A DNA stretch of 64,000 nucleotides from Planctomycetota bacterium. GTDB taxonomy: Bacteria; Planctomycetota; Planctomycetia; Pirellulales; UBA7805. Under the pieces are notes generated by a model. It was given only the letters and a program-made list of their open reading frames with translations, did not search any database and had not been told where the DNA came from. This document shows positions 1 to 64,000 of this stretch, one piece after another; position 1 is the first letter of the stretch, and each line of letters starts with the position of its first letter. A program made the translations under genes and the position numbers. The stretch lies in the NCBI GenBank assembly GCA_003389215.1, contig QQVP01000134.1, positions 9,850 to 73,849 on the forward strand, given 5' to 3'.

Positions 1-1010
1 ACGTCGCGCCCGACTTCGATATCCGACTTGAAACTCCGTAGCGGCTGGGCCAGCTCACACTCGATGTCGTGTCGCTCGACGAGCTGGCGCACCAGATACT
101 CGCTGGCTTCGATGCCGCCGAGCAGCGTCCGCGAGAGCGGGGCGCCGCGGAAGGTGACGCTGTGGTAGCGAATGCAGTTGGACAATTCGTTCGCCAGGCG
201 ATCGACGACCGGCCGAATCGCCTGCGAGACGCCACGGGCCACTTCGGCGTCCTGTTGTTCGGCGCGACGATCCCCGTTGTGGCGACGCAGCATGGCCGCG
301 TCGGCCAGGCTCATGCCCAGGTAACGTGCGGCGGCCTCGTCCATTTGCTGACCGCCGACTTCAAGGTACTTGATGAACAGAATCTCAGTTCCCGCGGCAA
401 TCACGACCGCGGTCTTCGAGGCACCGACGTGCACGAACATCACGCGCTGCGAACGATCCTCATCACGCCGAAACTGCAGCGCGTAGCAACGCATCAGGGC
501 CAGCGGCTCGACGTCCACCGCGACCGGACGCAAGCCGGCCGTCGTGACGGACTCGAGCAGCCGCTCGAGAACCGGCCGGTGGCACGCCAGCAGGATGACT
601 TCTCGCCGCATCGAACCGCCGTGACGAATGTCGGCGGCCTCCAGATAGCGGACGTCTGTCTCGGCAATGCTGTACGGCACCCGGGCGGCGGCCTCCTGGG
701 CCACGACCGCGGAGAGATCCCCGTCGGGCGACTTGGGCACGCGGATGTTCTGTACGAACAACTCGCGGGAACCAAGACTGAGCACCGCGTCGCGTCCCCG
801 GAAGTCGCGGCAGCTGATCGCCTGACGCAGCGCGTCGCCCAGTGCCTCGGCCCGCTTCTGTGGATCTTCATCGCGAGCCTCCTCGGGCAGTTCCCAGCGG
901 ACCGCCTCCTCGATGCGCGTACGATCGCCGCTCAGCTGCAACAGCTTGATCGTCTGGCTGCCCACATCGACACCGATCGGGCCACATCGTTTTCCAGTCA
1001 GGCGAATCAT
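1..1010 (-). CDS. pilM: type IV pilus assembly protein PilM (3' end runs off the left edge of the window)
   Basis: Reverse complement from ATG at 1008-1010 reads MIRLTGKRCGPIGVDVGSQTIKLLQLSGDRTRIEEAV... with no stop for ~336 codons; actin-like ATPase typical of PilM. Absent from the ORF track because no stop lies inside the window; the plus-strand ORF 69-1025 is its antisense artefact. Confidence 0.8.
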   Translation of the reverse strand, partial: MIRLTGKRCGPIGVDVGSQTIKLLQLSGDRTRIEEAVRWELPEEARDEDPQKRAEALGDALRQAISCRDFRGRDAVLSLGSRELFVQNIRVPKSPDGDLSAVVAQEAAARVPYSIAETDVRYLEAADIRHGGSMRREVILLACHRPVLERLLESVTTAGLRPVAVDVEPLALMRCYALQFRRDEDRSQRVMFVHVGASKTAVVIAAGTEILFIKYLEVGGQQMDEAAARYLGMSLADAAMLRRHNGDRRAEQQDAEVARGVSQAIRPVVDRLANELSNCIRYHSVTFRGAPLSRTLLGGIEASEYLVRQLVERHDIECELAQPLRSFKSDIEVGRD

Positions 1011-1021
1011 TGGCTCAGGAG

Positions 1022-1648
1022 TTAGGTGGGGTTTTGCAGCGGATCGACGTCGCCGCCCTCGGTTTCGCTCCCGACCCAGTTGGCGTTCGTCGTCTCGACG
1101 TCGCCGAAATCGACCAGGCCGGTGACCGGGTTGATGGTGAGCGTGACGAAACGGCGGGCATCACCGTCGCCCGCGGTCAGGGTCAGAAACGTCTCCGCGG
1201 AACGGCTCGTTTCGCCGAGGGGGCCGAATTCGACCGTGGTGACCGGCGTTTGATTGACCGAGTCGGCGTACATGGCCACGAACGACGCGGTGAGCGAGAT
1301 GCCCGGCAGCGTGGCAAGTCGCGTGACCCGTTCGTCGGAGGCGTCGCTGGCCGCGCGGAACGGATCTTTGGGCAGCGTGTCGAGGGCCGAGTTGGTGCCG
1401 GTGTGCGTGAGCGTCAGCAACCCGCCGTTGGCGTCGACGGCCAACTGGTAGCGGCTGTTGTTCGAGATGGCGAGATTGCGGGCGTAGTCGATGTCGGCGG
1501 CGACCACGCGGGCCGACGTCATCAATTGCCGGTCGATTGCCGGACTGAACTGCGGCAAGAGCATCGCGGCCGCCAGGCTCAAAAAGACGACCGCGATCAT
1601 CACTTCGATGATCGTGTAGCCGGCGGCGGGGCGGGGCGGGGCGCTCAT
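1022..1648 (-). CDS. prepilin-type N-terminal cleavage/methylation domain protein (pseudopilin)
   Basis: Short leader MSAPPRPAAG followed by YTIIEVMIAVVFLSLAAAML, a class III signal (G|Y-T-I-I-E plus hydrophobic helix). Start moved to the internal Met. Confidence 0.75.
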   Translation of the reverse strand: MSAPPRPAAGYTIIEVMIAVVFLSLAAAMLLPQFSPAIDRQLMTSARVVAADIDYARNLAISNNSRYQLAVDANGGLLTLTHTGTNSALDTLPKDPFRAASDASDERVTRLATLPGISLTASFVAMYADSVNQTPVTTVEFGPLGETSRSAETFLTLTAGDGDARRFVTLTINPVTGLVDFGDVETTNANWVGSETEGGDVDPLQNPT

Positions 1649-1728
1649 CGCAAGGGTTGCCTGTTGGGGTCGATGCGACACCGGCAGGCTGTCCCCTCAC
1701 AACGAGGAGAGAAACGCGCGGCGCGCAG

Positions 1729-1977
1729 TCAGTTCTGGTTGTCTTCGGCGATCGTGACGTTCACTTCGCCGCTCTGCAGCAAGCGATTTTGCTCGGCGAT
1801 CAGACGGTGAATCGCTTTGAGCTCCTCGATAATCTCCTGACGCTGCGCGATGGCGTTGGCAAATTGGCCGGTCGCCTCCCGCGGCGCGGCCTCGCTCCGG
1901 CCGTAAAAACTTAGCACGCAAACGCATACGACATTGGCCGCCAGCAGTAGGGCGAACGGACGCCAGGTGCGAAGCAT
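1729..1977 (-). CDS. small membrane-anchored hypothetical protein in the pilus cluster
   Basis: 82-aa ORF with N-terminal hydrophobic segment LLLAANVVCVCVL and a coiled-coil-like remainder; co-directional and tightly packed with the pseudopilin genes. Confidence 0.4.
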   Translation of the reverse strand: MLRTWRPFALLLAANVVCVCVLSFYGRSEAAPREATGQFANAIAQRQEIIEELKAIHRLIAEQNRLLQSGEVNVTIAEDNQN

Positions 1978-1990
1978 GGTTTTCTCCTGC

Positions 1991-4252
1991 TTAGAGATCG
2001 GGACTGTCGGTCCAACGAATCAGGTCCCAACGAAGACCCCCGTCGTCGGGATGAGGCACAAAAATCGGGTCGTTCCAGTTGTGCCAGTGATACGAGACTG
2101 GACTCGATTCGGGGCGCAGCGTCAAGGCCGAATCGGGCGGGACATTGCCAATCGCGCCGGCGGCCTCGATCATCTCGGGGAAGTACGTGAAGCTCTGGCC
2201 GGGTAGATAGAAAAATACCAGCCAGCTGGCCACGCTGTACATGTCCCAGTCCAGGTCGTCCAGCTTCTGCAGGCGGAACAGGGCCACGGCATCCTGACTC
2301 CCGTGTTCGCCCACCGCCGACCACATGCCGTTCGGTTCGATCTCGAATTGCTCGGCCAACACGCGACCGTTGATCGTCAGGTCACCCTGCGTGAAGTCGG
2401 CCGCCTTCACCAGCCGCGTCCCGACAAAGGTAAACCCATTGATCTCGGCGCCGACGTCGCCTTTGCCCCAAAGTTCCTCTTTGGTGATGACCGCCGGCAA
2501 TTGGATCGGCTCGCTGGTGCCGTAGAGCGGTGGCAGATCGACGGCCGAGAACGTGTTGCCGGTGTTGTAGAGGTAGAGATTCCCGCCGAAGACCGAAAAG
2601 TAGTCCTTCACCAACAACGTCCCCTGGAAGTCGACGTTGCCGTAGAGGTAGACGTCGCCCGTGTTGTCGTAGACGCCCAATGGATTGTTGACCGGGTCAG
2701 GCCCCACGCTCGTCGAAACCAGGGCCGCACTGACCTCCTCGATCGGATATTCGCGACCTCCGGTATAGAGCCGGTACGACTGGGCCTGACTGGGAAAACT
2801 CAGGGGGGCCGTGTAGCTCGGCGTTGTGTCGATGGTCGATACGCCCAGGTTCTCCGTCAATCGTTGCAGCGAGGCGGCGTCGGTATCGGACAGCGGCAGC
2901 GTCACCGGTCCCTCCAGCGGTCGCTTGTCGTCGCTGCCGGCCAGCCGCATCGCGTTCAAATCGCGGAGATACTGTCCTCGTGAGCTGCCCGGCGGGCGAT
3001 CGCCGATGAAGACGGTCCCCAGCGGCTGCTCGGCAATATTTCCGCTGACCGTCGTCTGGCCCACGAGCACGCCGTTCTTATAGAGCCGTAAGTCGTCGTT
3101 GTTCCGCACGATGGCGACAAAGTACCACACGCCCGGCAGCAGGACGGAGTAATCGTACACGCTGTAGGTGCCGTCCTCGGTCTTGATGCGTCCGGTGAGG
3201 TAGGCGCCGCCTCCGACGTCCGTCGTGCCCAGCGACCAGTAGTGGTCGACCTCCGTGTGAGCAATCGCTTTGGAGATGATCGTCGTATCGACGCCGGAAA
3301 ACGAGTCGGCCTTGATCCAGGCAAAGATGGTCATTTTGTCGCCGACGATGTCAATGGTGCCGACGTCGATAAAGTCGTCGATACCGTCGAAGTGGGCGGC
3401 GGTCCCGTCGATTCCCGCAACCCCCGGATCCGCTTCAACGTATTGGCCGTTCGTTCCGCCGGCGGCGTCCGTGGCGACCGTGCTGCCGGCCGCTTCGTCA
3501 AGTCGCCACCAAGCGATGGGATCCCGATCCCCATAACGGTCTTCCATGCTGGGCAGCAGAACGTTCGGAGTGATCCCCGCCAAGAAAATGTTCAGCACGT
3601 CGATGGTCGAATGGTCGTCGTCGTAGACGGCCACTTCGTCGATCGTGCCGTGAAACGGCTTGGCGTCGTAGGGATAACTCTGGGCCAACTGCAGCGGACC
3701 GGCCAGGTGAACCGGCCCTTCGATGCGGCACGGCAACTCGATCTTCGCGGTGTGGTCCCCCCACTGGTAAAGCGTGTAGTTCGTTACCGAGTTCCAGCCT
3801 GACGGCGAATCGGAGAGCTTCCGCGGCACCAGCTCCACGACGGCCTCGATGGTGTGCGTGGCCTGAATCGACGAGTCTTGGGGATGTTGGGCCACGCCGG
3901 TCGCCAGCAACGTGACTCGCCAGGGGTACTTGTCGTAGTCGGCGTCCCCCTGGGCCAAGGAGCTGTCGCCCGTGGTGAAGCTGACGGTATACGACTCGGT
4001 GGCGCTGAGCGTGCCGGCCAGGTTCGTGTCGACGCCGGTCCAATCGGCCTCGTGCATCTTTTTCAGACCAAGATTCATTCCGGCCATGGCGGCCTGGCGG
4101 GCGTCGAGCATCCGGCCGCCGTTGTCCTCGATGACCAGCTGCGTCGTCTGGCTGCGGATCATCGAGTACGACAACGCCAACACGACCGTGATCGTCGCCA
4201 ACACGACGAGCAGCGCCACGCCCCGCTTCGGCTTGTTTCGGTGTCGGCTCAT
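1991..4252 (-). CDS. large pilus-associated protein with N-terminal TM anchor and LamG/concanavalin-like jelly-roll domain
   Basis: Start at internal Met MSRHRNKPKRGVALLVVLATITVVLAL. Its ATG overlaps the TGA of the upstream pseudopilin gene (ATGA). Segment WWRLDEAAGSTVATDAAGG...FDGIDDFIDVG...MTIFAWIKADSF is a typical LamG-like domain. Confidence 0.7.
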   Translation of the reverse strand: MSRHRNKPKRGVALLVVLATITVVLALSYSMIRSQTTQLVIEDNGGRMLDARQAAMAGMNLGLKKMHEADWTGVDTNLAGTLSATESYTVSFTTGDSSLAQGDADYDKYPWRVTLLATGVAQHPQDSSIQATHTIEAVVELVPRKLSDSPSGWNSVTNYTLYQWGDHTAKIELPCRIEGPVHLAGPLQLAQSYPYDAKPFHGTIDEVAVYDDDHSTIDVLNIFLAGITPNVLLPSMEDRYGDRDPIAWWRLDEAAGSTVATDAAGGTNGQYVEADPGVAGIDGTAAHFDGIDDFIDVGTIDIVGDKMTIFAWIKADSFSGVDTTIISKAIAHTEVDHYWSLGTTDVGGGAYLTGRIKTEDGTYSVYDYSVLLPGVWYFVAIVRNNDDLRLYKNGVLVGQTTVSGNIAEQPLGTVFIGDRPPGSSRGQYLRDLNAMRLAGSDDKRPLEGPVTLPLSDTDAASLQRLTENLGVSTIDTTPSYTAPLSFPSQAQSYRLYTGGREYPIEEVSAALVSTSVGPDPVNNPLGVYDNTGDVYLYGNVDFQGTLLVKDYFSVFGGNLYLYNTGNTFSAVDLPPLYGTSEPIQLPAVITKEELWGKGDVGAEINGFTFVGTRLVKAADFTQGDLTINGRVLAEQFEIEPNGMWSAVGEHGSQDAVALFRLQKLDDLDWDMYSVASWLVFFYLPGQSFTYFPEMIEAAGAIGNVPPDSALTLRPESSPVSYHWHNWNDPIFVPHPDDGGLRWDLIRWTDSPDL

Positions 4253-5130
4253 GGATTGAGTTCGTAATAGACGGCGGCGGAACCGAAGAAGGGGATCACC
4301 GTGGCCGTGGTGGCCGTCGCGGTGCGATCGCCCTGCAGCTGAAAATCGAAGGCCACGCGCGACTGCCGCAGCCCGCTTTGCGAGCTGTGGATCCCCTGGA
4401 CCCAGGGCAATTCGGTGAAGGCGGTGTTGCCGAGCTGGTAGTCTTGCCACTCTTGCTCGCTCGGCTGGTGAAACGGCGCGAACTGGAGCACACCCCGCAG
4501 CCCGCCGCCGGTGCCCGACACGTTGGCCGTGTGCAGCAGGTCGCTCAACTGCACGACGACCGCGTTGGGATGCGTCTTCATGGACGCCGTCAATGCCAGC
4601 CAGGCGGCCGTGTCGCCGGTCGACGACGTCGGCACCGCGAGGGTCGGCGTGGTGATCTCCACCAGGCGATTGGGGCTACTCTCGTCGTAGGTGAACAGGA
4701 CCAGCTCGCTCGCCAGCGGCAAGCCGTCCGGACTGGCGGGCTCGCCGTCGGGCAGCCAGACCACGAGGGTATCGTAGAACTGGTACGTGGAGACCGGCCG
4801 GGAGACCACGAGGAAACCGGGAAATTCCTCGCTGGTGTGGGCCGCAGCCACGGCACGCTGAATCCGCGCGATCGCCACCCGGGCATGCTGCATGGCCTCG
4901 CCGCTCTGTTCCACAAAGTCGCTGCTTTGGAAAGCGGCCGTGCTGAGCGTTGCCATCGCCACGCCGATGAGCGCGACGAGGCCGACCGCGACGATCATCT
5001 CCGCCATCGTGAACGCTCCGCGCGCAGCGCGACCACTCCGGACTCGCGGCAGGCGGCGACTCGGTGGTTTGGGGTTACAGGCTGGGCACATAGCCAAACA
5101 CTCGGCGGATCGTGGTAAGTTCCTGTTCAC
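4249..5130 (-). CDS. prepilin-type pseudopilin
   Basis: RG|AFTMAEMIVAVGLVALIGVAMATL N-terminal methylation-type motif. True start may be a non-ATG codon closer to the motif (ORF leader is 38 aa). Confidence 0.65.
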   Translation of the reverse strand: MNRNLPRSAECLAMCPACNPKPPSRRLPRVRSGRAARGAFTMAEMIVAVGLVALIGVAMATLSTAAFQSSDFVEQSGEAMQHARVAIARIQRAVAAAHTSEEFPGFLVVSRPVSTYQFYDTLVVWLPDGEPASPDGLPLASELVLFTYDESSPNRLVEITTPTLAVPTSSTGDTAAWLALTASMKTHPNAVVVQLSDLLHTANVSGTGGGLRGVLQFAPFHQPSEQEWQDYQLGNTAFTELPWVQGIHSSQSGLRQSRVAFDFQLQGDRTATATTATVIPFFGSAAVYYELNP

Positions 5131-5785
5131 TGCCGTCGGAAAGGGTGTCGGACACCCGAACCTCGACGGCCCTCATGCCGCTGACGCTGGCGTCGGGTAG
5201 GCGCACCGACGGGTTGCTCTCGTCGACGTAATAGACGTCGATCGTCACGCGCCACTGGTCGAGGTAGCCTTCCGGAATGTGAAAGTCGTTGTGACGAACG
5301 TTGTCGTCCGGGTCCCGCTGACCGAGAGGCTTGCCGTAGACGTCGCGCGGCGGAGACGCGTCGTAGTCGTCGAAGTCATCGATGTCGTCGAAGTATTCTC
5401 GCGTCATTCCCTGCCACTCGCCCGCTTCGGCCCCGAGCGGCCAGTCGTAGGCGGTCCCGCTCACATCGTGGTAGGGCTGGGCCATCACTTCGTCGACGAT
5501 CTGTTCGGCCACCCCGGCGGCCAGCATCTGGTCGAGCGTGTATTGGGTCGTCTGTACGGCGCTCGTCATCGATATCATCAAGGCCGCCCCGGTCACCGTG
5601 GCCACGGTGATGGCGATTAACGCCTCGGCCAGCGTGAAGCCACGACGGTCCGCGACGCGGCGGCTGTGGCCGCTGCGCTGGACGGTTCGGCGGTGATAAC
5701 GACAGAACGGCGGCACGAATCGGCTTCCCAAGGCCTGCGGGTTCCCTCGGCGCGCAGAGTCCCCCAAACTGAGTGACTCACGCAT
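5075..5785 (-). CDS. prepilin-type pseudopilin
   Basis: Canonical RRG|FTLAEALIAITVATVTGAALM motif. Start uncertain (possibly GTG/TTG nearer the motif). Confidence 0.7.
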   Translation of the reverse strand: MRESLSLGDSARRGNPQALGSRFVPPFCRYHRRTVQRSGHSRRVADRRGFTLAEALIAITVATVTGAALMISMTSAVQTTQYTLDQMLAAGVAEQIVDEVMAQPYHDVSGTAYDWPLGAEAGEWQGMTREYFDDIDDFDDYDASPPRDVYGKPLGQRDPDDNVRHNDFHIPEGYLDQWRVTIDVYYVDESNPSVRLPDASVSGMRAVEVRVSDTLSDGSEQELTTIRRVFGYVPSL

Positions 5786-5947
5786 CAAAAACCTACGTTC
5801 CGCACAGCCGCAGTCAAACGCGCGGAACCGCAGGATTGCCGCAATCGGCGTGATCGCGAGCGAGCCGCTGTGTCGCGAAAAATCAACGTGCCGCCGCGCC
5901 ACGTCTGCGACGGCGTGCCCTTCCCGGGCAGCTGGTTCGGCGGCAGC

Positions 5948-7027
5948 CTAGTCCCGGACCCAGTCGAGGGCCCAGTCGAGAGCGACGTCGAGCGAGGTCG
6001 CTGCGTGGGTCAGGGCTCCCACGCTAATTCGCTCCACGCCTGTGGCGGCCAGCTCGGCGACCGTTGCCAGCGTGACACCGCCGGAGGCCTCGAGCTCCAC
6101 GCCGGGCGCGGTCGCATCGCGCACCGCGACTGCGCTTCGCAGATCGTCCCGTGACATGTTGTCGAGCAGCACGATGTCGGGCCCCGCCGGCAACGCTTCG
6201 GCGAGTTGATCAAGCGTGTCGACTTCGACCTCGACGAGGGACGGAACCTCGACACGGGCAGGGCCGTCCCCGGTCGTCGTTCGACCGGCGTTGGCCTGGA
6301 GCAGCTTGCGGGCCTGGCGCACGGCGGCCGCGACGGCAGCAACGCCCACGTCGTCACCGCGCGGTATGCTGTTGGCGTTCGCGAAGGCGAGGTGGTTGTC
6401 CTTGATCAGCACGGCGTCGAACAACCCCAAGCGGTGGTTGTGCCCCCCTCCGCAGCGCACCGCATACTTTTCCAGCCGTCGCCAAGCTGGCGTCGTCTTG
6501 CGGGTGTCGTAGATTCTGGCCTTGGTGCCGGCCACTGCTTCGACATACCGTCGCGTCAGGGTCGCGATTCCCGAAAGCCGTCCCAGCAAATTCAACAGTG
6601 TCCGTTCGGCGGTGAGAAGGTCACGGACCGCCCCCTCCAGGACGGCAATGGTCTCGCCCGGCTCCAGCGCTTCTCCGTCCGCCAGCTGCGAAGTGAGGGT
6701 CACGTTCGCGTGGAACTCATCGAGCACCAGCTGCAACGCAGGCAATCCCGCCAACACGCCCGAGCCGCGGGCCACAACCTTCGCCGACCCCCTCGCATCC
6801 TGGGGAACCAACGCGACGGTCGTCCAATCGTAACTGCGGTCGAGGTCCTCGCGGATGGCCAGTCGGACGATCTGCCGACAGTCGTCCGCGACGTCGGCGT
6901 CCCATTCGATCTGGCGAAAGTCATCGTTCACGTCGATTGCCAACAAAGCCGAGTAGAAGCTGGAAGGCGGCACGCGGCTTGGACCGCGCGGCTTCAGGTC
7001 GGGCCGCGCGACGAATCGTCGATTCAA
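5948..7027 (-). CDS. nadC: nicotinate-nucleotide pyrophosphorylase [carboxylating] (quinolinate phosphoribosyltransferase)
   Basis: YDTRKTTPAWRRLEKYAVRCGGGHNHRLGLFDAVLIKDNH signature plus C-terminal SVGALTHA. The ORF has ~30 extra N-terminal residues compared with typical NadC; the true start is probably a TTG/GTG near 6930. Confidence 0.85.
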   Translation of the reverse strand: MNRRFVARPDLKPRGPSRVPPSSFYSALLAIDVNDDFRQIEWDADVADDCRQIVRLAIREDLDRSYDWTTVALVPQDARGSAKVVARGSGVLAGLPALQLVLDEFHANVTLTSQLADGEALEPGETIAVLEGAVRDLLTAERTLLNLLGRLSGIATLTRRYVEAVAGTKARIYDTRKTTPAWRRLEKYAVRCGGGHNHRLGLFDAVLIKDNHLAFANANSIPRGDDVGVAAVAAAVRQARKLLQANAGRTTTGDGPARVEVPSLVEVEVDTLDQLAEALPAGPDIVLLDNMSRDDLRSAVAVRDATAPGVELEASGGVTLATVAELAATGVERISVGALTHAATSLDVALDWALDWVRD

Positions 7028-7150
7028 CTAAACGTCGATTCAGTAGTGGCCGGCCGCCGCCATCTTCATAATATCGGATAGCCCCCGAGCCGGTGAGGTT
7101 CCCGGCGCCGCCCTCCGTGCCGCCCGCCTAGACCACGAGAGCAGGTCCCC

Positions 7151-7591
7151 TTGTCCAGCCGTCCGCCTAACGACGCCGAACGAGGTCCCGTCCTTCGCCG
7201 TAGCGACCAGTTGGCCGTGGCGGTGCTGGTTGCGGTCGGCCTGGCGTCCTTGGGCGGGTACTGGGTTCATCGAGCGATCATCGGCTCGCGGCTGATCGAC
7301 ATCGACCGCGCGGCGCCGCTCGAGGCCCGCTTTCAGGTCGACGTCAACGCGGCCGCGTGGCCCGAGCTGGTACAACTGCCCGGGGTGGGCGAGGTGCTGG
7401 CCCGGCGGATCGTCGACGAGCGCAGCCAGGGCGGGGCGTTCGCCGATCATGAGGATCTGGCTCGCCGCGTGCGGGGCATCGGCCCTCGAACTCTGGAGGG
7501 GATGCGACCCTACCTGCTGCCAATGCCTGAGGCCGGCAGCGTCGCGGGCGAGGGCGAAAGTTCGCGACGGCGGGCCACACGGGGTGGCTGA
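7151..7591 (+). CDS. comEA: ComEA-family helix-hairpin-helix DNA-binding protein
   Basis: N-terminal TM segment followed by INAAAWPELVQLPGVGEVLARRIVDERSQGGAFADHEDLARRVRGIGPRTLEGMRPYL (tandem HhH). Confidence 0.75.
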   Translation: MSSRPPNDAERGPVLRRSDQLAVAVLVAVGLASLGGYWVHRAIIGSRLIDIDRAAPLEARFQVDVNAAAWPELVQLPGVGEVLARRIVDERSQGGAFADHEDLARRVRGIGPRTLEGMRPYLLPMPEAGSVAGEGESSRRRATRGG

Positions 7592-7789
7592 CGAGACCGC
7601 CGCACACGCGTTCTGCCTGCCACCGCTCCTTCCCGTACGCGTCAAGACGTGTGGCGTGAAATGCTTGACTTGATCGTGCGCGGGACGATGTGCCAAGATG
7701 CGCGTTTGCCAAGTGCGTGCGGCTGGCCAGAATAGGCAGGCCAGCCGGTGTGGAGCCTGCCGCACGATCACGGCATTCGGAGACGCCCT

Positions 7790-9859
<2,070 letters not shown>

Positions 9860-9970
9860 CGACTTGGCGAGCTTGCGGTGCCCAGTGGCATCCGCCCGTG
9901 CGGCGTCGTCGCTTCGGCCGCGTCGGCTTCGGTGCCTCGCGACAAAATCGGGGCGCCGCGCAAGAAAATC

Positions 9971-10002
9971 GGGAGCACCCCGCAACGTGTCGGGATGCTC
10001 CC
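9971..10002. terminator. GC-rich hairpin between convergent uvrB and the small lipopeptide gene (possible bidirectional terminator)
   Basis: gggagcaccccgcaacgtgtcgggatgctccc: 7-bp outer stem GGGAGCA/TGCTCCC plus inner CCCG/CGGG pairing. On the minus strand it is followed by GATTTTCTTG. Confidence 0.4.
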
Positions 10003-10062
10003 GTGAATTTCCGCTTGTCGCGACCACCGTCGCCGCGAGGCGTCAACACTCGGTGGGCGAGC

Positions 10063-10230
10063 TTATTCGCCGCCTTCGCCTTCGGCATCACCTTCGCCGC
10101 CGGCATCACCCGAGGCGTCGCCAGCGGCATCACCTTCGCCGCCGCCACCGTCACCTTCGCCGCCACCATTGCAGCCGAAGGTGAAGGTCACCAGACTGAG
10201 CAACATCAAAAACATTCCCAGTTTCTTCAT
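10063..10230 (-). CDS. small secreted/lipoprotein-like peptide with Gly/Glu/Asp-rich acidic repeat tail
   Basis: MKKLGMFLMLLSLVTFTFGC|NGGGEGDGGGGEGDAAGDASGDAGGEGDAEGEGGE. Strong SD-like GGGAGGG 6 nt upstream of this ATG. Signal peptide ends at Cys (lipobox-like). Hairpin terminator downstream. Confidence 0.5.
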   Translation of the reverse strand: MKKLGMFLMLLSLVTFTFGCNGGGEGDGGGGEGDAAGDASGDAGGEGDAEGEGGE

Positions 10231-10718
10231 CGAAAGCCCTCCCAAGATAGATGGATTAACTCACCGTTTCGATATCCGATCCGTCCCGGCCAGCCGTCGG
10301 CGCGGCGACGAGATCGACGTCCAAGTCTCGCTCACGACCCGGCGTTGCCGGGCCGAAGACGCATCTGCGTGCCTCGGCCTTGTTCCGGGTAAGGGGTCCA
10401 TAATAGCAGTCGCCCTGGGGGCCTGCCAGGACCGCTAGCGTTCAAAACAAGGCCATTTCTGCGAATCCACCACCGTGGGATCGTCCCCCTCCGTACGTCC
10501 GTTAGGGACCACCTGACCCTCCGTGTCGCAACGTGCGCCGCAAGCCATTGGCGGTTTGGGCACTTTGCGGTCTCTTTGCCTCGTCCCGATGGCCTTGGTC
10601 GAATCCCGCTAATCCGATTGCGGCGCTTCCGCCGATTCCAATCAGAGTGAGTCGTCTTGCCCGACCAAGGTGTCGGCGAACGAATGCCAACGCCAAACTC
10701 AATTTGCGGAACCGCCCC

Positions 10719-11126
10719 ATGAAGACTCTGCTGACCTTCTCCGCCCTCGGGTTCGTGGGGTTCGCCCTCGTGGCCCATGCTCAACCGCCTGAGCACTCGA
10801 CGTACCGGACGGGGGCCGAGACCGCCGACGACCTTTGGCAGCACGATCTGGCCGCGACGCCCGAGATGTGGTTCTATCTGCAAGAGAGAATGCGGAACGA
10901 CGATCCGCAGGTCGTGCTGCGACGCAAGGCGGAGCTGAAGGCCCAACAACGCCGGCAACGAATTGCCGCTCGCAAGGCCCTGGGAGTCTCGACGTCGCGC
11001 CCCAACGTTCGCGATACGGTGTTCGGTGGCTACTACGCGCGATCGTATCCTTACTGGCGGAGCCGCGCGGCCTACGCCTGGTGGAATGATCGAACCGCGC
11101 CGAGCAGCAGCGCGGCGCGCCGCTAG
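10719..11126 (+). CDS. secreted hypothetical protein
   Basis: Internal start MKTLLTFSALGFVGFALVAHA|QPPEH (signal peptide), then Trp/Arg-rich mature region. The longer ORF-track start at 10533 has non-coding-like composition. Confidence 0.55.
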   Translation: MKTLLTFSALGFVGFALVAHAQPPEHSTYRTGAETADDLWQHDLAATPEMWFYLQERMRNDDPQVVLRRKAELKAQQRRQRIAARKALGVSTSRPNVRDTVFGGYYARSYPYWRSRAAYAWWNDRTAPSSSAARR

Positions 11127-11287
11127 AGCGCTTTTCATTTCCCTGTCGCGTCTCGGCGGGCTACGACCGCGTTTGACGTCGTCGACCTGTATCGACGAAT
11201 CTCCTGGATTCGCCTGCTTCGGTCTCCTTGTCCAACTTGCCTCGCGGGCACCGACGACGCGACATCGATCTGAAAAACACTCTAGTC
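11124..11287. repeat. copy A of a conserved ~160-nt intergenic element with terminal inverted repeats (TAGAGCG ... CTCTAG)
   Basis: Shares a near-identical ~90-nt core (GGCGGGCTACGACyGCGTTTGACGTCGTCGACCTGyATCGACGAATCT...TGCTTCGGTCT...CCAAaCTTGCCTCGC...ACGACGCGACA) with 19165-19326. Begins exactly at the TAG stop of the upstream gene. Confidence 0.7.
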
Positions 11288-11366
11288 CTTCGCGTTCGAA
11301 TCGGCAGCGGCGTCTTCGGGGAGCGCCAGATCTTCGGGGATGACCGCGCGATGCCGAGCCGTGGCT

Positions 11367-12002
11367 TCACTCGTCGATCTTATTGCGAACGGCCCACACG
11401 GCGGCCTGCGTGCGGTCGGTCACCCCGATCTTGCGGAAGATGTGCTGCACGTGTTCCTTGACCGTCTCGTAGCTGATGTTCAGAGAGTGGCCGATCTCGC
11501 GATTCGTCAGCCCCTTGGATAGTCCAATCAGAACCTCCGCCTCGCGCTGGGTGAGCGGCACGTTTCCCTTCATGCTCCAGCGGGGCGTCGCCAAGGCGCC
11601 CGTCACGCGGCGCAGCTCGTCGCGAGTCCAAATCATCTCGTGCCGCGCCGCCGCATGAATCGCGGCAATCAGCCGCTGCGAAGGGCAATTCTTCAGGAGA
11701 TAACCCGCCGCCCCCAGAGCCACGCTGCGGGCGATCAAGTTGGGGTTGTCGTGATTCGAGAACATCAACACCGGCAGGTCCGGATGATCGAGCTTGATGC
11801 GGCCGAGGACGGTGAGCCCACACATGTCGGGCATCACCGCGCCCAGCGTCACGACGTCGACTTCGTGTTCCTTGAGCGAATTGAGGACGCCCTCGCCGCA
11901 ACAGGCCTCGGCGATGACCTTGATGTCGGAGTCCGCGACAAATCTGCGGATACCGGCGCGAACGAGCTCGTGCTCTTCCGCAACGAATAGTTTGATGCTC
12001 AT
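11367..12002 (-). CDS. NarL/FixJ-family (LuxR-type HTH) two-component response regulator
   Basis: N-terminal receiver domain (KLFVAEEHELVRAGIRRFV...DVVTLGAVMPDMCG) plus C-terminal LuxR HTH (LTQREAEVLIGLSKGLTNREIGHSLNISYETVKEHVQHIFRKIGV). Confidence 0.85.
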   Translation of the reverse strand: MSIKLFVAEEHELVRAGIRRFVADSDIKVIAEACCGEGVLNSLKEHEVDVVTLGAVMPDMCGLTVLGRIKLDHPDLPVLMFSNHDNPNLIARSVALGAAGYLLKNCPSQRLIAAIHAAARHEMIWTRDELRRVTGALATPRWSMKGNVPLTQREAEVLIGLSKGLTNREIGHSLNISYETVKEHVQHIFRKIGVTDRTQAAVWAVRNKIDE

Positions 12003-13285
12003 AAGGATCCCAACCCGACGGCCCGTGGTCCGCTCCAGACTTGGAAATCGTCTTGCAGGAATCGGCCGTCCAGCGACCGACCTCTAGGCCCTCTCGGCTT
12101 AGTGACGTAACCGTCGGCACCCCCTTTGCGGGCGGTCGACGTCTCTTCTCCACTCGGTACACCTGACGAGGCAACCAGCAAGTACACTACTCGACTGTGC
12201 GACACCCAAAATAAGCAATTCGTCGGGCGCATTCACATTCGGCCGGAAACTCGTTGCCGCCTATCCACCACGAGGCCTGATACCGGTGGATGACCAGCAA
12301 CTCTTCAGAGACAAAAAAGAGGCTAACTCAGCGTCGAGACTTGTGCCTTCGTCCGCTGCGGTCGCGGACAGGACGCCGTCTATGAGCGTAGCGAAGGAAG
12401 CGAATCGCTGTTGACAACTGTTCGACGGCACTTCATTGAGGATCGAGGCCCTCGGCCAGCGGCAAGGGTCCTACCACGAACGAAGATGCTCCTTCGCATC
12501 GCAAGTTGCTCAGCACGTCCGTGTCCTACCCAATTGCGGTGGCGTAGCCCAGGACGACGAGTCTACTTCACCTCAATCACTCCTCCTCGTTCGATCTCCG
12601 TGCCGGGAAGCTTCTCCGCATCGAACTCTTCTTCCTGTCAAACACGACGATGCCCACAACGTTGTTTGACTCACCACACGCGTCGACTGCGGTGTTCCCT
12701 CGCGGCACGCGGACGACGAGCGGAGACGTGCATCTCGCAGCTCATCGTAGGCACTCAGGCCGCGTAGAGCGCCAGTTTGGTAGCGTACTCTACATCTCGC
12801 AGCGGTGATGTCGTATTTTAATGATTTAGAGGGCCGCGTCTAGCACGATCTGTGTGGCGGCGCGAAATTCCGGTGCCTTCCTGTGGCAGCGCGTTCTGGG
12901 TATCAACGTGTCCGAGTGTCCGAGCGCGCAGCGCGCGACGCTCATCCTGACCCACAAGGTGGCACGCCGCTTTGGTCCGACTCGATGCACTCGCCTCGTG
13001 GCTGGTCGTCGGGCGACTCGGCAGTCGCGGCGTGATTTTGCTACGATGCAGCGGTGAAGAGAAGCGGTTAAGGAAGACCATTACCTACAGCAACCATTTT
13101 GTCGTCCGCATCGGCGACCAACACCGTGCGACAGACTCTCTCCATAATCGCAACTCGCTTGCAACTGTAATCGCCACTCAAACCGGCTCGCCGCTGTAGG
13201 CCCGCAGTCGTAGGCCCGTACCCGCAGGTCCACTGTCGACCAGCAGCTCAATCTCCAGCATCATCCTTCAGCAAAGGGTCCCCTC
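12003..13285. other. 1.28-kb stretch without any credible ORF, between the divergent response regulator and cupin genes
   Basis: Only short ORFs with non-protein-like, Arg/Ser/Cys-rich translations. Local GC is lower than in flanking coding DNA. Contains short direct repeats (GTGTCCGA x2, GTAGGCCCG x2). Confidence 0.4.
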
Positions 13286-14536
13286 ATGGCCACCGCGACT
13301 CCGCTCGCCAAAGACAACGTCGCTCGGGTCCTCGATCGCGCGATGGACGCCGCCGCGGGCATCTTGAGACTCACTCCGACCTGGGTGCCCCGCAGTTTTC
13401 TGCACCCTGGAAAGCGCCTGAAGCTCGCCCCCGGCGACTATTACGCCTATGGGGCGCACCGTGGCGGGATCGACGAGCGCTGGTTTGCCAGTACCACGGA
13501 AGCCGCCAATGAAGGCCGTCTCGACGACGAAGGACTCAGCTACGTCACTTTCGAAGGCCAGCGATTCCTGCTGCGCGACGCCGTCGACGAGGCGGGCGAA
13601 CGGCTCATCGGCGCCGCCATCTTCAGCAAGTACAACCGTTGGCCCGTCTATTCGAAGTTTTTCGACAACATGGGCCCGATCCCGCATCACATGCACCAGG
13701 GCTTCGAAGACGCCAAGCTCGTCGGCCAGGAAGGCAAGCCCGAGTCGTATTACTTCCCGCCGCAGTACAACAATTGCGACAACAACTTTTGTTACACCTT
13801 CATGGGGCTCGAGCCGGGTACGACCAAGGATCAGCTCCGCAAGTGTCTCGAGAATTGGAGCCAGGGTGACAACGGCATTTTGGATCTCTCCAAGGCCTAT
13901 CGCCTCAAACGCGGCACCGGCTGGTTGATTCCGCCAGGCGTGTTGCACGCGCCGGGCTCGCTGCTGACCTACGAACCGCAATGGGGCAGCGACGTGTTCG
14001 CCATGTTCCAGTCGCTGGTCGAGGGACGCGAGGTGCCGTGGTCGCTGTTGGTCAAAGACATGCCCGATGACAAACATCAGGATCTCGACTTCATCATCGG
14101 GCAACTCGACTGGGAGAAGAACGTCGATCCGAACTTCAAGGATCACAATTACCTCGAGCCGATCGTCGACGAGAGTTGCTCGGGCGATGGCTACACCGAT
14201 CGCTGGATCGACTACGGAACGGTCAACGGCGAGCAACTCTTCTCGGCCAAGGAGCTGACCGTCGAGCCGGGCGCCAAGTGTGTCTTGCGCGATCCGGGGG
14301 CCAGCGGCTGGATCACGGTGCAGGGGAGCGGTCGCATCGGCGAATTGCCGCTGCAAACGCCTGCCATGATCCACTTCGGCGAGGAGACGGAGGACGAAGT
14401 CTTCATCACGGCCGAGGCGGCGACGGCGGGGGTCGAAATCGAGAACACCGGCAGCGAACCACTCGTCTCGCTCCGCTACTTCGGGCCGGACGTCCACGCC
14501 AGCATGCCCGAGGTGGGCGACTACCGAACTGGTTGA
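13286..14536 (+). CDS. cupin-fold protein resembling the type I phosphomannose-isomerase family (putative sugar/sugar-phosphate isomerase)
   Basis: Two motifs parallel the PMI class I topology: AYGAHRGGIDERW (cf. WMGAHP) and WPVYSKFFDNMGPIPHHMHQ (cf. PFLFKVL..LSIQVHP). Function is inferred only. Confidence 0.45.
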   Translation: MATATPLAKDNVARVLDRAMDAAAGILRLTPTWVPRSFLHPGKRLKLAPGDYYAYGAHRGGIDERWFASTTEAANEGRLDDEGLSYVTFEGQRFLLRDAVDEAGERLIGAAIFSKYNRWPVYSKFFDNMGPIPHHMHQGFEDAKLVGQEGKPESYYFPPQYNNCDNNFCYTFMGLEPGTTKDQLRKCLENWSQGDNGILDLSKAYRLKRGTGWLIPPGVLHAPGSLLTYEPQWGSDVFAMFQSLVEGREVPWSLLVKDMPDDKHQDLDFIIGQLDWEKNVDPNFKDHNYLEPIVDESCSGDGYTDRWIDYGTVNGEQLFSAKELTVEPGAKCVLRDPGASGWITVQGSGRIGELPLQTPAMIHFGEETEDEVFITAEAATAGVEIENTGSEPLVSLRYFGPDVHASMPEVGDYRTG

Positions 14537-14796
14537 TGCGGGTTCTTCTCGCACCGTGTGTCTCGCCGGCGACCGGCGGTGGACCTGGTCAGGCTGCTTT
14601 CAGGGTGCGACGTGGAACTCCCTCGCGTATAATGGACGACGGCTTTGCGGCTTGGTCCCTAGGACGTCCGCGAGCCTCCCGCCCTATTGCGCCGCGAGAG
14701 CAATCCTGCGCCCCGCGGCACGCCCCTGGAGTCTTGTCGCGCCCGCCGGGCACGCAGAGCCCCCACCCCAGCATTCCCGCCCCGATCGAGAACTGC

Positions 14797-17700
14797 ATGA
14801 TGTTCGTCTCTCGTCTTTCGCGTTGTCTCCGTACTTTCCCGATCCTCTGTCGAACCGCTTCGTGCGGTGTCCGCGTCGCGACACTCTCGCTGGCGCTGGC
14901 CCTCTGCCTTGCCGCCCAGCCGAGCCTGGCCGCGGCCCAGTTCGAACTTCAGCCCGGCGACCGAATCTGCATCATCGGCAACGCCCAGGCCGAACGCCTG
15001 CAGCACTTTGGCTATTTCGAAACGGCGCTGCACCGGGCGTTCCCCCAGCATGAACTTGTCGTCCGCAACCTCGGCTGGTCGGCGGACGAATTGACGCTCA
15101 AACCCCGTTCGCAGAACTTCGGCAGCCAGGACGACTACCTGCGGCGCGAGAAGGCGGACGTCATCCTGGCCTTTTTCGGCTTCAACGAGTCGTTCGCCGG
15201 ACCCGCGGGCCTGGCGAAATTCAAGCAAGATCTAACGAAGTTCATTCACCACGCGCGAGGCCAGAAGTACAACGGCGAGAGCGCGCCGCGCCTGGCCCTG
15301 ATCTCACCGCTGGCCCACGAGAACCTGGGCGATCCACATCTTCCCAGTGGCGAGGCCCGCAACGAAGTCCTCAAGCTCTACACCCAGGCGATGGCCGACG
15401 TGGCAGCGGCAGAGAAGGTGCCGTTTGCCAACGTGTTCCAGCCTTCTGAGGCGCTCATGAAGCAGGCGGCCGCGCAGGGCCAGCCGCTGACCATCAACGG
15501 CATTCACCTCAATGACCTCGGCTCGCAGAAGATGGGCCCGGCCCTGATGCAGGCGTTGTTCGGAGACAAGGTGGGCCAGGACGTCGTGGCATCCGATTCG
15601 CCGCTTCGCGCCGCGGTCAACGACAAGAACCTGCACTTCTGGTACCACTACCGCGCGGTCAACGGCTTTTACATCTACGGTGGCCGCTCGCCGCTGTGGG
15701 ACAACGTCAAGGTGATGGAAGTCGAGCGACAAAAGATTGCCGACATGGTCTCGCTCCGCGATCGCGTGGTCTGGGACCTGGCCCAAGGCAAGACACCGCA
15801 GCCGATCGACGATACGCAAACCACGCCACTGATGAAGGTCGAGACCAACTTCCATCGCGAGATCGAGTACCTGACGCCGGAAGATCAGATCAAGACATTC
15901 AACATCCCCGAAGGCTTCGTCGTCGAGCTGTTCGCCTCCGAGCGCGAATTCCCCGAGCTGAAGAACCCGGTGCAAATGGCCTTCGACGCCCACGGACGAC
16001 TCTGGGTCTGCACGATGCCGTCGTATCCGCAGTATCAGCCACCCAGCGAGGTGAACGACAAGCTGCTCATCTTCGAGGATACCGACGGCGACGGGCGGGC
16101 CGACAAGCGAACCGTCTTTGCCGACGGGCTCCATGTACCGACCGGCTTCGAGCTCGGCCATGATGGAGTCTACCTGGCCCAGCAGCCGAACCTGATGTTC
16201 CTCAAGGACACCGACGGCAACGACGTCGCCGACGAGCGGACGATTATCCTGCACGGCTTCGACTCGGCCGACTCGCACCACTCGATCAGCGCCTTTACCT
16301 GGGGGCCGGGCGGAGCCCTCTATTTTCAGGAGGGCACTTTTCACCACTCGCAAATCGAGACGCCCCACGGTCCCGTGCGGGTGAAGAACGCCGGCGTCTT
16401 TCGCTATGAGCCGAAGAGCGAGAAGCTTGATGTCTTCGTCTCCTATCCGTTCGCCAATCCTTGGGGCCACATCTTCGACGCCTGGGGCCAGAACTTTGTG
16501 GCCGATGCCTCGGGCGGTTCGAACTACTTCGCCGCGGCCTTCTCCGGCCACGTCGAGTATCCCCGCAAGCATCGCCGGATGAACGAGTTTTTCCGTCGCG
16601 AATTTCGTCCCACCGCCGGCTGCGAGATTGTCTCGAGCCGCAACTTCCCCGCAGAGATGCAGGGCGACTACTTGCTCAACAACTGCATCGGATTCCGGGG
16701 TATCGGACGCTACAAGTTCAAGGAGGATGGTTCCGGTCTGGCCGCCACCACGCAGGGGCCGCTGCTGCAGTCCGACGATCCGAACTTCCGCCCGGTCGAT
16801 CTCGAGTTCGGGCCCGACGGGGCGCTTTACTTCGTCGATTGGTACAACCCGTTGATCGGCCACATGCAGCACTCGCTTCGCGATCCCAAACGCGATCATC
16901 GCCACGGCCGCATCTGGCGTCTTCGCAATACGAAGCAGCCGCTGACCGAGCCCGCCAAGATTGCCGGGGCGACGATCTGGGAATTGATCGACCTGCTCTC
17001 CGCTCCCGAGCTTCGTACCCGCTATCGGGCCCGACGCGAACTGGCCCAGCGGGACGAGCAAGAGGTTGCCGACGCGCTCGTGCATTGGGCCACCACGCTC
17101 AGCGGCTCGACCCTGAAGAAGGGCGTCTACCAGGATCAGCTCGAAGCGCTTTGGATGCATCAGACCATCGACGTCGTGAACGAGACGCTGCTGCGCGAGG
17201 TACTCCGTTCGCCCGATCCGCGTGCCCGCGCCGCGGCGACGCGCGTGCTGTGCTACTGGCGCGATCGGATCGACTCGGCGATCGAGCTGCTGACGATTCA
17301 GGCCGGCGATCGACACCCACGCGTGCGGCTCGAGGCGGTTCGTGCGGCCAGCTTTTTTAAGGACCCCCGCGCAACGGAGATCGTGCTCGAATCGCTCGTC
17401 CACCCGCAGGACTACTATCTCGAATACACGACGGGCGAAACGCTGACGACGCTCCGCGACTTCGAGTTCGGCTTGGTCGGATTGCTCAAGAGCGGGCGAC
17501 TGCCGACGGAGCGAATACCGTTCGTCATTCGCCTGGCCGCCAAGCGTGGCAACAGCGACGACCTGGGCTACTTGTTCGATCTGGCGGTCGCCGACGACTC
17601 GCTCTCGGTCGAAGCCCGACGGGCCGCACTCGAGGGGCTCCGCGAAGCGGTACGCTACCGCAACGTACGGCCCAACGCCGACTATCGCCCGCTGGCCGAC

Positions 17701-19167
17701 CTGATCCTGCGGTTGCGTGACGACAACCGCAAGCCGGCCCTCATGGCAGCGCTGAAGCTCATCGGCCTGTTACGCGTCAGGGCGGCTGAGCCGCAGCTCA
17801 TCGAACTGGCCCTCGACGATCAACTCGCCGGCGCAATCCGTCGTGCGGCACTCGATGTCCTCGTGGGATTCAACTCCAACCGAGGACGCGCCGCCATCGT
17901 CAAGCTCACGTCGCCCGATCGTCCGCTTGCCGAACGTTACATGGCCATTGGCGTGCTCACGCGGGTCGACGTGGCGGAAGCGGCCCGGCGAGCCGGTCAG
18001 GCGCTGACAGAGGCCGACGGAGCGACCGACCCCGCCAGGCTGATCCAGGCATTCCTGCAGCGGCCCGAGGGAGTCAAACAACTGGCCGCCGCGCTCGAAG
18101 GCGTCGAGCTCGACCAGGATGTCGCGAAACTCGCCCTACGGGCCATGTACGCGGTCGGTCGTAGCGATGCGGAACTGACCAGCATGCTCACCAAGGCCGC
18201 CGGCATTCAGACCCAAGCCGCAGAGCTAAGCGACGAGGAAGTCGCCAAGCTGGAGTCCGCCGTTCGCAACTCGGGCGATCCGGCCCGCGGAGAGCAAGTA
18301 TTTCGCCGCGCCGATTTGAGCTGCATGAACTGTCACGCCCTGGGCGGGGTTGGCGGCGGCGTGGGACCCGAGCTGACCGCCGTCGGCTCGAGTTCGCCGG
18401 TGAAGTACCTGATCAACGCGATTCTGCTGCCGGACAAGGAAGTCAAGGAAGAGTTTCGCATGGCGCACGTCTACACGGCCGACGGCCGCGCGCTCAAGGG
18501 CATCATTCACGAAGACGGCGAAGACCGGCTCGTGCTGAAGGATGCCACCGGACGCCGCACCGCCATCGCGAAGGCCGACATCGACGATCGCGAAGACGGC
18601 GGCTCGCTGATGCCCAAGGGCCTCGTTCAGTTCATGACGCAGCGAGAGCTCGTCGACCTGGTTCGCTTTCTTTCCGAGCTCGGCCGCGACGAGAGCTACA
18701 AGGTTCGCAACACCCCCACGGTGCGGCGCTGGCGGGTGCTGGCCGAAGTCGACTCCGAGCTGACCCGCGAGGTGCCCAACGAGGAAGTCTTTACTGACAA
18801 GGTGCTGGAGCTCGACGGCAGCTCGTGGCGGGCCGCCTATTCGATGACCGGCGGGACGCTGCCGCTCGACGAGTCGGTGGCCCCGGCCGACCAGGACGTG
18901 CTCTACCTGCAGTTCGAAATCGACGTCGACTTCGCCGGCCAGCTCGACATCATCGCCGACTCGCCAGCGGGGCTGACCATGTGGGCCGACGATGTGCAGC
19001 TCGACTTCGCCGAGCGAGAGCCCAAGACGGTGGGCGACTTCGCAGAGGGCCGGCACCGGATTACGATTCGCGTCGATCGCACGCGGCGTGACACCGACAC
19101 GCTGCGCATCGACCTGCGTCGGATCGAGGGCTCGCGAACCCGCGCACGCTTGGTCGCGGGGGTTTAG
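14797..19167 (+). CDS. large secreted multidomain protein: SGNH/GDSL-like hydrolase domain, PVC-type membrane-bound dehydrogenase (beta-propeller) domain, HEAT repeats, C-terminal cytochrome c domain
   Basis: Start at MMFVSRLSRCLRTFPILC... (signal). ICIIGNAQAERL...GWSADE (SGNH-like); FVVELFASEREFPELKNPVQMAFDAHGRLWVCTMPSYPQYQP (Pirellula/Verrucomicrobium dehydrogenase N-terminal domain); many HEAT-like repeats; CMNCHALGG heme-binding CXXCH. The upstream in-frame ORF extension 14176-14796 is non-coding-like. Confidence 0.8.
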   Translation: MMFVSRLSRCLRTFPILCRTASCGVRVATLSLALALCLAAQPSLAAAQFELQPGDRICIIGNAQAERLQHFGYFETALHRAFPQHELVVRNLGWSADELTLKPRSQNFGSQDDYLRREKADVILAFFGFNESFAGPAGLAKFKQDLTKFIHHARGQKYNGESAPRLALISPLAHENLGDPHLPSGEARNEVLKLYTQAMADVAAAEKVPFANVFQPSEALMKQAAAQGQPLTINGIHLNDLGSQKMGPALMQALFGDKVGQDVVASDSPLRAAVNDKNLHFWYHYRAVNGFYIYGGRSPLWDNVKVMEVERQKIADMVSLRDRVVWDLAQGKTPQPIDDTQTTPLMKVETNFHREIEYLTPEDQIKTFNIPEGFVVELFASEREFPELKNPVQMAFDAHGRLWVCTMPSYPQYQPPSEVNDKLLIFEDTDGDGRADKRTVFADGLHVPTGFELGHDGVYLAQQPNLMFLKDTDGNDVADERTIILHGFDSADSHHSISAFTWGPGGALYFQEGTFHHSQIETPHGPVRVKNAGVFRYEPKSEKLDVFVSYPFANPWGHIFDAWGQNFVADASGGSNYFAAAFSGHVEYPRKHRRMNEFFRREFRPTAGCEIVSSRNFPAEMQGDYLLNNCIGFRGIGRYKFKEDGSGLAATTQGPLLQSDDPNFRPVDLEFGPDGALYFVDWYNPLIGHMQHSLRDPKRDHRHGRIWRLRNTKQPLTEPAKIAGATIWELIDLLSAPELRTRYRARRELAQRDEQEVADALVHWATTLSGSTLKKGVYQDQLEALWMHQTIDVVNETLLREVLRSPDPRARAAATRVLCYWRDRIDSAIELLTIQAGDRHPRVRLEAVRAASFFKDPRATEIVLESLVHPQDYYLEYTTGETLTTLRDFEFGLVGLLKSGRLPTERIPFVIRLAAKRGNSDDLGYLFDLAVADDSLSVEARRAALEGLREAVRYRNVRPNADYRPLADLILRLRDDNRKPALMAALKLIGLLRVRAAEPQLIELALDDQLAGAIRRAALDVLVGFNSNRGRAAIVKLTSPDRPLAERYMAIGVLTRVDVAEAARRAGQALTEADGATDPARLIQAFLQRPEGVKQLAAALEGVELDQDVAKLALRAMYAVGRSDAELTSMLTKAAGIQTQAAELSDEEVAKLESAVRNSGDPARGEQVFRRADLSCMNCHALGGVGGGVGPELTAVGSSSPVKYLINAILLPDKEVKEEFRMAHVYTADGRALKGIIHEDGEDRLVLKDATGRRTAIAKADIDDREDGGSLMPKGLVQFMTQRELVDLVRFLSELGRDESYKVRNTPTVRRWRVLAEVDSELTREVPNEEVFTDKVLELDGSSWRAAYSMTGGTLPLDESVAPADQDVLYLQFEIDVDFAGQLDIIADSPAGLTMWADDVQLDFAEREPKTVGDFAEGRHRITIRVDRTRRDTDTLRIDLRRIEGSRTRARLVAGV

Positions 19168-19326
19168 AGCGCGTCTCGTTTATCTCTAGCGTCTTGGCGG
19201 GCTACGACTGCGTTTGACGTCGTCGACCTGCATCGACGAATCTACCAATTCGTCTGCTTCGGTCTGGTGGCCAAACTTGCCTCGCCTACGCCAACGACGC
19301 GACACCTGTCCTAGACACGCTCTAGT
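19165..19326. repeat. copy B of the conserved intergenic element with terminal inverted repeats (TAGAGCGCG ... CGCTCTAG)
   Basis: See copy A. Spans exactly from the TAG stop of the upstream plus-strand gene to the CTA (TAG) stop of the convergent minus-strand gene. Confidence 0.7.
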
Positions 19327-20605
19327 CCCCGTAGATATGATCCCGCTTGGCCTTGTTGTAGGCCAGCTTTTCCGCCTGCGTCATGGCGGCGAAGTTGGGC
19401 GGGTTCTCCGGATCGTAGACCACCGCCTTCGACCCGTCGCCGCAGCCACCCGGGGCCCCGTTGCAGCCGCAGCCGCAATCTTTCTTCTCTTTCTTGCCTA
19501 CCCTCGTGCGCCCAGGCTGCGGGCTACTTTCGCTGGACCCCACCGGCACGCCCGCCGGTACGACGACCTGACCACCACTGGCGTAGCTCATCACGGCCGT
19601 CTGCAACTGCAAGTCATCGGCCAGCGATCGCAGGGGACGGATGCCCAGCTTCTGCAGCACGCCGTGATAGGCCCGCACTGCTTCCTCGGGCTCGATCTCG
19701 CCGTCGGCCAGCATACGCAGGAACTGTACAAAGGCCAGCTGGCACTCCGAGTTGTTGATTTTGCGGCCGAACAGCGCCGCCCGGGCGCCGTACTTCTTGG
19801 CTTCGTAAAGCAGCTTGAAGGCGTCGAGCGTGGTGCCGCTGCTGCCGCCCAAAATGCCGACGACCAGGTGCGGGTCGTAGGCCACCAGGTCTTCCATCGC
19901 CTGGGGACCCTGATACACCATCTTCAGAAAGACCGGCCGTCCCGGCATCGCCACGCCCGCCAGGGTCCGTGCGATGTGGTCGTTCACAAAATCCGGAATC
20001 ATCTCGGGCGAGAGCCCGTCGGGCATGTTCGGATTGAAGATTTCCAGAAAGTGGCGAAACCCCTTTCGCTCCGCCTCGATGCGAAAACAGCGGTACGCCT
20101 CCAGCGTGCGGAGGTCGTCGTCCAGGCGGTTGTTGAACGTGACGCTATAGAGGCCCAGGTTCGCGCCACGAAAACGGTCTTCTGCACTGCAGTCGACGTG
20201 GCCGCACTGGATGTGATCGAGCGTGGCCGTGCGAAACGGCTGAGCGGGCGCTTCGAGATACTTGCCGCCGCGGACGACAAACACATCGCTGGCGTCGTTG
20301 GCCCGTGCGGCCGGCGTGATCGGCGAGTCGTCGAACAGTCGTTCGACGATGGTGAGGACGTCGTTCGTGCTGGCCGACATCAACATGATGTCGACGAGCC
20401 CCTGCCGGACGATCTGCCGGATCTGTTCGCGGTACTCACCCAGCGTCTTGAAACGAACCTCGTCGGCGTGGCTCTCCGGCGATTTGCCAGGCGCCCCGAT
20501 GCCAAAGGCCATGTCGGCGTCCTTGGCGTCGGCCAGGATGAAGTCCTTCGCGCCGTGCGGGTCGGCGTGAATGTTGGCCAGTTTTTGGTCGAGGGTCTTC
20601 TGCAT
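19322..20605 (-). CDS. DhnA/FbaB-type class I aldolase family protein with Cys-rich C-terminal tail
   Basis: LFGRKINNSE and FLKMVYQG motifs parallel E. coli FbaB (ILGRKAFKKS, LVKLNH). The tail KKDCGCGCNGAPGGCGDG is followed by a putative amphipathic helix. It is the last gene of the BMC operon. Confidence 0.6.
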   Translation of the reverse strand: MQKTLDQKLANIHADPHGAKDFILADAKDADMAFGIGAPGKSPESHADEVRFKTLGEYREQIRQIVRQGLVDIMLMSASTNDVLTIVERLFDDSPITPAARANDASDVFVVRGGKYLEAPAQPFRTATLDHIQCGHVDCSAEDRFRGANLGLYSVTFNNRLDDDLRTLEAYRCFRIEAERKGFRHFLEIFNPNMPDGLSPEMIPDFVNDHIARTLAGVAMPGRPVFLKMVYQGPQAMEDLVAYDPHLVVGILGGSSGTTLDAFKLLYEAKKYGARAALFGRKINNSECQLAFVQFLRMLADGEIEPEEAVRAYHGVLQKLGIRPLRSLADDLQLQTAVMSYASGGQVVVPAGVPVGSSESSPQPGRTRVGKKEKKDCGCGCNGAPGGCGDGSKAVVYDPENPPNFAAMTQAEKLAYNKAKRDHIYGD

Positions 20606-20684
20606 CGTGGCGATAGGCGGCGGAAAAGCGTACTTCGTGCGGCAGGGCGAGGTGGACGGGGTCGTGAATCGCACTCGCGAACGA

Positions 20685-21608
20685 CTAGCGGGCGGCTCCG
20701 TTTTGCAGGGCGGCCACCACGCGATCGGTGATCGTCTGAATCAGGGCCTCCTGGTCGGCGGTCGCCGCGGGCGCGGCCGCCACGGGCGAACCGTTTGACC
20801 TTGCGACGCCCGTGCTGCCTTGCGGAGCCATCGAGGCCCCGACTCGCTTCATAGTCGGCGGGGCCTCGAACGCCCGACGCTCCACACCGACGCTCGTCCA
20901 GCTGTCGCGGAACAGATCGTTGGCACACACGTCGCAGTTCTCCATCCGCTTTTCGTTGCGCGGATCGCGGAAGCCCCACTTGGCTTTCGTCTCCAGCAGC
21001 TCGCGCTCTTCCTGCTCGGTAAAGTAGTTGACCTTGCCCAGGTCGCGGGCGAGCATCAGCATGCGGCAATAGGCGTCGAGCACCTCGGTCCACCAGTAGG
21101 CCTGCTCGACCGTTTCTCCCCAGCTGACCGTCCCGTGATTGGCCAGGATCACCACGTTCGAGTCCTTCACGACCGGGATGATCGTGTCGGCGAACTTCTG
21201 CGTGCCGGGCGTTTCGTACTTGGTGATCGGCACGTCGCCCAGGAATATCTCAACCTCGGGCAATACGCACTGCGGAATCGGCTCGCGGGCAATCGCAAAC
21301 GCGGTGGCGTGGGGCGGATGGCAGTGGACGATACTGTTGATGTCGTCGCGTTCTTTGTAGATCTGCAGGTGCAGCAGGGCCTCGCTGCTCCGCTTCTTGC
21401 GCCCGGCCAGCTGGTTGCCCTGCATGTCGATCAGGCAGATGTCGTCAGGTTTGAGGAAACCCTTCGAGTGCATTGTCGGCGTGCAGAGAACCTCGCGGTC
21501 GTTGAGTCGATACGTGATGTTGCCGTCGTTGGCGGCGGCAAATCCCTTGTTGTAGAGTCGGCGACCGATGTCGCAGATTTCCTGTTTGATCCGGTGGGCG
21601 TTCTGCAT
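20685..21608 (-). CDS. class II aldolase (L-fuculose-/L-rhamnulose-1-phosphate aldolase-like) with C-terminal encapsulation peptide
   Basis: Class II aldolase/adducin fold (NDGNITYR...HCHPPHATAFA...ANHGTVSWG). ~90-aa C-terminal extension ends in Ala/Pro linker plus amphipathic helix DQEALIQTITDRVVAALQN. Confidence 0.85.
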   Translation of the reverse strand: MQNAHRIKQEICDIGRRLYNKGFAAANDGNITYRLNDREVLCTPTMHSKGFLKPDDICLIDMQGNQLAGRKKRSSEALLHLQIYKERDDINSIVHCHPPHATAFAIAREPIPQCVLPEVEIFLGDVPITKYETPGTQKFADTIIPVVKDSNVVILANHGTVSWGETVEQAYWWTEVLDAYCRMLMLARDLGKVNYFTEQEERELLETKAKWGFRDPRNEKRMENCDVCANDLFRDSWTSVGVERRAFEAPPTMKRVGASMAPQGSTGVARSNGSPVAAAPAATADQEALIQTITDRVVAALQNGAAR

Positions 21609-21716
21609 GGCAATAGTTCCTGGCGGCTTTTCGTGATTCCTGGTTCGCAGTGCGTTACTTGGACTTATCGGTTTCTGGTTCGTCGTGGTGTCGGGACGTT
21701 GGTTGTGGGCATCGGC

Positions 21717-22007
21717 CTACACATCGTCGCAGACGTGTATCGTGTCGAGGATCGCCGCGTTGTAGGCGTCGATCGGTTTCATCTCGGGGTGAAAAGGCAT
21801 GGCCGCTTCACGACTCTCGCTCAACGCGATGAGCGTGTCGGGGCCCGCCCCCAATTCGTCGTAAACGACCAGGGGATCGGCCGTCGTCGTCGCAGGATCG
21901 CCCAGCTCCGCTTCGCTGAGCGGCACCGCCAGGCGATAGGAACCGCCGGCCAGCGTCGGATGACTGCGGCTGAGCGTGACGGTTCCAATGACCTTGGCAA
22001 TTCGCAT
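21717..22007 (-). CDS. BMC vertex protein (EutN/PduN/CcmL family, BMC-P)
   Basis: MRIAKVIGTVTLSRSHPTLAGGSYRLAVPL...PLVVYDELGAGPDTLIALSESREAAMPF; start at internal Met. Confidence 0.85.
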   Translation of the reverse strand: MRIAKVIGTVTLSRSHPTLAGGSYRLAVPLSEAELGDPATTTADPLVVYDELGAGPDTLIALSESREAAMPFHPEMKPIDAYNAAILDTIHVCDDV

Positions 22008-22026
22008 CGTTCTTACTTCCGGGGCC

Positions 22027-22284
22027 TTAGTCACAAATCCCCATGACACTCCACCGCACGGGCGTCGTGTCGCTGTCTAACAACTCGCGCGTGTACCGCC
22101 CGTCGGTCGTGAGCAGCACGCGTTGTCCCGCGCCGGCGCCCAGGGCATCGACGACGATGACCGGTTCGCCGTCGGCCGAGCGGCCATCGGCCATCAACAG
22201 GCGCACGATGAGCAGCTTCCAGCCCTCCATCGAGGCGTGCTTGACCGTGGCGGTCGCGGTGCCGATAACGCGGGCGAGCTGCAT
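22027..22284 (-). CDS. BMC vertex protein (BMC-P) paralog
   Basis: MQLARVIGTATATVKHASMEGWKLLIVRLL...PVIVVDALGAGAGQRVLLTTDG. Its ATG overlaps the TAA of the upstream ALDH gene (TAATG). Confidence 0.85.
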   Translation of the reverse strand: MQLARVIGTATATVKHASMEGWKLLIVRLLMADGRSADGEPVIVVDALGAGAGQRVLLTTDGRYTRELLDSDTTPVRWSVMGICD

Positions 22285-23783
22285 TACGCTTTCCCCAAAA
22301 TCCGCAAGTCGTCGATCAGCGAGCAACGTCGCTCGCGGGTGAAGGTCAGCGGCGTCGTCACGCCCTCGCCGGTCGGGGTGGCGATGGAGAACGACAGATA
22401 GCCTTCGCCGCCCAGCCCGAGCGACGACATGCACGGTCCGTTCTTGACGAACAGGGTCGTATCCATCACGCGACCCATGGTCGTCATGTTTCGCACGTTG
22501 TTCGAGTGGATGATCGCCGTGTGGCGGAAGCCGTGTTCGTGTTTCTGGGCCAGGGCAATCGCCTCGTCGACGTCGCGGCATCGCACGAAGGGCAAGAAGG
22601 GCATCATCTGCTCGACCGGCACGAAGGGATTTGTCTCGTCGGTCTCGCCAAAAATCATCAGCGTGTCGGCCGCGATCGGACGTCCCGCGCCGCGGGCCAG
22701 CACCGACGCGTCCTTGCCCAGGAACTCCTTGCACGGCACGTCGTGCCGATCGGCCCCTTCGCCCACCGAAGTGATGGCGACGCTGGTCAGTTTGTCAATC
22801 TCGCTACAACTGAGCCGCACGGCGCCGGCCCGTTCCATCGACTGCAGCATGCGGTCGAACACGGAGTCGACGACGAAGACCTCCTTCTCGGCGATACAGA
22901 GCAGATTGTTGTCGTACGAGCCGCCTTGAATGATGGCCCGCGCGGCCCGGTCGAGATCGGCCGTCTCGTCGACGACAACCGGCGGATTGCCGGGCCCCGC
23001 CACGATGGCTCGCTTGCCACTGTTGAGCGCCGCTCGCGCCACGGCCGGTCCGCCGGTCACGCAGATCAACTTGACGCCGCGATGGCTGAAGATGGCGTTG
23101 GCCGAGTCGAGTGTCGGCTCGGCGATGACGCAGATCAGGTTGTCGATTCCCAGGTCTTTGGCAATCGCCTGGTTGAATCGCCGTACGCCCTCGGCCGCCA
23201 CGCGTTTGCCGCTGGGGTGCGGATTCACGACCAGCGTGTTCCCGCCGGCGATCATGCTCACGGCGTTGCCGGTAATGGTGGGCAGGCTGTGGGTGACCGG
23301 GGTAATGGCACCAATGACACCAAAAGGGGCGTGCTCGATCACGGCCAGGCCGTGGTCGCCGCTGTAGACGTCGCTCCGCATGAACTCGACGCCGGGCGTC
23401 TTCAGGCCGAGCGTCTTGAGCTTCTCGATCTTGTGTTCCAGCCGGCCGATCTTGGTCTCGTTCATCTCCATCGTGCCGAGTTCGACCGACTGATCGATCG
23501 AGATGCGGCGGATGTGCTTGATGATTCGCTCGCGGTCTTCCAGCGTGCAAGCACTGAGTTGTTCGAAGGCTTCCGTGGCGGCGGCCACCGCTTCGTCGAC
23601 GTCGTGAAACACGCCGTGGCGTCCGTGATAGGACGGGCTCGTGACGGGGGCGGGTACCGCTGCGGCAGCGGAGGCCGTGGACGCACGCGCCGTCGAGGGC
23701 ACGACCGACGGGCCTGCGGGGCTCCCCATCTCCTGTAGGACTTGGGCAACGACGTCACGGACCAGGGCTTCGTTGACGCTCAT
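22284..23783 (-). CDS. CoA-acylating aldehyde dehydrogenase (PduP/EutE-like) with N-terminal encapsulation peptide
   Basis: N-terminal amphipathic helix VNEALVRDVVAQVLQEM followed by a Pro/Ala/Ser linker. ALDH core with catalytic-Cys motif NLLCIAEKE. Confidence 0.9.
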   Translation of the reverse strand: MSVNEALVRDVVAQVLQEMGSPAGPSVVPSTARASTASAAAAVPAPVTSPSYHGRHGVFHDVDEAVAAATEAFEQLSACTLEDRERIIKHIRRISIDQSVELGTMEMNETKIGRLEHKIEKLKTLGLKTPGVEFMRSDVYSGDHGLAVIEHAPFGVIGAITPVTHSLPTITGNAVSMIAGGNTLVVNPHPSGKRVAAEGVRRFNQAIAKDLGIDNLICVIAEPTLDSANAIFSHRGVKLICVTGGPAVARAALNSGKRAIVAGPGNPPVVVDETADLDRAARAIIQGGSYDNNLLCIAEKEVFVVDSVFDRMLQSMERAGAVRLSCSEIDKLTSVAITSVGEGADRHDVPCKEFLGKDASVLARGAGRPIAADTLMIFGETDETNPFVPVEQMMPFLPFVRCRDVDEAIALAQKHEHGFRHTAIIHSNNVRNMTTMGRVMDTTLFVKNGPCMSSLGLGGEGYLSFSIATPTGEGVTTPLTFTRERRCSLIDDLRILGKA

Positions 23784-23889
23784 GATGGTTGTCTCGCTTG
23801 CTGCTTAATCGTGTGTCTTTGTTCAATCTGGCTCGGCGTTGAGTCGGGTTCGGCGGCAGCGGCGATTGGCCGCGCGGCCGGTCAGGGCG

Positions 23890-24201
23890 TTACTGCTCGC
23901 GCGAGTAAACGCAGTGGTTCTCCACGTGTACCGTGTCGACGATGCCGATAATCACCGCGTCGATCGGCAGGTTCTTCGTCTCGGGCGTCAAGCGGGCGCT
24001 CGACCCCTGCGTGATGAGGACGTACTCGCCCTCGCCGGCGCCGATCGTGTCGATCGCCACGAAGGTACGACCCGTGGTGGTCAGACTCTTCCGCTTCTCG
24101 GCTTCCAGGCGATACGGTTCGACGACCATCAGCTTGTGACCGACGACCTCGCCGACCTTCTGTGTCGCCACTACCGAGCCGGTAACTTTTGCTACGAACA
24201 T
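23890..24201 (-). CDS. BMC vertex protein (BMC-P) paralog
   Basis: MFVAKVTGSVVATQKVGEVVGHKLMVVEP...TFVAIDTIGAGEGEYVLITQGSSARL; start at internal Met. The long ORF-track extension is non-coding-like. Confidence 0.85.
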   Translation of the reverse strand: MFVAKVTGSVVATQKVGEVVGHKLMVVEPYRLEAEKRKSLTTTGRTFVAIDTIGAGEGEYVLITQGSSARLTPETKNLPIDAVIIGIVDTVHVENHCVYSREQ

Positions 24202-24244
24202 GTTCGGGTTTCCCGTAGAAGGACGTGGCCCTCTTTCTGAATTG

Positions 24245-24278
24245 CCAGCGCCTAAGTTTCCAGCGCCTAGTTTTCCAG
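24245..24278. repeat. tandem direct repeat CCAGCGCCTAAGTTT / CCAGCGCCTAGTTTT (+CCAG) spanning the ackA stop codon
   Basis: Two adjacent 15-nt units differing at 2 positions. Shares a CTAG(G)CGC core with the repeat upstream of ackA. Confidence 0.5.
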
Positions 24279-25451
24279 GTGTTCTCTTGCTTGCCGGGCG
24301 ACGATGATCTCCTCGTTCGTCGGCACGACCCAAACTTGCACGCGACTCTCCGCCGCGTTGATTTGCGACTCGCCGCGGGCCGCTTCGTTGGCCGCCTGGT
24401 CGAGCACGATGCCAAGCTCGCTCAGCTCCGCACAGACGGCCGCCCGAATGCGGGTGCCGTTCTCGCCAATGCCGCCGGTGAAGACGATCGCATCGGCCCC
24501 ACCCAGCTCGACCAGGTACGCACCCAGGTAGTGCCGCACGCTGGCGATGAACATGTCGAGGGCCAGCTGCGCCTGGTGGTTGCCAGCCGCGGCGGCCTCT
24601 TCCAAGTCGCGAATGTCGCCACTGACTCCGCTGACGCCCAGCAGGCCTCCTTCGTTGGCCATCGCGGCCAGCACCTCGTCGAGCGTCTTCTCCGTCCGCT
24701 TGATGAGCTGGGGCAGGGCATAGGGATCGAAGTCGCCGACGCGATTGTTGTGCGGCAAGCCCGACTGAGGACTCATGCCCATACTCGTGGCGACGCTCGC
24801 CCCGTCGCGAATCGCGGCCAGGCTGCTCGAACCCCCGAGGTGACAGGAGATGATCCGCAAGTCGCGGCGACCCAACAGTTCGTTCATCCGCGTGGCAATG
24901 TAGCAATGGCTCGCGCCGTGGAAGCCCCACTTCCGCACATGAAACTCTTCGGCCCACGAACGCGGAATCGCATACGTCCGATTGCACTCGGGAATCGAAG
25001 CGTGGAAGCCGGTCTCGAACGCCGCCACCAGCGGAATCTCGGGCAACTGCTCGCGCAACTGCCGTATGGCCGCGATGTAGGGTGGGTTGTGGGCCGGGGC
25101 TACTTCGTTCATCTCTTCCATCGCTGCGAGGACGTCCTCATCAATCCGCTGCACGCCGCTCAGGCGGCCGCCGTGAACCGCCTTGAAACCGATCGCCGAA
25201 ACTTCGCCGGCATCCGTCAGGCATCCGTGTTCGGTGTCGGTCAATTGGGCCAGGCACCGTCGCACCGCCTCGGCATGATCGGGCACTTCGGCCACCAGCT
25301 CGTCGCGATACTCGCCGATCTCGGCCACGCAGCGACTTTCCGCCGAGCCGATCCGATCGATTCCGCCACGGGCCAGCTGCCGCTCGTCCGTCATGTCGAA
25401 CAGACGATACTTGAAGCTCGTCGAGCCCAAGTTGGCGACCAGGACCTTCAT
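24267..25451 (-). CDS. ackA: acetate (propionate) kinase
   Basis: [20 protein letters not shown]... full-length acetate kinase. SD AAGGAG 9 nt upstream of the ATG. Confidence 0.9.
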
Positions 25452-25466
25452 GCCGTGTGCTCCTTG

Positions 25467-25506
25467 CTGGTGACTGGGGGCGCTAGTGACGGGGGGCGCT
25501 AGTGAC
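25467..25506. repeat. tandem direct repeat (GGGGGCGCTAGTGAC x2 plus partial third GCTGGTGAC) immediately upstream of ackA
   Basis: On the coding (minus) strand: GTCACTAGCGCCCCCC GTCACTAGCGCCCCC AGTCACCAGC, then AAGGAG SD, then ATG. Confidence 0.5.
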
Positions 25507-25598
25507 CGAGAGGGCCGCCTGTGTGACGGATGCCGCTCAGGCCCTTGCCGCGCGGGCGCGATTCGCCTGCGACCGCGTCACGTCCTTCAAATAGGCCG

Positions 25599-25868
25599 TT
25601 ACTTCAGGTACGCCTCGACCAGACCTTCGGCCGGACGGGGGATCACGTGACTCGAGACCAGCTCGCCGACCTGGTTGGCCGCGTTGGCACCGGCTTCGAC
25701 CGCCGCGCGCACGCTGCCGACGTCGCCTTTGACGATCGTGGTCAACAGGGCGCCGCCGATCTGCACGCGCTTCACGATTTCGACGTTCGCCGCTTTGGCC
25801 ATCGCGTCGGTCGCCTCGACCAACGGCACCAGGCCGCGGGTTTCAATCATTCCGATTGCATGTTCCAT
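25599..25868 (-). CDS. BMC shell protein, hexamer type (BMC-H, PduA/EutM-like)
   Basis: AIGMIETRGLVPLVEATDAMAKAANVEIV...GDVGSVRAAVEAG. Confidence 0.9.
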   Translation of the reverse strand: MEHAIGMIETRGLVPLVEATDAMAKAANVEIVKRVQIGGALLTTIVKGDVGSVRAAVEAGANAANQVGELVSSHVIPRPAEGLVEAYLK

Positions 25869-25982
25869 TGTGTTGTTCCTCAGAGTGTTTTTGAGTCAAG
25901 TTTGCTGAGTGTTTGTTTGCCGGAGGGTCCGTGACGTACGACCCGCAGTGAGGGCCTCAACGTCGACCCCTCGATCACCGCA

Positions 25983-26276
25983 CTACTTGGCGCCCGCCGC
26001 CGGACCGAGGGCAATGTTCAGATCCTCGTGTGGGCGGGGAATCACTTGCACGCTGATCACTTCGCCGACGCGGCCGGCCGCACTGGCTCCGGCGTCGGTC
26101 GCCGCCTTCACCGCCGCCACGTCGCCGGTCACAAAGGCCGACACCATCCCGCTGCCGACTTTGTCCCAGCCCAGAAACTGGACATTGGCAGCCTTCATCA
26201 TCGCGTCGCTCGCCTCGACCAGGGCAATAAAACCCTTCGTCTCGATCATGCCGAGCGCCTCTTGAACTTTTGCCAT
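25983..26276 (-). CDS. BMC shell protein, hexamer type (BMC-H) paralog
   Basis: [36 protein letters not shown]...[13 protein letters not shown]; start at internal Met. Confidence 0.9.
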
Positions 26277-26402
26277 AGCAAGAATCTCCCAAAGAACCAA
26301 AAACCATTTCCTCGAGTGAGGAGTCTGTCAACCAAAGTTGTCTCGTTCGGTGTCCCTTCGCGGGGCGGCTCGGGTCCTCGTCCAACCCGCCGCCCGTTTC
26401 AT

Positions 26403-27068
26403 TTACTGTTTCAATAACTCGCACTTCGTGGCGTGTTCCAAGTCGGCCGCGTTGCCTTCGTCGGTGTCGAGGTGAACTTCCAACTTGCTGGTGGCGTCGG
26501 CCCGCACCAGCAGATCTTCGAGCACAACGCTGCAGCTCGACTCGATGCGCAGGTTCATGCGATCGCCGTTGGCCACGCCAAATCGCTCCGCGTCGGCAAA
26601 GTTCATGTGGACGTGTCGCTCGGCGCGAATCACGCCTTGCTCGAGCTCCACGACACCTGCCGGACCGACCAAGACACAGCCCGGCGTACCTTCGATCTTG
26701 CCGCTGGCGCGAACCGGCGCGTCGATGCCTAGCGAGATGGCGTCGGTAAAGGCCAGCTCCACCTGGCCGTGCGGTCGCGTGGGACCCAGAATGCGGACGG
26801 TCGGCAGCATCCGCTTCCGCGGGCCGACCAGCATCACGGTCTCTTCGGCCGCGTAGAAGCCGTCCTGATAGAGTTCCTTCATGGGCGTCAGCGTACGGCC
26901 CGGTCCAAATAGCGTCTCAACCTGCTCATCGGTCAGGTGGACGTGACGTGCCGAAATGCTCACAACCAGTTCGCGCTCCGGCGCGGCCGCCGGAGCCGGG
27001 GAACGCAACACAATGTCACGGACGATGCGTTCGACGGTGTCACGATCGATGGGGGCGGCATTAATCAT
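26403..27068 (-). CDS. pduL: PduL-type phosphotransacylase with N-terminal encapsulation peptide
   Basis: N-terminal amphipathic helix [17 protein letters not shown] plus PAPAAAP linker, then PduL-fold repeats (ISARHVHL..., [14 protein letters not shown]). Start could also be the upstream Met at 27089. Confidence 0.85.
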
Positions 27069-27116
27069 AGGTGTTTCTCGGGTTGGCAAGGCTCCGCACT
27101 GGGGAGCCCCGATGGG

Positions 27117-27920
27117 TTACGGCTTCCCGGCCGCTTTCGCTTCGCCGAGCGACGGAGCGACCAGCAACTCGACGCCCGAGTCGCGGAGCTGCTCCTGCCA
27201 CGATGAGCTGATCTGCTCGTCGACCACGAGTCGATCGATTTCGTCGAGGCTGCCGACGTGAGCCAGGCTGCGGTGGCCGAATTTGGTGCTGTCGGCAACG
27301 ACGATCACCTCGTCGGCCATTTGGATCATGGCCCGCTGGGTTTCGACCTGTAAGACGTTGCTGTTGTAGTAGCCCTGTTCGTTGATCGCGGCGACGCTGA
27401 TCACGGCGCGACGGACGTTCAACTCGGCCAGCATCCGCGTGGTGTAGGGCCCCATCGTCACGCCGGTTCGCGGGTGAACGTTCCCGCCCACGAATACGAG
27501 ATCGCTGTCGGCGCTCGACGCGAACAGATTCGCCACCGGCATGGAGTTGGTCACCACCTGCAGCGGCCGACCCGCCAGCAGCCGTCCAACTTCATAGGTC
27601 GTGCTTCCGCCGTCCAGAAGCAATGTGTCGCCATCCTCGATCAGTCCGGCGGCAACCTGGGCGATTGATCGCTTCTTGTCCCACTCCGCCTCCTGACGAT
27701 CCTTGAAGTGGGGAAACTCCGGCGAGCCCCCGGTGTAGAAGGCGCCACCGTGAGTCCGCTTCGCGGCGCCCACCTCTTCGAGATGTTCCAAGTCGCGACG
27801 AACCGTCGACTCCGAGACGGCGAGTTCGCCCGCCAGCTCGGGCAGCGACGCGAATCCGCGCGCGCGAACGAGGTCGAGAAGTTGCGAACGTCGATCTTCG
27901 GCAAGCGGTGGGGAGGGCAT
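27117..27920 (-). CDS. DeoR/GlpR-family transcriptional regulator (first gene of the BMC operon)
   Basis: N-terminal HTH (QLLDLVRARGFASLPELAGELAVSESTVRRDLEHLEE) plus DeoR C-terminal sugar-phosphate-binding domain. Confidence 0.85.
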   Translation of the reverse strand: MPSPPLAEDRRSQLLDLVRARGFASLPELAGELAVSESTVRRDLEHLEEVGAAKRTHGGAFYTGGSPEFPHFKDRQEAEWDKKRSIAQVAAGLIEDGDTLLLDGGSTTYEVGRLLAGRPLQVVTNSMPVANLFASSADSDLVFVGGNVHPRTGVTMGPYTTRMLAELNVRRAVISVAAINEQGYYNSNVLQVETQRAMIQMADEVIVVADSTKFGHRSLAHVGSLDEIDRLVVDEQISSSWQEQLRDSGVELLVAPSLGEAKAAGKP

Positions 27921-27941
27921 AGAACCGACGAGAAGATGCAA

Positions 27942-28268
27942 GTGCCTGACGGTACTTAATCAATTCTGGGCGAAAACATGCTCATTTGCAATCTCCTTCT
28001 GGTATTAATATTTCATCATCGTGACGGATATCTTTCATTTGGCCCTCCCCGCTTCAGCCTGGCCGTCGCTTTCTTGAGACGCAAGTCATTTTCATGCAAT
28101 TGGTTACGTCGTCCTAATCGCGGCCACAGCGGGGCTTTGCGGCCTGCTGCAAAGCGACCGATCCGCACCTCGAACAGGGGGGGTATTCAAGCATCCGGGG
28201 CTGCGGCAGAATCGCGAGCCGCGTTGCCGACTCGGCTCGCTCCAGACACCAAGTGGGACCGAAACGTC
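27942..28268. promoter_or_regulatory. AT-rich divergent promoter/operator region between the DeoR-BMC operon and rhaB
   Basis: Markedly AT-rich block (ttgcaatctccttctggtattaatatttcatcatcgtgacggatatctttcatttgg) in a high-GC genome. An 8-bp-stem hairpin GCGAGCCG..CGGCTCGC sits just upstream of rhaB. Confidence 0.4.
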
Positions 28269-29762
28269 ATGGCGGGAAATGCCTACATCGCGATTGATCT
28301 GGGGGCCGAATCGGGACGCACGATCGTCGGCCTCGTCGACCGAGGTCGCCTACATCTGGCAGAGATTCATCGCTTCCGCCATCTCGCGCGGCAACTGCCC
28401 AGCGGTCTGCACTGGGATCTGATGGGCTTGTGGGGCAACATCCTCGAGGGGGTCGCGTGTGCGGTCGACTGGGCCGACAGCCAGGGCCAAACGCTCACCT
28501 CGCTGGGCGTCGACACCTGGGGCGTCGACTATGCTCTGCTGGGCCAGAGCGGTGAGCTACTCGCGATGCCGCACTGTTATCGCGACGAACGAAACAACGT
28601 GGCCTTCGATCGTGCGGTTGAGGCGGTCGGGGCCGAAACGCTCTACGATGCCACCGGCATCCAGCTGCTGCCGCTCAACACGCTCTTCCAGGTGCTCGCC
28701 CAGCACGCGGCCGAACCAGAGCTACTCTCCAGGGCCCAACAGCTACTCTTCATTCCCGATCTGTTGCACTACTTCTTCACGGGTCGGACCACGTGCGAGG
28801 CGACGATTGCGTCGACGAGCCAAATGACCGACGCCCGCACGGGCACGTGGAATCTCGATCTGCTCGCCAAGCTCGCGCTGCCGACACAGATGCTGCAGGA
28901 CATCGTGCCGCCCGGCACGAATGTCGGCACGATCCTTCCGCACGTCGCCGCCGCCACCGGAGCCAGTGAGCAACTGCAGGTCGTCGCCCCGGCATCACAC
29001 GATACCGCCTCGGCAATTGCCGCCGTGCCCGCGGAAGTCGGCACGAGTTGGGCCTACATTTCCAGCGGCACCTGGTCGCTGATGGGCGCCGAGCTTCCGG
29101 GCCCGTGCGTTACCCCCGCGGCCCGCGCGGCGAACTTCACCAACGAAGGCGGCGTCGACGGTACGATCCGTTTCCTAAAGAACCTGATTGGCTTGTGGCC
29201 GGTGCAAGAGTGCCGCCGCGCCCTGGAGAATTCGGGCCAGACGCTCGACTATGCGGCGCTCACCGCGGCGGCTGCGGACGCCGAGCCGTTCCGGACGTTG
29301 CTCGACTTGAACTACCCACCGCTGATGTCGCCGGGCGAGATGCCTCGGAAGATCGCCGACTTTGCCCGGGCAAGTGGACAACCGGAACCGGAGTCGGCTG
29401 GCCAGCTGGTTCGTTGTTGTCTGGAAAGCCTGGCGCTGCTCTATCGTCGCACGCTCGACGAGCTGGAGGCCGTGCTGGAGCGGAAGTTTGATGTGCTGCA
29501 CGTCGTGGGTGGTGGGGGGCGCAATGAACTGTTGAATCAATTCACGGCCAATGCCGTCGGTCGTCCCGTCGTTGTCGGTCCGGAAGAAGCGACCGCCGCG
29601 GGCAATGTCCTCGTGCAGGCCATGGCCGCGGGACAAATCGCCAATCTGGCCGAGCTGCGAAAGGTGGTGCGGACCTCGTTCGAGCCGAAGCGCTACGAGC
29701 CGGAAGACACCGACGCCTGGTCCGCCGCCGCCGCACGGTTCGCAGAGATCATCGGCGGCTAG
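28269..29762 (+). CDS. rhaB: rhamnulokinase-like FGGY-family sugar kinase
   Basis: Start at MAGNAYIAIDLGAESGRTIVG. FGGY N- and C-domains (HVVGGGGRNELLNQFTANA). The 97-codon ORF-track extension is AT-rich non-coding. Confidence 0.75.
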   Translation: MAGNAYIAIDLGAESGRTIVGLVDRGRLHLAEIHRFRHLARQLPSGLHWDLMGLWGNILEGVACAVDWADSQGQTLTSLGVDTWGVDYALLGQSGELLAMPHCYRDERNNVAFDRAVEAVGAETLYDATGIQLLPLNTLFQVLAQHAAEPELLSRAQQLLFIPDLLHYFFTGRTTCEATIASTSQMTDARTGTWNLDLLAKLALPTQMLQDIVPPGTNVGTILPHVAAATGASEQLQVVAPASHDTASAIAAVPAEVGTSWAYISSGTWSLMGAELPGPCVTPAARAANFTNEGGVDGTIRFLKNLIGLWPVQECRRALENSGQTLDYAALTAAAADAEPFRTLLDLNYPPLMSPGEMPRKIADFARASGQPEPESAGQLVRCCLESLALLYRRTLDELEAVLERKFDVLHVVGGGGRNELLNQFTANAVGRPVVVGPEEATAAGNVLVQAMAAGQIANLAELRKVVRTSFEPKRYEPEDTDAWSAAAARFAEIIGG

Positions 29763-29819
29763 GACCGCGATTCGACACCGCGGGCAGCCGATGCTGAGCA
29801 ACGCCAATCTTCGCGCGGC

Positions 29820-30170
29820 CTACGGCCAGCGGGCGCCACAATCTCGCAGGTCCGCGGCATCGAGCTGGTAGAGGTACGTCTCGGCGTCGGTGACGTCTGG
29901 GGGCTCGGCGAGCGCGACCGGTTGCCGGCGAAAGAGCCGCGGCACGTCTTCAATCTGGTCGAGCCGAGCGAGGCACCCGTCGTCGACCTCCCAGAGCTCG
30001 CCCTCGACGGCCACTCCTGGCACGGCATCAACCAGGGCCGGATAAGCTCCGGTGTCGAAAAGTCGATAGTATGCTAACGTTCTTGCAGGCGAAACGAATT
30101 GCTGATCGTCCAGCGCGGCAGAACGCGAGTACCCGCGTTTGAGCGTTCCGTAGATGAACAGCTTGGTCAT
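29820..30170 (-). CDS. gamma-glutamyl cyclotransferase (AIG2/GGCT-like) family protein
   Basis: MTKLFIYGTLKRGYSRS...ELWEVDD matches the YGTLKRG GGCT-like fold signature. Confidence 0.7.
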   Translation of the reverse strand: MTKLFIYGTLKRGYSRSAALDDQQFVSPARTLAYYRLFDTGAYPALVDAVPGVAVEGELWEVDDGCLARLDQIEDVPRLFRRQPVALAEPPDVTDAETYLYQLDAADLRDCGARWP

Positions 30171-30389
30171 ACGGATCGGGGTCGGGAAGCGGGCGGGCAG
30201 GGCTGCCAGTTTGGCAGATCTTCAGGGCGGTCGCGGTCCGAGATCTCGACCGCGCGCGGTCGAAACTGTCGCATTTTGCAACGGTTTACGGCGGGTCCCT
30301 TCCCGCAGGCCGGTCAGCGGTGTTGCGCTAACCCAACTATAGATAAATACTTACAAAAATAACACTTTTGCGTGGTTTGCCCTTCGGAC

Positions 30390-30425
30390 GGCTTTGCTTA
30401 GAATGCATTGGAGCCGGAGAGGTCT
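30390..30425 (+). promoter_or_regulatory. putative sigma70-like promoter (TTTGCC -17- TAGAAT) driving a ~250-nt structured leader
   Basis: AT-rich island ctatagataaatacttacaaaaataacacttttgcgtggTTTGCCcttcggacggctttgctTAGAATgc. Downstream leader has a 9-bp hairpin CGAACTTCA(tcccc)TGAAGTTCG and others. Confidence 0.3.
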
Positions 30426-30685
30426 GGCAGCCTTCACGAATCCTACCTATTGATCTTGCCAGTTCTCTGCCTGTCACGCAAATCGGAACCGCGAGCCCGT
30501 CTGGGATCCCCTCCCGCGGACGGCTCTCGTGAGGATAGCGATGACAGCCGCGAACTTCATCCCCTGAAGTTCGGACCAATGCCGGGACGACCGATCAAGT
30601 CGTTCTAACTGCTGAGGTAGCTTCCATTTCGAGCGAGCGGTTCGTCTGCATGGACGTCCCGCCTTGTGTCATTCATTGGAGTTGA

Positions 30686-31042
30686 TTGATGATTCAGCGT
30701 CGTAAACCAAGCCGGTCCAAAGAAAAGCCGAAGCAAGCGCTGACCAAGAGTCAGTTGCCGCGTCGAGCTCCGGCGGTGATCGCGCTGATGGAGATGGGCG
30801 TCAACGACTACGGCGAAATCGCCTATGCCACGGGTCTGACCGTGGCCGACGTCAAGGAAATTGATGCCGCCGAAGATCGCAAGATCCGCCGCCTGGCGAC
30901 GCAGGGCACTCCGGCCGGAACCTATTTGCCGCTGAACAAGCCGGTTCGCTGCCCGACCTGCAACGGCATGGTCACCATGGCCCCCTGTGTGGCCTGCGAC
31001 CGCCGCTGGGACGAGACTTCCGTGGAAGCCCCCGTCAATTAG
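30686..31042 (+). CDS. small protein with sigma70-region-4-like HTH and C-terminal CxxC...CxxC zinc ribbon
   Basis: LPRRAPAVIALMEMGVNDYGEIAYATGLTVADVKEI resembles the sigma region 4 HTH; C-terminus is CPTCNG...CVACD. Confidence 0.5.
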   Translation: MMIQRRKPSRSKEKPKQALTKSQLPRRAPAVIALMEMGVNDYGEIAYATGLTVADVKEIDAAEDRKIRRLATQGTPAGTYLPLNKPVRCPTCNGMVTMAPCVACDRRWDETSVEAPVN

Positions 31043-31093
31043 GCAAGCCCGCCGATCAGACAGGTCCTTCAACTGGGCAAGCCCGCCGATCAG
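31042..31093. repeat. 18-nt direct repeat GGCAAGCCCGCCGATCAG x2 (34-nt period, with a degenerate third unit) between convergent genes
   Basis: Exact copies at 31042-31059 and 31076-31093. Confidence 0.5.
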
Positions 31094-31133
31094 GCATGCC
31101 CGTCCGTGAACTGGCCTGGGGACCACCGGGGCA

Positions 31134-32867
31134 TTACCGCGGCTTCTCGCTCTTCGCGTCGCCTGGCTTGTCGTCGCCCTGGCCACCCGTGGGACTTTCT
31201 CCCGGCACCCGAGTCGGCGTCGTCGCCGTGGCGGCCTGGCCGTCGGCGGCATGTGAGTTGCCACCGCTCGGCGCCTCCTGATCGCCGTAGTTGATCACCG
31301 ACTCCGGCAACTCGATACCCCCGATGTCCTTGAGCACCTGGAACATCGGAGGCAGCGTGCGGGTCATGCCGTGCAGGAAGTCGGCGGTTGCGGTGCGTCC
31401 ATTGCTGCCACCGTTCTCCCACACCACGACCTTGTCGAACTTGATGTTCGAGATCGCCTCGGCCGACGCCTCGGCCAGGTTGTCGAGATGTTCAAGCATC
31501 AACAGCTGGAACGCTTCCTTCGAACCGCCGCAGGCTTCGACGATCGAGCGCAGGCCTTCACCCTTCTTGGCGAGGATTTCGTACTGGCCGCGGGCTTCGG
31601 CGTCGAGCCGGGCAAAGATCGCCGCGGCGTCCGCCTCCGCTTCGATCCGCACCTTGGCCGCTGCCGCCTGGGCGTCGACCTCGACGCGGGCCTTGTCGGC
31701 CTTCGCCGGAGCTTCCAACGCGGCGCGGCGTTCCTGCTCGACACGCTCCGCCTCGGCGATGGCCGCCTTGGCCATGGCCAGGTTTTGCACTTCGAGCACC
31801 TTGGCCTCGGCCTCGCGTTTGCGGGTCTCGCCGAGCTCGTAGGCCTGGGCCCGCTCGACAACCAGTTTGGCGTTCGAGGCCGCCACGGCCGCCTGGGCCG
31901 TGTTTTCGCCGTCGATGGCACGGGCATCGGCATCGGCCACCGAGACACGCATTGCCTGCTCGGCGTTCTTGATTTCCGTGTCGCGGAGGAAGGCGGCCTC
32001 CTGCTCGCCGACCGCCTGTTCCTTGGCCAGGTCGGCGACGCGGACCGCCTGTTCCTTTTCGGCCAGCCGCGTTCCGATCGACCGCGTGCGATTGGCGTTG
32101 GCCACCTCGATGTCCTTTTCGCGGTTGGCTTCGGCGACGCGGATCTCGCCCATCTTTTCGTTGTCGGCCACGTCCCCGCGGGCCTTCTGGATCGCCTCGG
32201 AGGCCGCCTTCTGGCCGATCGCGTCGATGTAGCCCGACTCGTCCGTGATGTCGGTGATATTGACGTTGATCAGCACCATGCCGACCTTGGCGAGCTCCGG
32301 TTCGAGCGACTCCTGAATGTGCGAGAGGAACTTGTCGCGATCGCGGTTGATGTCTTCGATCCGCATCGAGGCGATCACCTGCCGCAACTGACCGAAGATG
32401 ATTTCCTCGGCCTGCTGGCGGATGTCGTGCGTCGAGAGGCCCAGCAGACGAATCGCCGCCTGTTGCATGATCTCGGGCGCCGTGCCGATGGCCACGGTGA
32501 ACACGCTCGGCACGTTCACACGAATGTTCTCGATCGAAAGGGCACCCCGTAGGGGAATTTCGATCTGGATCGGCTCCAGGCTCAGATAGGCATAGTCCTG
32601 AATCAGTGGCACCACCAGCTTCGCCCCACCGTGAATGGCGCGGGCCGGCGTGCCGCGACCGGTCTTACCGTAGATGACCAAGACGCGGTTACTGGGGCAG
32701 CGCTTGTACTGGCGCTTGATGAGAATGACGGTGCTGAACAGCACGACCGGAATCAGCAGCACCAGGGCGACGATGGCGATCGTCGTGCTGTCGAGGTTGG
32801 CTAGACCTTCGACCTGTCCCAGCGACAGAAGGGAGAGTTGCTGACTCGTCAGAGCGGAAATGTCCAT
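31134..32867 (-). CDS. flotillin-like SPFH/band-7 protein (YqiK/FloT-like)
   Basis: N-terminal TM segment, SPFH domain, then a long Ala/Glu-rich coiled coil (EAEAKVLEVQNLAMAKAAIAEAERVEQERRAALEAPAKADKARVE). Confidence 0.85.
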   Translation of the reverse strand: MDISALTSQQLSLLSLGQVEGLANLDSTTIAIVALVLLIPVVLFSTVILIKRQYKRCPSNRVLVIYGKTGRGTPARAIHGGAKLVVPLIQDYAYLSLEPIQIEIPLRGALSIENIRVNVPSVFTVAIGTAPEIMQQAAIRLLGLSTHDIRQQAEEIIFGQLRQVIASMRIEDINRDRDKFLSHIQESLEPELAKVGMVLINVNITDITDESGYIDAIGQKAASEAIQKARGDVADNEKMGEIRVAEANREKDIEVANANRTRSIGTRLAEKEQAVRVADLAKEQAVGEQEAAFLRDTEIKNAEQAMRVSVADADARAIDGENTAQAAVAASNAKLVVERAQAYELGETRKREAEAKVLEVQNLAMAKAAIAEAERVEQERRAALEAPAKADKARVEVDAQAAAAKVRIEAEADAAAIFARLDAEARGQYEILAKKGEGLRSIVEACGGSKEAFQLLMLEHLDNLAEASAEAISNIKFDKVVVWENGGSNGRTATADFLHGMTRTLPPMFQVLKDIGGIELPESVINYGDQEAPSGGNSHAADGQAATATTPTRVPGESPTGGQGDDKPGDAKSEKPR

Positions 32868-32945
32868 ACCTTGATACCCCCCCGTATAAGTTGAGCCGCA
32901 AACCGGGCGGCCTGTTGATCGATCCGCACGCGAAACGGAAACGCG

Positions 32946-33611
32946 TTAAGACGTCTGCTCACCGACCGAAGTCGATTCAGCCAGCGAATCGCTCGACGGC
33001 GATCCTTGCCCTTCGACGACCGGCGCCACCAGCACCGTGCGAGGGCCGATCACCTCGACCACCTCGATGTGGGTGCCGGTCGGCAGCCTCTCATCGTAGT
33101 CGGAAAGGGCCGTGATTTCCTCCAGGCGACCCTGCAGGACCAGCGAGACCTTGCCGGTGCCGCCGCTCTTGGCCGGGATCGGGACGAGCACGTTGCCGCG
33201 CGTTCCGGCCGCCTGGGCGATTCGCACCGTCCCGTCATCCTGAAGGCGGTGCAGGCCGCGCATCAGAAAGAACATGCCGTAGATGCCGGCCAGGCCCGCC
33301 ACGCTGGCGAGCGCGATCGACACCAGGGGCGTCTGCTCGGAAGTGTCGGCGATGTAGCCGACCAGGCCGAAGACGGTGATTCCGGTGACCAGGGTCTGCA
33401 GCGAGAGCACCTCGAACAGGTGGCTGGCGTGGCTCGAAGTTTCCACGTCGACATCGACGTCCAGGTCACCGCCGCCGACGTCCACGTCTCCGCCAAGATC
33501 GCCGTCGAAGGCACCGCCGTCGTCGCCCATGCCCATCAGGGTCAGGGCGAATTGCGAGATCATGACAATCCCGCCAATGACCGCGCAGAACAGAAAGACG
33601 CTCGTGAGCAT
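32946..33611 (-). CDS. NfeD-like membrane protein (YqiJ-type partner of flotillin)
   Basis: Multi-TM N-terminal region with acidic Gly/Asp loop, plus a C-terminal beta-barrel-like soluble domain. Lies directly downstream of the flotillin gene. Confidence 0.7.
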   Translation of the reverse strand: MLTSVFLFCAVIGGIVMISQFALTLMGMGDDGGAFDGDLGGDVDVGGGDLDVDVDVETSSHASHLFEVLSLQTLVTGITVFGLVGYIADTSEQTPLVSIALASVAGLAGIYGMFFLMRGLHRLQDDGTVRIAQAAGTRGNVLVPIPAKSGGTGKVSLVLQGRLEEITALSDYDERLPTGTHIEVVEVIGPRTVLVAPVVEGQGSPSSDSLAESTSVGEQTS

Positions 33612-34012
33612 CGTGCACCCCCAATTCTTGTCAGCGTGACCGTCGCTCGAAGCGAGCGCGCCTGCCCGCGGTCCGACGAACGCGGACCCGGGGGCAAGCC
33701 GAGAGGACGACGGCCAGATAGCTATTCGCCGGCGCTTGGCAAATATTGGCCCAAAAATCTTCGTCCCTGCCGGCCAAACCGACCTTCATGATCGGGCATG
33801 CGACGGCAAGTGTCAAATTGGCCCTGGGGGTGGCGCCGCACAAGCGTGCTGGCAAATGCTTCACAGCACATCGCTTCGGCGTCACAGGGCCGGACGACCG
33901 ACCGCGTCCCGCGGTTTCCCCAGCGGTGGCTCGTCCGCGGGCAACCCCTTGTGGCAGGTGATCAGGCTGGGCCCGGCCACGCGGCGAGCGACAGGTGATC
34001 GATTGGCCGTGA

Positions 34013-35692
34013 TCATTCCGCACAGAGCGGGTAGACCAGGCTCGGGTGCCGCATGGAACGCAGACCCGTCAAGAGTCGCTCCACCTGCGGCTGCATTCCC
34101 GGCTTGGCCTGGACGACCAGCACGCGGAGATGTCCGGTGACGAGCGAGTCGAGTCGCGAGCTGCCGCCGGCTTGTTCCCAGGCATCCCGCTCCAACGTCA
34201 CCAGGATGACATCGATGAGCGGTTCGTAGTCGATCGCCAGGACGCCGTTCGCGAACTGACACGTGGCTCCCAGATTGACGACGTCATAGAGGTGGGTGAC
34301 GAGATGCTCCGTCGCTTCCGTCGTCTCTCTCGTCGTGATTGTGATGACCCCGTTGTGAAACATCCATCCCAGCTCGGGGTCCGTCTCGCGGAGGACGTGA
34401 TAGATTACGGCCGCGGCCGACATTTCACCGCGGAAGTGAGTCGGTACAGGCGACTCGGGTGCCAGTCCCAGTTCCTCGGTGAGGGACCCGTCGATTAGCA
34501 CGGAAAAGCCCAGGAGTTTCGTCATCGCCTTCGCGAAACCCGCGAGCGTTTCCTCGTCGTCGAAATGCTCGTCACGGATACGGCGTTGGAGACGGCGTCG
34601 CAGCACTGCGTCGAGGGAGTCTTCGCCCAGGACGGCTTTCGGCTTCGCCGAGAGCGGGGACGGCGGTGCGCTCCGTCGTGCTGCTGGATCGGCCCGGTTC
34701 GCGACGTCGGCATCTGGCGAAGGCCCCGCACTTTGGTCATCTGCGTCTGCCGCTTCGACCTCCGCTGGTCGCAGACTTGGCGCTCCGTCCTGGTTATCGC
34801 TCGTCACACAGCGCGCCAGGGGAATGTTCCGGTGCTGCATCTGTCGCAACTGCGCAAGCAGGGCCGCGATTCGTTCGTGGTTGGTCGGCGTCGTCGCGAT
34901 CACGAAACTGCGGATGCCGCTGAATTCCACGGCGGTTATCCTGGCAGGTCCGCCTGCGACCTCCCAGGAGACGGGTTCGATGAGCGTCATGATCGTCTCG
35001 GCCAGAACGTCAAGCTCGAAGTGATAAGCTCCGTCCGGCCGCAGGCAAGTTGCCGCCAGATCGACAACGTCGTAGATCTTCACCACCCTCGCGCGACGCA
35101 CGAAGTCGGAGATGCCGGTCGTGATCACGATCGCCTCATGGTCAATCGTCCAGGCCATATCGTCGTCGATCTGGTTGACCAGACGGGTCAGCACCTGTTG
35201 TCCGGTCAGTTTGGCGTGCTCGCCCGTCGGCAACCCGATCGGAGTATCCGTACGGACTTCCAGTTCTTTGAGGTCGTCGTACGCGAGAAAGATCGGGATG
35301 TCGAGTCGTGATGCGATCTGGTCGATGCCCTCGCCGAGCGTTGTCTCGGCGTCCAGGTCGCTTAAGTCGAGCGGCTGGCCCAAGGCTTTGAGTAGGTCCG
35401 CATGACTCTCGTCATTGGCGGACCAGATCGTCACCGTGGGCTTCGGTTCTGGTAACGCCGGTGCGGCGACGGTTGCCCCTGCGGGTGTCCCAGCACCGCC
35501 TTGCCTCTCCGCAGTGCCCGTCGCTTCGTGCTCCTCCGCCGACACCGACAAAAGACATGCCCCAACGACCACAACTGTGCCAATAGCGAAAACCCCAAAG
35601 CGATGTCTCACAGTTTGCCTCCCATCCACGATCGAAACGGCTCGTCGCGAAGATATCCTAGTCCACCCGTCGTGAGAACGCACGCGCGCCAT
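34013..35692 (-). CDS. secreted hypothetical protein with tandem copies of a ~130-aa conserved domain
   Basis: Repeats of IYDVVDLAATC...WE.AGG...HERIAALLAQLRQMQH-like units; paralogous to the adjacent 35743-36732 product. Start MARVRSHDGW... or the GTG giving MRHRFGVFAIGTVVVVGACLL. Confidence 0.5.
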   Translation of the reverse strand: MARVRSHDGWTRISSRRAVSIVDGRQTVRHRFGVFAIGTVVVVGACLLSVSAEEHEATGTAERQGGAGTPAGATVAAPALPEPKPTVTIWSANDESHADLLKALGQPLDLSDLDAETTLGEGIDQIASRLDIPIFLAYDDLKELEVRTDTPIGLPTGEHAKLTGQQVLTRLVNQIDDDMAWTIDHEAIVITTGISDFVRRARVVKIYDVVDLAATCLRPDGAYHFELDVLAETIMTLIEPVSWEVAGGPARITAVEFSGIRSFVIATTPTNHERIAALLAQLRQMQHRNIPLARCVTSDNQDGAPSLRPAEVEAADADDQSAGPSPDADVANRADPAARRSAPPSPLSAKPKAVLGEDSLDAVLRRRLQRRIRDEHFDDEETLAGFAKAMTKLLGFSVLIDGSLTEELGLAPESPVPTHFRGEMSAAAVIYHVLRETDPELGWMFHNGVITITTRETTEATEHLVTHLYDVVNLGATCQFANGVLAIDYEPLIDVILVTLERDAWEQAGGSSRLDSLVTGHLRVLVVQAKPGMQPQVERLLTGLRSMRHPSLVYPLCAE

Positions 35693-35742
35693 CGTCAGAA
35701 ACCAAGCACCCCGTCGGGAAAGTTGCCGAACGTGCTTCGCGG

Positions 35743-36732
35743 TTAGGCAGCGGCCCCATCGTAGCTCGCCGAACCGGAAAAGTACGGGGCATATCCGCAC
35801 GCATGGCCGCAGCCGGGAATCCCCGATTTCTTGTGCCGCATCGCCCGCAGGCCGGCCAGCAGGCCCGCGATCCGCTCGTGCGTCTGCCAGGTGTTGCCCA
35901 CCACCAGCGCCCGGGTGCCCGACAGCTCGAGCTCGCTCACCCGTCCGGAGCCACCTGTATCTTCCCACGAGTCGGGCTGAATCGTGTGGGTGATCAGATC
36001 GATGAGTGTGTCGACGTCGGTGTCGACGGTACCGTCTTCGCGAACACAAAATGCGGCCAGGTCGACCACGTCATACACCTTGATCACCTGGTTATCCAAA
36101 TCTTCCGCGACTTCCCGGGTAGTGACCCACAGCACTTCGTGGCGGACCATCCAGGTCAGTTCTGGATCCAACGTCTTCAGCACGATCTCCAGGAACGACC
36201 GGGCGGACACGCCCTGGGGAAGAGCCTCGAGTTCGACCGGCACCTCGGGTTCGATGCCGAGCTCTTCCAAGGCCCCGAGATCCAGGCGCAAGGGGGCGGT
36301 CGTTTGTTCGGCCAGCAGGTTCACCAGGCCCTCGAGCGTCAGCCCCGCGTTCGCGTCTTCCCCCTCCTCCTCGTCGCTCACTCGCTCAGAAGTTTCCGCC
36401 GTGTTGATCTCCCCGGTGTCGATCTCCGCCGTCTTGATCTCCCCGGTGTCGATCTTAGCATCGAGCAGGGCCACGACATCCTCAATCGTCGTTAGCGCGC
36501 GCGGCCAGACGGTGGCCGTGTCGTGGGGCTCCGGAAGATCAACGGACTGTCGTTCGGCGGCGTCGGCAGCCGTCGCCTCCGAGTCTTGCGCATCGGTCGC
36601 GGGAGCCTCGGCGGATTGCTCGTCGTCGGCCATCGCAGCCGCCAGGCCGATCAGTGCCAGAGAGCCCGTGGTCAACAGCACGAAGAGCTGGGTGCGGCCA
36701 TGCATACGGTACCTCTTTGCCAGAAAAGCCAA
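35743..36732 (-). CDS. secreted hypothetical protein, single-domain paralog of 34013-35692
   Basis: Signal peptide QLFVLLTTGSLALIGLAAAMA, acidic linker, then VYDVVDLAAFCVREDG...SWEDTGGSGRV...HERIAGLLAGLRAMRH and a Cys/Gly-rich tail. Confidence 0.5.
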   Translation of the reverse strand: MAFLAKRYRMHGRTQLFVLLTTGSLALIGLAAAMADDEQSAEAPATDAQDSEATAADAAERQSVDLPEPHDTATVWPRALTTIEDVVALLDAKIDTGEIKTAEIDTGEINTAETSERVSDEEEGEDANAGLTLEGLVNLLAEQTTAPLRLDLGALEELGIEPEVPVELEALPQGVSARSFLEIVLKTLDPELTWMVRHEVLWVTTREVAEDLDNQVIKVYDVVDLAAFCVREDGTVDTDVDTLIDLITHTIQPDSWEDTGGSGRVSELELSGTRALVVGNTWQTHERIAGLLAGLRAMRHKKSGIPGCGHACGYAPYFSGSASYDGAAA

Positions 36733-36782
36733 CGTGGAGAGCCAAGCCTACGGAGTTTCAGAATATCACGACCAGCACTTCG

Positions 36783-39700
36783 TCACGAAGGTTGCGGATT
36801 ATTCCGCGGCGCCGGCAACACCGTCGCCACGAGTATCGCCCCGCCGAAGCAGACGACCGCGCCGATGCCCGCATACGTCAGTCCGGCCAGCGGCGTGGCG
36901 AACTTCACATACGTCAACGTTGCCAGGCTGGCCACGATGCCGCACCAGGCATGGGTCGCCGTGGGCCGCTTTGTAAACACGCCGAGCAGGAACAGGCCGG
37001 CTAGCGTGCCGCCCAAGAGACCCACCAACGCCAAGAACAGATCCCATAGATACAGGACCTCGAGCGTCGCCATCATCATGGCGGTGGCCGTGCCCAGCAG
37101 GCCGAGAATGAGGGTCAGACCCCGAGCAATGCGAAGTCGCGCGGTGTCGCTTCGCGACGGGCCAAGGCGGACGACGAAATCGGTCGTCACCGCCGTGGCA
37201 ATCGAGTGCATGCTCGAATCGAGACTCGACATGGCCGCTGCGAACACACCGGCAATGACCAGGCCCGCCAGCCCGACCGGCATTTCGCTGGCGATGAACC
37301 AAGGGAAGATCTGATCGGCCTGGGCCAGCGTCGCCAGTTCCGCCGGCCGCTGCTGATAGAACACGAATAGCGCGGTGCCAACCAGGAAGAACAACGCCGC
37401 CGCCGGCACCGAGAGTAAGGCATTCGTCCACACCGCCCGCGCGGCCCGACGTTCGTCGCGGGTGGAGAGGTAACGCTGCACGACCGCCTGGTCGGTGGTG
37501 TACTGCACCAGGTTCGTGAACAGGGCCCCGACGATCAACACGCCGATCGCGTCGCCGGTCCAGTCCCACTGCCAATCGGCCAGGCGAAACTTGTCCTGTT
37601 CGGCGGCCGCCGAGATCACGCGGCCCAGCCCCCCGTCGGTGTCGAAGGCCACAATGGCCAGCGCCGCCAGGGCACCGCCTAGCAGCACGAACACCTGTAG
37701 CACGTCGGTCCAAATCACCGCCTCGATGCCGCCAAGCACCGTGTAGAGCGTGCTCAGCAGGCCCATCACGGCGATGCACAGGAACACGTTCAGGCCTGTC
37801 ACTGCGGAGAGGGCCAGGGCCGGCAGCAACACCACGATGCCCATGCGACCGAGTTGAAAGGCGATGAACGACGCGCTGCCGAACAGCCGCACGCTGAGGC
37901 CGAATCGCCGCTCCAGCACTTCATAGGCGGACGTGACCTCGCGGGCGCGAAACCAGGGCAGGTAGACATAAACGACCAGCGGGGCCACCGCCAGGATGCC
38001 GAGCGAGATGAGAAAGTACTGCCAGTTCGTGCCGAAGCTGCGGGCGGGAATCGCCAGATAGGTGATGGCGCTGAGCTGCGTGGCAAACACCGACAGGCCG
38101 GCGGCCCACCACGGCACGCGTCGCCCGCCGAGAAAGAAGTCGTCCGTCGTCTTCTCGCGCATTGCAAAGTAGCCGCCAATGCCGACCAGCACCAGCAGGT
38201 ACGCGGCGAGGACAAGCCAGTTCGTCGCACCGAAGGCTTCCGCCATGGGAGCGTGGAACTTGGCCACCCACACTTGTGGCGAGCGGACGCCGGGCCGCGC
38301 CTCGCCGCTGACGACGGCGGTTGCCCCCTCGAGCGAAACTGTCGGCGCGGTAACCCGCGAAGCCCCTGTGGGCACCTCGCCCCGCCTGCTCCACCGATCG
38401 GTGGTGGGATGGTAGGCCAGTAACTCCCGCGTAAAGCCGGGGTGGGTGGCGAGCTGGTCGGGTTCCGCGGGCTCGGTTGCCCCGCCGGCAATCACAAGGT
38501 GCGCGTGCCCCAGTGCAAAGGCCGGGGACGGTGCCGCAGCAGCCGGGCGAGGCAGGTCGGCAAGCGGCCGCCACGCGCCGGTCTGGTCTTCTGGGACAGG
38601 CGTATAGCAGTAGGCATCGCGCAGGTAGGGCACGACCCGCTGGGGCTTGCCGTCCGCACCGGTCTTCAATTGCACACCGCTGAACAAGTAGAAGCGGCCC
38701 TCGTGCGCCGCCGCCACCGCCTGCATCCGCGCGGGTCCCGGCCAGGTCGGCAGCACTTGCCAACTTTGCTCGGCCGCCGGTGCAGACAGGTTGAGGGCCC
38801 AGAACGAATTGGCGGCTTCGGTGCCCGCCGGGTCCACCAGGCCGCCCGCCAGGTAGACGACGTCACCCACCAGGGCTCCGCACATCTGCGTCCGCGCCTC
38901 CGGCAGCGGCGGAAGCTCCGACCGCTCGAGTCGGCTCCCGTTCCACGTCAGGGCAAACACCTCTGTCCTGGCCCGCTGGCCGTCCTCTCCGCCAACACAG
39001 ATGACGCGGCCGCGGTGCGTGACGCTTACACCATAGGCCAACGGGTGCGGCAGCCGCGCGTCGGCCAGCTGCCAACTCTCGCGGCGTTGGTCGAACACGA
39101 AGATCGTGTCGTACCACCGCTTCTCACCGCCATCCCAGGGACGTGCCGCGGGGAAGTTGGCCCCGCCCGCGGCAATCACGGCGTCACCACTGACACCGGC
39201 AAACATGCCGGCGAACCCCTCGTCGTCCGGCAACGGAGGCAGCTCCCGCCAGGCGAGCGAATTGCCGGACCCGCGTGGCGTCTTCGTCGCCTGTGCTTGT
39301 TCCGGCTGTGCCTGCTGCGTGAGCCGCTTGAGACGCAACTCGCGAAACTCGACGACCGTGTCCTTCTCGTGCAGCTGCAGTCCGATTGCCCCTTCGCGAA
39401 ACCACCTGGGCATCCGGTCGACGAACTCGGACGAGAGCTTGTCGTTGATCAGCAGCTGCAGGTGATTGCCGCGCGCCACCACGTGAACCTGATTCCAGTC
39501 CCGCGGGCGAATATCGGCCTTGGTCACCGCCTCGGCGATCTCGTCTCGCTCCAGCGTGCCATCGGCCTCGATCACCAGCCGCGTGCCCCGCAGACAGGCC
39601 GGCTCCTCACGCTCGGCGAAGTGAAAGTCCCAGGCCCCCAAGATGTGCGGCCCGATGCCCACGTGCCCCAAGTCGGCGTGATAGCCCTCGAACGCCCGTT

Positions 39701-40073
39701 TGCCGCTTTCGTCGGGGCGGGCTCGTAGCTCGACACCCGTGTTGCCCTCGGTGCGCAGCCGGTACTCGAACTTCAGCTCGAAGTCGGCGAGATTCTCGTC
39801 GTCGTAGACCAGATAGGCCTGGCGGTGCTGGCTGCCGCAACCCACGATCGCGCCGTCCGCGACCGACCAATCGCCGGCGGTCTCCGCAGGCACGGCGTGC
39901 CAGCCGTCGAGGGTGCGGCCATTGAAGATCGCCTCGAATTGTCCGGCATTCGCGTCCGGTGAATCGGCGGCTGCCGCCGCGGCGACGAAGAAGCCGACGA
40001 CAGCGCCGCTCAGCAGCAAGGAGCCCAGCAGCAAAGAGCGGCGCCGTTGCCAGCGAAGAAGAGCGACACCCAT
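36783..40073 (-). CDS. tri-domain fusion: DUF1080 (3-keto-disaccharide hydrolase-like), Kelch/NanM-like mutarotase beta-propeller, sodium:solute symporter (SSS family)
   Basis: Start at MGVALLRWQRRRSLLLGSLLL. FNGRTLDGWHAVPAE...DFELKFEYRL (DUF1080); repeated Kelch-like blades; about 13 C-terminal TM helices with SSS-family character. Confidence 0.75.
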   Translation of the reverse strand: MGVALLRWQRRRSLLLGSLLLSGAVVGFFVAAAAAADSPDANAGQFEAIFNGRTLDGWHAVPAETAGDWSVADGAIVGCGSQHRQAYLVYDDENLADFELKFEYRLRTEGNTGVELRARPDESGKRAFEGYHADLGHVGIGPHILGAWDFHFAEREEPACLRGTRLVIEADGTLERDEIAEAVTKADIRPRDWNQVHVVARGNHLQLLINDKLSSEFVDRMPRWFREGAIGLQLHEKDTVVEFRELRLKRLTQQAQPEQAQATKTPRGSGNSLAWRELPPLPDDEGFAGMFAGVSGDAVIAAGGANFPAARPWDGGEKRWYDTIFVFDQRRESWQLADARLPHPLAYGVSVTHRGRVICVGGEDGQRARTEVFALTWNGSRLERSELPPLPEARTQMCGALVGDVVYLAGGLVDPAGTEAANSFWALNLSAPAAEQSWQVLPTWPGPARMQAVAAAHEGRFYLFSGVQLKTGADGKPQRVVPYLRDAYCYTPVPEDQTGAWRPLADLPRPAAAAPSPAFALGHAHLVIAGGATEPAEPDQLATHPGFTRELLAYHPTTDRWSRRGEVPTGASRVTAPTVSLEGATAVVSGEARPGVRSPQVWVAKFHAPMAEAFGATNWLVLAAYLLVLVGIGGYFAMREKTTDDFFLGGRRVPWWAAGLSVFATQLSAITYLAIPARSFGTNWQYFLISLGILAVAPLVVYVYLPWFRAREVTSAYEVLERRFGLSVRLFGSASFIAFQLGRMGIVVLLPALALSAVTGLNVFLCIAVMGLLSTLYTVLGGIEAVIWTDVLQVFVLLGGALAALAIVAFDTDGGLGRVISAAAEQDKFRLADWQWDWTGDAIGVLIVGALFTNLVQYTTDQAVVQRYLSTRDERRAARAVWTNALLSVPAAALFFLVGTALFVFYQQRPAELATLAQADQIFPWFIASEMPVGLAGLVIAGVFAAAMSSLDSSMHSIATAVTTDFVVRLGPSRSDTARLRIARGLTLILGLLGTATAMMMATLEVLYLWDLFLALVGLLGGTLAGLFLLGVFTKRPTATHAWCGIVASLATLTYVKFATPLAGLTYAGIGAVVCFGGAILVATVLPAPRNNPQPS

Positions 40074-40189
40074 CGAAGCAGGCTCGTCAGTTGCGATTCC
40101 AGAGGGCCGAGTATGGCCCCATGGTACGCCATCGAGCCGAGCGATCCCACGTGCGTCGAAGATCGGCTCTCCCGCAGTGAGAACCGCGT

Positions 40190-41452
40190 CTAAAACTTCT
40201 TCGCCCAGCTGGCGGCCAGCGACCAGTCCGTCTCCAGCTGTACTCCGCGGAGGTTCTGATAAACCCGGTGGGCGGCCTCGACGCTCAGTCGCCCCAGCTT
40301 CGGGTTGCGATACATCACGCCGTAGCCGAAGTTGACGAACTCGCCGCCCCGCATATCCGGATCGTTGGTGCTGATGGTCGCGGAATTCAGATTCGGATCG
40401 GCCCCGACGAAGTTGCTGCGAAACAGCCCTTCGACGCGAAACGAAACCGCCCAGCGCTTCTCGCAGTCGAGCACTCGGGCAATCCAGGCGTTGGCCCGAT
40501 ACTCGTTGCCCATGCGATAGTTCTCCGTGTTGCGATCCAGCGGCAAGTCGAACTGGGCCTGCAGGCCCATGCTCCAATATTCCCAGAATCGCTTGTAGGT
40601 CACGCCCGGCCGGAAGTCGAAGGTGCCGCTACCCAACCGCATCGGGTAAGGGAACTCCTGGGCGACGAGGCCCGTCGGCACGGTCGTGGTGCGGTCGATG
40701 TCGCCCGTCGGCACGCTGAAGCCCAGGTTGACGATCCACTCGTCGTATTCCGTCTCGTAGATCTTCCACAGCCCGCCGAACACCAGGTCGCCAAAGCCCG
40801 AGTTGTGCGTGGTGAAGGGCGTGCCGGCCAGCGGCGGATTCGGTCCGAACGGTGTGGCGCGAAGGTGGTCCATCGTGTTCGACCACCACATCGGCATGAC
40901 GTAGAGCGTGACCTCGTCGGTCATGCCGTACATGATGTGGAGCATGTGCATCTCCATCGTCATGTTGGTCGGCGTGGCGGCGTTGTTCGTACCCAAGGCC
41001 TGGCCGACGGTAAACGCCTCGGGCACGGTCAGCGAGTCGGTTCCGCTGCGATTGCCGTCCATATACATGTTCATGTACAGGTACTCCACCATCCACTCGC
41101 AGCGCTTGTGGACGTGGTCGCCAAAGATGTGGGCCGGACCGCGTGCATCGGCGCGGTTGTGCTTCAGCCCGTGACCGCCGTGGCTGCCACATCCACCGCC
41201 GACGTCGCCGCACGGGTCGCAGGGTCCGCACGGACCGCAATCGGCACAGGGATCGCAGCATCGTTTGCAACCGAGGCCGAATTCGTCAAAGGCGACCAGG
41301 TCGGTCGCAGCGCCGTCCGCCGGGAACGGACCCTCGGAGCGTACAGCGGAGACGACGTCGCCAACCGTTTGCGCGGCGGCCGTCGTTGCGGCGAGACAGC
41401 AAGCAGCGAGCAGAAGAAGGCGACTCGTGGCAGTCCATTGCCGTTGGCTCAT
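40190..41452 (-). CDS. outer-membrane beta-barrel-like protein (MetA-pathway/transporter-like family) with Cys/Pro-rich N-terminal motif
   Basis: Signal MSQRQWTATSRLLLLAACCLAATTAAA; CKRCCDPCADCGPCGPCDPCGDVGGGCGSHGGHG cluster; alternating beta-strand-like C-terminal region ending in aromatic KKF. Confidence 0.5.
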   Translation of the reverse strand: MSQRQWTATSRLLLLAACCLAATTAAAQTVGDVVSAVRSEGPFPADGAATDLVAFDEFGLGCKRCCDPCADCGPCGPCDPCGDVGGGCGSHGGHGLKHNRADARGPAHIFGDHVHKRCEWMVEYLYMNMYMDGNRSGTDSLTVPEAFTVGQALGTNNAATPTNMTMEMHMLHIMYGMTDEVTLYVMPMWWSNTMDHLRATPFGPNPPLAGTPFTTHNSGFGDLVFGGLWKIYETEYDEWIVNLGFSVPTGDIDRTTTVPTGLVAQEFPYPMRLGSGTFDFRPGVTYKRFWEYWSMGLQAQFDLPLDRNTENYRMGNEYRANAWIARVLDCEKRWAVSFRVEGLFRSNFVGADPNLNSATISTNDPDMRGGEFVNFGYGVMYRNPKLGRLSVEAAHRVYQNLRGVQLETDWSLAASWAKKF

Positions 41453-41641
41453 AACGAACTCTCGCTGGGAAAGACGGGGCGATTGAGAAGACGCAGCCCC
41501 CAGGCGCAGAACGACCAGAGGGGTATCTCTTATATCGCCAGCTGACGGCTGTGACGCGACGGCAATGCTCGCGGCCGGCAAGGTCTCTCTAGGCTGACGC
41601 ATGCCAGCTGCTGGCATCCGCCCCGCCGAGCCGCCACACGA

Positions 41642-43282
41642 CTACCACCGGTCGGTCCGAAACGGGCTGGCAGGCAGACCCGCGCGGTTGTAGAGATTCG
41701 CCCCCTCGGGGTTCGCCGAATGGGCATAGCGGACGGCCAGCGGGCGGTCGACCTGCGGACTGCTCACCACGACGGTGTCGCCGTCGATCTTGGCATCGGC
41801 CCACACCCAACGACGTTCGGCGCCCGCGATGGCAAAGCGAGCCAGCTGGCCTTGCGGCACCTCAACCGTCGGTTCGTAGCCCGACTTCTTGCCGACCATC
41901 AAGCCTTCGCCGACGTGGTCGAAGTGGATGCGGATCGAGTCGCCGTCGATCTCGTGGCTGCGATAGAGCGGGCCGCTGGGAACGATCGCCCGACCATAGT
42001 CGCGGGCCAGCGCCCACTGGGCCAGGCGATGGCCGACGTCCTGCTTGTTCTTGGGATGAATGTCGTCCGCCTCGCCGATGTCGATAATCACCGCCATGCC
42101 CGAGTTCGGCAGATCGAGCGCCCGTCGCTGGGCGTCGCGGGTGCGGGCGTAGCCGTCGTCACCGGCGGGCTCTTTGGTGTCTTTGGTGAAGTTGGCCAGC
42201 TGCACCCAGTAGAAGGGAAAGTCGCCCTGGCCCCAGGCCTCGCGCCAACCCTGCACCAGGGCGTGCTTCTTTTCGTAGTACGTGGCGTCCTCGGTACCGT
42301 TCGACTCGCCCTGATACCAGATCGCCCCGCGAATGGCATACGGCACCAGCGGATGAACCATGCCGCGATAGAGCCGGGCGGGATCCTGGTTCGAGCTGCC
42401 CAGGTTCGGCCGGGCAGGGTAGGGCGGGGGATAACGCCCCGCCGCCACCGCGGTTTGGGCGTCTTCCGTCCAGCGACGCATCTCCGCAATCAAACGACCG
42501 TAGGCCTGCTTGCCCAACTGCGTGGAGGGATCGGCCGTCTCGATGCGGCGAACGATATCGGGGGCGAACGCGGCGTGACCGATCGAGCGGAAACCGCCCA
42601 CGGTGATCCAGGGCTCGATCCGTGTGCCGCCCCACGAGGTGTTGATCAGCCCGATCGGCACGTTCAGGTCGAGGTGCAACCGCCGGGCAAAGTAGTAGCC
42701 GACCGCCGTATAGTTGCTCACCGTGTCGGGCGAACAGACGGTCCACGCCGCCCCAAAATTCTCCTGCGGCACGTCGGCCGGACGACGTGGAACCTTGATG
42801 TGGCGGATCAACGGATAGTTGGCCGCGCGACGCTCTTCCTCGGGCTTGCCCGAGATGCGGACCGTCCACTCCATATTCGATTGCCCGCTGCAGACCCATA
42901 CCTCGCCGACCAGGACATTGCTAATGGTCAGGGTGTTGTTGCCGTTGACGGTCAAAACCCGCGACTGATCGCTGGCCGGCATGGCCTCCAGATCGACCCG
43001 CCAACGGCCGTCGTCGCCGGCGGTCGTCTTCACGTTTTGATCGGCGAAGGTCACGGTGATCGCCTCGCCCGGTTCGGCCCAACCCCACACCGGCACCGCC
43101 TGTTCGCGCTGTAGCACCAGGTTGTCGGTAAAGATGCTCGGCAGCCGCACGTCGGCCGAAGCCGCCGGCACGAGCCCGCCGAGAAGCAGGGCCAGCAAGC
43201 CTCCGAGAACAAGACCTCGTCCGATACGTGAAGCCGTCGTCATGCGCTGCCGTTCCTTTCGCTGCGTCGTGGATGTCGTCAT
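41642..43282 (-). CDS. sialate O-acetylesterase (SASA / carbohydrate esterase DUF303 family)
   Basis: VWVCSGQSNMEW (GQSNM motif) and overall SASA architecture. Signal peptide present. Confidence 0.8.
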   Translation of the reverse strand: MTTSTTQRKERQRMTTASRIGRGLVLGGLLALLLGGLVPAASADVRLPSIFTDNLVLQREQAVPVWGWAEPGEAITVTFADQNVKTTAGDDGRWRVDLEAMPASDQSRVLTVNGNNTLTISNVLVGEVWVCSGQSNMEWTVRISGKPEEERRAANYPLIRHIKVPRRPADVPQENFGAAWTVCSPDTVSNYTAVGYYFARRLHLDLNVPIGLINTSWGGTRIEPWITVGGFRSIGHAAFAPDIVRRIETADPSTQLGKQAYGRLIAEMRRWTEDAQTAVAAGRYPPPYPARPNLGSSNQDPARLYRGMVHPLVPYAIRGAIWYQGESNGTEDATYYEKKHALVQGWREAWGQGDFPFYWVQLANFTKDTKEPAGDDGYARTRDAQRRALDLPNSGMAVIIDIGEADDIHPKNKQDVGHRLAQWALARDYGRAIVPSGPLYRSHEIDGDSIRIHFDHVGEGLMVGKKSGYEPTVEVPQGQLARFAIAGAERRWVWADAKIDGDTVVVSSPQVDRPLAVRYAHSANPEGANLYNRAGLPASPFRTDRW

Positions 43283-43635
43283 GGTGGGGATATGGTGGGG
43301 ATGTCGTCGTGGTGGGGAGCGGGCAGACTTCCCTCGGCCTCTTCAATCAGCCGGACCGGGCCAGACAGGATGGCCGAGCAGCCCGATCCAGCGACGGGCA
43401 CGAGAGCTTCGGTCCAGCGGAAGCTCCGCAAGCCCTGAGTATAGGCACGCCCCCGGGGCATTCCAAATTGCCGCTCATCTCGGCACACCCCCGCGCGCGA
43501 CGGCCGACCCGCTCGCTTTACAGCGGTCGTCGGGTGGTCGAAAATATGGCTCGACTCTCGGACCATTCTGGCGGTGGCGCGAAGAACGTCGCCCCGCACC
43601 GGGTCCGGCCGCGCGATTCCCCTTGGAGAGATACC

Positions 43636-46011
43636 ATGTCCCGCGTCGACCGCCGCGAATTCCTGAGAACCTCGACCGCTGCGGGTGCCGCAGCCGCCAC
43701 GCTGACCACCTGGCCCTGGTCGGCCCGCGCCGAGGCCGCCGCCCGCGTCGCCCCCTGCAACGCGAGCGCGATTCCCCCCCACCGCGTGCAGATTCTCTAC
43801 GGCATGCACGCCTACGCCGACAAGCTGAGCGTCGAGCCGGGCGAAGAAATCCAGTTCCACTCCAGCAGCAGCGTGCCGTACAAGTTCTCGGTCGCCCGAC
43901 TGGGAAGCGGCATCGACGATCCAGCGACGGATCAGGTCTTCGAGACGGTCGCCGACAATCCGGCCCGGCTGCAGCCGATTCACCCCGGCTCGTACGTTCA
44001 CGTCGAAAAGGGCCTCGCCGCGGACGCGGAGCTCGGCGCGTTCACGGTCGAATGTTGGGTGCGGCCCCACCTGGCTGACGAGCCCGGCGGCCTGATCACG
44101 CAATTCGACATGCCGCATCAATGCGGCTTTGCCCTGTTCTTGAACCCCGGCTACGTGGTCTCGTTCTATCTCGGCGATGGCAGTACCTTCGAGCAACAGC
44201 AGCTCCACCACACGCCGTCCGGTACGCTTAAGAAATCGATGTGGCATCACGTCGTCGGTCGCTGGGATGGCCGCGAAAAGTCGATCTGGGTCGATGGCCG
44301 ACAGGTTGCCGCCTGGCCCTTTGCGGGTCCGCTACGTCCGGGCAAGTCGGCCCTGCGTCTGGGGGCGCGCGGCGACTATGGCGAGGCCTTTCGTTTTCTC
44401 GATGGCGACCTGGCCATGCCGGCAATCTACGGCCGGGCCCTCTCGGAAGAAGAGATCAAACGCCGCCGCGCCGAACAGGGCTTCCAACCGGCCTCGGGCG
44501 AAGAGGTGCTCGCCTGCTGGCCGCTCGACGAGGAGCGTGGCTGCCTGGTGGCCGACGCCAGCGGCAACGACCACGCCGGGCGAATCGTCAACAACGCCAC
44601 CTGGATGATCGGCGGCCCGGCCTTCGATCCGGCCAGTGTCCCCCGCTGGGCCGACTACGATCCGCAGCAGGACAAAACCCGCGGGCATGGCCTGCGGCTG
44701 GCCAGCGACGACCTCTACGATTGCCGCTGGGAGCCGAGCCACAAGGTCCGCATCCCCGACGACGCGCGCAGCGGTTTCTATGTCGGCCGCTACGAATACA
44801 CGCTCAACGGCAGCGAGCGGATGTATCACACGCTGTTCTTCGTGCGGCCGAAACGTGGGGCGAAGAAGCCGCCCGTCTGTCTGCTGGCGGCCACGAACAC
44901 CTATCGGGCGTATACCTATCGCCCCTTTGCCGAGGTGCCACCGACGCTTACCTGGAACGACTACAGCACGTCCAACGCGCCCGGCAACCCGCCTCACTAC
45001 AGCTTCTACAACGGCCACAAGGCGGGCCACGTCTGCTACCGGCTCGGGCTGCGGATGCCTTCGCCGAACAGCAGCCCCTACTCCACCTCGATGTCGCACG
45101 GCACCGAGCACAACTACAGCCACCTCACCAAGGCCGATCGCTTTACCGAACTGTGGTTGGCCGAGAGCGGCTACGACTACGACGTGATTACCGACCTCGA
45201 CCTGCATCAGAACCCCGATATCCTCGACGGCTATCAGGTCTTCATCGTCAACGGCCACAGCGAGTATTGGTCGGTCGAGATGCGCGACCACGTCGACAAG
45301 TATCTCGAGCAGGGCGGCAACGCCATCGTCATGTCGGGCAACACGATGTTCTGGCGGGTCACCTACGATCCGAATTACGAGACCATCGAGTGTCGCAAGA
45401 TCGACGCGCCGGGCAACCCCATCGCGCCGTCGAAGCGGGGCGAGTCGTATCACAGCGACGACTGGCAGCAGGGCGGGCTAATGCGCGACTGCGGCTATCC
45501 GGCCTGGCCGGTCTTGGGTCTGGAATGCCTCGGCTGGGACGGCGAGGTCGAGGCGATGGGGCCCTTCGTGGCGGAGAACGTCGACCACTTCCTCTACAAC
45601 GAGCCGGAGGCGACGGGACTCAAGGAGGGCGAGCGGTTCGGACAGAATCCGGCAGGCGGCTATCCGATGGCCGGCGGCCACGAGTTCGACGTGCGGCCCA
45701 GCGTCATTATGCGGCTGCAACAGGGCCCCAAGCCGGAGCACGCCCCCGACATCGAGCAGCCCGAGGGCATGGACTACCTGGGCTACAGCATCCACGATTG
45801 GGGCACGGCCTACATCATCGATTACTATGCCCGGCAAATCCAGGACAAGGGCACGCTGGGCGGCGAGATGGTGCTCTGGAACCGGCCGCAGGGGGGCAAG
45901 GTGTTTCACGCGGGCGTGATCGCCGGCGGCTGGGTCCTTTCGGTCGACCCGAAGTTTCAGACGATGATGCGGAACGTGATGCATCACTTTGGGGTCGAGC
46001 GAAACGCCTAG
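43636..46011 (+). CDS. Tat-secreted LamG-domain protein resembling the N,N-dimethylformamidase large-subunit family
   Basis: Twin-arginine signal MSRVDRREFLRTSTAAGAAAATL; LamG-like FTVECWVRP...SIWVDGRQVA; C-terminal VFIVNGHSEYWSVEMRDHVDKYLEQGGNAIVMSGNTMFWRV block. Function inferred only. Confidence 0.55.
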   Translation: MSRVDRREFLRTSTAAGAAAATLTTWPWSARAEAAARVAPCNASAIPPHRVQILYGMHAYADKLSVEPGEEIQFHSSSSVPYKFSVARLGSGIDDPATDQVFETVADNPARLQPIHPGSYVHVEKGLAADAELGAFTVECWVRPHLADEPGGLITQFDMPHQCGFALFLNPGYVVSFYLGDGSTFEQQQLHHTPSGTLKKSMWHHVVGRWDGREKSIWVDGRQVAAWPFAGPLRPGKSALRLGARGDYGEAFRFLDGDLAMPAIYGRALSEEEIKRRRAEQGFQPASGEEVLACWPLDEERGCLVADASGNDHAGRIVNNATWMIGGPAFDPASVPRWADYDPQQDKTRGHGLRLASDDLYDCRWEPSHKVRIPDDARSGFYVGRYEYTLNGSERMYHTLFFVRPKRGAKKPPVCLLAATNTYRAYTYRPFAEVPPTLTWNDYSTSNAPGNPPHYSFYNGHKAGHVCYRLGLRMPSPNSSPYSTSMSHGTEHNYSHLTKADRFTELWLAESGYDYDVITDLDLHQNPDILDGYQVFIVNGHSEYWSVEMRDHVDKYLEQGGNAIVMSGNTMFWRVTYDPNYETIECRKIDAPGNPIAPSKRGESYHSDDWQQGGLMRDCGYPAWPVLGLECLGWDGEVEAMGPFVAENVDHFLYNEPEATGLKEGERFGQNPAGGYPMAGGHEFDVRPSVIMRLQQGPKPEHAPDIEQPEGMDYLGYSIHDWGTAYIIDYYARQIQDKGTLGGEMVLWNRPQGGKVFHAGVIAGGWVLSVDPKFQTMMRNVMHHFGVERNA

Positions 46012-46178
46012 CGGGTGGCACGGGCGCGTGCGGATGGCACTTCCGCCAGTGCGAACTGTCTGTCGGGCTTTGCTGGGCACGACAACGGGAGGGCGAGGCT
46101 CCTGCCGAGCCGAATGCTACTGACCCTGCCAGTGCCTGCGGTAGAGTAGCCCGACGCGTGAGCGAGGGACGTGGCGGC

Positions 46179-46254
46179 GTGCCACTTCTGACTGCTTGTC
46201 AGCCAGTGCCAAGGTGGTGCGGCGTGTGCCACTGGCTGCTTGCCAGCCAGTGCC
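46179..46254. repeat. two adjacent REP-like palindromic units (GTGCCACTTCTGACTGCTTGTCAGCCAGTGCC and GTGCCACTGGCTGCTTGCCAGCCAGTGCC)
   Basis: Second unit is a perfect 9-bp-stem hairpin CACTGGCTG(cttgc)CAGCCAGTG. Weaker GGCACT/AGTGCC motifs occur at 46041-46062 and 46127-46137. Confidence 0.55.
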
Positions 46255-46263
46255 TCGACAATG

Positions 46264-46287
46264 CATGGTCACGCTCGCGTGACCATG
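46264..46287. promoter_or_regulatory. 24-bp perfect palindrome CATGGTCACGC tc GCGTGACCATG ~40 bp upstream of the lipoprotein gene
   Basis: 11-bp arms; candidate dimeric-regulator operator or structural element. Confidence 0.3.
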
Positions 46288-46327
46288 GCACCCGCGAGGG
46301 CAAGGCGTAGCGGAGGAGAATCCAATC

Positions 46328-46777
46328 ATGCTGGGGGCAATATCGGCGCGCCGAAACGTTGGCACACTGGGTAGTCACTGCATGCTGATGGCGGCGACCA
46401 TGCTGCCGGCAATCTCCGGCTGCTTCGGCTCACCACCCGCTGCCTTGAAGCCGGTCGCATCGCCCGACGGCACGTGGGTCGTGACCCCGTCGGTCAACCG
46501 CTCGAAGGCCGACCGCACGACCTACCTCTGCATCGCCTTCGAAGTGACGGACGCCGCGGGCAATCCGCTGCACCAGGTCCAGTCGAACGCAAATGACCGA
46601 ATGAAATGGGCGCTCGGCTGGTACGACAACGACACGATCGTGTTGGCCAGTAGCGACGTGGGCACCTCGGCCTGGCAGCTCACGGCGAATGGGTCGATCT
46701 CGCAGCTGCCCGACTCGTTACCGGCGGAGATCACGGCACACGCACAGCGACTCACGGACGCGAAGTATGGACCGTGA
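46328..46777 (+). CDS. hypothetical lipoprotein
   Basis: MLMAATMLPAISGC lipobox, followed by a beta-rich domain. Confidence 0.5.
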   Translation: MLGAISARRNVGTLGSHCMLMAATMLPAISGCFGSPPAALKPVASPDGTWVVTPSVNRSKADRTTYLCIAFEVTDAAGNPLHQVQSNANDRMKWALGWYDNDTIVLASSDVGTSAWQLTANGSISQLPDSLPAEITAHAQRLTDAKYGP

Positions 46778-46880
46778 CGTGACGTAGCAATGCCTTGTCA
46801 CATTCTCGCTTGAAGAACTCAGGGCGGCCGGTACGTTGAAGGGGACGGCCACGCTTGCGCCGTTGTCCGCGGCCACGGGC

Positions 46881-46911
46881 GTGCCACTTCTGGCTGCTAG
46901 TCAGCCAGTGC
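46881..46911. repeat. third copy of the REP-like unit (GTGCCACTTCTGGCTGCTAGTCAGCCAGTGC)
   Basis: Same family as 46179-46254; lies in the next intergenic region. Confidence 0.5.
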
Positions 46912-47151
46912 TAAGCACAGGCATGCCGTCGCACGCGCACCCGCTCTTTGACAATTCATTCCAGAGTTCGCGCCTCGCCCGCGCGCAGAGTCGGCTCCAA
47001 GTTGCCGTCTGAGGCCTGCGTTTGGGCCGTGAGTTTTTTGCCGTCGGGTGCCGAAGCCCTGGCAAATTGCTTAAGTCAAGAGCGTCCCGCACGTTGCGGC
47101 GAGAAGTGGGCGCTTCGCCCTTGCTCGCAAGTAACACCCGGCCAACGACTT

Positions 47152-47202
47152 CGAGTTTTTGTGCGGTCAGCCCGTTTTTCGCGGCTACGCGAAAAAAACT
47201 CG
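47152..47202. terminator. A/T-flanked palindrome (cgagTTTTT...TTTTTCGCGgctaCGCGAAAAAAActcg) after the convergent sulfatase gene
   Basis: Nested inverted repeats (CGCG/CGCG core; TTTTT/AAAAA arms; outer CGAGTTTTT/AAAAACTCG). The U-run is not 3' of the stem in either direction, so intrinsic-terminator function is uncertain. Confidence 0.3.
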
Positions 47203-47212
47203 CACCCGCCGC

Positions 47213-48766
47213 TTACTCGTCGAGCCCCGCTCGGTTCGGCCCGTCGCGATATGCCTCTTGGCCCATCAGCAGGCCGCCCTTGTAGCCGCCGCCGTTCCAC
47301 AGGTCCCACTTCGGATCGGCGTGCTTGTCGAAGAAGGCGAACAGGGCCTTCCGCAGCCGCATCGTCGTGTTGTATTGCTGCGACTTGTCGAACAGGTTGG
47401 TCGCCTCTGCGGGATCCTCCGTCAAGTCGTACAACTCGTTCTTCATGTGGTAGAGCGAGTTCGGCTGCGGACGAATCCGTTCGACGTACTTCCACTCGGG
47501 CGTGCGGATGACGCGGATCGTTTCGAAGTCGTAGAAGACGGTATTGTCCCAGTCGGCGATTTCCTCGCCCCGCAGCAGCGGTGAAAAGTCGCGGCCCGGC
47601 AGCGGCGGCTCGGCAGGGATTCGCTCCTCCAGACCCAGATAGTTGAGCAGCGTGGGATAAAAGTCGTAGTTGGCGACGTGCTCGTCGACCTTCCTGCCGG
47701 CCGGGATGTGTCCGGGGTAGCGGATGATCAGCGGGATTTGCATACACTGGTCGCGGGCCGTGAGCGGTCGGGTGTGGTCGCCCATGCCCCAGAAGCCGCC
47801 GTGCCCGCCCGCGGTTCCCTGATCTGCGGTGAAGACGACGATGGTGTCGTTCTCCAGGCCCAGCTCGGCGAGCTTGGCGAGCACCTCGCCGACACTTTCG
47901 TCGACCATGCTGATCTGCGAGGCCATGTTCCGCATCGACGTCACGTTGTTCACGTGCTGCCGCTGATGCGGGCTGGCCATCCAGGGGTGCATCGGCGCGC
48001 GGGGAAACGACGACATCGGCAAATCGGCATAGAGCTCCGCGAACTTGTTCTTCGGCTCCGGCTGGATTGCCGAACCGAGCGAGTAGGGGCCGTTGTAGCT
48101 CAAGAAGAGAAAGAACGGCTTGGCCTGTTGCTGGCTCTCGTCGAGAAACCGCTTGGCGTGTTCGGTCCAGAAGGGCGTGATGTGTTCCGGGTGGCGGCGC
48201 ACCTTGCCGTCTTCGATGATCTCGTCATTGTAGAAACTGGCGGTGTGCCCGCGGGTCTTGGTGACCCAGTACTTGAATCCTTCCTGCGGGGTCATGTGCC
48301 CACCGAGGTGCCACTTGCCCACCAGGCCACAGTGATAGCCGGCGTCGGCCAAGACCTCGGGCAGCGACTTGAATTCTTCGAGCGTGCTGTAGGCCTTCGG
48401 GCCCATCATCACGTCAAGCGTGAGAAATCGATGAACCCCATGTTGCGACGGCATCAGGCCGCTGAGCCACGAGGCCCGCGTCGGCGAACAGACGGCGTTG
48501 TTGCTCCAGGCATGTTCGAAGAGCATTCCGCCCGCGGCAAGCCGGTCGATGTGCGGCGTTTGAATTTCGGGATTGCCGTAGCAGCCGAGCGTCCACTGCC
48601 CGTGGTTGTCAGTCATCATCAGGATGACATTGGGCAACTTCGGGTCGGACTTGGCGTCGGCGCGATCGTCGTCGGCAAGGAGCGGTCGAGCAAACGACGT
48701 AACAACCGAGAGGACGAGAGCGTGCGAAAGGAGCCGACCGATGCCGAGCGAGGATAGGCGTTTCAT
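47213..48766 (-). CDS. sulfatase (arylsulfatase family)
   Basis: Signal peptide; CSPTRASWLSG formylglycine motif; conserved sulfatase core. Confidence 0.9.
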   Translation of the reverse strand: MKRLSSLGIGRLLSHALVLSVVTSFARPLLADDDRADAKSDPKLPNVILMMTDNHGQWTLGCYGNPEIQTPHIDRLAAGGMLFEHAWSNNAVCSPTRASWLSGLMPSQHGVHRFLTLDVMMGPKAYSTLEEFKSLPEVLADAGYHCGLVGKWHLGGHMTPQEGFKYWVTKTRGHTASFYNDEIIEDGKVRRHPEHITPFWTEHAKRFLDESQQQAKPFFLFLSYNGPYSLGSAIQPEPKNKFAELYADLPMSSFPRAPMHPWMASPHQRQHVNNVTSMRNMASQISMVDESVGEVLAKLAELGLENDTIVVFTADQGTAGGHGGFWGMGDHTRPLTARDQCMQIPLIIRYPGHIPAGRKVDEHVANYDFYPTLLNYLGLEERIPAEPPLPGRDFSPLLRGEEIADWDNTVFYDFETIRVIRTPEWKYVERIRPQPNSLYHMKNELYDLTEDPAEATNLFDKSQQYNTTMRLRKALFAFFDKHADPKWDLWNGGGYKGGLLMGQEAYRDGPNRAGLDE

Positions 48767-48827
48767 CGCAGGTCGTTCTTCATGGGTGCGAAAGATGGCA
48801 GGCGCACGGCTGGGCGGGAGGCGCGAG

Positions 48828-49670
48828 CTAGTCTTTGGGCATGCCGTTCATGACCGTGCCGCCCTTGTAGCCCTTGAAATCGAGGTAAATCTTATAGCCT
48901 TCGGGGTGATTCAATTGCAGGTCGACTTCATCAATGGCCTGATAGACGAGGCGCATCGGTCGGCCCTCCTCGTCGCGTCGATAGATGCGGACGTCGATGC
49001 CCGCTTCGTCAATCCGCATCGTGATCTTGCGCCCGATGCCTTGATGGACGACGACCGTTTGCACCCCGTCCTCGAGGCTGCTCTGAACGATTTGACTGCG
49101 ACCCCCGATCCGCACTGTGCCGCCGGTGATCGTGATGCCGCCCCCACCGCCGAGCTCGACGTTGCGGAGACCGCCAAAGATGACCGCCTGGCCACCAAGC
49201 CCGTCGACTTCGTCGACCACAGGCGGAAACAGGCTCTCGCGGGCACGACCGGCGATGGTCGTGTCGTCGCTCTTGGTCAGCTGCTTCAGGGCGGAGAGGG
49301 CCGCCGAGCGCGTGGCATCGTCCTCCGAATCGCGGAGTTCGGCCAATACGCCGATGATGCGATAGTTGATCTCGGGCTGGTCCGGTTGAAGATGGTTTCG
49401 CAGATGTCCGACGACGGCCGCATTCCCACGAACGAGCTGCTCGCTGGCGGCCTCGCGAACGGCATACTTCTCATCGCCCAGTTGGGTCACCAGCGAAGCA
49501 ACCTCGGCACGCGAGAGGGCGACGACCGACGTCGCCGGAGCGGCTGGCTCCTCGGTGGCCGGTTCCTCGGCCAGGGCGAGCGGACCGGGCACTCCAATGC
49601 CCGCAGCCACGGCGACCAGAGCGTTGATCGTGCAGCGGAAGTAGCCCATGGACCTCGCGAGCGGCGTCAC
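48828..49670 (-). CDS. secreted hypothetical protein with HEAT-like N-terminal region
   Basis: Signal-like MGYFRCTINALVAVAAGIG; helical repeats EKYAVREAASEQLV...ATRSAALSALKQL; Gly-rich beta region. Confidence 0.45.
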   Translation of the reverse strand: MTPLARSMGYFRCTINALVAVAAGIGVPGPLALAEEPATEEPAAPATSVVALSRAEVASLVTQLGDEKYAVREAASEQLVRGNAAVVGHLRNHLQPDQPEINYRIIGVLAELRDSEDDATRSAALSALKQLTKSDDTTIAGRARESLFPPVVDEVDGLGGQAVIFGGLRNVELGGGGGITITGGTVRIGGRSQIVQSSLEDGVQTVVVHQGIGRKITMRIDEAGIDVRIYRRDEEGRPMRLVYQAIDEVDLQLNHPEGYKIYLDFKGYKGGTVMNGMPKD

Positions 49671-49720
49671 GTCGCGCTTGGTAGACCGGAGAAACGTAGA
49701 CCCTCGAACACTTCGATCTT

Positions 49721-49740
49721 AACACCCGCGCGCGGGTGTT
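49721..49740. promoter_or_regulatory. 20-bp perfect palindrome AACACCCGCGCGCGGGTGTT in a divergent promoter region
   Basis: Perfect dyad ~45 bp upstream of the predicted -35 of the plus-strand gene. Confidence 0.4.
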
Positions 49741-49782
49741 GGCCAGCGGTTTGGGCGAAAACGCGGCAATCGCCAGCTGAAT

Positions 49783-49812
49783 TGACATGGTTTCACGAAA
49801 GTGCGGTACAAT
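49783..49812 (+). promoter_or_regulatory. sigma70-like promoter TTGACA -18- TACAAT
   Basis: TTGACA at 49783-49788 and TACAAT at 49807-49812, ~70 nt upstream of the ATG at 49884. Confidence 0.45.
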
Positions 49813-49883
49813 CACGGGCGCGGCTGGATGGTGGCAGGGCAACGATACGCCCTGAATGGGCATTTTGAAGAGGGGAACCAGTC

Positions 49884-51407
49884 ATGCGAAGATCACGTCT
49901 TGTGGCTTTCTTGTTGATTGTGGCGGCCTTCTGTTTTGGGTCGAACTTCTCGGACTCGTACGCAGACGACTCTGCTCCAGCGAAAGGGGAGCGCGTGGAC
50001 GAAGCGTCGGCCGACGGTGCGAATGGACCAGAATGCGATGAGGAGGCGTGCCAGGCAGAGCCCGGTGAACACGATCGCCAGCACGGCACGGCGATTCCAT
50101 TTGCAGAAAGCCCGCGCAAGGCAGCCTCACGGGCCAAGAACGAGAAGAAGCTCGTTATGGTGCTTCATCTTTCCGGAAACTTCGCCTTGCCGGAGTTTAC
50201 GTGAAACAACGCCGCCCGCTTCAGGGCAGGTGCCCTGCGGAACGAGCGGGTCGCGGCGTTTGCGCGTCGCTACTTTGTCGCCGCGTTCGAACAGAAGGGG
50301 AACTTTCAGGTTCGTCGCGACGGCTCGGGAGTCGACAAGGATGGCGGAGATCTGGTGACGTATTTCTGCACGCCCGAGGGACAGGTCGTCCACTTCGTCG
50401 CCGGCGCGGTCAATGCCCCGGAGTTGCTGCACGGAATGCAATGGGCGGTGCGGGCACAGCAGACGGCCTTCGGTCGTGGCCGAACGGACAAACAGACTGC
50501 CCGCAGGCTAATGCGATTGCATCTGCAAGTGACCGGGGACGATCTCGAGACGTTCATCAACAACTTGACCAGCGGCAATCGCCAACGCTATGGCGAACCG
50601 GGGCACGACCGCTGGCTGACGAATCGCTCGCCGGTCGAGGTCCACCGTTACCTGGCGGCACGACCGCTGGTTCCGCTTCGCGAGATCGAGACCGAAGTGT
50701 TCAGCACATTTGCTGACTACGACGTGCGCGACGAGGAGGACGATGCCCGCTTGGACGCGGTCGCAGCCGTATTCGAAAGATGCCGCGAGGCCCGCCGCCC
50801 CGTCGTGCTGGTCATGACCGCGGAGGGCGGCGCCGCGCTGTCCGATTCGGCGGCCCAACGGCAAATCGACAAGATCCGCGCGGAATTCGTGACGCTCGTT
50901 CTCAGCATCGACGAATTGCCGGCGCTCTCGACACGCATTGAGATCCGCGCGACTAACGGTCAGGAACGAACGGGGAGCGGTACGAAGGTCGACGGATCCC
51001 GCCGGTCGGAAGGCCAGCTCTACGTTTTCGGCCACACGGGTGATCAGGTAGACGTCGTCTCCATCTCGGATGCTGAGGGAACCTTGGGAGCGATGCGGCA
51101 CGCGCTGCAACTGCGCTACCTGGAAGACGCGCAGGCCGCGGTCGCGCAAAATGAGTGGCCCGCGGCAGTGCGCATCGCGAAACGCCTTCGCGCCTGGCCG
51201 GCTCACCCATCGATTGATGAACAAGTGTCGGAGTTGGCTACACGGATCCTGGATCGCTCGCGTGCCCGTCGCGCCCTGGCGGTGGCCGAGAAACGACTGG
51301 AGCAGAGCTTGGAACGTGGTCGGGCTAGTCTACAGAAGGTTGCCGCGGATTATCCCGAAACGCCCGAGGCCCGCACGGCGAGAATTATCCTTGCAGCGAT
51401 CGAGTGA
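49884..51407 (+). CDS. secreted thioredoxin-fold protein with in-frame TGA at 50202-50204 (candidate selenoprotein; otherwise a split gene/pseudogene)
   Basis: ORFs 49884-50204 and 50355-51407 share one frame, separated only by this TGA. Read through, the translation is a continuous thioredoxin-fold N-domain ...AKNEKKLVMVLHLSGNFALPEFT-U-NNAARFRAGALRNERVAAFARRYFVAAFEQ... In an alignment to YyaL/DUF255 (...[40 protein letters not shown]...) the TGA occupies the first Cys of CxxC. SECIS-like hairpin at 50211-50257. Confidence 0.45.
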
Positions 51408-51470
51408 ATGTTCTGACTTCAAGACCACCCGTTCGTGAGCAAGCGTGGTGATACGACTGCGGAGTGACGT

Positions 51471-52880
51471 ATGATCTTTACTCGATTGCGGTTGCTACTT
51501 GTGTTGGCAGCCGTGCTGGGAAGCGCTCAAGCGGTCGGCGCCACGCTGCCCAACATCGTCTTCTTTCTCTCCGACGATCACCGGTCCGACATGCTCGGCT
51601 GCGCGGGCCACGAGATTGTCAAAACGCCGCACATCGATCGCCTGGCCGCCGAGGGCGTGCGGTTCGAGAACGCCTTCGTCACCACTTCGATCTGCGCCGC
51701 GAGCCGGGCCACGATTCTTACCGGGCTGTGGGAGCGGACGCACCGCTTTACCTTTGGCACGCCGCCGCTGGCCGAGCGCTGGATCGACGACAGCTATCCC
51801 GTTCGCCTGCGGGCCGCTGGTTATCGAACTGGCTTCGTGGGCAAGTTTGGCATGAACGTGAGCCGCCACGATTGGAAGCGATTGTGGGACTGGTCGGCCG
51901 CACAGAATCGGACGCCTTACTTGAAAAAGCAGCCGGACGGCAGCCTCCGCCATCTGACCGATCTGAACGGCGATCGGGCTATCGAGTTTCTCAATACCTG
52001 TCGGGCAGAGGAGCCCTTCTGCTTGTCGGTCAGCTTCAGTGCGGCGCATGCCGAAGACGGCGATCGCGAGAACCATTTTCCCTGGCCTTCCAGCGAAGAG
52101 GGGCTGTACGAAGATGTGGTCATTCCACCGCCGCGCGTGCGGACCGATTTCTGGAAGGAACTGCCCGGGTTCTTTCACAAGTCGATGAATCGCAACCGCT
52201 ACTTCTGGCGCTGGGATACGCCGGAGAAGTACCAGCGAAACGCGAAGGCCTATTACCGCATGATCACGGGGCTCGATCGCAACGTCGGTCGCGTGCTGGC
52301 CGAGCTGGAGCGACGCGGCTGGCTCGACAACACGATCGTGATTTTCACGGGCGACAACGGCTACTACAAAGGCTCGCGCGGCTTCGCCGGCAAGTGGACC
52401 CATTACGAGGAATCGCTGCGGGTGCCGCTGGTCGTGTTCGATCCACGATTGCCGAAGGCGAAGCGGGGCCAGGTTGTCGAGTCGCTGGCCCTCAACGTCG
52501 ACCTGGCGCCCACGATGCTGGCGGCGGCGAACGTCGAGGTCCCCGCGAGCCATCAGGGTCGCGATCTGGGGCCGCTGGTACGGGGCGAATCGGCGGACGA
52601 CTGGCGCGACGACTTCTTCTGCGAGCACCTCTTCGATTACGCAACGGTGCTGAAGTGGGAAGGCGTCCGCGGGCAGCGCTACGTCTATGCTCGCTACTTC
52701 GAGCATTTGCCCGAGGGCGAGTTTCTGCACGATCTTGAGGCGGATCCCCTGGAGTTGACGAATCTGGTCGGCAGCGCCGAACACTCGGAGGTGCTCGAAC
52801 GCATGCGGGCACGCTGCGACGAATTGCGCGACCGTTACGGAGGCGAGTTTCGGCGGCCCCGGTCGCCCACAGATGAGTGA
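51471..52880 (+). CDS. sulfatase
   Basis: Signal peptide; SICAASRATILTG formylglycine-type motif; conserved sulfatase fold. Confidence 0.9.
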   Translation: MIFTRLRLLLVLAAVLGSAQAVGATLPNIVFFLSDDHRSDMLGCAGHEIVKTPHIDRLAAEGVRFENAFVTTSICAASRATILTGLWERTHRFTFGTPPLAERWIDDSYPVRLRAAGYRTGFVGKFGMNVSRHDWKRLWDWSAAQNRTPYLKKQPDGSLRHLTDLNGDRAIEFLNTCRAEEPFCLSVSFSAAHAEDGDRENHFPWPSSEEGLYEDVVIPPPRVRTDFWKELPGFFHKSMNRNRYFWRWDTPEKYQRNAKAYYRMITGLDRNVGRVLAELERRGWLDNTIVIFTGDNGYYKGSRGFAGKWTHYEESLRVPLVVFDPRLPKAKRGQVVESLALNVDLAPTMLAAANVEVPASHQGRDLGPLVRGESADDWRDDFFCEHLFDYATVLKWEGVRGQRYVYARYFEHLPEGEFLHDLEADPLELTNLVGSAEHSEVLERMRARCDELRDRYGGEFRRPRSPTDE

Positions 52881-52954
52881 CGCAGACGGCGGGAAAGGCC
52901 ACGCGACGCGTTGTTCGGGATGACACGAGACACTTTTAAGACGGAGCGAGGCAC

Positions 52955-53698
52955 ATGAGCGGCATTCGCTACACAATCCGCGACCTGATGGTGCTCATGG
53001 TCCTGGTGGCGCTGGGGCTCACGGCACTGATGAATGCCGGCCCGATTTGGGCCTCGCTGTTCACTGGCATCGTGGTCGTGTTTCTCATGTTTGCCACGTT
53101 GGCGGCCCTCGTGCGTCGCGGACGTGTGCGGGCGGGTTGGACCGGTTTCGCGGTATTCGGCTGGACCTACTTTCTGCTGACGAGCCAGATCTTCACTTAC
53201 AACATCAATCTGCCGACGAAGTTTCTGATCGATCAGTTCTACAACGTCGTTGAACCGAACGGATATCTGACCTGGGGGCCCAGCATGCCGTGGTACCGTG
53301 GGCCTGCCCCGATGTACGTTCAGCCGGCTCTTCCGATCGCCCCGCCCCCGCCGACAGCGACCGTTCCTCTCGCCCCGCCGATCATCGACGACGAGAATCC
53401 TGACGCCCCTTTCGAGACGCCGAGCGACGACGACGACACGAGCACCGAGGGCGCCGCAGTTGACCCTGTCGCGGACGCGGACTCGTCGAGGCCGGCGGTC
53501 CTACAACCGGCCTCACCATTGATGGCACCGGTCGCGACCGCTGCCGTCACTACCTTTCCCCGCGACTACCCGTCGTTCTCGACGATCGGCCACGGCCTGT
53601 TTACGCTGCTGTTGGCGATGATCGGCATCTTCGTGGGCCGCTTGCTGCTGGCGCGCGAAGATCGCGCCGCCGCAAACCAAGTCAGCGAAGCCGCGTAG
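52955..53698 (+). CDS. hypothetical membrane protein with Pro-rich acidic linker
   Basis: Three N-terminal TM helices, PPPPTATVPLAPP low-complexity region, C-terminal TM helix. Confidence 0.5.
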   Translation: MSGIRYTIRDLMVLMVLVALGLTALMNAGPIWASLFTGIVVVFLMFATLAALVRRGRVRAGWTGFAVFGWTYFLLTSQIFTYNINLPTKFLIDQFYNVVEPNGYLTWGPSMPWYRGPAPMYVQPALPIAPPPPTATVPLAPPIIDDENPDAPFETPSDDDDTSTEGAAVDPVADADSSRPAVLQPASPLMAPVATAAVTTFPRDYPSFSTIGHGLFTLLLAMIGIFVGRLLLAREDRAAANQVSEAA

Positions 53699-53702
53699 CG
53701 AT

Positions 53703-56700
53703 CTAGCGACCGAAGAGTTCGTCGAGGCCCTTTTCCAGACCGCGATTGATCGCATCGTCGATCAGGCCACCGGCGGCCGAGCCCAGCATCTGTTGCGTCA
53801 GATCGTCGAGGGCCCGGCGGTCGAGCTGCGGCTGGCTAAGCGTGCCTCGCAGGGGAACGCGAATCGACTGCCCGGCGAGCGAGCGCAGATGTCGGTCGCG
53901 GGCCACCCAATCTTCTTGAATGGGAATCTCGGCCACGACCTGAAGCGTCGAATCGAGGCCGACCGAACCGGTGGTGCGCAACTGGACGTCGCCGATGGCG
54001 AGCGCCAGGTTCCGATGATGAACACGACCCTGCCGAACTTCGAAGTCGACTTCCTGCGCCGGCACATTGAGCGCCACCTGCGAACGTCCGGTCAGGGACG
54101 CCAGCGGCCGCTTCTTCACAATCGCTTCGATCTGTTGGGTCACCAAGATGAGTTGCTCGGCCACCGGGCCGGGACGAACCTGGGCCGACTGGATCGACAA
54201 CTTGCCCGCCACATCGGCGCGGTGCGTTTCGCCGAGGGGAACCTGACAACGTGCCAGGTCGAGCGAGAAGATGCCGTCGGCGCGGGTTGCCTCGGCCAAC
54301 AGGGGCGCCACGTACTTCAGCCACGACTGGCAGATCTCGGGCGAAAGGCGCACCTGATCGATCACACGGCCCGGCTGTACTTGCAACTGCGAAGGCTGCG
54401 GGCGGAGGTCGATCCGCGGGGCGACACGCAAACGCCCCTGTCCCAGCGAGAGGTCCAAAGGATCGACGTTCAGCATCCGCTGGGCCAGCTGGGCCCGCAG
54501 TTCGCCCTCGCCGACCGGCATTCCATAGACGCTGGCCCGCGACCAACCGATGCCCGCCTGGGCGGTCAGGTCGCGGAACATGCCGAGGCCCTCGTCCGCG
54601 CCGCTTCCTGTCGAACCCTCAGTCGATGCGAGGTAGATTGGCCCGCGAATGGTAAACGGTCGCGTACCGGAACCGACGAGTTGAATTTCCGAACCCAGGT
54701 AAGGCCGCAGCAGGGCCGTGATCTTCTCGAGTTCGTAGATAACGTTGCCGGCGATGTCGACCATGACGGGCTCCTCGGCGAGCGCGATCCTGCCACGCGT
54801 TTCCGCGAGCTTGAGCGTGTCGCTGGAAAGCTCGAGCCGGTCGAGTTCAATGCTCGCGGGCTGAGCCACGTGGCGACCACGACCGGAGAGAAAGACCTCG
54901 CGCTCGCTCCAGACGGTCTGCCACGGGTTGCTCTGACGCTGGCCGCCGCCGCGGACCGGCAGCAACTGGGTCGAGGCGGGCTGAGCGACAACCAGATCGT
55001 TCATGTTCGCTTCCCACAGGGCGGTCGTCGCACCGCGCTGGTGCGAGAGTTCGGCGCGGGCGGTGGCCGAGCCTGCCCACTGGGTGGTCAGTGGCTGGTC
55101 GGGAGCGACGAACCAGCGCTGCAGGCGGGCCAAGTCGGCCGCCAACGTGATCTTGCCGTCTGCCTTGGCGGGCGCATTCTCGCCCGACTGCACGTCGAGC
55201 TGATCGATGCGCAACGAAACGGCACTCGTTTGCAGCGTCGTCGAATCGGAACGGACGTGCGAGGTCGCCGCCTCCCAGGTCGCATCGCCAAACAGAACGA
55301 CGCGGGGCTCGCGAATGTAGTAGCCACTGCCGGCAAAGTCGAGCTGCGTCAACTCGACGTCGGCCCGCTGAACCGCCACGCGGTTGACGGCAAACTGGCC
55401 GCGCAGGCTGCCGCGAACGCCGCCCCGAACGTGCTCGACCTCCAGCGGCAGCTCCACCGCCATTCTTTGCAGCCGCGGATACCAGCTGGCCAGGTCGCCA
55501 CGGACTTCCAATTCGAGCGGCCAACGCGTCTCCGCAGCGACGGCCGTGACCGGCTCGCTAAGCGTGGCCCGCAGGTGATCGCCCGGGGTGTTCAGTTGGA
55601 AGATCGCCTGTTCGACCGAAGCAACGCGGGTCGTATCGGCCCGCCCCGTGGCATCGACCGTGATCTCCATATTCGGTTCGACCCAACGTCCGCCGGTGGC
55701 GGTCTGCAGACTGAAGTCCGCGAACGTGAGCCGGCCATTGGCGTGGACCTTGGCCAGTTCCGTGGCGCTGGCGGCTTCGGTCTCTTGAATCCGCAGCTCG
55801 GCCGCCACGCGGCCGCCCATCTGCACGCTGTCCAAGTCGAGGAACTGGGCAAGCGCCTCTCGCAAGCGACCGAGATCGCACTGTCCCTGCAGCGTGGCAT
55901 CGACGGGCGTTCCCTGCGCTTCCATCTCGAGAAAGTCGGAGCGACACTCGGCCCGCGCTTGCAGATCGCCATTTTCATTGCGGGTAACCTGCCAATTGGC
56001 GACGACCGGTTGTCGCCAGGCGACGGCACGTCCCTGAGCGAGGCCCTGCAAGTTCGTCGTCTCCACGCCTCCTTGCCAGCGGCGGGCCGTGCCCACACGC
56101 ATGCTGGCCGCGCGCACCGTAAGCTCCCCCGAAGTGAACTCCGTGCCAGGACGAACCTTCAGGAGGGAGGGAATCATGTTGGCCAGCTTCGCCAGATCGA
56201 TCTGCCCCGTTGCTTCGTATTCTTCGTCTTCGAGCAATCCGCCCAGATCACCTTCGGACAGGCGGCCCAAATCGAAACTGCCGGTGGCCGTGAGTCGGCC
56301 GACATCGGAATCGATCGTGCATTGCTGCAAGGTGAGCGTGTCCTCACGGAGCTCGCTCTCGACGTCGAGTGCCAGGCGTTCGAGCCGGACGACGTCGCCG
56401 GCGAGCAGCGATTCGGAAGCAATCTGCATTTCGGCTCCGGTCAGCTTCCCTTTGACGAACAGCCCGGGCTCTTGGTCGTCCGACGCCGTGCGGTTTTGAA
56501 GTTCGACATCGATGGCCAGCATCCCGTCGGCATGGGTACCCGCGGCGAATCGCGTCAGCAGGGGCTCGAGCGCCGCCAGGGCGACGGCTTCCGACTTGAG
56601 GGTCGCCTGTGCGGCGCCGGTTTCCGGGTCGACGTCGCCGCTGGCCGACCACAGTGCCGGACGGGCGTCGGCCGACGACAATTCGCCGCTCGCCTGGAAG

Positions 56701-57275
56701 CTCAGCGGACGCGTTGCTTCCGTGCCTTCCGACTTGCGGGCGAGCGAGAGGTCGACATTGCTGAACGTGGTGGTGGCGCCGGCCTCGTTCTTGAGGACGA
56801 TCGTCGCCTCGGTGACTTCGATGGCGAAGGGACGTCGCGGCGAAGGCGACTCGTCGGGCGCCGCGGGGTCGTCTTCGCGCAGTTCCGCCAGCAAGTCCTC
56901 GAGGTTACTGCCACCTTCGCGGAGCTTGATCTCGATGACCGGTTCACGGACGAAGAAAGTCCCCGGCGTGGATCCTTGGAGCAACAATGTGGCCAGGCTC
57001 TTCTCGCTGCGTGCCTGTTTCAGGGTGAGCAATCTCTTGCCGTCTTGGTCGTCGACGCGCAGTCCTCGCACCTCGACGGGCGAGAGCCAGGCAGCCGAGA
57101 TGTCATCGACGACGACCTGACCGGAGAAGTCGGACAGAACACGATCGAGCACGATGCCACGTATCGGCTGCCGCGTGACAATCCACGGCAGGAACCAAAC
57201 GCCCACCGCGAGCAGCAACACGAACAGGAACAAACGCAGACGCCACCGCGACTTCTTTTGACCTTGCCTGGCCAT
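53703..57275 (-). CDS. AsmA/TamB-like large envelope protein (N-terminal membrane anchor, long beta-rich periplasmic domain)
   Basis: 1190 aa. N-terminal anchor RWRLRLFLFVLLLAVGVWFLPWIV; repetitive beta-strand-rich composition typical of the AsmA-like family. Family assignment from architecture only. Confidence 0.5.
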   Translation of the reverse strand: MARQGQKKSRWRLRLFLFVLLLAVGVWFLPWIVTRQPIRGIVLDRVLSDFSGQVVVDDISAAWLSPVEVRGLRVDDQDGKRLLTLKQARSEKSLATLLLQGSTPGTFFVREPVIEIKLREGGSNLEDLLAELREDDPAAPDESPSPRRPFAIEVTEATIVLKNEAGATTTFSNVDLSLARKSEGTEATRPLSFQASGELSSADARPALWSASGDVDPETGAAQATLKSEAVALAALEPLLTRFAAGTHADGMLAIDVELQNRTASDDQEPGLFVKGKLTGAEMQIASESLLAGDVVRLERLALDVESELREDTLTLQQCTIDSDVGRLTATGSFDLGRLSEGDLGGLLEDEEYEATGQIDLAKLANMIPSLLKVRPGTEFTSGELTVRAASMRVGTARRWQGGVETTNLQGLAQGRAVAWRQPVVANWQVTRNENGDLQARAECRSDFLEMEAQGTPVDATLQGQCDLGRLREALAQFLDLDSVQMGGRVAAELRIQETEAASATELAKVHANGRLTFADFSLQTATGGRWVEPNMEITVDATGRADTTRVASVEQAIFQLNTPGDHLRATLSEPVTAVAAETRWPLELEVRGDLASWYPRLQRMAVELPLEVEHVRGGVRGSLRGQFAVNRVAVQRADVELTQLDFAGSGYYIREPRVVLFGDATWEAATSHVRSDSTTLQTSAVSLRIDQLDVQSGENAPAKADGKITLAADLARLQRWFVAPDQPLTTQWAGSATARAELSHQRGATTALWEANMNDLVVAQPASTQLLPVRGGGQRQSNPWQTVWSEREVFLSGRGRHVAQPASIELDRLELSSDTLKLAETRGRIALAEEPVMVDIAGNVIYELEKITALLRPYLGSEIQLVGSGTRPFTIRGPIYLASTEGSTGSGADEGLGMFRDLTAQAGIGWSRASVYGMPVGEGELRAQLAQRMLNVDPLDLSLGQGRLRVAPRIDLRPQPSQLQVQPGRVIDQVRLSPEICQSWLKYVAPLLAEATRADGIFSLDLARCQVPLGETHRADVAGKLSIQSAQVRPGPVAEQLILVTQQIEAIVKKRPLASLTGRSQVALNVPAQEVDFEVRQGRVHHRNLALAIGDVQLRTTGSVGLDSTLQVVAEIPIQEDWVARDRHLRSLAGQSIRVPLRGTLSQPQLDRRALDDLTQQMLGSAAGGLIDDAINRGLEKGLDELFGR

Positions 57276-57692
57276 AGCACGATCCTTCAGGGTGAACGCA
57301 TTTCGTCAGTCTTCCTCGCCCAATGTCGAACGGGATCGCGAGGGGCGATCCGTTCGCGCACCAAGGCTAGCAGTCACTGCAAAATACGGCAACACGAATG
57401 CATGCAAGCGGAGGTCCCGCGCGCCCGGGTGTCCCTGTGAAACGCGCGGCAGGCTTGCTCCGAAATCGCGACCAAAGCGGCCCCGCGCTCGCCGGTTACG
57501 GCGACTTTGCCGGCGATGCGGATCGCGGCGGCGGCGGCGGCCGGCAAACTCGCTCACACCTTGTTCGCGGGACACGCCGGTGAGTTGAAAGTCTGCATAG
57601 CCGTTGGTAAGGTGGCTTTAGTCGATCGGAGTGCGTCGAGCGGGGCATTGGCAGGGGTGATCTAAGCGTTTCCGGACTGCGCAGGAGGCAGC

Positions 57693-58814
57693 TTGAGGAT
57701 GTTCCTACGGCAGAGATATTGGTCGCTGGCCGTTTGGGCTGGCCTTTTCTCGGCAACGTCGCTGACTTCCGCAGCCGACGACACGGCCGCACCCGGCGGC
57801 GCCTCACAACAAGAAGCCTCCCAAGAAGAAGCCATTGCCGAGTGGATTCGGGACCTCGGACACCCTTCAGCGCGACGCCGCGACAAGGCGACGCGCAATC
57901 TCATCCACGTGGGTCCCGCCGCGGCCTCACGATTGGCGGAGTCGGCGACCAGCACCGATTTCGAGGTCGCGTTTCGCTCCTTTCGCATCCTCTCGGCACA
58001 GCTCGCCTCGTCCGATCCCGTGACGAGCGAGGCGGCCGAAGCGACGCTGAAACAACTGTCGGCCATCGACGACGACTCGGTCGCCCGTCGCGCGGTCAAT
58101 ACGATGCGCGGTCTGCTGAAGCGCCGTCAAACCGTCGTGATCACCGCCCTCCAGCGCCGAGGTGCCATGGTCAACGTCACCGGCGACCTCGGCGATCCCA
58201 GCGCCACGATCTCCATCGTCCTGGGCGACAACTGGGACGGCAGCGGCGAAGACCTGCGGATGCTACGCCGACTGGAAAACGTGACCTCCCTGCAGGTCAA
58301 TCTCTATCACGGCGGGGAGAGCGTCTTCACCGTTCTGGCCGAACTGACCGACCTGGAATCCCTGTCGCTCACGAACCTCAACGTGCCGGACGAGCAATTC
58401 GCCGACTTGGCCGCGCTCAAGAAGCTGCGGCGGCTGGAACTGGCGGGATGCATGATCGGGGATCGCTCGATCCGACATCTCGCATCGCTTACGAAACTTG
58501 AGCACGTCAACCTCAACAACACACTCATCACGGGAGAGGCGCTGGCCCATTTGCAAAAGCTCCCGCGGCTGACCACCCTTTCGCTCGCTTCGACCCGCCT
58601 GTCCGCCGACGAGTTCCGACAGCTCGCCGCCTTCAAACAGCTGGAACAGATCGAAGTCTCCGGAACCCAGTTCAGCGGCGACTCGCTGATGAGCCTGGCG
58701 GGCTTGGAAAAGTTGCGCATCGTTACGGCCCAAGCGGCGCGCGTGACCCCCTACGACGTCGAGGACTTCGCGGATGAGCGAGCCGACGTCGCCATCGAGT
58801 TGGCGGGCCGCTAG
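57693..58814 (+). CDS. secreted leucine-rich-repeat protein
   Basis: Signal peptide; LxxLxLxxN repeats (LENVTSLQVNL, LTDLESLSLTNLNV, LKKLRRLELAGCMI, LTKLEHVNLNNTLIT, LPRLTTLSLAST). AGGAGG SD 10 nt upstream. Confidence 0.65.
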   Translation: MRMFLRQRYWSLAVWAGLFSATSLTSAADDTAAPGGASQQEASQEEAIAEWIRDLGHPSARRRDKATRNLIHVGPAAASRLAESATSTDFEVAFRSFRILSAQLASSDPVTSEAAEATLKQLSAIDDDSVARRAVNTMRGLLKRRQTVVITALQRRGAMVNVTGDLGDPSATISIVLGDNWDGSGEDLRMLRRLENVTSLQVNLYHGGESVFTVLAELTDLESLSLTNLNVPDEQFADLAALKKLRRLELAGCMIGDRSIRHLASLTKLEHVNLNNTLITGEALAHLQKLPRLTTLSLASTRLSADEFRQLAAFKQLEQIEVSGTQFSGDSLMSLAGLEKLRIVTAQAARVTPYDVEDFADERADVAIELAGR

Positions 58815-58883
58815 TCGTAGCAGCCGTCTCTCGAGAGACGGGCGGGATGAGTCGCGGCAAAGGCAAACCCGAAAACAAAGAGG

Positions 58884-61409
58884 TTGATCGGCGTGACATT
58901 CTTTAGCGACTTCACCGCAGCGAGATCCAAGCGTCGCAGTGCGATGGTGCGCGCCGTCGTCTGCCTGATTGCCTGGTCTGGTCTCGCTTTGCCGGCGGCC
59001 CGGTCGAATCCCACCGTCGTAGGCGAAGCGGAACAGGCCTTCGTCCCCAAGCCCGACACGATCGACACCACGTATTTCAAGGCGGTGACGCTCGACGACC
59101 TCGACCTGAACTCGCGCTCGGCCATGCTCGTCGAGAGCATGATCGCAGGGCCCGGCCTGCAATGCGGCATGCGGCAGGGAGATCGCGTGCTGGCCATCAA
59201 CGGACAGCGGATCTACAGTCGCTGGGAGTTCGACTTCCATCGCAACCAGCTCGATCGCGCGAACGATCTGCAGATGACGTTGATCGTCAATCGCAACGGC
59301 CATCTGCTGCCGTTGACGATCAAGCCGTTGATGCCGGGACGACGCCTCGGCTTCTACGAAGGGGAACAGCAACTCTATCTCGACCAGTACGTGGCAGGAT
59401 TGGGGCTGGGCCTGCCCGATGGGGTGGCCGCCAGCCTCCGGCGAATTCCGGTGCGGGCCACTTACGCACTCATGGACTGGATCGAGGAAACCGAGGGCCA
59501 GCAACGCGATCTCGGTTGGTTGCAGCAGTTCATTCAGCTTCGCCTGGCCTTGGCCAATCAGCAGTGGGACAAGGCTCAGGCCCCCTCCCAGGAAATTCCG
59601 GTTCCCTATTTCCGCACGCTGACCGACTTCTACCTGAGCGTCGCCAAACGCCACGCCGGGGGCGAGCAGATTCCGGATCCTGCCGCGCACAATGTCTCGC
59701 TGGCCTACTACTGTGCCCACTACCCGTTTCCCAAGTTTGCCCCTCCGCTTGGCGAGTTGACCTCGACCGACGCGTACCTTCTGGCCTGGATCAAGCACCG
59801 GCACGCCGATCCAGCCAGTCAGCAGCAACCAACGCTGCCGGACGGGAACAACGACTTCCATCGTCCACGCAGTCCGCTTGACTTCTATCTTCGTGAAGTG
59901 AAGCTGGCCTTGCTGTGGCCAACGGAATTCGGCAATCGTCCATTGATGCAGAATTTTCGGGATCGCAACAATGGCAACACTCGCAACGTCTTCAATAATG
60001 ACCAGTTTCGACAGGAGACCTTGCAGCAGATCCAAAGCAAGGCGGACCAGGGAGACGAGGACGAGGCCTTTTACAGCTACGCCACGGTGGCTCTGTACGC
60101 CCTCGGTGGCGACGCCGAGAGTATCATCGCCGCCGTCCGCAGTCTCCGCGCGCTTTCGCCCTATATGGCCTATCGGGCGGCGGCCCGCGCCCAGCGCGTC
60201 TGGATGATGAAGCACGGCGACTCTCGCAACGAGGAGTTGGCGAAGCTGCTGACGTACCTCGAAGAGAACCCGCTACAGGTCACGCCGCGGCCGTCGGTGT
60301 TCTACCGCTACGTGATTCCGCGAAGCCGCTACCTGCAGCGGCATCCGGATGCCTTCGTGGGCAATCCGACGCAGTCGAACCTGATCTACAATCCGATCTA
60401 CTTCAGCTACGCCCTGGGCAGAAAGGATACGATTGCGGAGGAAGCGACAGCTCTCGACGCTGCGATTGCCGCGGACGACATTGCCACATCTCGTACCGAG
60501 CTACTAGAGCGACTCGAACGATTGGCCATTCCCTTCGCCGTGCCCGCGGACATGCGCCGGCTCGCCGACCTGGGCCGGGACGGCATGGCTCGAGGACAAG
60601 TTCTCGATACGTTCAACCGCATCGTCTACGGCAGCTTTCTTTCGAATCAGGTCGACTACCCCCTTGCCAAGGCGATCGCCGAACAGATCCTGGAGCGAGC
60701 TCTCTGGACGACGCCCCAGCAGACCGGCGTGGGAGACGCCTACGTCCGCGATCTGATCGCCTCGCTCGGCGACGAAAATCCCGAAGTGGTTCGCGAGAGC
60801 TTGCTGGCGGCGCACGCCGATCACGGCGACCTGGTGGCGACGTGCCGCATCGCCGCCACGCTCCAGCGGTTCGGCTTTACCGAGGAAGCGGCCGCCATGC
60901 GCGATAAAGTGGACCGTTTTGTGTACGCGCTGCTGTCGCGAACGCAACCGAATCCCGAGCAGCGGCTCTCTTTCAACGTAGCGAGTCTCGCCCATCACAA
61001 TGTGAATCTCGCCGCTCTCTGCGGCTGGGACGACCAGCTCGCCTCGCACCGCGATTTGTACCACGCACTGCGAGAGTACTTCACGCATCCGAACCTGGAG
61101 CATGAGGTTCCGGCCTATTTGCTCGTCGCCCGCCACGAACTCGCCCGCGGCAAGCTCAAGCGGGCCATCGCCTTCTTGTCCGATTCGTTCTCAGCCCAGC
61201 CCGGCAAGGCTTGTCGGTCGCTCTACGTTACCAGTGAGGGCGTCACCGACTCGGACGACGGCTTCCGCGAGTACTTGGTGCGAGGAATTGTGCGCCACGA
61301 AGCCTTTACGGACGACCTGCGGGCGGTGCTCATCAAGTCGAACATCGTCACCGCCATGCCCGAACTGGCCGCGGAACTGGGGCTGTCGCGAGAGTCCGCG
61401 GGCGAATAG
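58884..61409 (+). CDS. secreted PDZ-domain protein, otherwise uncharacterised
   Basis: Signal-like MVRAVVCLIAWSGLALPAARS; PDZ-like GPGLQCGMRQGDRVLAINGQRIYS; long alpha-helical remainder. Confidence 0.55.
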   Translation: MIGVTFFSDFTAARSKRRSAMVRAVVCLIAWSGLALPAARSNPTVVGEAEQAFVPKPDTIDTTYFKAVTLDDLDLNSRSAMLVESMIAGPGLQCGMRQGDRVLAINGQRIYSRWEFDFHRNQLDRANDLQMTLIVNRNGHLLPLTIKPLMPGRRLGFYEGEQQLYLDQYVAGLGLGLPDGVAASLRRIPVRATYALMDWIEETEGQQRDLGWLQQFIQLRLALANQQWDKAQAPSQEIPVPYFRTLTDFYLSVAKRHAGGEQIPDPAAHNVSLAYYCAHYPFPKFAPPLGELTSTDAYLLAWIKHRHADPASQQQPTLPDGNNDFHRPRSPLDFYLREVKLALLWPTEFGNRPLMQNFRDRNNGNTRNVFNNDQFRQETLQQIQSKADQGDEDEAFYSYATVALYALGGDAESIIAAVRSLRALSPYMAYRAAARAQRVWMMKHGDSRNEELAKLLTYLEENPLQVTPRPSVFYRYVIPRSRYLQRHPDAFVGNPTQSNLIYNPIYFSYALGRKDTIAEEATALDAAIAADDIATSRTELLERLERLAIPFAVPADMRRLADLGRDGMARGQVLDTFNRIVYGSFLSNQVDYPLAKAIAEQILERALWTTPQQTGVGDAYVRDLIASLGDENPEVVRESLLAAHADHGDLVATCRIAATLQRFGFTEEAAAMRDKVDRFVYALLSRTQPNPEQRLSFNVASLAHHNVNLAALCGWDDQLASHRDLYHALREYFTHPNLEHEVPAYLLVARHELARGKLKRAIAFLSDSFSAQPGKACRSLYVTSEGVTDSDDGFREYLVRGIVRHEAFTDDLRAVLIKSNIVTAMPELAAELGLSRESAGE

Positions 61410-61457
61410 GGCTTGGTCCGGAGTAGTCGCCCCGCTCTTGCGGCAACCCCGCAGCCG

Positions 61458-62693
61458 CTAGGCCAACACCCCACCGCTCGAGTGAATCGGGCTTCGATCC
61501 GCCGCGAAGTAGCCGACGTCGACCTCCGGATCGTCGGGCAGAGCCTGATCCGTCATCCGGCGCGCGATCATGGCGCCCATCGAAGGGCCCAGCTTGAAGC
61601 CGTGTCCCGAAAAACCGTTGGCGACGAAGTAGCCCTCGGGACCCACCGCGTCGACAATCGGATGCCAGTCATCCGTATTCACCGTGTAGAGAGCCGCGTA
61701 ACCGTGCACGCGGCCGCGGCTTTGCATGACAAAACGGTGATGCAGCTTGTGCATCATCCGTTCGCGGAATTCGGGCGAGCCGTTGGTGTCGAAGTCGTCG
61801 GGGTCTTCCACCCGCTCGCTCTCGTCCTCGGCCGCGACGGAGCCGATCAGCAACTGGCTGCCGCGCGCCTCGGGTCGTCCATACACCTGGTCGCCGGCAC
61901 TAATGAACACAGGAATGTCACCGCTCACGTCCTGCGGTCGGTTGCGAACCGCCATCTGCACCCGGGTGGGCTGCATGTTCATCGGCAGTTGCACATCGAG
62001 CAGGGCGTTGACGCGATTGCACCACGGCCCCGCGGCATTGAGCAGTCGCCCCGCACTGAATCGCTGCCCGTCGGCACAGCTCACTTCGAAGGTGCCGCCC
62101 TTGGAAGACACGATCGATGTCACCTCATGCCGCGCGTGCAATTCGACGCCCAGAGCCTGACCCGCGCGCAGAAGGTCTTCGGTCGTGCCTTGGGGATCGG
62201 CGTAGCCGCTCTCCGCTTCCCAGAACAGCGCGGCGGGGGCACCGCAGTCGTGCGTCTTGCCTGCAAGGTCGATGGGATGGCGGCACAGATTCAGTGCCGG
62301 GTAGCGACGCTGCAGTTCGGCCGTGGGCGCCATTTCACCGGCGGCGCCAATCTCGGCAAAGTTCGCCAGCACTCGCGACGGGTCGTCGTCCTCGTCGCCC
62401 GGGATCCAGACGACGCCCACCGGCGAGAATCCGGAACGATTCTCCACGAGCTCGAGCCGCTCGGTCCACTGCTGGAACATCTGCAGGCTCCAGTGGGCGA
62501 GGCGGGTGACCTCGAGATTGGCATAGCGAAGCCGGACCACGGCCGACGATTGTCCCGTGGAACCGGAGGCGACGTGCGGGCCCTTCTCGAGAATGGCCAC
62601 CTGCTTCAGGCCCCGACGCGCGAGCTGAAAGGCCGTCGAGACGCCCATGATCCCGCCGCCGATGATCACCGCATCGCAGGTCTTCGTGCTCAT
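61458..62693 (-). CDS. FAD-dependent oxidoreductase (DAO/glycine-sarcosine oxidase-like)
   Basis: Rossmann motif CDAVIIGGGIMGVSTAFQLARRG near the N-terminus; C-terminal DAO-family region. Confidence 0.75.
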   Translation of the reverse strand: MSTKTCDAVIIGGGIMGVSTAFQLARRGLKQVAILEKGPHVASGSTGQSSAVVRLRYANLEVTRLAHWSLQMFQQWTERLELVENRSGFSPVGVVWIPGDEDDDPSRVLANFAEIGAAGEMAPTAELQRRYPALNLCRHPIDLAGKTHDCGAPAALFWEAESGYADPQGTTEDLLRAGQALGVELHARHEVTSIVSSKGGTFEVSCADGQRFSAGRLLNAAGPWCNRVNALLDVQLPMNMQPTRVQMAVRNRPQDVSGDIPVFISAGDQVYGRPEARGSQLLIGSVAAEDESERVEDPDDFDTNGSPEFRERMMHKLHHRFVMQSRGRVHGYAALYTVNTDDWHPIVDAVGPEGYFVANGFSGHGFKLGPSMGAMIARRMTDQALPDDPEVDVGYFAADRSPIHSSGGVLA

Positions 62694-62757
62694 ACGATTC
62701 GATTCCGTCCCCACCTAGGCAACTTCGTCCGACGCTCGGGGCCGCCGCTGGCGGGCT

Positions 62758-64000
62758 TTAGCTCGTCGATGAACGCAGGGCACCGCTCAAAGCAGACAAG
62801 TCCTGTTGAATGACACGGTACAAGGCGAACGCGAGACCAAAGCCGACCACGCCGGCGATGCTCAACACCAATTGGGCCATCACGCTTTGCGATTGCGTGA
62901 ACAGGCTTGTTAGCACCAGGGCCAGGATACCCAGGGCCGGCAAAGCACCGGCCAGCACGACGGCGACGCCAGCTCTTCGCGCTAGCGCGTCGAAGTCGGA
63001 CCGCTCTTGTTCGCTGATGGTAAGCCCGTCGAGCAGGCCGGGGAAGAACACCCGTAAGCTCAGCGCGGTTACCAATAGCAAAGGGTACACGGCCGCCACC
63101 AGTCCGCAGTAGACCAACGACGCCAGAAAATGGAGGTACCTGGTCGCGTCCATGTCGACTCCGCCGTAGTGGAGCGCCACGGGGTAGGCGAGTCCCGCCA
63201 CGGCCCAGAGTCCGACAATTGTCGCGGCGGCGAACCGACCGAGGTGGAACGTGTCGCGTCGCTGCTCGCTCAGTTCCTGTCGGTCGGCATTATCGCCATT
63301 GGAAAGCATGTCGGTCCTCGCCCGCAGGCAACGAGCCAGCGGCCACATCCACCACACGATCATCCCGATTCCGAGCGGAAAGGCAATCAGGTTGATCGCC
63401 GTCTGCACGCCGAAGAACAGGTCACGCGCCTCCGGCAGAGGACGAATGATCTCCTGCCAGTTGTAGATCAGGTTGAAGATTCCGGCCGCCAGATTGGGAA
63501 CCAACACGGCCAGCACGACCGCCAGGATCGCATGGCGTGCATACCAGCGTCGCGTCCCGCGAAAGGGTCGTTCGAGGATGCCTGCGGCCCGCTCCTGGGG
63601 GCACAGGGCAAGCGCCTCGGCGAGTTCGCCGGCTGAAGCAAAGCGATCTTCGCGCCGCGGCGACAGACAGCGAGCCAGAACGCGAGCGACCCTGCGTACG
63701 ATCGCCTCGGCCGACCCGATCGACTCGGCCGCGACACCCTGTTGGCGAGCCAATCGCAGCCGTTCGATCGTCTTCGACCAATCGTCGACCACCACCTCGT
63801 TTGCGAAAGGTCGCTCGCCGTCGAGCAGCTCCCACAGCAACACTGCCAGCGAGTAGACGTCGGCCCGACCATCGAGCTCCTCGGGCTGGGTGCGATGACC
63901 GGGATCGAACGCGTCGAGATGCTCGGGCGACATATAGGCCAAACTGCCGCCAAAGAACGCGTCGGCCGAGTCGCCGGCCACACCGGCAGAAAAACTGACG
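62758..64000 (-). CDS. Ser/Thr protein kinase with C-terminal multi-TM domain (5' end off the right edge of the window)
   Basis: C-terminal kinase lobe motifs (GSLAYMSPEHL, DVYSLAVLLWELLDGERPF) followed by >=6 TM helices. No start within the window. Confidence 0.7.
   Translation of the reverse strand, partial: VSFSAGVAGDSADAFFGGSLAYMSPEHLDAFDPGHRTQPEELDGRADVYSLAVLLWELLDGERPFANEVVVDDWSKTIERLRLARQQGVAAESIGSAEAIVRRVARVLARCLSPRREDRFASAGELAEALALCPQERAAGILERPFRGTRRWYARHAILAVVLAVLVPNLAAGIFNLIYNWQEIIRPLPEARDLFFGVQTAINLIAFPLGIGMIVWWMWPLARCLRARTDMLSNGDNADRQELSEQRRDTFHLGRFAAATIVGLWAVAGLAYPVALHYGGVDMDATRYLHFLASLVYCGLVAAVYPLLLVTALSLRVFFPGLLDGLTISEQERSDFDALARRAGVAVVLAGALPALGILALVLTSLFTQSQSVMAQLVLSIAGVVGFGLAFALYRVIQQDLSALSGALRSSTS

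What the first reader, a model, noticed from the sequence alone, without database searches (positions are those of the whole stretch)
49884..51407. Thioredoxin-fold gene interrupted by a single in-frame TGA at the CxxC-Cys position, followed by a SECIS-like hairpin: candidate selenoprotein
Two ORFs (49884-50204 and 50355-51407) are in the same frame and separated only by TGA at 50202-50204. Read through, the N-terminus is a continuous thioredoxin-like domain with a signal peptide. Aligned to YyaL/DUF255-type domains, the anchors AKRENKPVLV~AKNEKKLVMV and [13 protein letters not shown]~VAAFARRYFVAAF agree, and the UGA falls exactly where the N-terminal redox Cys sits. Starting 7 nt after the UGA, 50211-50257 folds into a hairpin: stems GCCG/CGGC, CCCGCT/AGCGGG, CAGGGC/GCCCTG; apical loop AGGT, ~24 nt from the UGA. 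That spacing and the G-containing loop are compatible with bacterial SECIS elements. Alternatives: a recent nonsense mutation, or two separate genes with the second starting at GTG 50355 without a signal peptide.
Basis: partly seen in the sequence, partly recalled or inferred. Interest (0 to 1): 0.75.

Follow-up and report, generated by a model that had tools for sequence, protein, structure and literature searches.

The report
Uncatalogued Planctomycetota thioredoxin-fold selenoprotein gene
The "interrupted" gene is almost certainly one intact gene whose in-frame UGA encodes selenocysteine, and it belongs to a large, apparently uncatalogued family of exported thioredoxin-fold proteins in Planctomycetota that gene callers routinely split in two.

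Summary
49884-51407 is one reading frame with a single in-frame TGA (50202-50204), and a hairpin starts just after it.

Comparative data make a nonsense mutation, a sequencing error or two separate genes very unlikely. All 83 loci examined (window, 2 metagenome contigs, 80 GTDB species genomes from several Planctomycetota lineages) carry TGA at exactly this codon. Protein sequence is conserved on both sides: KLVFxxHxSGNFxxxxFT-U-NNAxxxRxxAL.

A stem-loop follows the UGA in two lineage-specific forms. Both show compensatory base changes and meet the published bacterial SECIS (selenocysteine insertion hairpin) geometry. A covariance model built without the window hits only 50202-50252 (E 9e-12).

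One member lies under 1 kb from tRNA-Sec and within about 5 kb of selD and selB. UGA is also an ordinary stop in this window.

AlphaFold and Foldseek give a thioredoxin fold of the Thioredoxin_7/DUF255/DsbD-gamma type. Sec sits where the first CxxC cysteine would be, but there is no second cysteine (motif T-U-N-N-A).

No Pfam or NCBIfam model matches, and nothing in a 2026 catalogue of 119 prokaryotic selenoprotein families fits. About 2,900 homologue clusters exist; I found one true Cys form.

Untested: Sec machinery in this MAG, selenium incorporation, and function.

The parts
49884..51407 (+). Complete selenoprotein gene: 507 codons with Sec at codon 107, then stop TGA at 51405-51407
   Evidence: Single in-frame TGA. 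Codon-position GC is continuous across it. tblastn HSPs from distant family members run straight through the TGA, for example L008 at 46.6% identity over 50085-50477.
49884..49964 (+). Predicted N-terminal signal peptide or membrane anchor (MRRSRLVAFLLIVAAFCFGSNFSDSYA); cleavage site not determined
   Evidence: By inspection: a basic n-region followed by 13 hydrophobic residues. Homologues also have an N-terminal hydrophobic segment followed by a low-complexity linker (L019). No predictor was run.
50079..50201 (+). Conserved N-terminal part of the thioredoxin-like domain (helix alpha0 and strand beta1: HGTAIPF...KKLVMVLHLSGNFALPEFT), ending at the UGA
   Evidence: The 50 codons before the UGA align without gaps in 83 loci, with mean column identity 52%. 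Matching elements in the model of Cys homologue P0061 are helix 100-109 and strand 113-119.
50202..50204 (+). In-frame UGA, read as selenocysteine (Sec107)
   Evidence: TGA at the homologous codon in 80 of 80 GTDB loci plus L001, L002 and the window. It aligns with the first Cys of CGPC in 2kuc. It sits at the N-terminus of helix alpha1 in the model.
50222..50237 (+). Conserved apical SECIS-like hairpin: stem CAGGGC/GCCCUG, loop AGGU at 50228-50231, 23 nt after the UGA
   Evidence: Searches give the fold. In class A (43 loci), 91.5% of cells pair, 4 pairs show double compensatory changes, and 0 of 500 shuffles reach the observed values. A covariance model built without the window hits 50202-50252 at 45.1 bits, E 8.7e-12, and the next best hit in 64 kb has E 0.56. 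The published bacterial SECIS constraints are met.
50208..50260 (+). Extended hairpin with additional lower stems; specific to this window and not conserved in the family
   Evidence: RNAfold gives -32.6 kcal/mol for 50202-50261. The lower stems are absent from L001, L002 and most other loci.
50205..50468 (+). Remainder of the thioredoxin-like domain (alpha1, beta2, a beta-hairpin insert, beta3, beta4, alpha3). Includes the GGD loop before beta3, which is GGN in most members.
50367..50369 (+). Family-invariant cysteine (TGC; YFC motif at the end of beta3), 55 residues after Sec
   Evidence: Nearly invariant, invariant in the 27 sequences, and nearly invariant again. Its role is unknown. From thioredoxin-fold topology it is inferred to lie at the opposite end of beta3 from the active site; this was not measured.
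50355..51407 (+). The truncated gene call in the public record (REJ66593.1, DWQ31_14200, 'hypothetical protein', 350 aa, starting at an internal GTG)
50487..50714 (+). Helical linker region; contains the conserved His residues and the HxLLAxxPL motif
   Evidence: Helices 95-110, 114-122, 143-152 and 158-170 of the model. Conserved positions are listed.
50733..51146 (+). Second alpha/beta domain with thioredoxin-like strand and helix order and no Cys or Sec motif (inferred to be non-catalytic)
51156..51401 (+). C-terminal all-helical, TPR-like domain

Best explanation
49884-51407 is a single functional gene for an exported or membrane-anchored selenoprotein.

Recoding, inferred from the standard bacterial mechanism: during translation the UGA at 50202-50204 is read as selenocysteine. 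The hairpin 23 nt downstream (apical stem 50222-50237, loop AGGU) acts as a bacterial SECIS element. It recruits SelB-GTP-Sec-tRNA(Sec) to the ribosome.

The product: a signal peptide, a linker, then a thioredoxin-fold domain. Sec sits at the N-terminus of helix alpha1, where the nucleophilic Cys of a CxxC motif normally sits. After that come a helical linker, a second thioredoxin-like domain without a redox motif, and a TPR-like tail.

Chemistry, inferred only: the motif is T-U-N-N-A with no resolving Cys, and the loop before beta3 is GGN (GGD here) where the cis-proline would be expected. The most likely chemistry is therefore that of a single-selenol oxidoreductase acting outside the cytoplasm. 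It would form a selenenylsulfide with a substrate or partner thiol, or a selenenic acid with a peroxide. It would not work as a self-contained dithiol/disulfide couple.

Shown here: conservation of the UGA, the conserved hairpin with covariation, the fold, and the position of Sec in the fold. Inferred: SelB dependence, export, and the chemistry.
For: (1) TGA at the homologous codon in 83 of 83 loci from several Planctomycetota lineages. Protein sequence is conserved on both sides, with invariant T-U-N-N-A.
(2) Nearly all homologues in two protein databases are gene calls cut at this point. About 140 of the best 150 hits start just after it. All 75 N-terminal hits are 36-88 aa; the 55 listed end in ...T, mostly ...FT. 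Only 5 of the best 120 of 2,911 clusters span the site, and three of those are TGA printed as W (confirmed on DNA for P0227).
(3) No conserved restart codon exists. The first in-frame ATG, GTG or TTG lies 4-65 codons after the UGA.
(4) The hairpin is conserved in two structural classes with compensatory changes. It meets the published bacterial SECIS constraints on loop size, stem length, G in the first two loop positions, 16-37 nt spacing and MFE. The covariance model built without the window gives E 8.7e-12 at 50202-50252 only.
(5) The one true Cys (TGT) homologue has lost the hairpin, with 2 of 6 pairs remaining (sequence, pairs counted by hand).
(6) L019, a Singulisphaera MAG, has selB, selD and tRNA-Sec within about 5 kb upstream of its family member. 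Some Planctomycetes, including Gemmata and Isosphaera, are reported to have selA, selB, selC and selD (PMC4807772).
(7) TGA is a normal stop for the neighbouring sulfatase and for this gene itself, so the recoding depends on context.
(8) Thioredoxin fold: AF2 pLDDT 85-97 over the domain. Foldseek matches 3f9u, 7tkv, 3ira, 2lst, AGR3, DsbD-gamma and 2kuc at probability 0.99-1.0. The profile alignment places U on the first Cys of CGPC.
Against: No selA, selB, selD or tRNA-Sec lies in the 64-kb window, and the rest of this MAG could not be read. Sec decoding in this particular organism is therefore inferred.

No Rfam SECIS family matched. Taken alone, the window's hairpin is only about a 3% tail event among TGA triplets. 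The hairpin lies in codons for conserved residues (R-A-G-A-L), so part of its conservation is protein-driven.

Only one Cys homologue was found, whereas most selenoprotein families have many. Variants with Ser, Gly or Ala at the site exist.

The function has no experimental or genomic-context support. There are no conserved neighbouring genes.
Confidence: 0.88

Rival explanations
1. The TGA is a recent nonsense mutation, a pseudogene lesion, or a sequencing or assembly error in this MAG.
For: A single MAG assembly. The public annotation treats the downstream part as a separate hypothetical protein.
Against: The same codon is TGA in 83 of 83 independent loci from different lineages and assemblies. 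Sibling MAGs carry the same protein. There are no other lesions in 507 codons.
Confidence: 0.01
2. These are two real genes: a small secreted N-terminal peptide ending at TGA, and a separately initiated downstream protein starting at GTG 50355.
For: Gene callers produce exactly this split across the databases.
Against: The 50 codons between the TGA and GTG 50355 have coding composition and are conserved as protein, including the invariant NNA. The first possible start varies from 4 to 65 codons after the TGA, with no conserved site. The split would cut one thioredoxin fold between beta1 and alpha1 and leave the main body without a signal peptide. tblastn HSPs cross the stop.
Confidence: 0.02
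3. The UGA is recoded, but not as selenocysteine. Examples would be hairpin-stimulated read-through that inserts Trp, Cys or Arg from a near-cognate tRNA.
For: No direct evidence for selenium. No Rfam SECIS match. Very few Cys forms. Non-Cys variants (Ser, Gly, Ala) exist at the site.
Against: The site is the catalytic Cys position of a thioredoxin fold, the classic location of Sec. The hairpin geometry fits the bacterial SECIS consensus. In class B, G and U in the loop fall at positions 23 and 24 counted from the U of UGA; from memory, these are the positions of the SelB-contacting bases in E. coli fdhF. One member is linked to tRNA-Sec, selD and selB. The only sense-codon homologue that has lost the hairpin encodes Cys.
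Confidence: 0.05
4. It is a genuine family member, but the Sec trait has been lost in this MAG, so the gene is a non-functional relic here.
For: Sec machinery was not seen for this genome.
Against: The ORF is intact on both sides. The SECIS apical stem is perfectly paired and scores 45 bits against the family model. Codon-position bias is preserved. Near-identical copies exist in sibling MAGs. The window is only a small fraction of the genome, so not seeing sel genes here says little.
Confidence: 0.04

Closest known systems
Thioredoxin_7 / Thioredox_DsbH (DUF255, YyaL-type) / DsbD-gamma group of thioredoxin-fold domains (Pfam PF13899, PF03190; structures 2kuc, 3ira, 7tkv, 3f9u, 1uc7)
   Same: Same fold and the same placement of the catalytic residue at the N-terminus of alpha1. 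Like many of these proteins it is extracytoplasmic. There is weak sequence similarity: Pfam E 0.015-0.04 in 4-5 of 27 members, and PDB profile E 0.039.
   Different: It falls below every Pfam gathering threshold. It has Sec in place of the first Cys and no second Cys (U-N-N-A instead of C-x-x-C). A GGN/GGD loop sits where the cis-Pro loop is expected. It also has a beta-hairpin insert and a long C-terminal extension: helical linker, second thioredoxin-like domain and TPR-like tail.
[quoted passage not shown]
   Same: Sec at the redox position of a thioredoxin fold, encoded by UGA, with a SECIS hairpin immediately downstream inside the coding region.
   Different: No hit to any of their Pfam or NCBIfam models, even at E <= 1. 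The motif T-U-N-N-A is not in the 119-family table. Cys homologues are almost absent, whereas the literature states that nearly all selenoproteins have numerous Cys homologues (PMC12013277).
Bacterial SECIS consensus (bSECISearch model) and the E. coli fdhF SECIS
   Same: A stem-loop just 3' of the UGA. [quoted passage not shown] Spacing is 23 nt in class A (including the window) and 18 nt in class B, both within the 16-37 nt range. In class B, G and U fall at positions 23 and 24 from the U of UGA, as I recall for fdhF.
   Different: No Rfam SECIS model matches. Two different registers of hairpin serve one protein family. Many class B stems carry a C-A mismatch.
Single-cysteine thioredoxin-fold proteins (AGR2/AGR3, CxxS) and GPx-type UxxT selenoproteins
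   Same: One nucleophilic Cys or Sec at the alpha1 N-terminus without a resolving Cys three residues on. AGR3 (3ph9) is among the best structural matches. This suggests mixed selenenylsulfide or peroxidase-type chemistry.
   Different: No detectable sequence relationship. The conserved neighbours of Sec are two Asn residues and a GGN loop, not the GPx Gln/Trp/Asn set or the AGR motif. The chemistry is untested.

Membership tests
Bacterial selenoprotein gene (Sec-UGA plus SECIS) | In-frame UGA conserved at the same codon in homologues, with protein conservation on both sides | tested here: met
   83 of 83 loci have TGA. The flanks are conserved and T-U-N-N-A is invariant.
Bacterial selenoprotein gene (Sec-UGA plus SECIS) | Stem-loop immediately downstream that meets the bacterial SECIS constraints: loop 3-9 nt, stem >= 4 bp, G in the first two loop positions, 16-37 nt from the UGA, MFE <= -7.5 kcal/mol | tested here: met
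   Window: 6-bp stem, loop AGGU, spacing 23 nt, -10.1 kcal/mol for the apical hairpin alone. Compensatory changes occur in both hairpin classes. The covariance model gives E 8.7e-12. In my strict contiguous-stem implementation 49 of 83 loci pass; most failures are class B stems with one mismatch.
Bacterial selenoprotein gene (Sec-UGA plus SECIS) | Cys-containing homologues aligning with the UGA | tested here: met
   One true Cys form: P0061, codon TGT in L083. Other sense variants are Ser TCA, Gly GGC and Ala preceded by Cys (P0127). The feature is met, but by a single sequence.
Bacterial selenoprotein gene (Sec-UGA plus SECIS) | selA, selB, selC (tRNA-Sec) and selD present in the same genome | not testable with these tools
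For another family member, L019, selB, selD and tRNA-Sec lie within about 5 kb. selA was not seen there.
Bacterial selenoprotein gene (Sec-UGA plus SECIS) | Selenium physically incorporated at the UGA position | not testable with these tools
   Needs 75Se labelling or mass spectrometry.
Thioredoxin-fold superfamily, Thioredoxin_7/DUF255 (DsbH)/DsbD-gamma group | Thioredoxin fold with the catalytic residue at the N-terminus of alpha1 | tested here: met
Thioredoxin-fold superfamily, Thioredoxin_7/DUF255 (DsbH)/DsbD-gamma group | Score above the Pfam gathering threshold for PF13899 or PF03190 | tested here: not met
   The window protein gives no hit at E <= 1. Only sub-threshold hits (best E 0.015 and 0.041) appear, in 4-5 of 27 members.
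Thioredoxin-fold superfamily, Thioredoxin_7/DUF255 (DsbH)/DsbD-gamma group | C-x-x-C (or U-x-x-C / C-x-x-U) redox pair | tested here: not met
   The motif is U-N-N-A and is invariant. There is no Cys at +3. The only other invariant Cys lies 55 residues downstream, at the end of beta3.
Any catalogued prokaryotic selenoprotein family (119 families in PMC13188914; NCBIfam and Pfam models) | Match to the family's Pfam, NCBIfam or TIGRFAM model, or to its Sec motif | tested here: not met
   NCBIfam release 20.0 gives 0 families at E <= 1 for the read-through protein, P0061 and P0008. Pfam gives nothing significant. No T-U-N-N-A or UNNA motif appears in the table. The few entries defined only by CDD ids could not be scanned directly.
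Rfam SECIS families | Covariance-model match | tested here: not met
   cmscan of 49800-50500 at E <= 10 returned only chance hits to unrelated families.

The most novel reading that the evidence does not exclude
This may be a previously undescribed, Planctomycetota-wide selenoprotein family that depends almost entirely on Sec. It has roughly 2,900 sequence clusters, occurs at at least 200 places in GTDB species genomes, and often has several paralogues per genome. Its active-site signature (T-U-N-N-A plus a GGN loop, with no resolving Cys) has not been described. Because it has almost no Cys homologues, homology-based selenoprotein finders would have missed it. If so, it could be one of the main reasons the Sec trait is kept in Planctomycetota. 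Its chemistry may also differ from classical thiol-disulfide exchange, for example a periplasmic selenol peroxidase or reductase, or a selenium- or metal-handling role.
Probability: 0.45. Interest if true: 0.8.

Novelty: new member of a known kind. Interest (0 to 1): 0.68.

Why it matters
Several consequences would follow if this is confirmed.

- It would add a large selenoprotein family in a phylum where selenium use has hardly been studied.
- Thousands of public gene calls would need correcting. They are currently split into a 40-90 aa fragment and a truncated "hypothetical protein".
- The family would be a rare case of a selenoprotein with almost no Cys counterparts. That bears on the long-standing question of when Sec cannot be replaced by Cys. 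It also exposes a blind spot in Cys-homology-based selenoprotein prediction.
- The two alternative SECIS registers, and the codon and amino-acid choices that the RNA stem appears to impose, make it a clean natural example of RNA structure constraining a protein sequence. Class A uses AGG/AGA for Arg, while class B pairs Phe with Asn and Leu with Gly.
- The active-site motif U-N-N-A plus GGN gives enzymologists a defined target.

Tried and rejected
- **Word-indexed protein search** with the read-through protein found only the gene itself.
- **First genome-contig scan** with the single protein found nothing. The alignment-based scan was needed.
- The representative search and the structure tool would not accept a read-through sequence. 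I used the post-UGA part and a natural Cys homologue instead.
- **Pfam, NCBIfam and Rfam** gave no significant matches.
- **Alignment A5 discarded.** An alignment mixing N-terminal fragments with C-terminal fragments was misaligned by MAFFT at the junction. A6 was used for folding.
- **afdb50 fold library** was unavailable.
- **Conserved gene neighbourhood.** Clustering ORFs around 83 loci showed no conserved neighbours, only common planctomycete families: sulfatase, PSCyt/PSD1, DUF1501, ECF sigma and kinase. I therefore rejected an operon-based inference of function.
- **Other TGA-interrupted genes in the window.** Six composition-passing candidates appeared. Four were translated (6152, 25932, 27666, 61193); their products look like antisense shadow ORFs and were not pursued. 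The other two (47582 on +, 50129 on -) overlap genes on the opposite strand and were not translated.
- **Sec machinery in the window.** Nothing was found in the window.
- **Apparent Trp forms.** I considered that the 'W' forms (P0227-P0229) were real Trp variants. The DNA of P0227 shows TGA, so I rejected this.
- **Genome-wide UGA reassignment.** TGA terminates this gene and the adjacent sulfatase, so I rejected this too.
Full report
**1. The observation**

Reading 49700-51600 and listing ORFs confirms two same-frame ORFs, 49884-50204 (ATG, 106 codons) and 50355-51407 (GTG, 350 codons). Translating 49884-51407 gives 507 sense codons interrupted by one TGA at 50202-50204.

The 150 nt between the TGA and the GTG have GC content of 0.72/0.48/0.74 at the three codon positions. 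The downstream ORF has 0.71/0.48/0.74. The frame is therefore coding straight through the stop.

The apical stem is CAGGGC/GCCCUG at 50222-50237 with loop AGGU at 50228-50231. Lower stems extend to about 50208-50260. The 81-nt fold has z = -2.0 against dinucleotide shuffles.

On its own this hairpin is not remarkable. I coded the published bacterial SECIS (selenocysteine insertion hairpin) constraints and applied them to every TGA triplet in the window. Of 1452 triplets, 8.7% pass and 3.2% are at least as stable.

**2. What the homologues show**

A full HMMER scan of 1.84 billion representative proteins with the post-UGA 400 aa found 269 relatives. About 140 of the best 150 "begin" at their residue 2-5, aligned just downstream of our UGA. 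That is the signature of gene calls cut at a shared stop.

The two closest relatives were fetched with their DNA. Both have TGA at the same codon and the same flanks (...KFT*NNA...).

An alignment-driven scan of one genome per GTDB species found 200 places encoding a relative and kept the best 80 loci. They come from MAGs labelled Pirellulales, Gemmatales/Gemmataceae, Isosphaeraceae/Singulisphaera, Planctomycetaceae/Planctomycetales and unclassified Planctomycetota.

In 80 of 80, the codon before the match is TGA. Both flanks are conserved: KLVFxxHxSGNFxxxxFT-U-NNAxxxRxxAL. The query began after the UGA, so the selection did not depend on the stop.

The 50 codons upstream align without gaps, with 52% mean column identity. 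In a 27-sequence read-through alignment, T-U-N-N-A, an upstream SG pair, and GG and YFC within the GGNVxSYFC motif are invariant.

A profile of the N-terminal 50 aa retrieves 75 database proteins. All are 36-88 aa, and the 55 I listed end in ...T, mostly ...FT.

A profile spanning the site retrieves 2,911 clusters at E <= 1e-5. Only five of the best 120 cover the site:
- Three show 'W'. The DNA of P0227 has TGA there, so this is an alternative-code translation artefact.
- Two show Ser. One was checked and is TCA, one substitution from TGA, with the hairpin intact.

From the representative search, one true Cys form (TGT) and one Gly form (GGC) also exist.

There is no conserved restart. The first in-frame ATG, GTG or TTG lies 4-65 codons after the UGA. 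tblastn HSPs from distant members cross the stop in the window. A nonsense mutation, a sequencing error and a two-gene arrangement are thereby excluded for practical purposes.

**3. The RNA element**

The 60 nt after the UGA fall into two classes.

*Class A* has 43 loci, including the window, from MAGs labelled Pirellulales, Isosphaeraceae, Planctomycetaceae and unclassified Planctomycetota.
- Counting the U of UGA as 1, it has a 6-7 bp stem at positions 20/21-26 and 31-36/37.
- The loop is 4 nt (AGGU, GGGC, GGUC...).
- Of all cells, 91.5% pair, against 31-49% when the 3' partner is slid by 1-3 columns.
- Four pairs show changes on both sides, for example CAGGGC/GCCCUG, CAGAGC/GCUCUG and CAAGGC/GCCUUG.
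- No shuffle out of 500 reaches the observed pairing or covariation.

*Class B* has 40 loci, mostly MAGs labelled Gemmataceae/Gemmatales (several carry other labels).
- It has a 6-bp stem at positions 16-21 and 27-32.
- The loop is CGUGU at 22-26, and there is a lower stem.
- 84% of cells pair, and three pairs show double changes.

The RNA appears to constrain the protein. Class A always encodes its Arg (Lys, AAG, in L001/L002) with AGG or AGA, whereas class B uses CGU. In class B, Phe (UUC) goes with Asn (AAC) and Leu (CUC) with Gly (GGC), which keeps one base pair intact.

Both classes satisfy the consensus bacterial SECIS model quoted in PMC13188914. That model requires a loop of 3-9 nt, a stem of at least 4 bp, a G in the first two loop positions followed by G or U, and 16-37 nt spacing. 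Spacing here is 23 nt for class A and 18 nt for class B. From memory, G23 and U24 of class B coincide with the SelB-contacting G23 and U24 of E. coli fdhF.

A covariance model built from the 42 class A loci without the window finds exactly one significant site in the 64 kb. It is 50202-50252 on the + strand, at 45.1 bits and E 8.7e-12; the next hit has E 0.56. This model also encodes the conserved coding sequence, so it is not independent of the protein homology.

The single Cys-codon homologue retains only 2 of 6 stem pairs (counted by hand), as expected if the stem exists for Sec insertion. No Rfam family matched.

**4. Sec machinery**

The window has no tRNA gene.

L019, a Singulisphaera MAG, carries three Sec genes upstream of its family gene, whose UGA is at 5998-6000:
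- selB at 393-1442 on the - strand, with a Pfam Beta-barrel_SelB hit
- selD at 1743-2918, 39% identical to E. coli SelD
- tRNA-Sec at 5023-5121

Kim et al. (PMC4807772) report selA, selB, selC and selD in Gemmata obscuriglobus, Isosphaera pallida and two Pirellulaceae.

TGA terminates this gene itself and the adjacent sulfatase. UGA is therefore not reassigned genome-wide.

**5. The protein**

AlphaFold2 on the natural Cys homologue P0061, with 105 aligned sequences, gives pLDDT 85-97 over residues 90-230. The order is alpha0, beta1 (113-119), the Cys, alpha1 (131-140), beta2, a beta-hairpin, beta3, beta4 and alpha3.

Foldseek against the PDB returns thioredoxin-fold proteins at probability 0.99-1.0:
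- 3f9u (cytochrome c biogenesis-related)
- 7tkv (Thioredox_DsbH)
- 3ira (DUF255)
- 2lst
- AGR3 (3ph9)
- DsbD-gamma (1uc7)
- 2kuc
- DsbH (2ju5)

A family profile against PDB sequences aligns "FT..U-NNA" with "FTTW-C-GPC" of 2kuc at E 0.039. Pfam gives only sub-threshold Thioredoxin_7 and Thioredox_DsbH hits.

The window's own post-UGA 400 aa fold with mean pLDDT 87.8. The model has four parts:
- the rest of the thioredoxin domain
- a helical linker (residues 95-170)
- a second alpha/beta domain with thioredoxin-like order (177-314) and no redox motif
- a TPR-like helical tail (318-399)

There is no Cys at +3. Instead there are two invariant Asn residues, and a GGN loop (GGD in the window) lies directly before beta3, where thioredoxins have the cis-proline. 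From fold topology, the invariant Cys of YFC lies at the far end of beta3; I could not measure the distance.

With an N-terminal signal or anchor sequence (by inspection), I infer an extracytoplasmic single-selenol oxidoreductase. Genomic context gives no help, because there are no conserved neighbours.

**6. Comparison with what is known**

NCBIfam release 20.0, which holds the models NCBI uses to name selenoproteins, gives nothing at E <= 1, and Pfam gives nothing significant. The 2026 review listing 119 prokaryotic selenoprotein families with their model ids and Sec motifs contains nothing like T-U-N-N-A.

The only paper on planctomycete selenoproteins lists one "hypothetical" candidate that I could not compare. 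The family may therefore have been glimpsed there.

Current predictors require Cys homologues (PMC12013277). That would explain why a family with almost none has been missed.

The public record annotates only the truncated 350-aa product (REJ66593.1, DWQ31_14200).

**7. Verdict**

This is a selenoprotein gene of a known general kind, a thioredoxin-fold protein with an in-ORF bacterial SECIS. The family is large and, as far as these libraries and papers show, uncatalogued. It is nearly Sec-obligate and has an unusual active-site motif.

Confidence is about 0.9 that the UGA is decoded as Sec in the family. It is somewhat lower for this particular MAG, and about 0.5 for the proposed chemistry.

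Noticed in passing
L019:393-6963: In a Singulisphaera MAG, selB (- strand), selD (+ strand), an ECF-sigma/DUF1559 ORF, tRNA-Sec (5023-5121, - strand) and the family gene (5323-6963, UGA at 5998-6000) sit together. This is the only one of 84 loci with such linkage. It may be chance, or it may hint at a functional tie to selenium metabolism.
   Followed up: partly
L003-L082, positions +16 to +37 after each UGA: One protein family uses two different SECIS registers. Class A has its stem at +21 and a 4-nt loop; class B has its stem at +16 and a CGUGU loop. The stem appears to dictate codon and even amino-acid choice: AGG/AGA Arg in class A against CGU in class B, and in class B Phe paired with Asn and Leu paired with Gly.
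   Followed up: partly
L085:713-1477 (P0227); also P0228 and P0229: JGI gene calls show Trp at the Sec position. The DNA of P0227 has TGA, and the tool reports that the gene does not translate to the stored protein. The contig was evidently translated with an alternative code. Short-contig calls like this can masquerade as sense-codon homologues. P0228 and P0229 were not checked on DNA.
   Followed up: yes
L086:430-1173 (P0226) and L084:13-1029 (P0013): These are rare sense variants that still keep the hairpin: Ser TCA with a perfect class B stem, and Gly GGC with 5 of 6 class A pairs. They may be recent losses of Sec or base-call errors. In contrast, the Cys (TGT) form in L083 has lost the stem.
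   Followed up: partly
window:47213-48766 (-) and 51471-52880 (+): Two sulfatase genes (Pfam Sulfatase plus SGSH_C, E about 1e-44) flank the locus. Sulfatases also lie near the two closest homologues, L001 and L002. Sulfatases are very abundant in these genomes and the linkage is not conserved across the family.
   Followed up: partly
L029, L051, L054, L055, L065, L074, L075 and L038 (record titles): Several ENA MAGs labelled 'uncultured Alcaligenaceae bacterium', and one labelled 'Bacteroidetes bacterium', carry genes of this family; all but L038 have the class B hairpin seen mostly in MAGs labelled Gemmataceae. Probably taxonomic mislabelling or binning contamination rather than spread of the family outside the phylum.
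   Followed up: no
L029/L055, L050/L057, L073/L077, L046/L082: Some MAGs contribute two loci, so the family has paralogues within genomes. There is also a short form of about 235 aa after the UGA (for example L087) and a long form with the second domain and TPR tail (as in the window).
   Followed up: no
P0038 (284 aa): A database protein fuses an unrelated N-terminal region of about 100 aa (it looks HAD-hydrolase-like by eye; not scanned) to the post-UGA part of a family member. The FT-U-NNA segment is missing. Possibly a chimeric or mis-called gene.
   Followed up: no
window:53703-57275 (-), 57693-58814 (+), 48828-49670 (-): Neighbouring genes include a 1190-aa DUF748 protein, an LRR protein and a HEAT-repeat-like secreted protein. 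No link to the finding is evident.
   Followed up: no
window:6152, 25932, 27666, 47582 (+) and 50129, 61193 (-): Six other TGA codons join long open frames with coding-like composition. Four were translated (6152, 25932, 27666, 61193) and look like antisense shadow ORFs of a high-GC genome. They were not scanned against protein families.
   Followed up: partly
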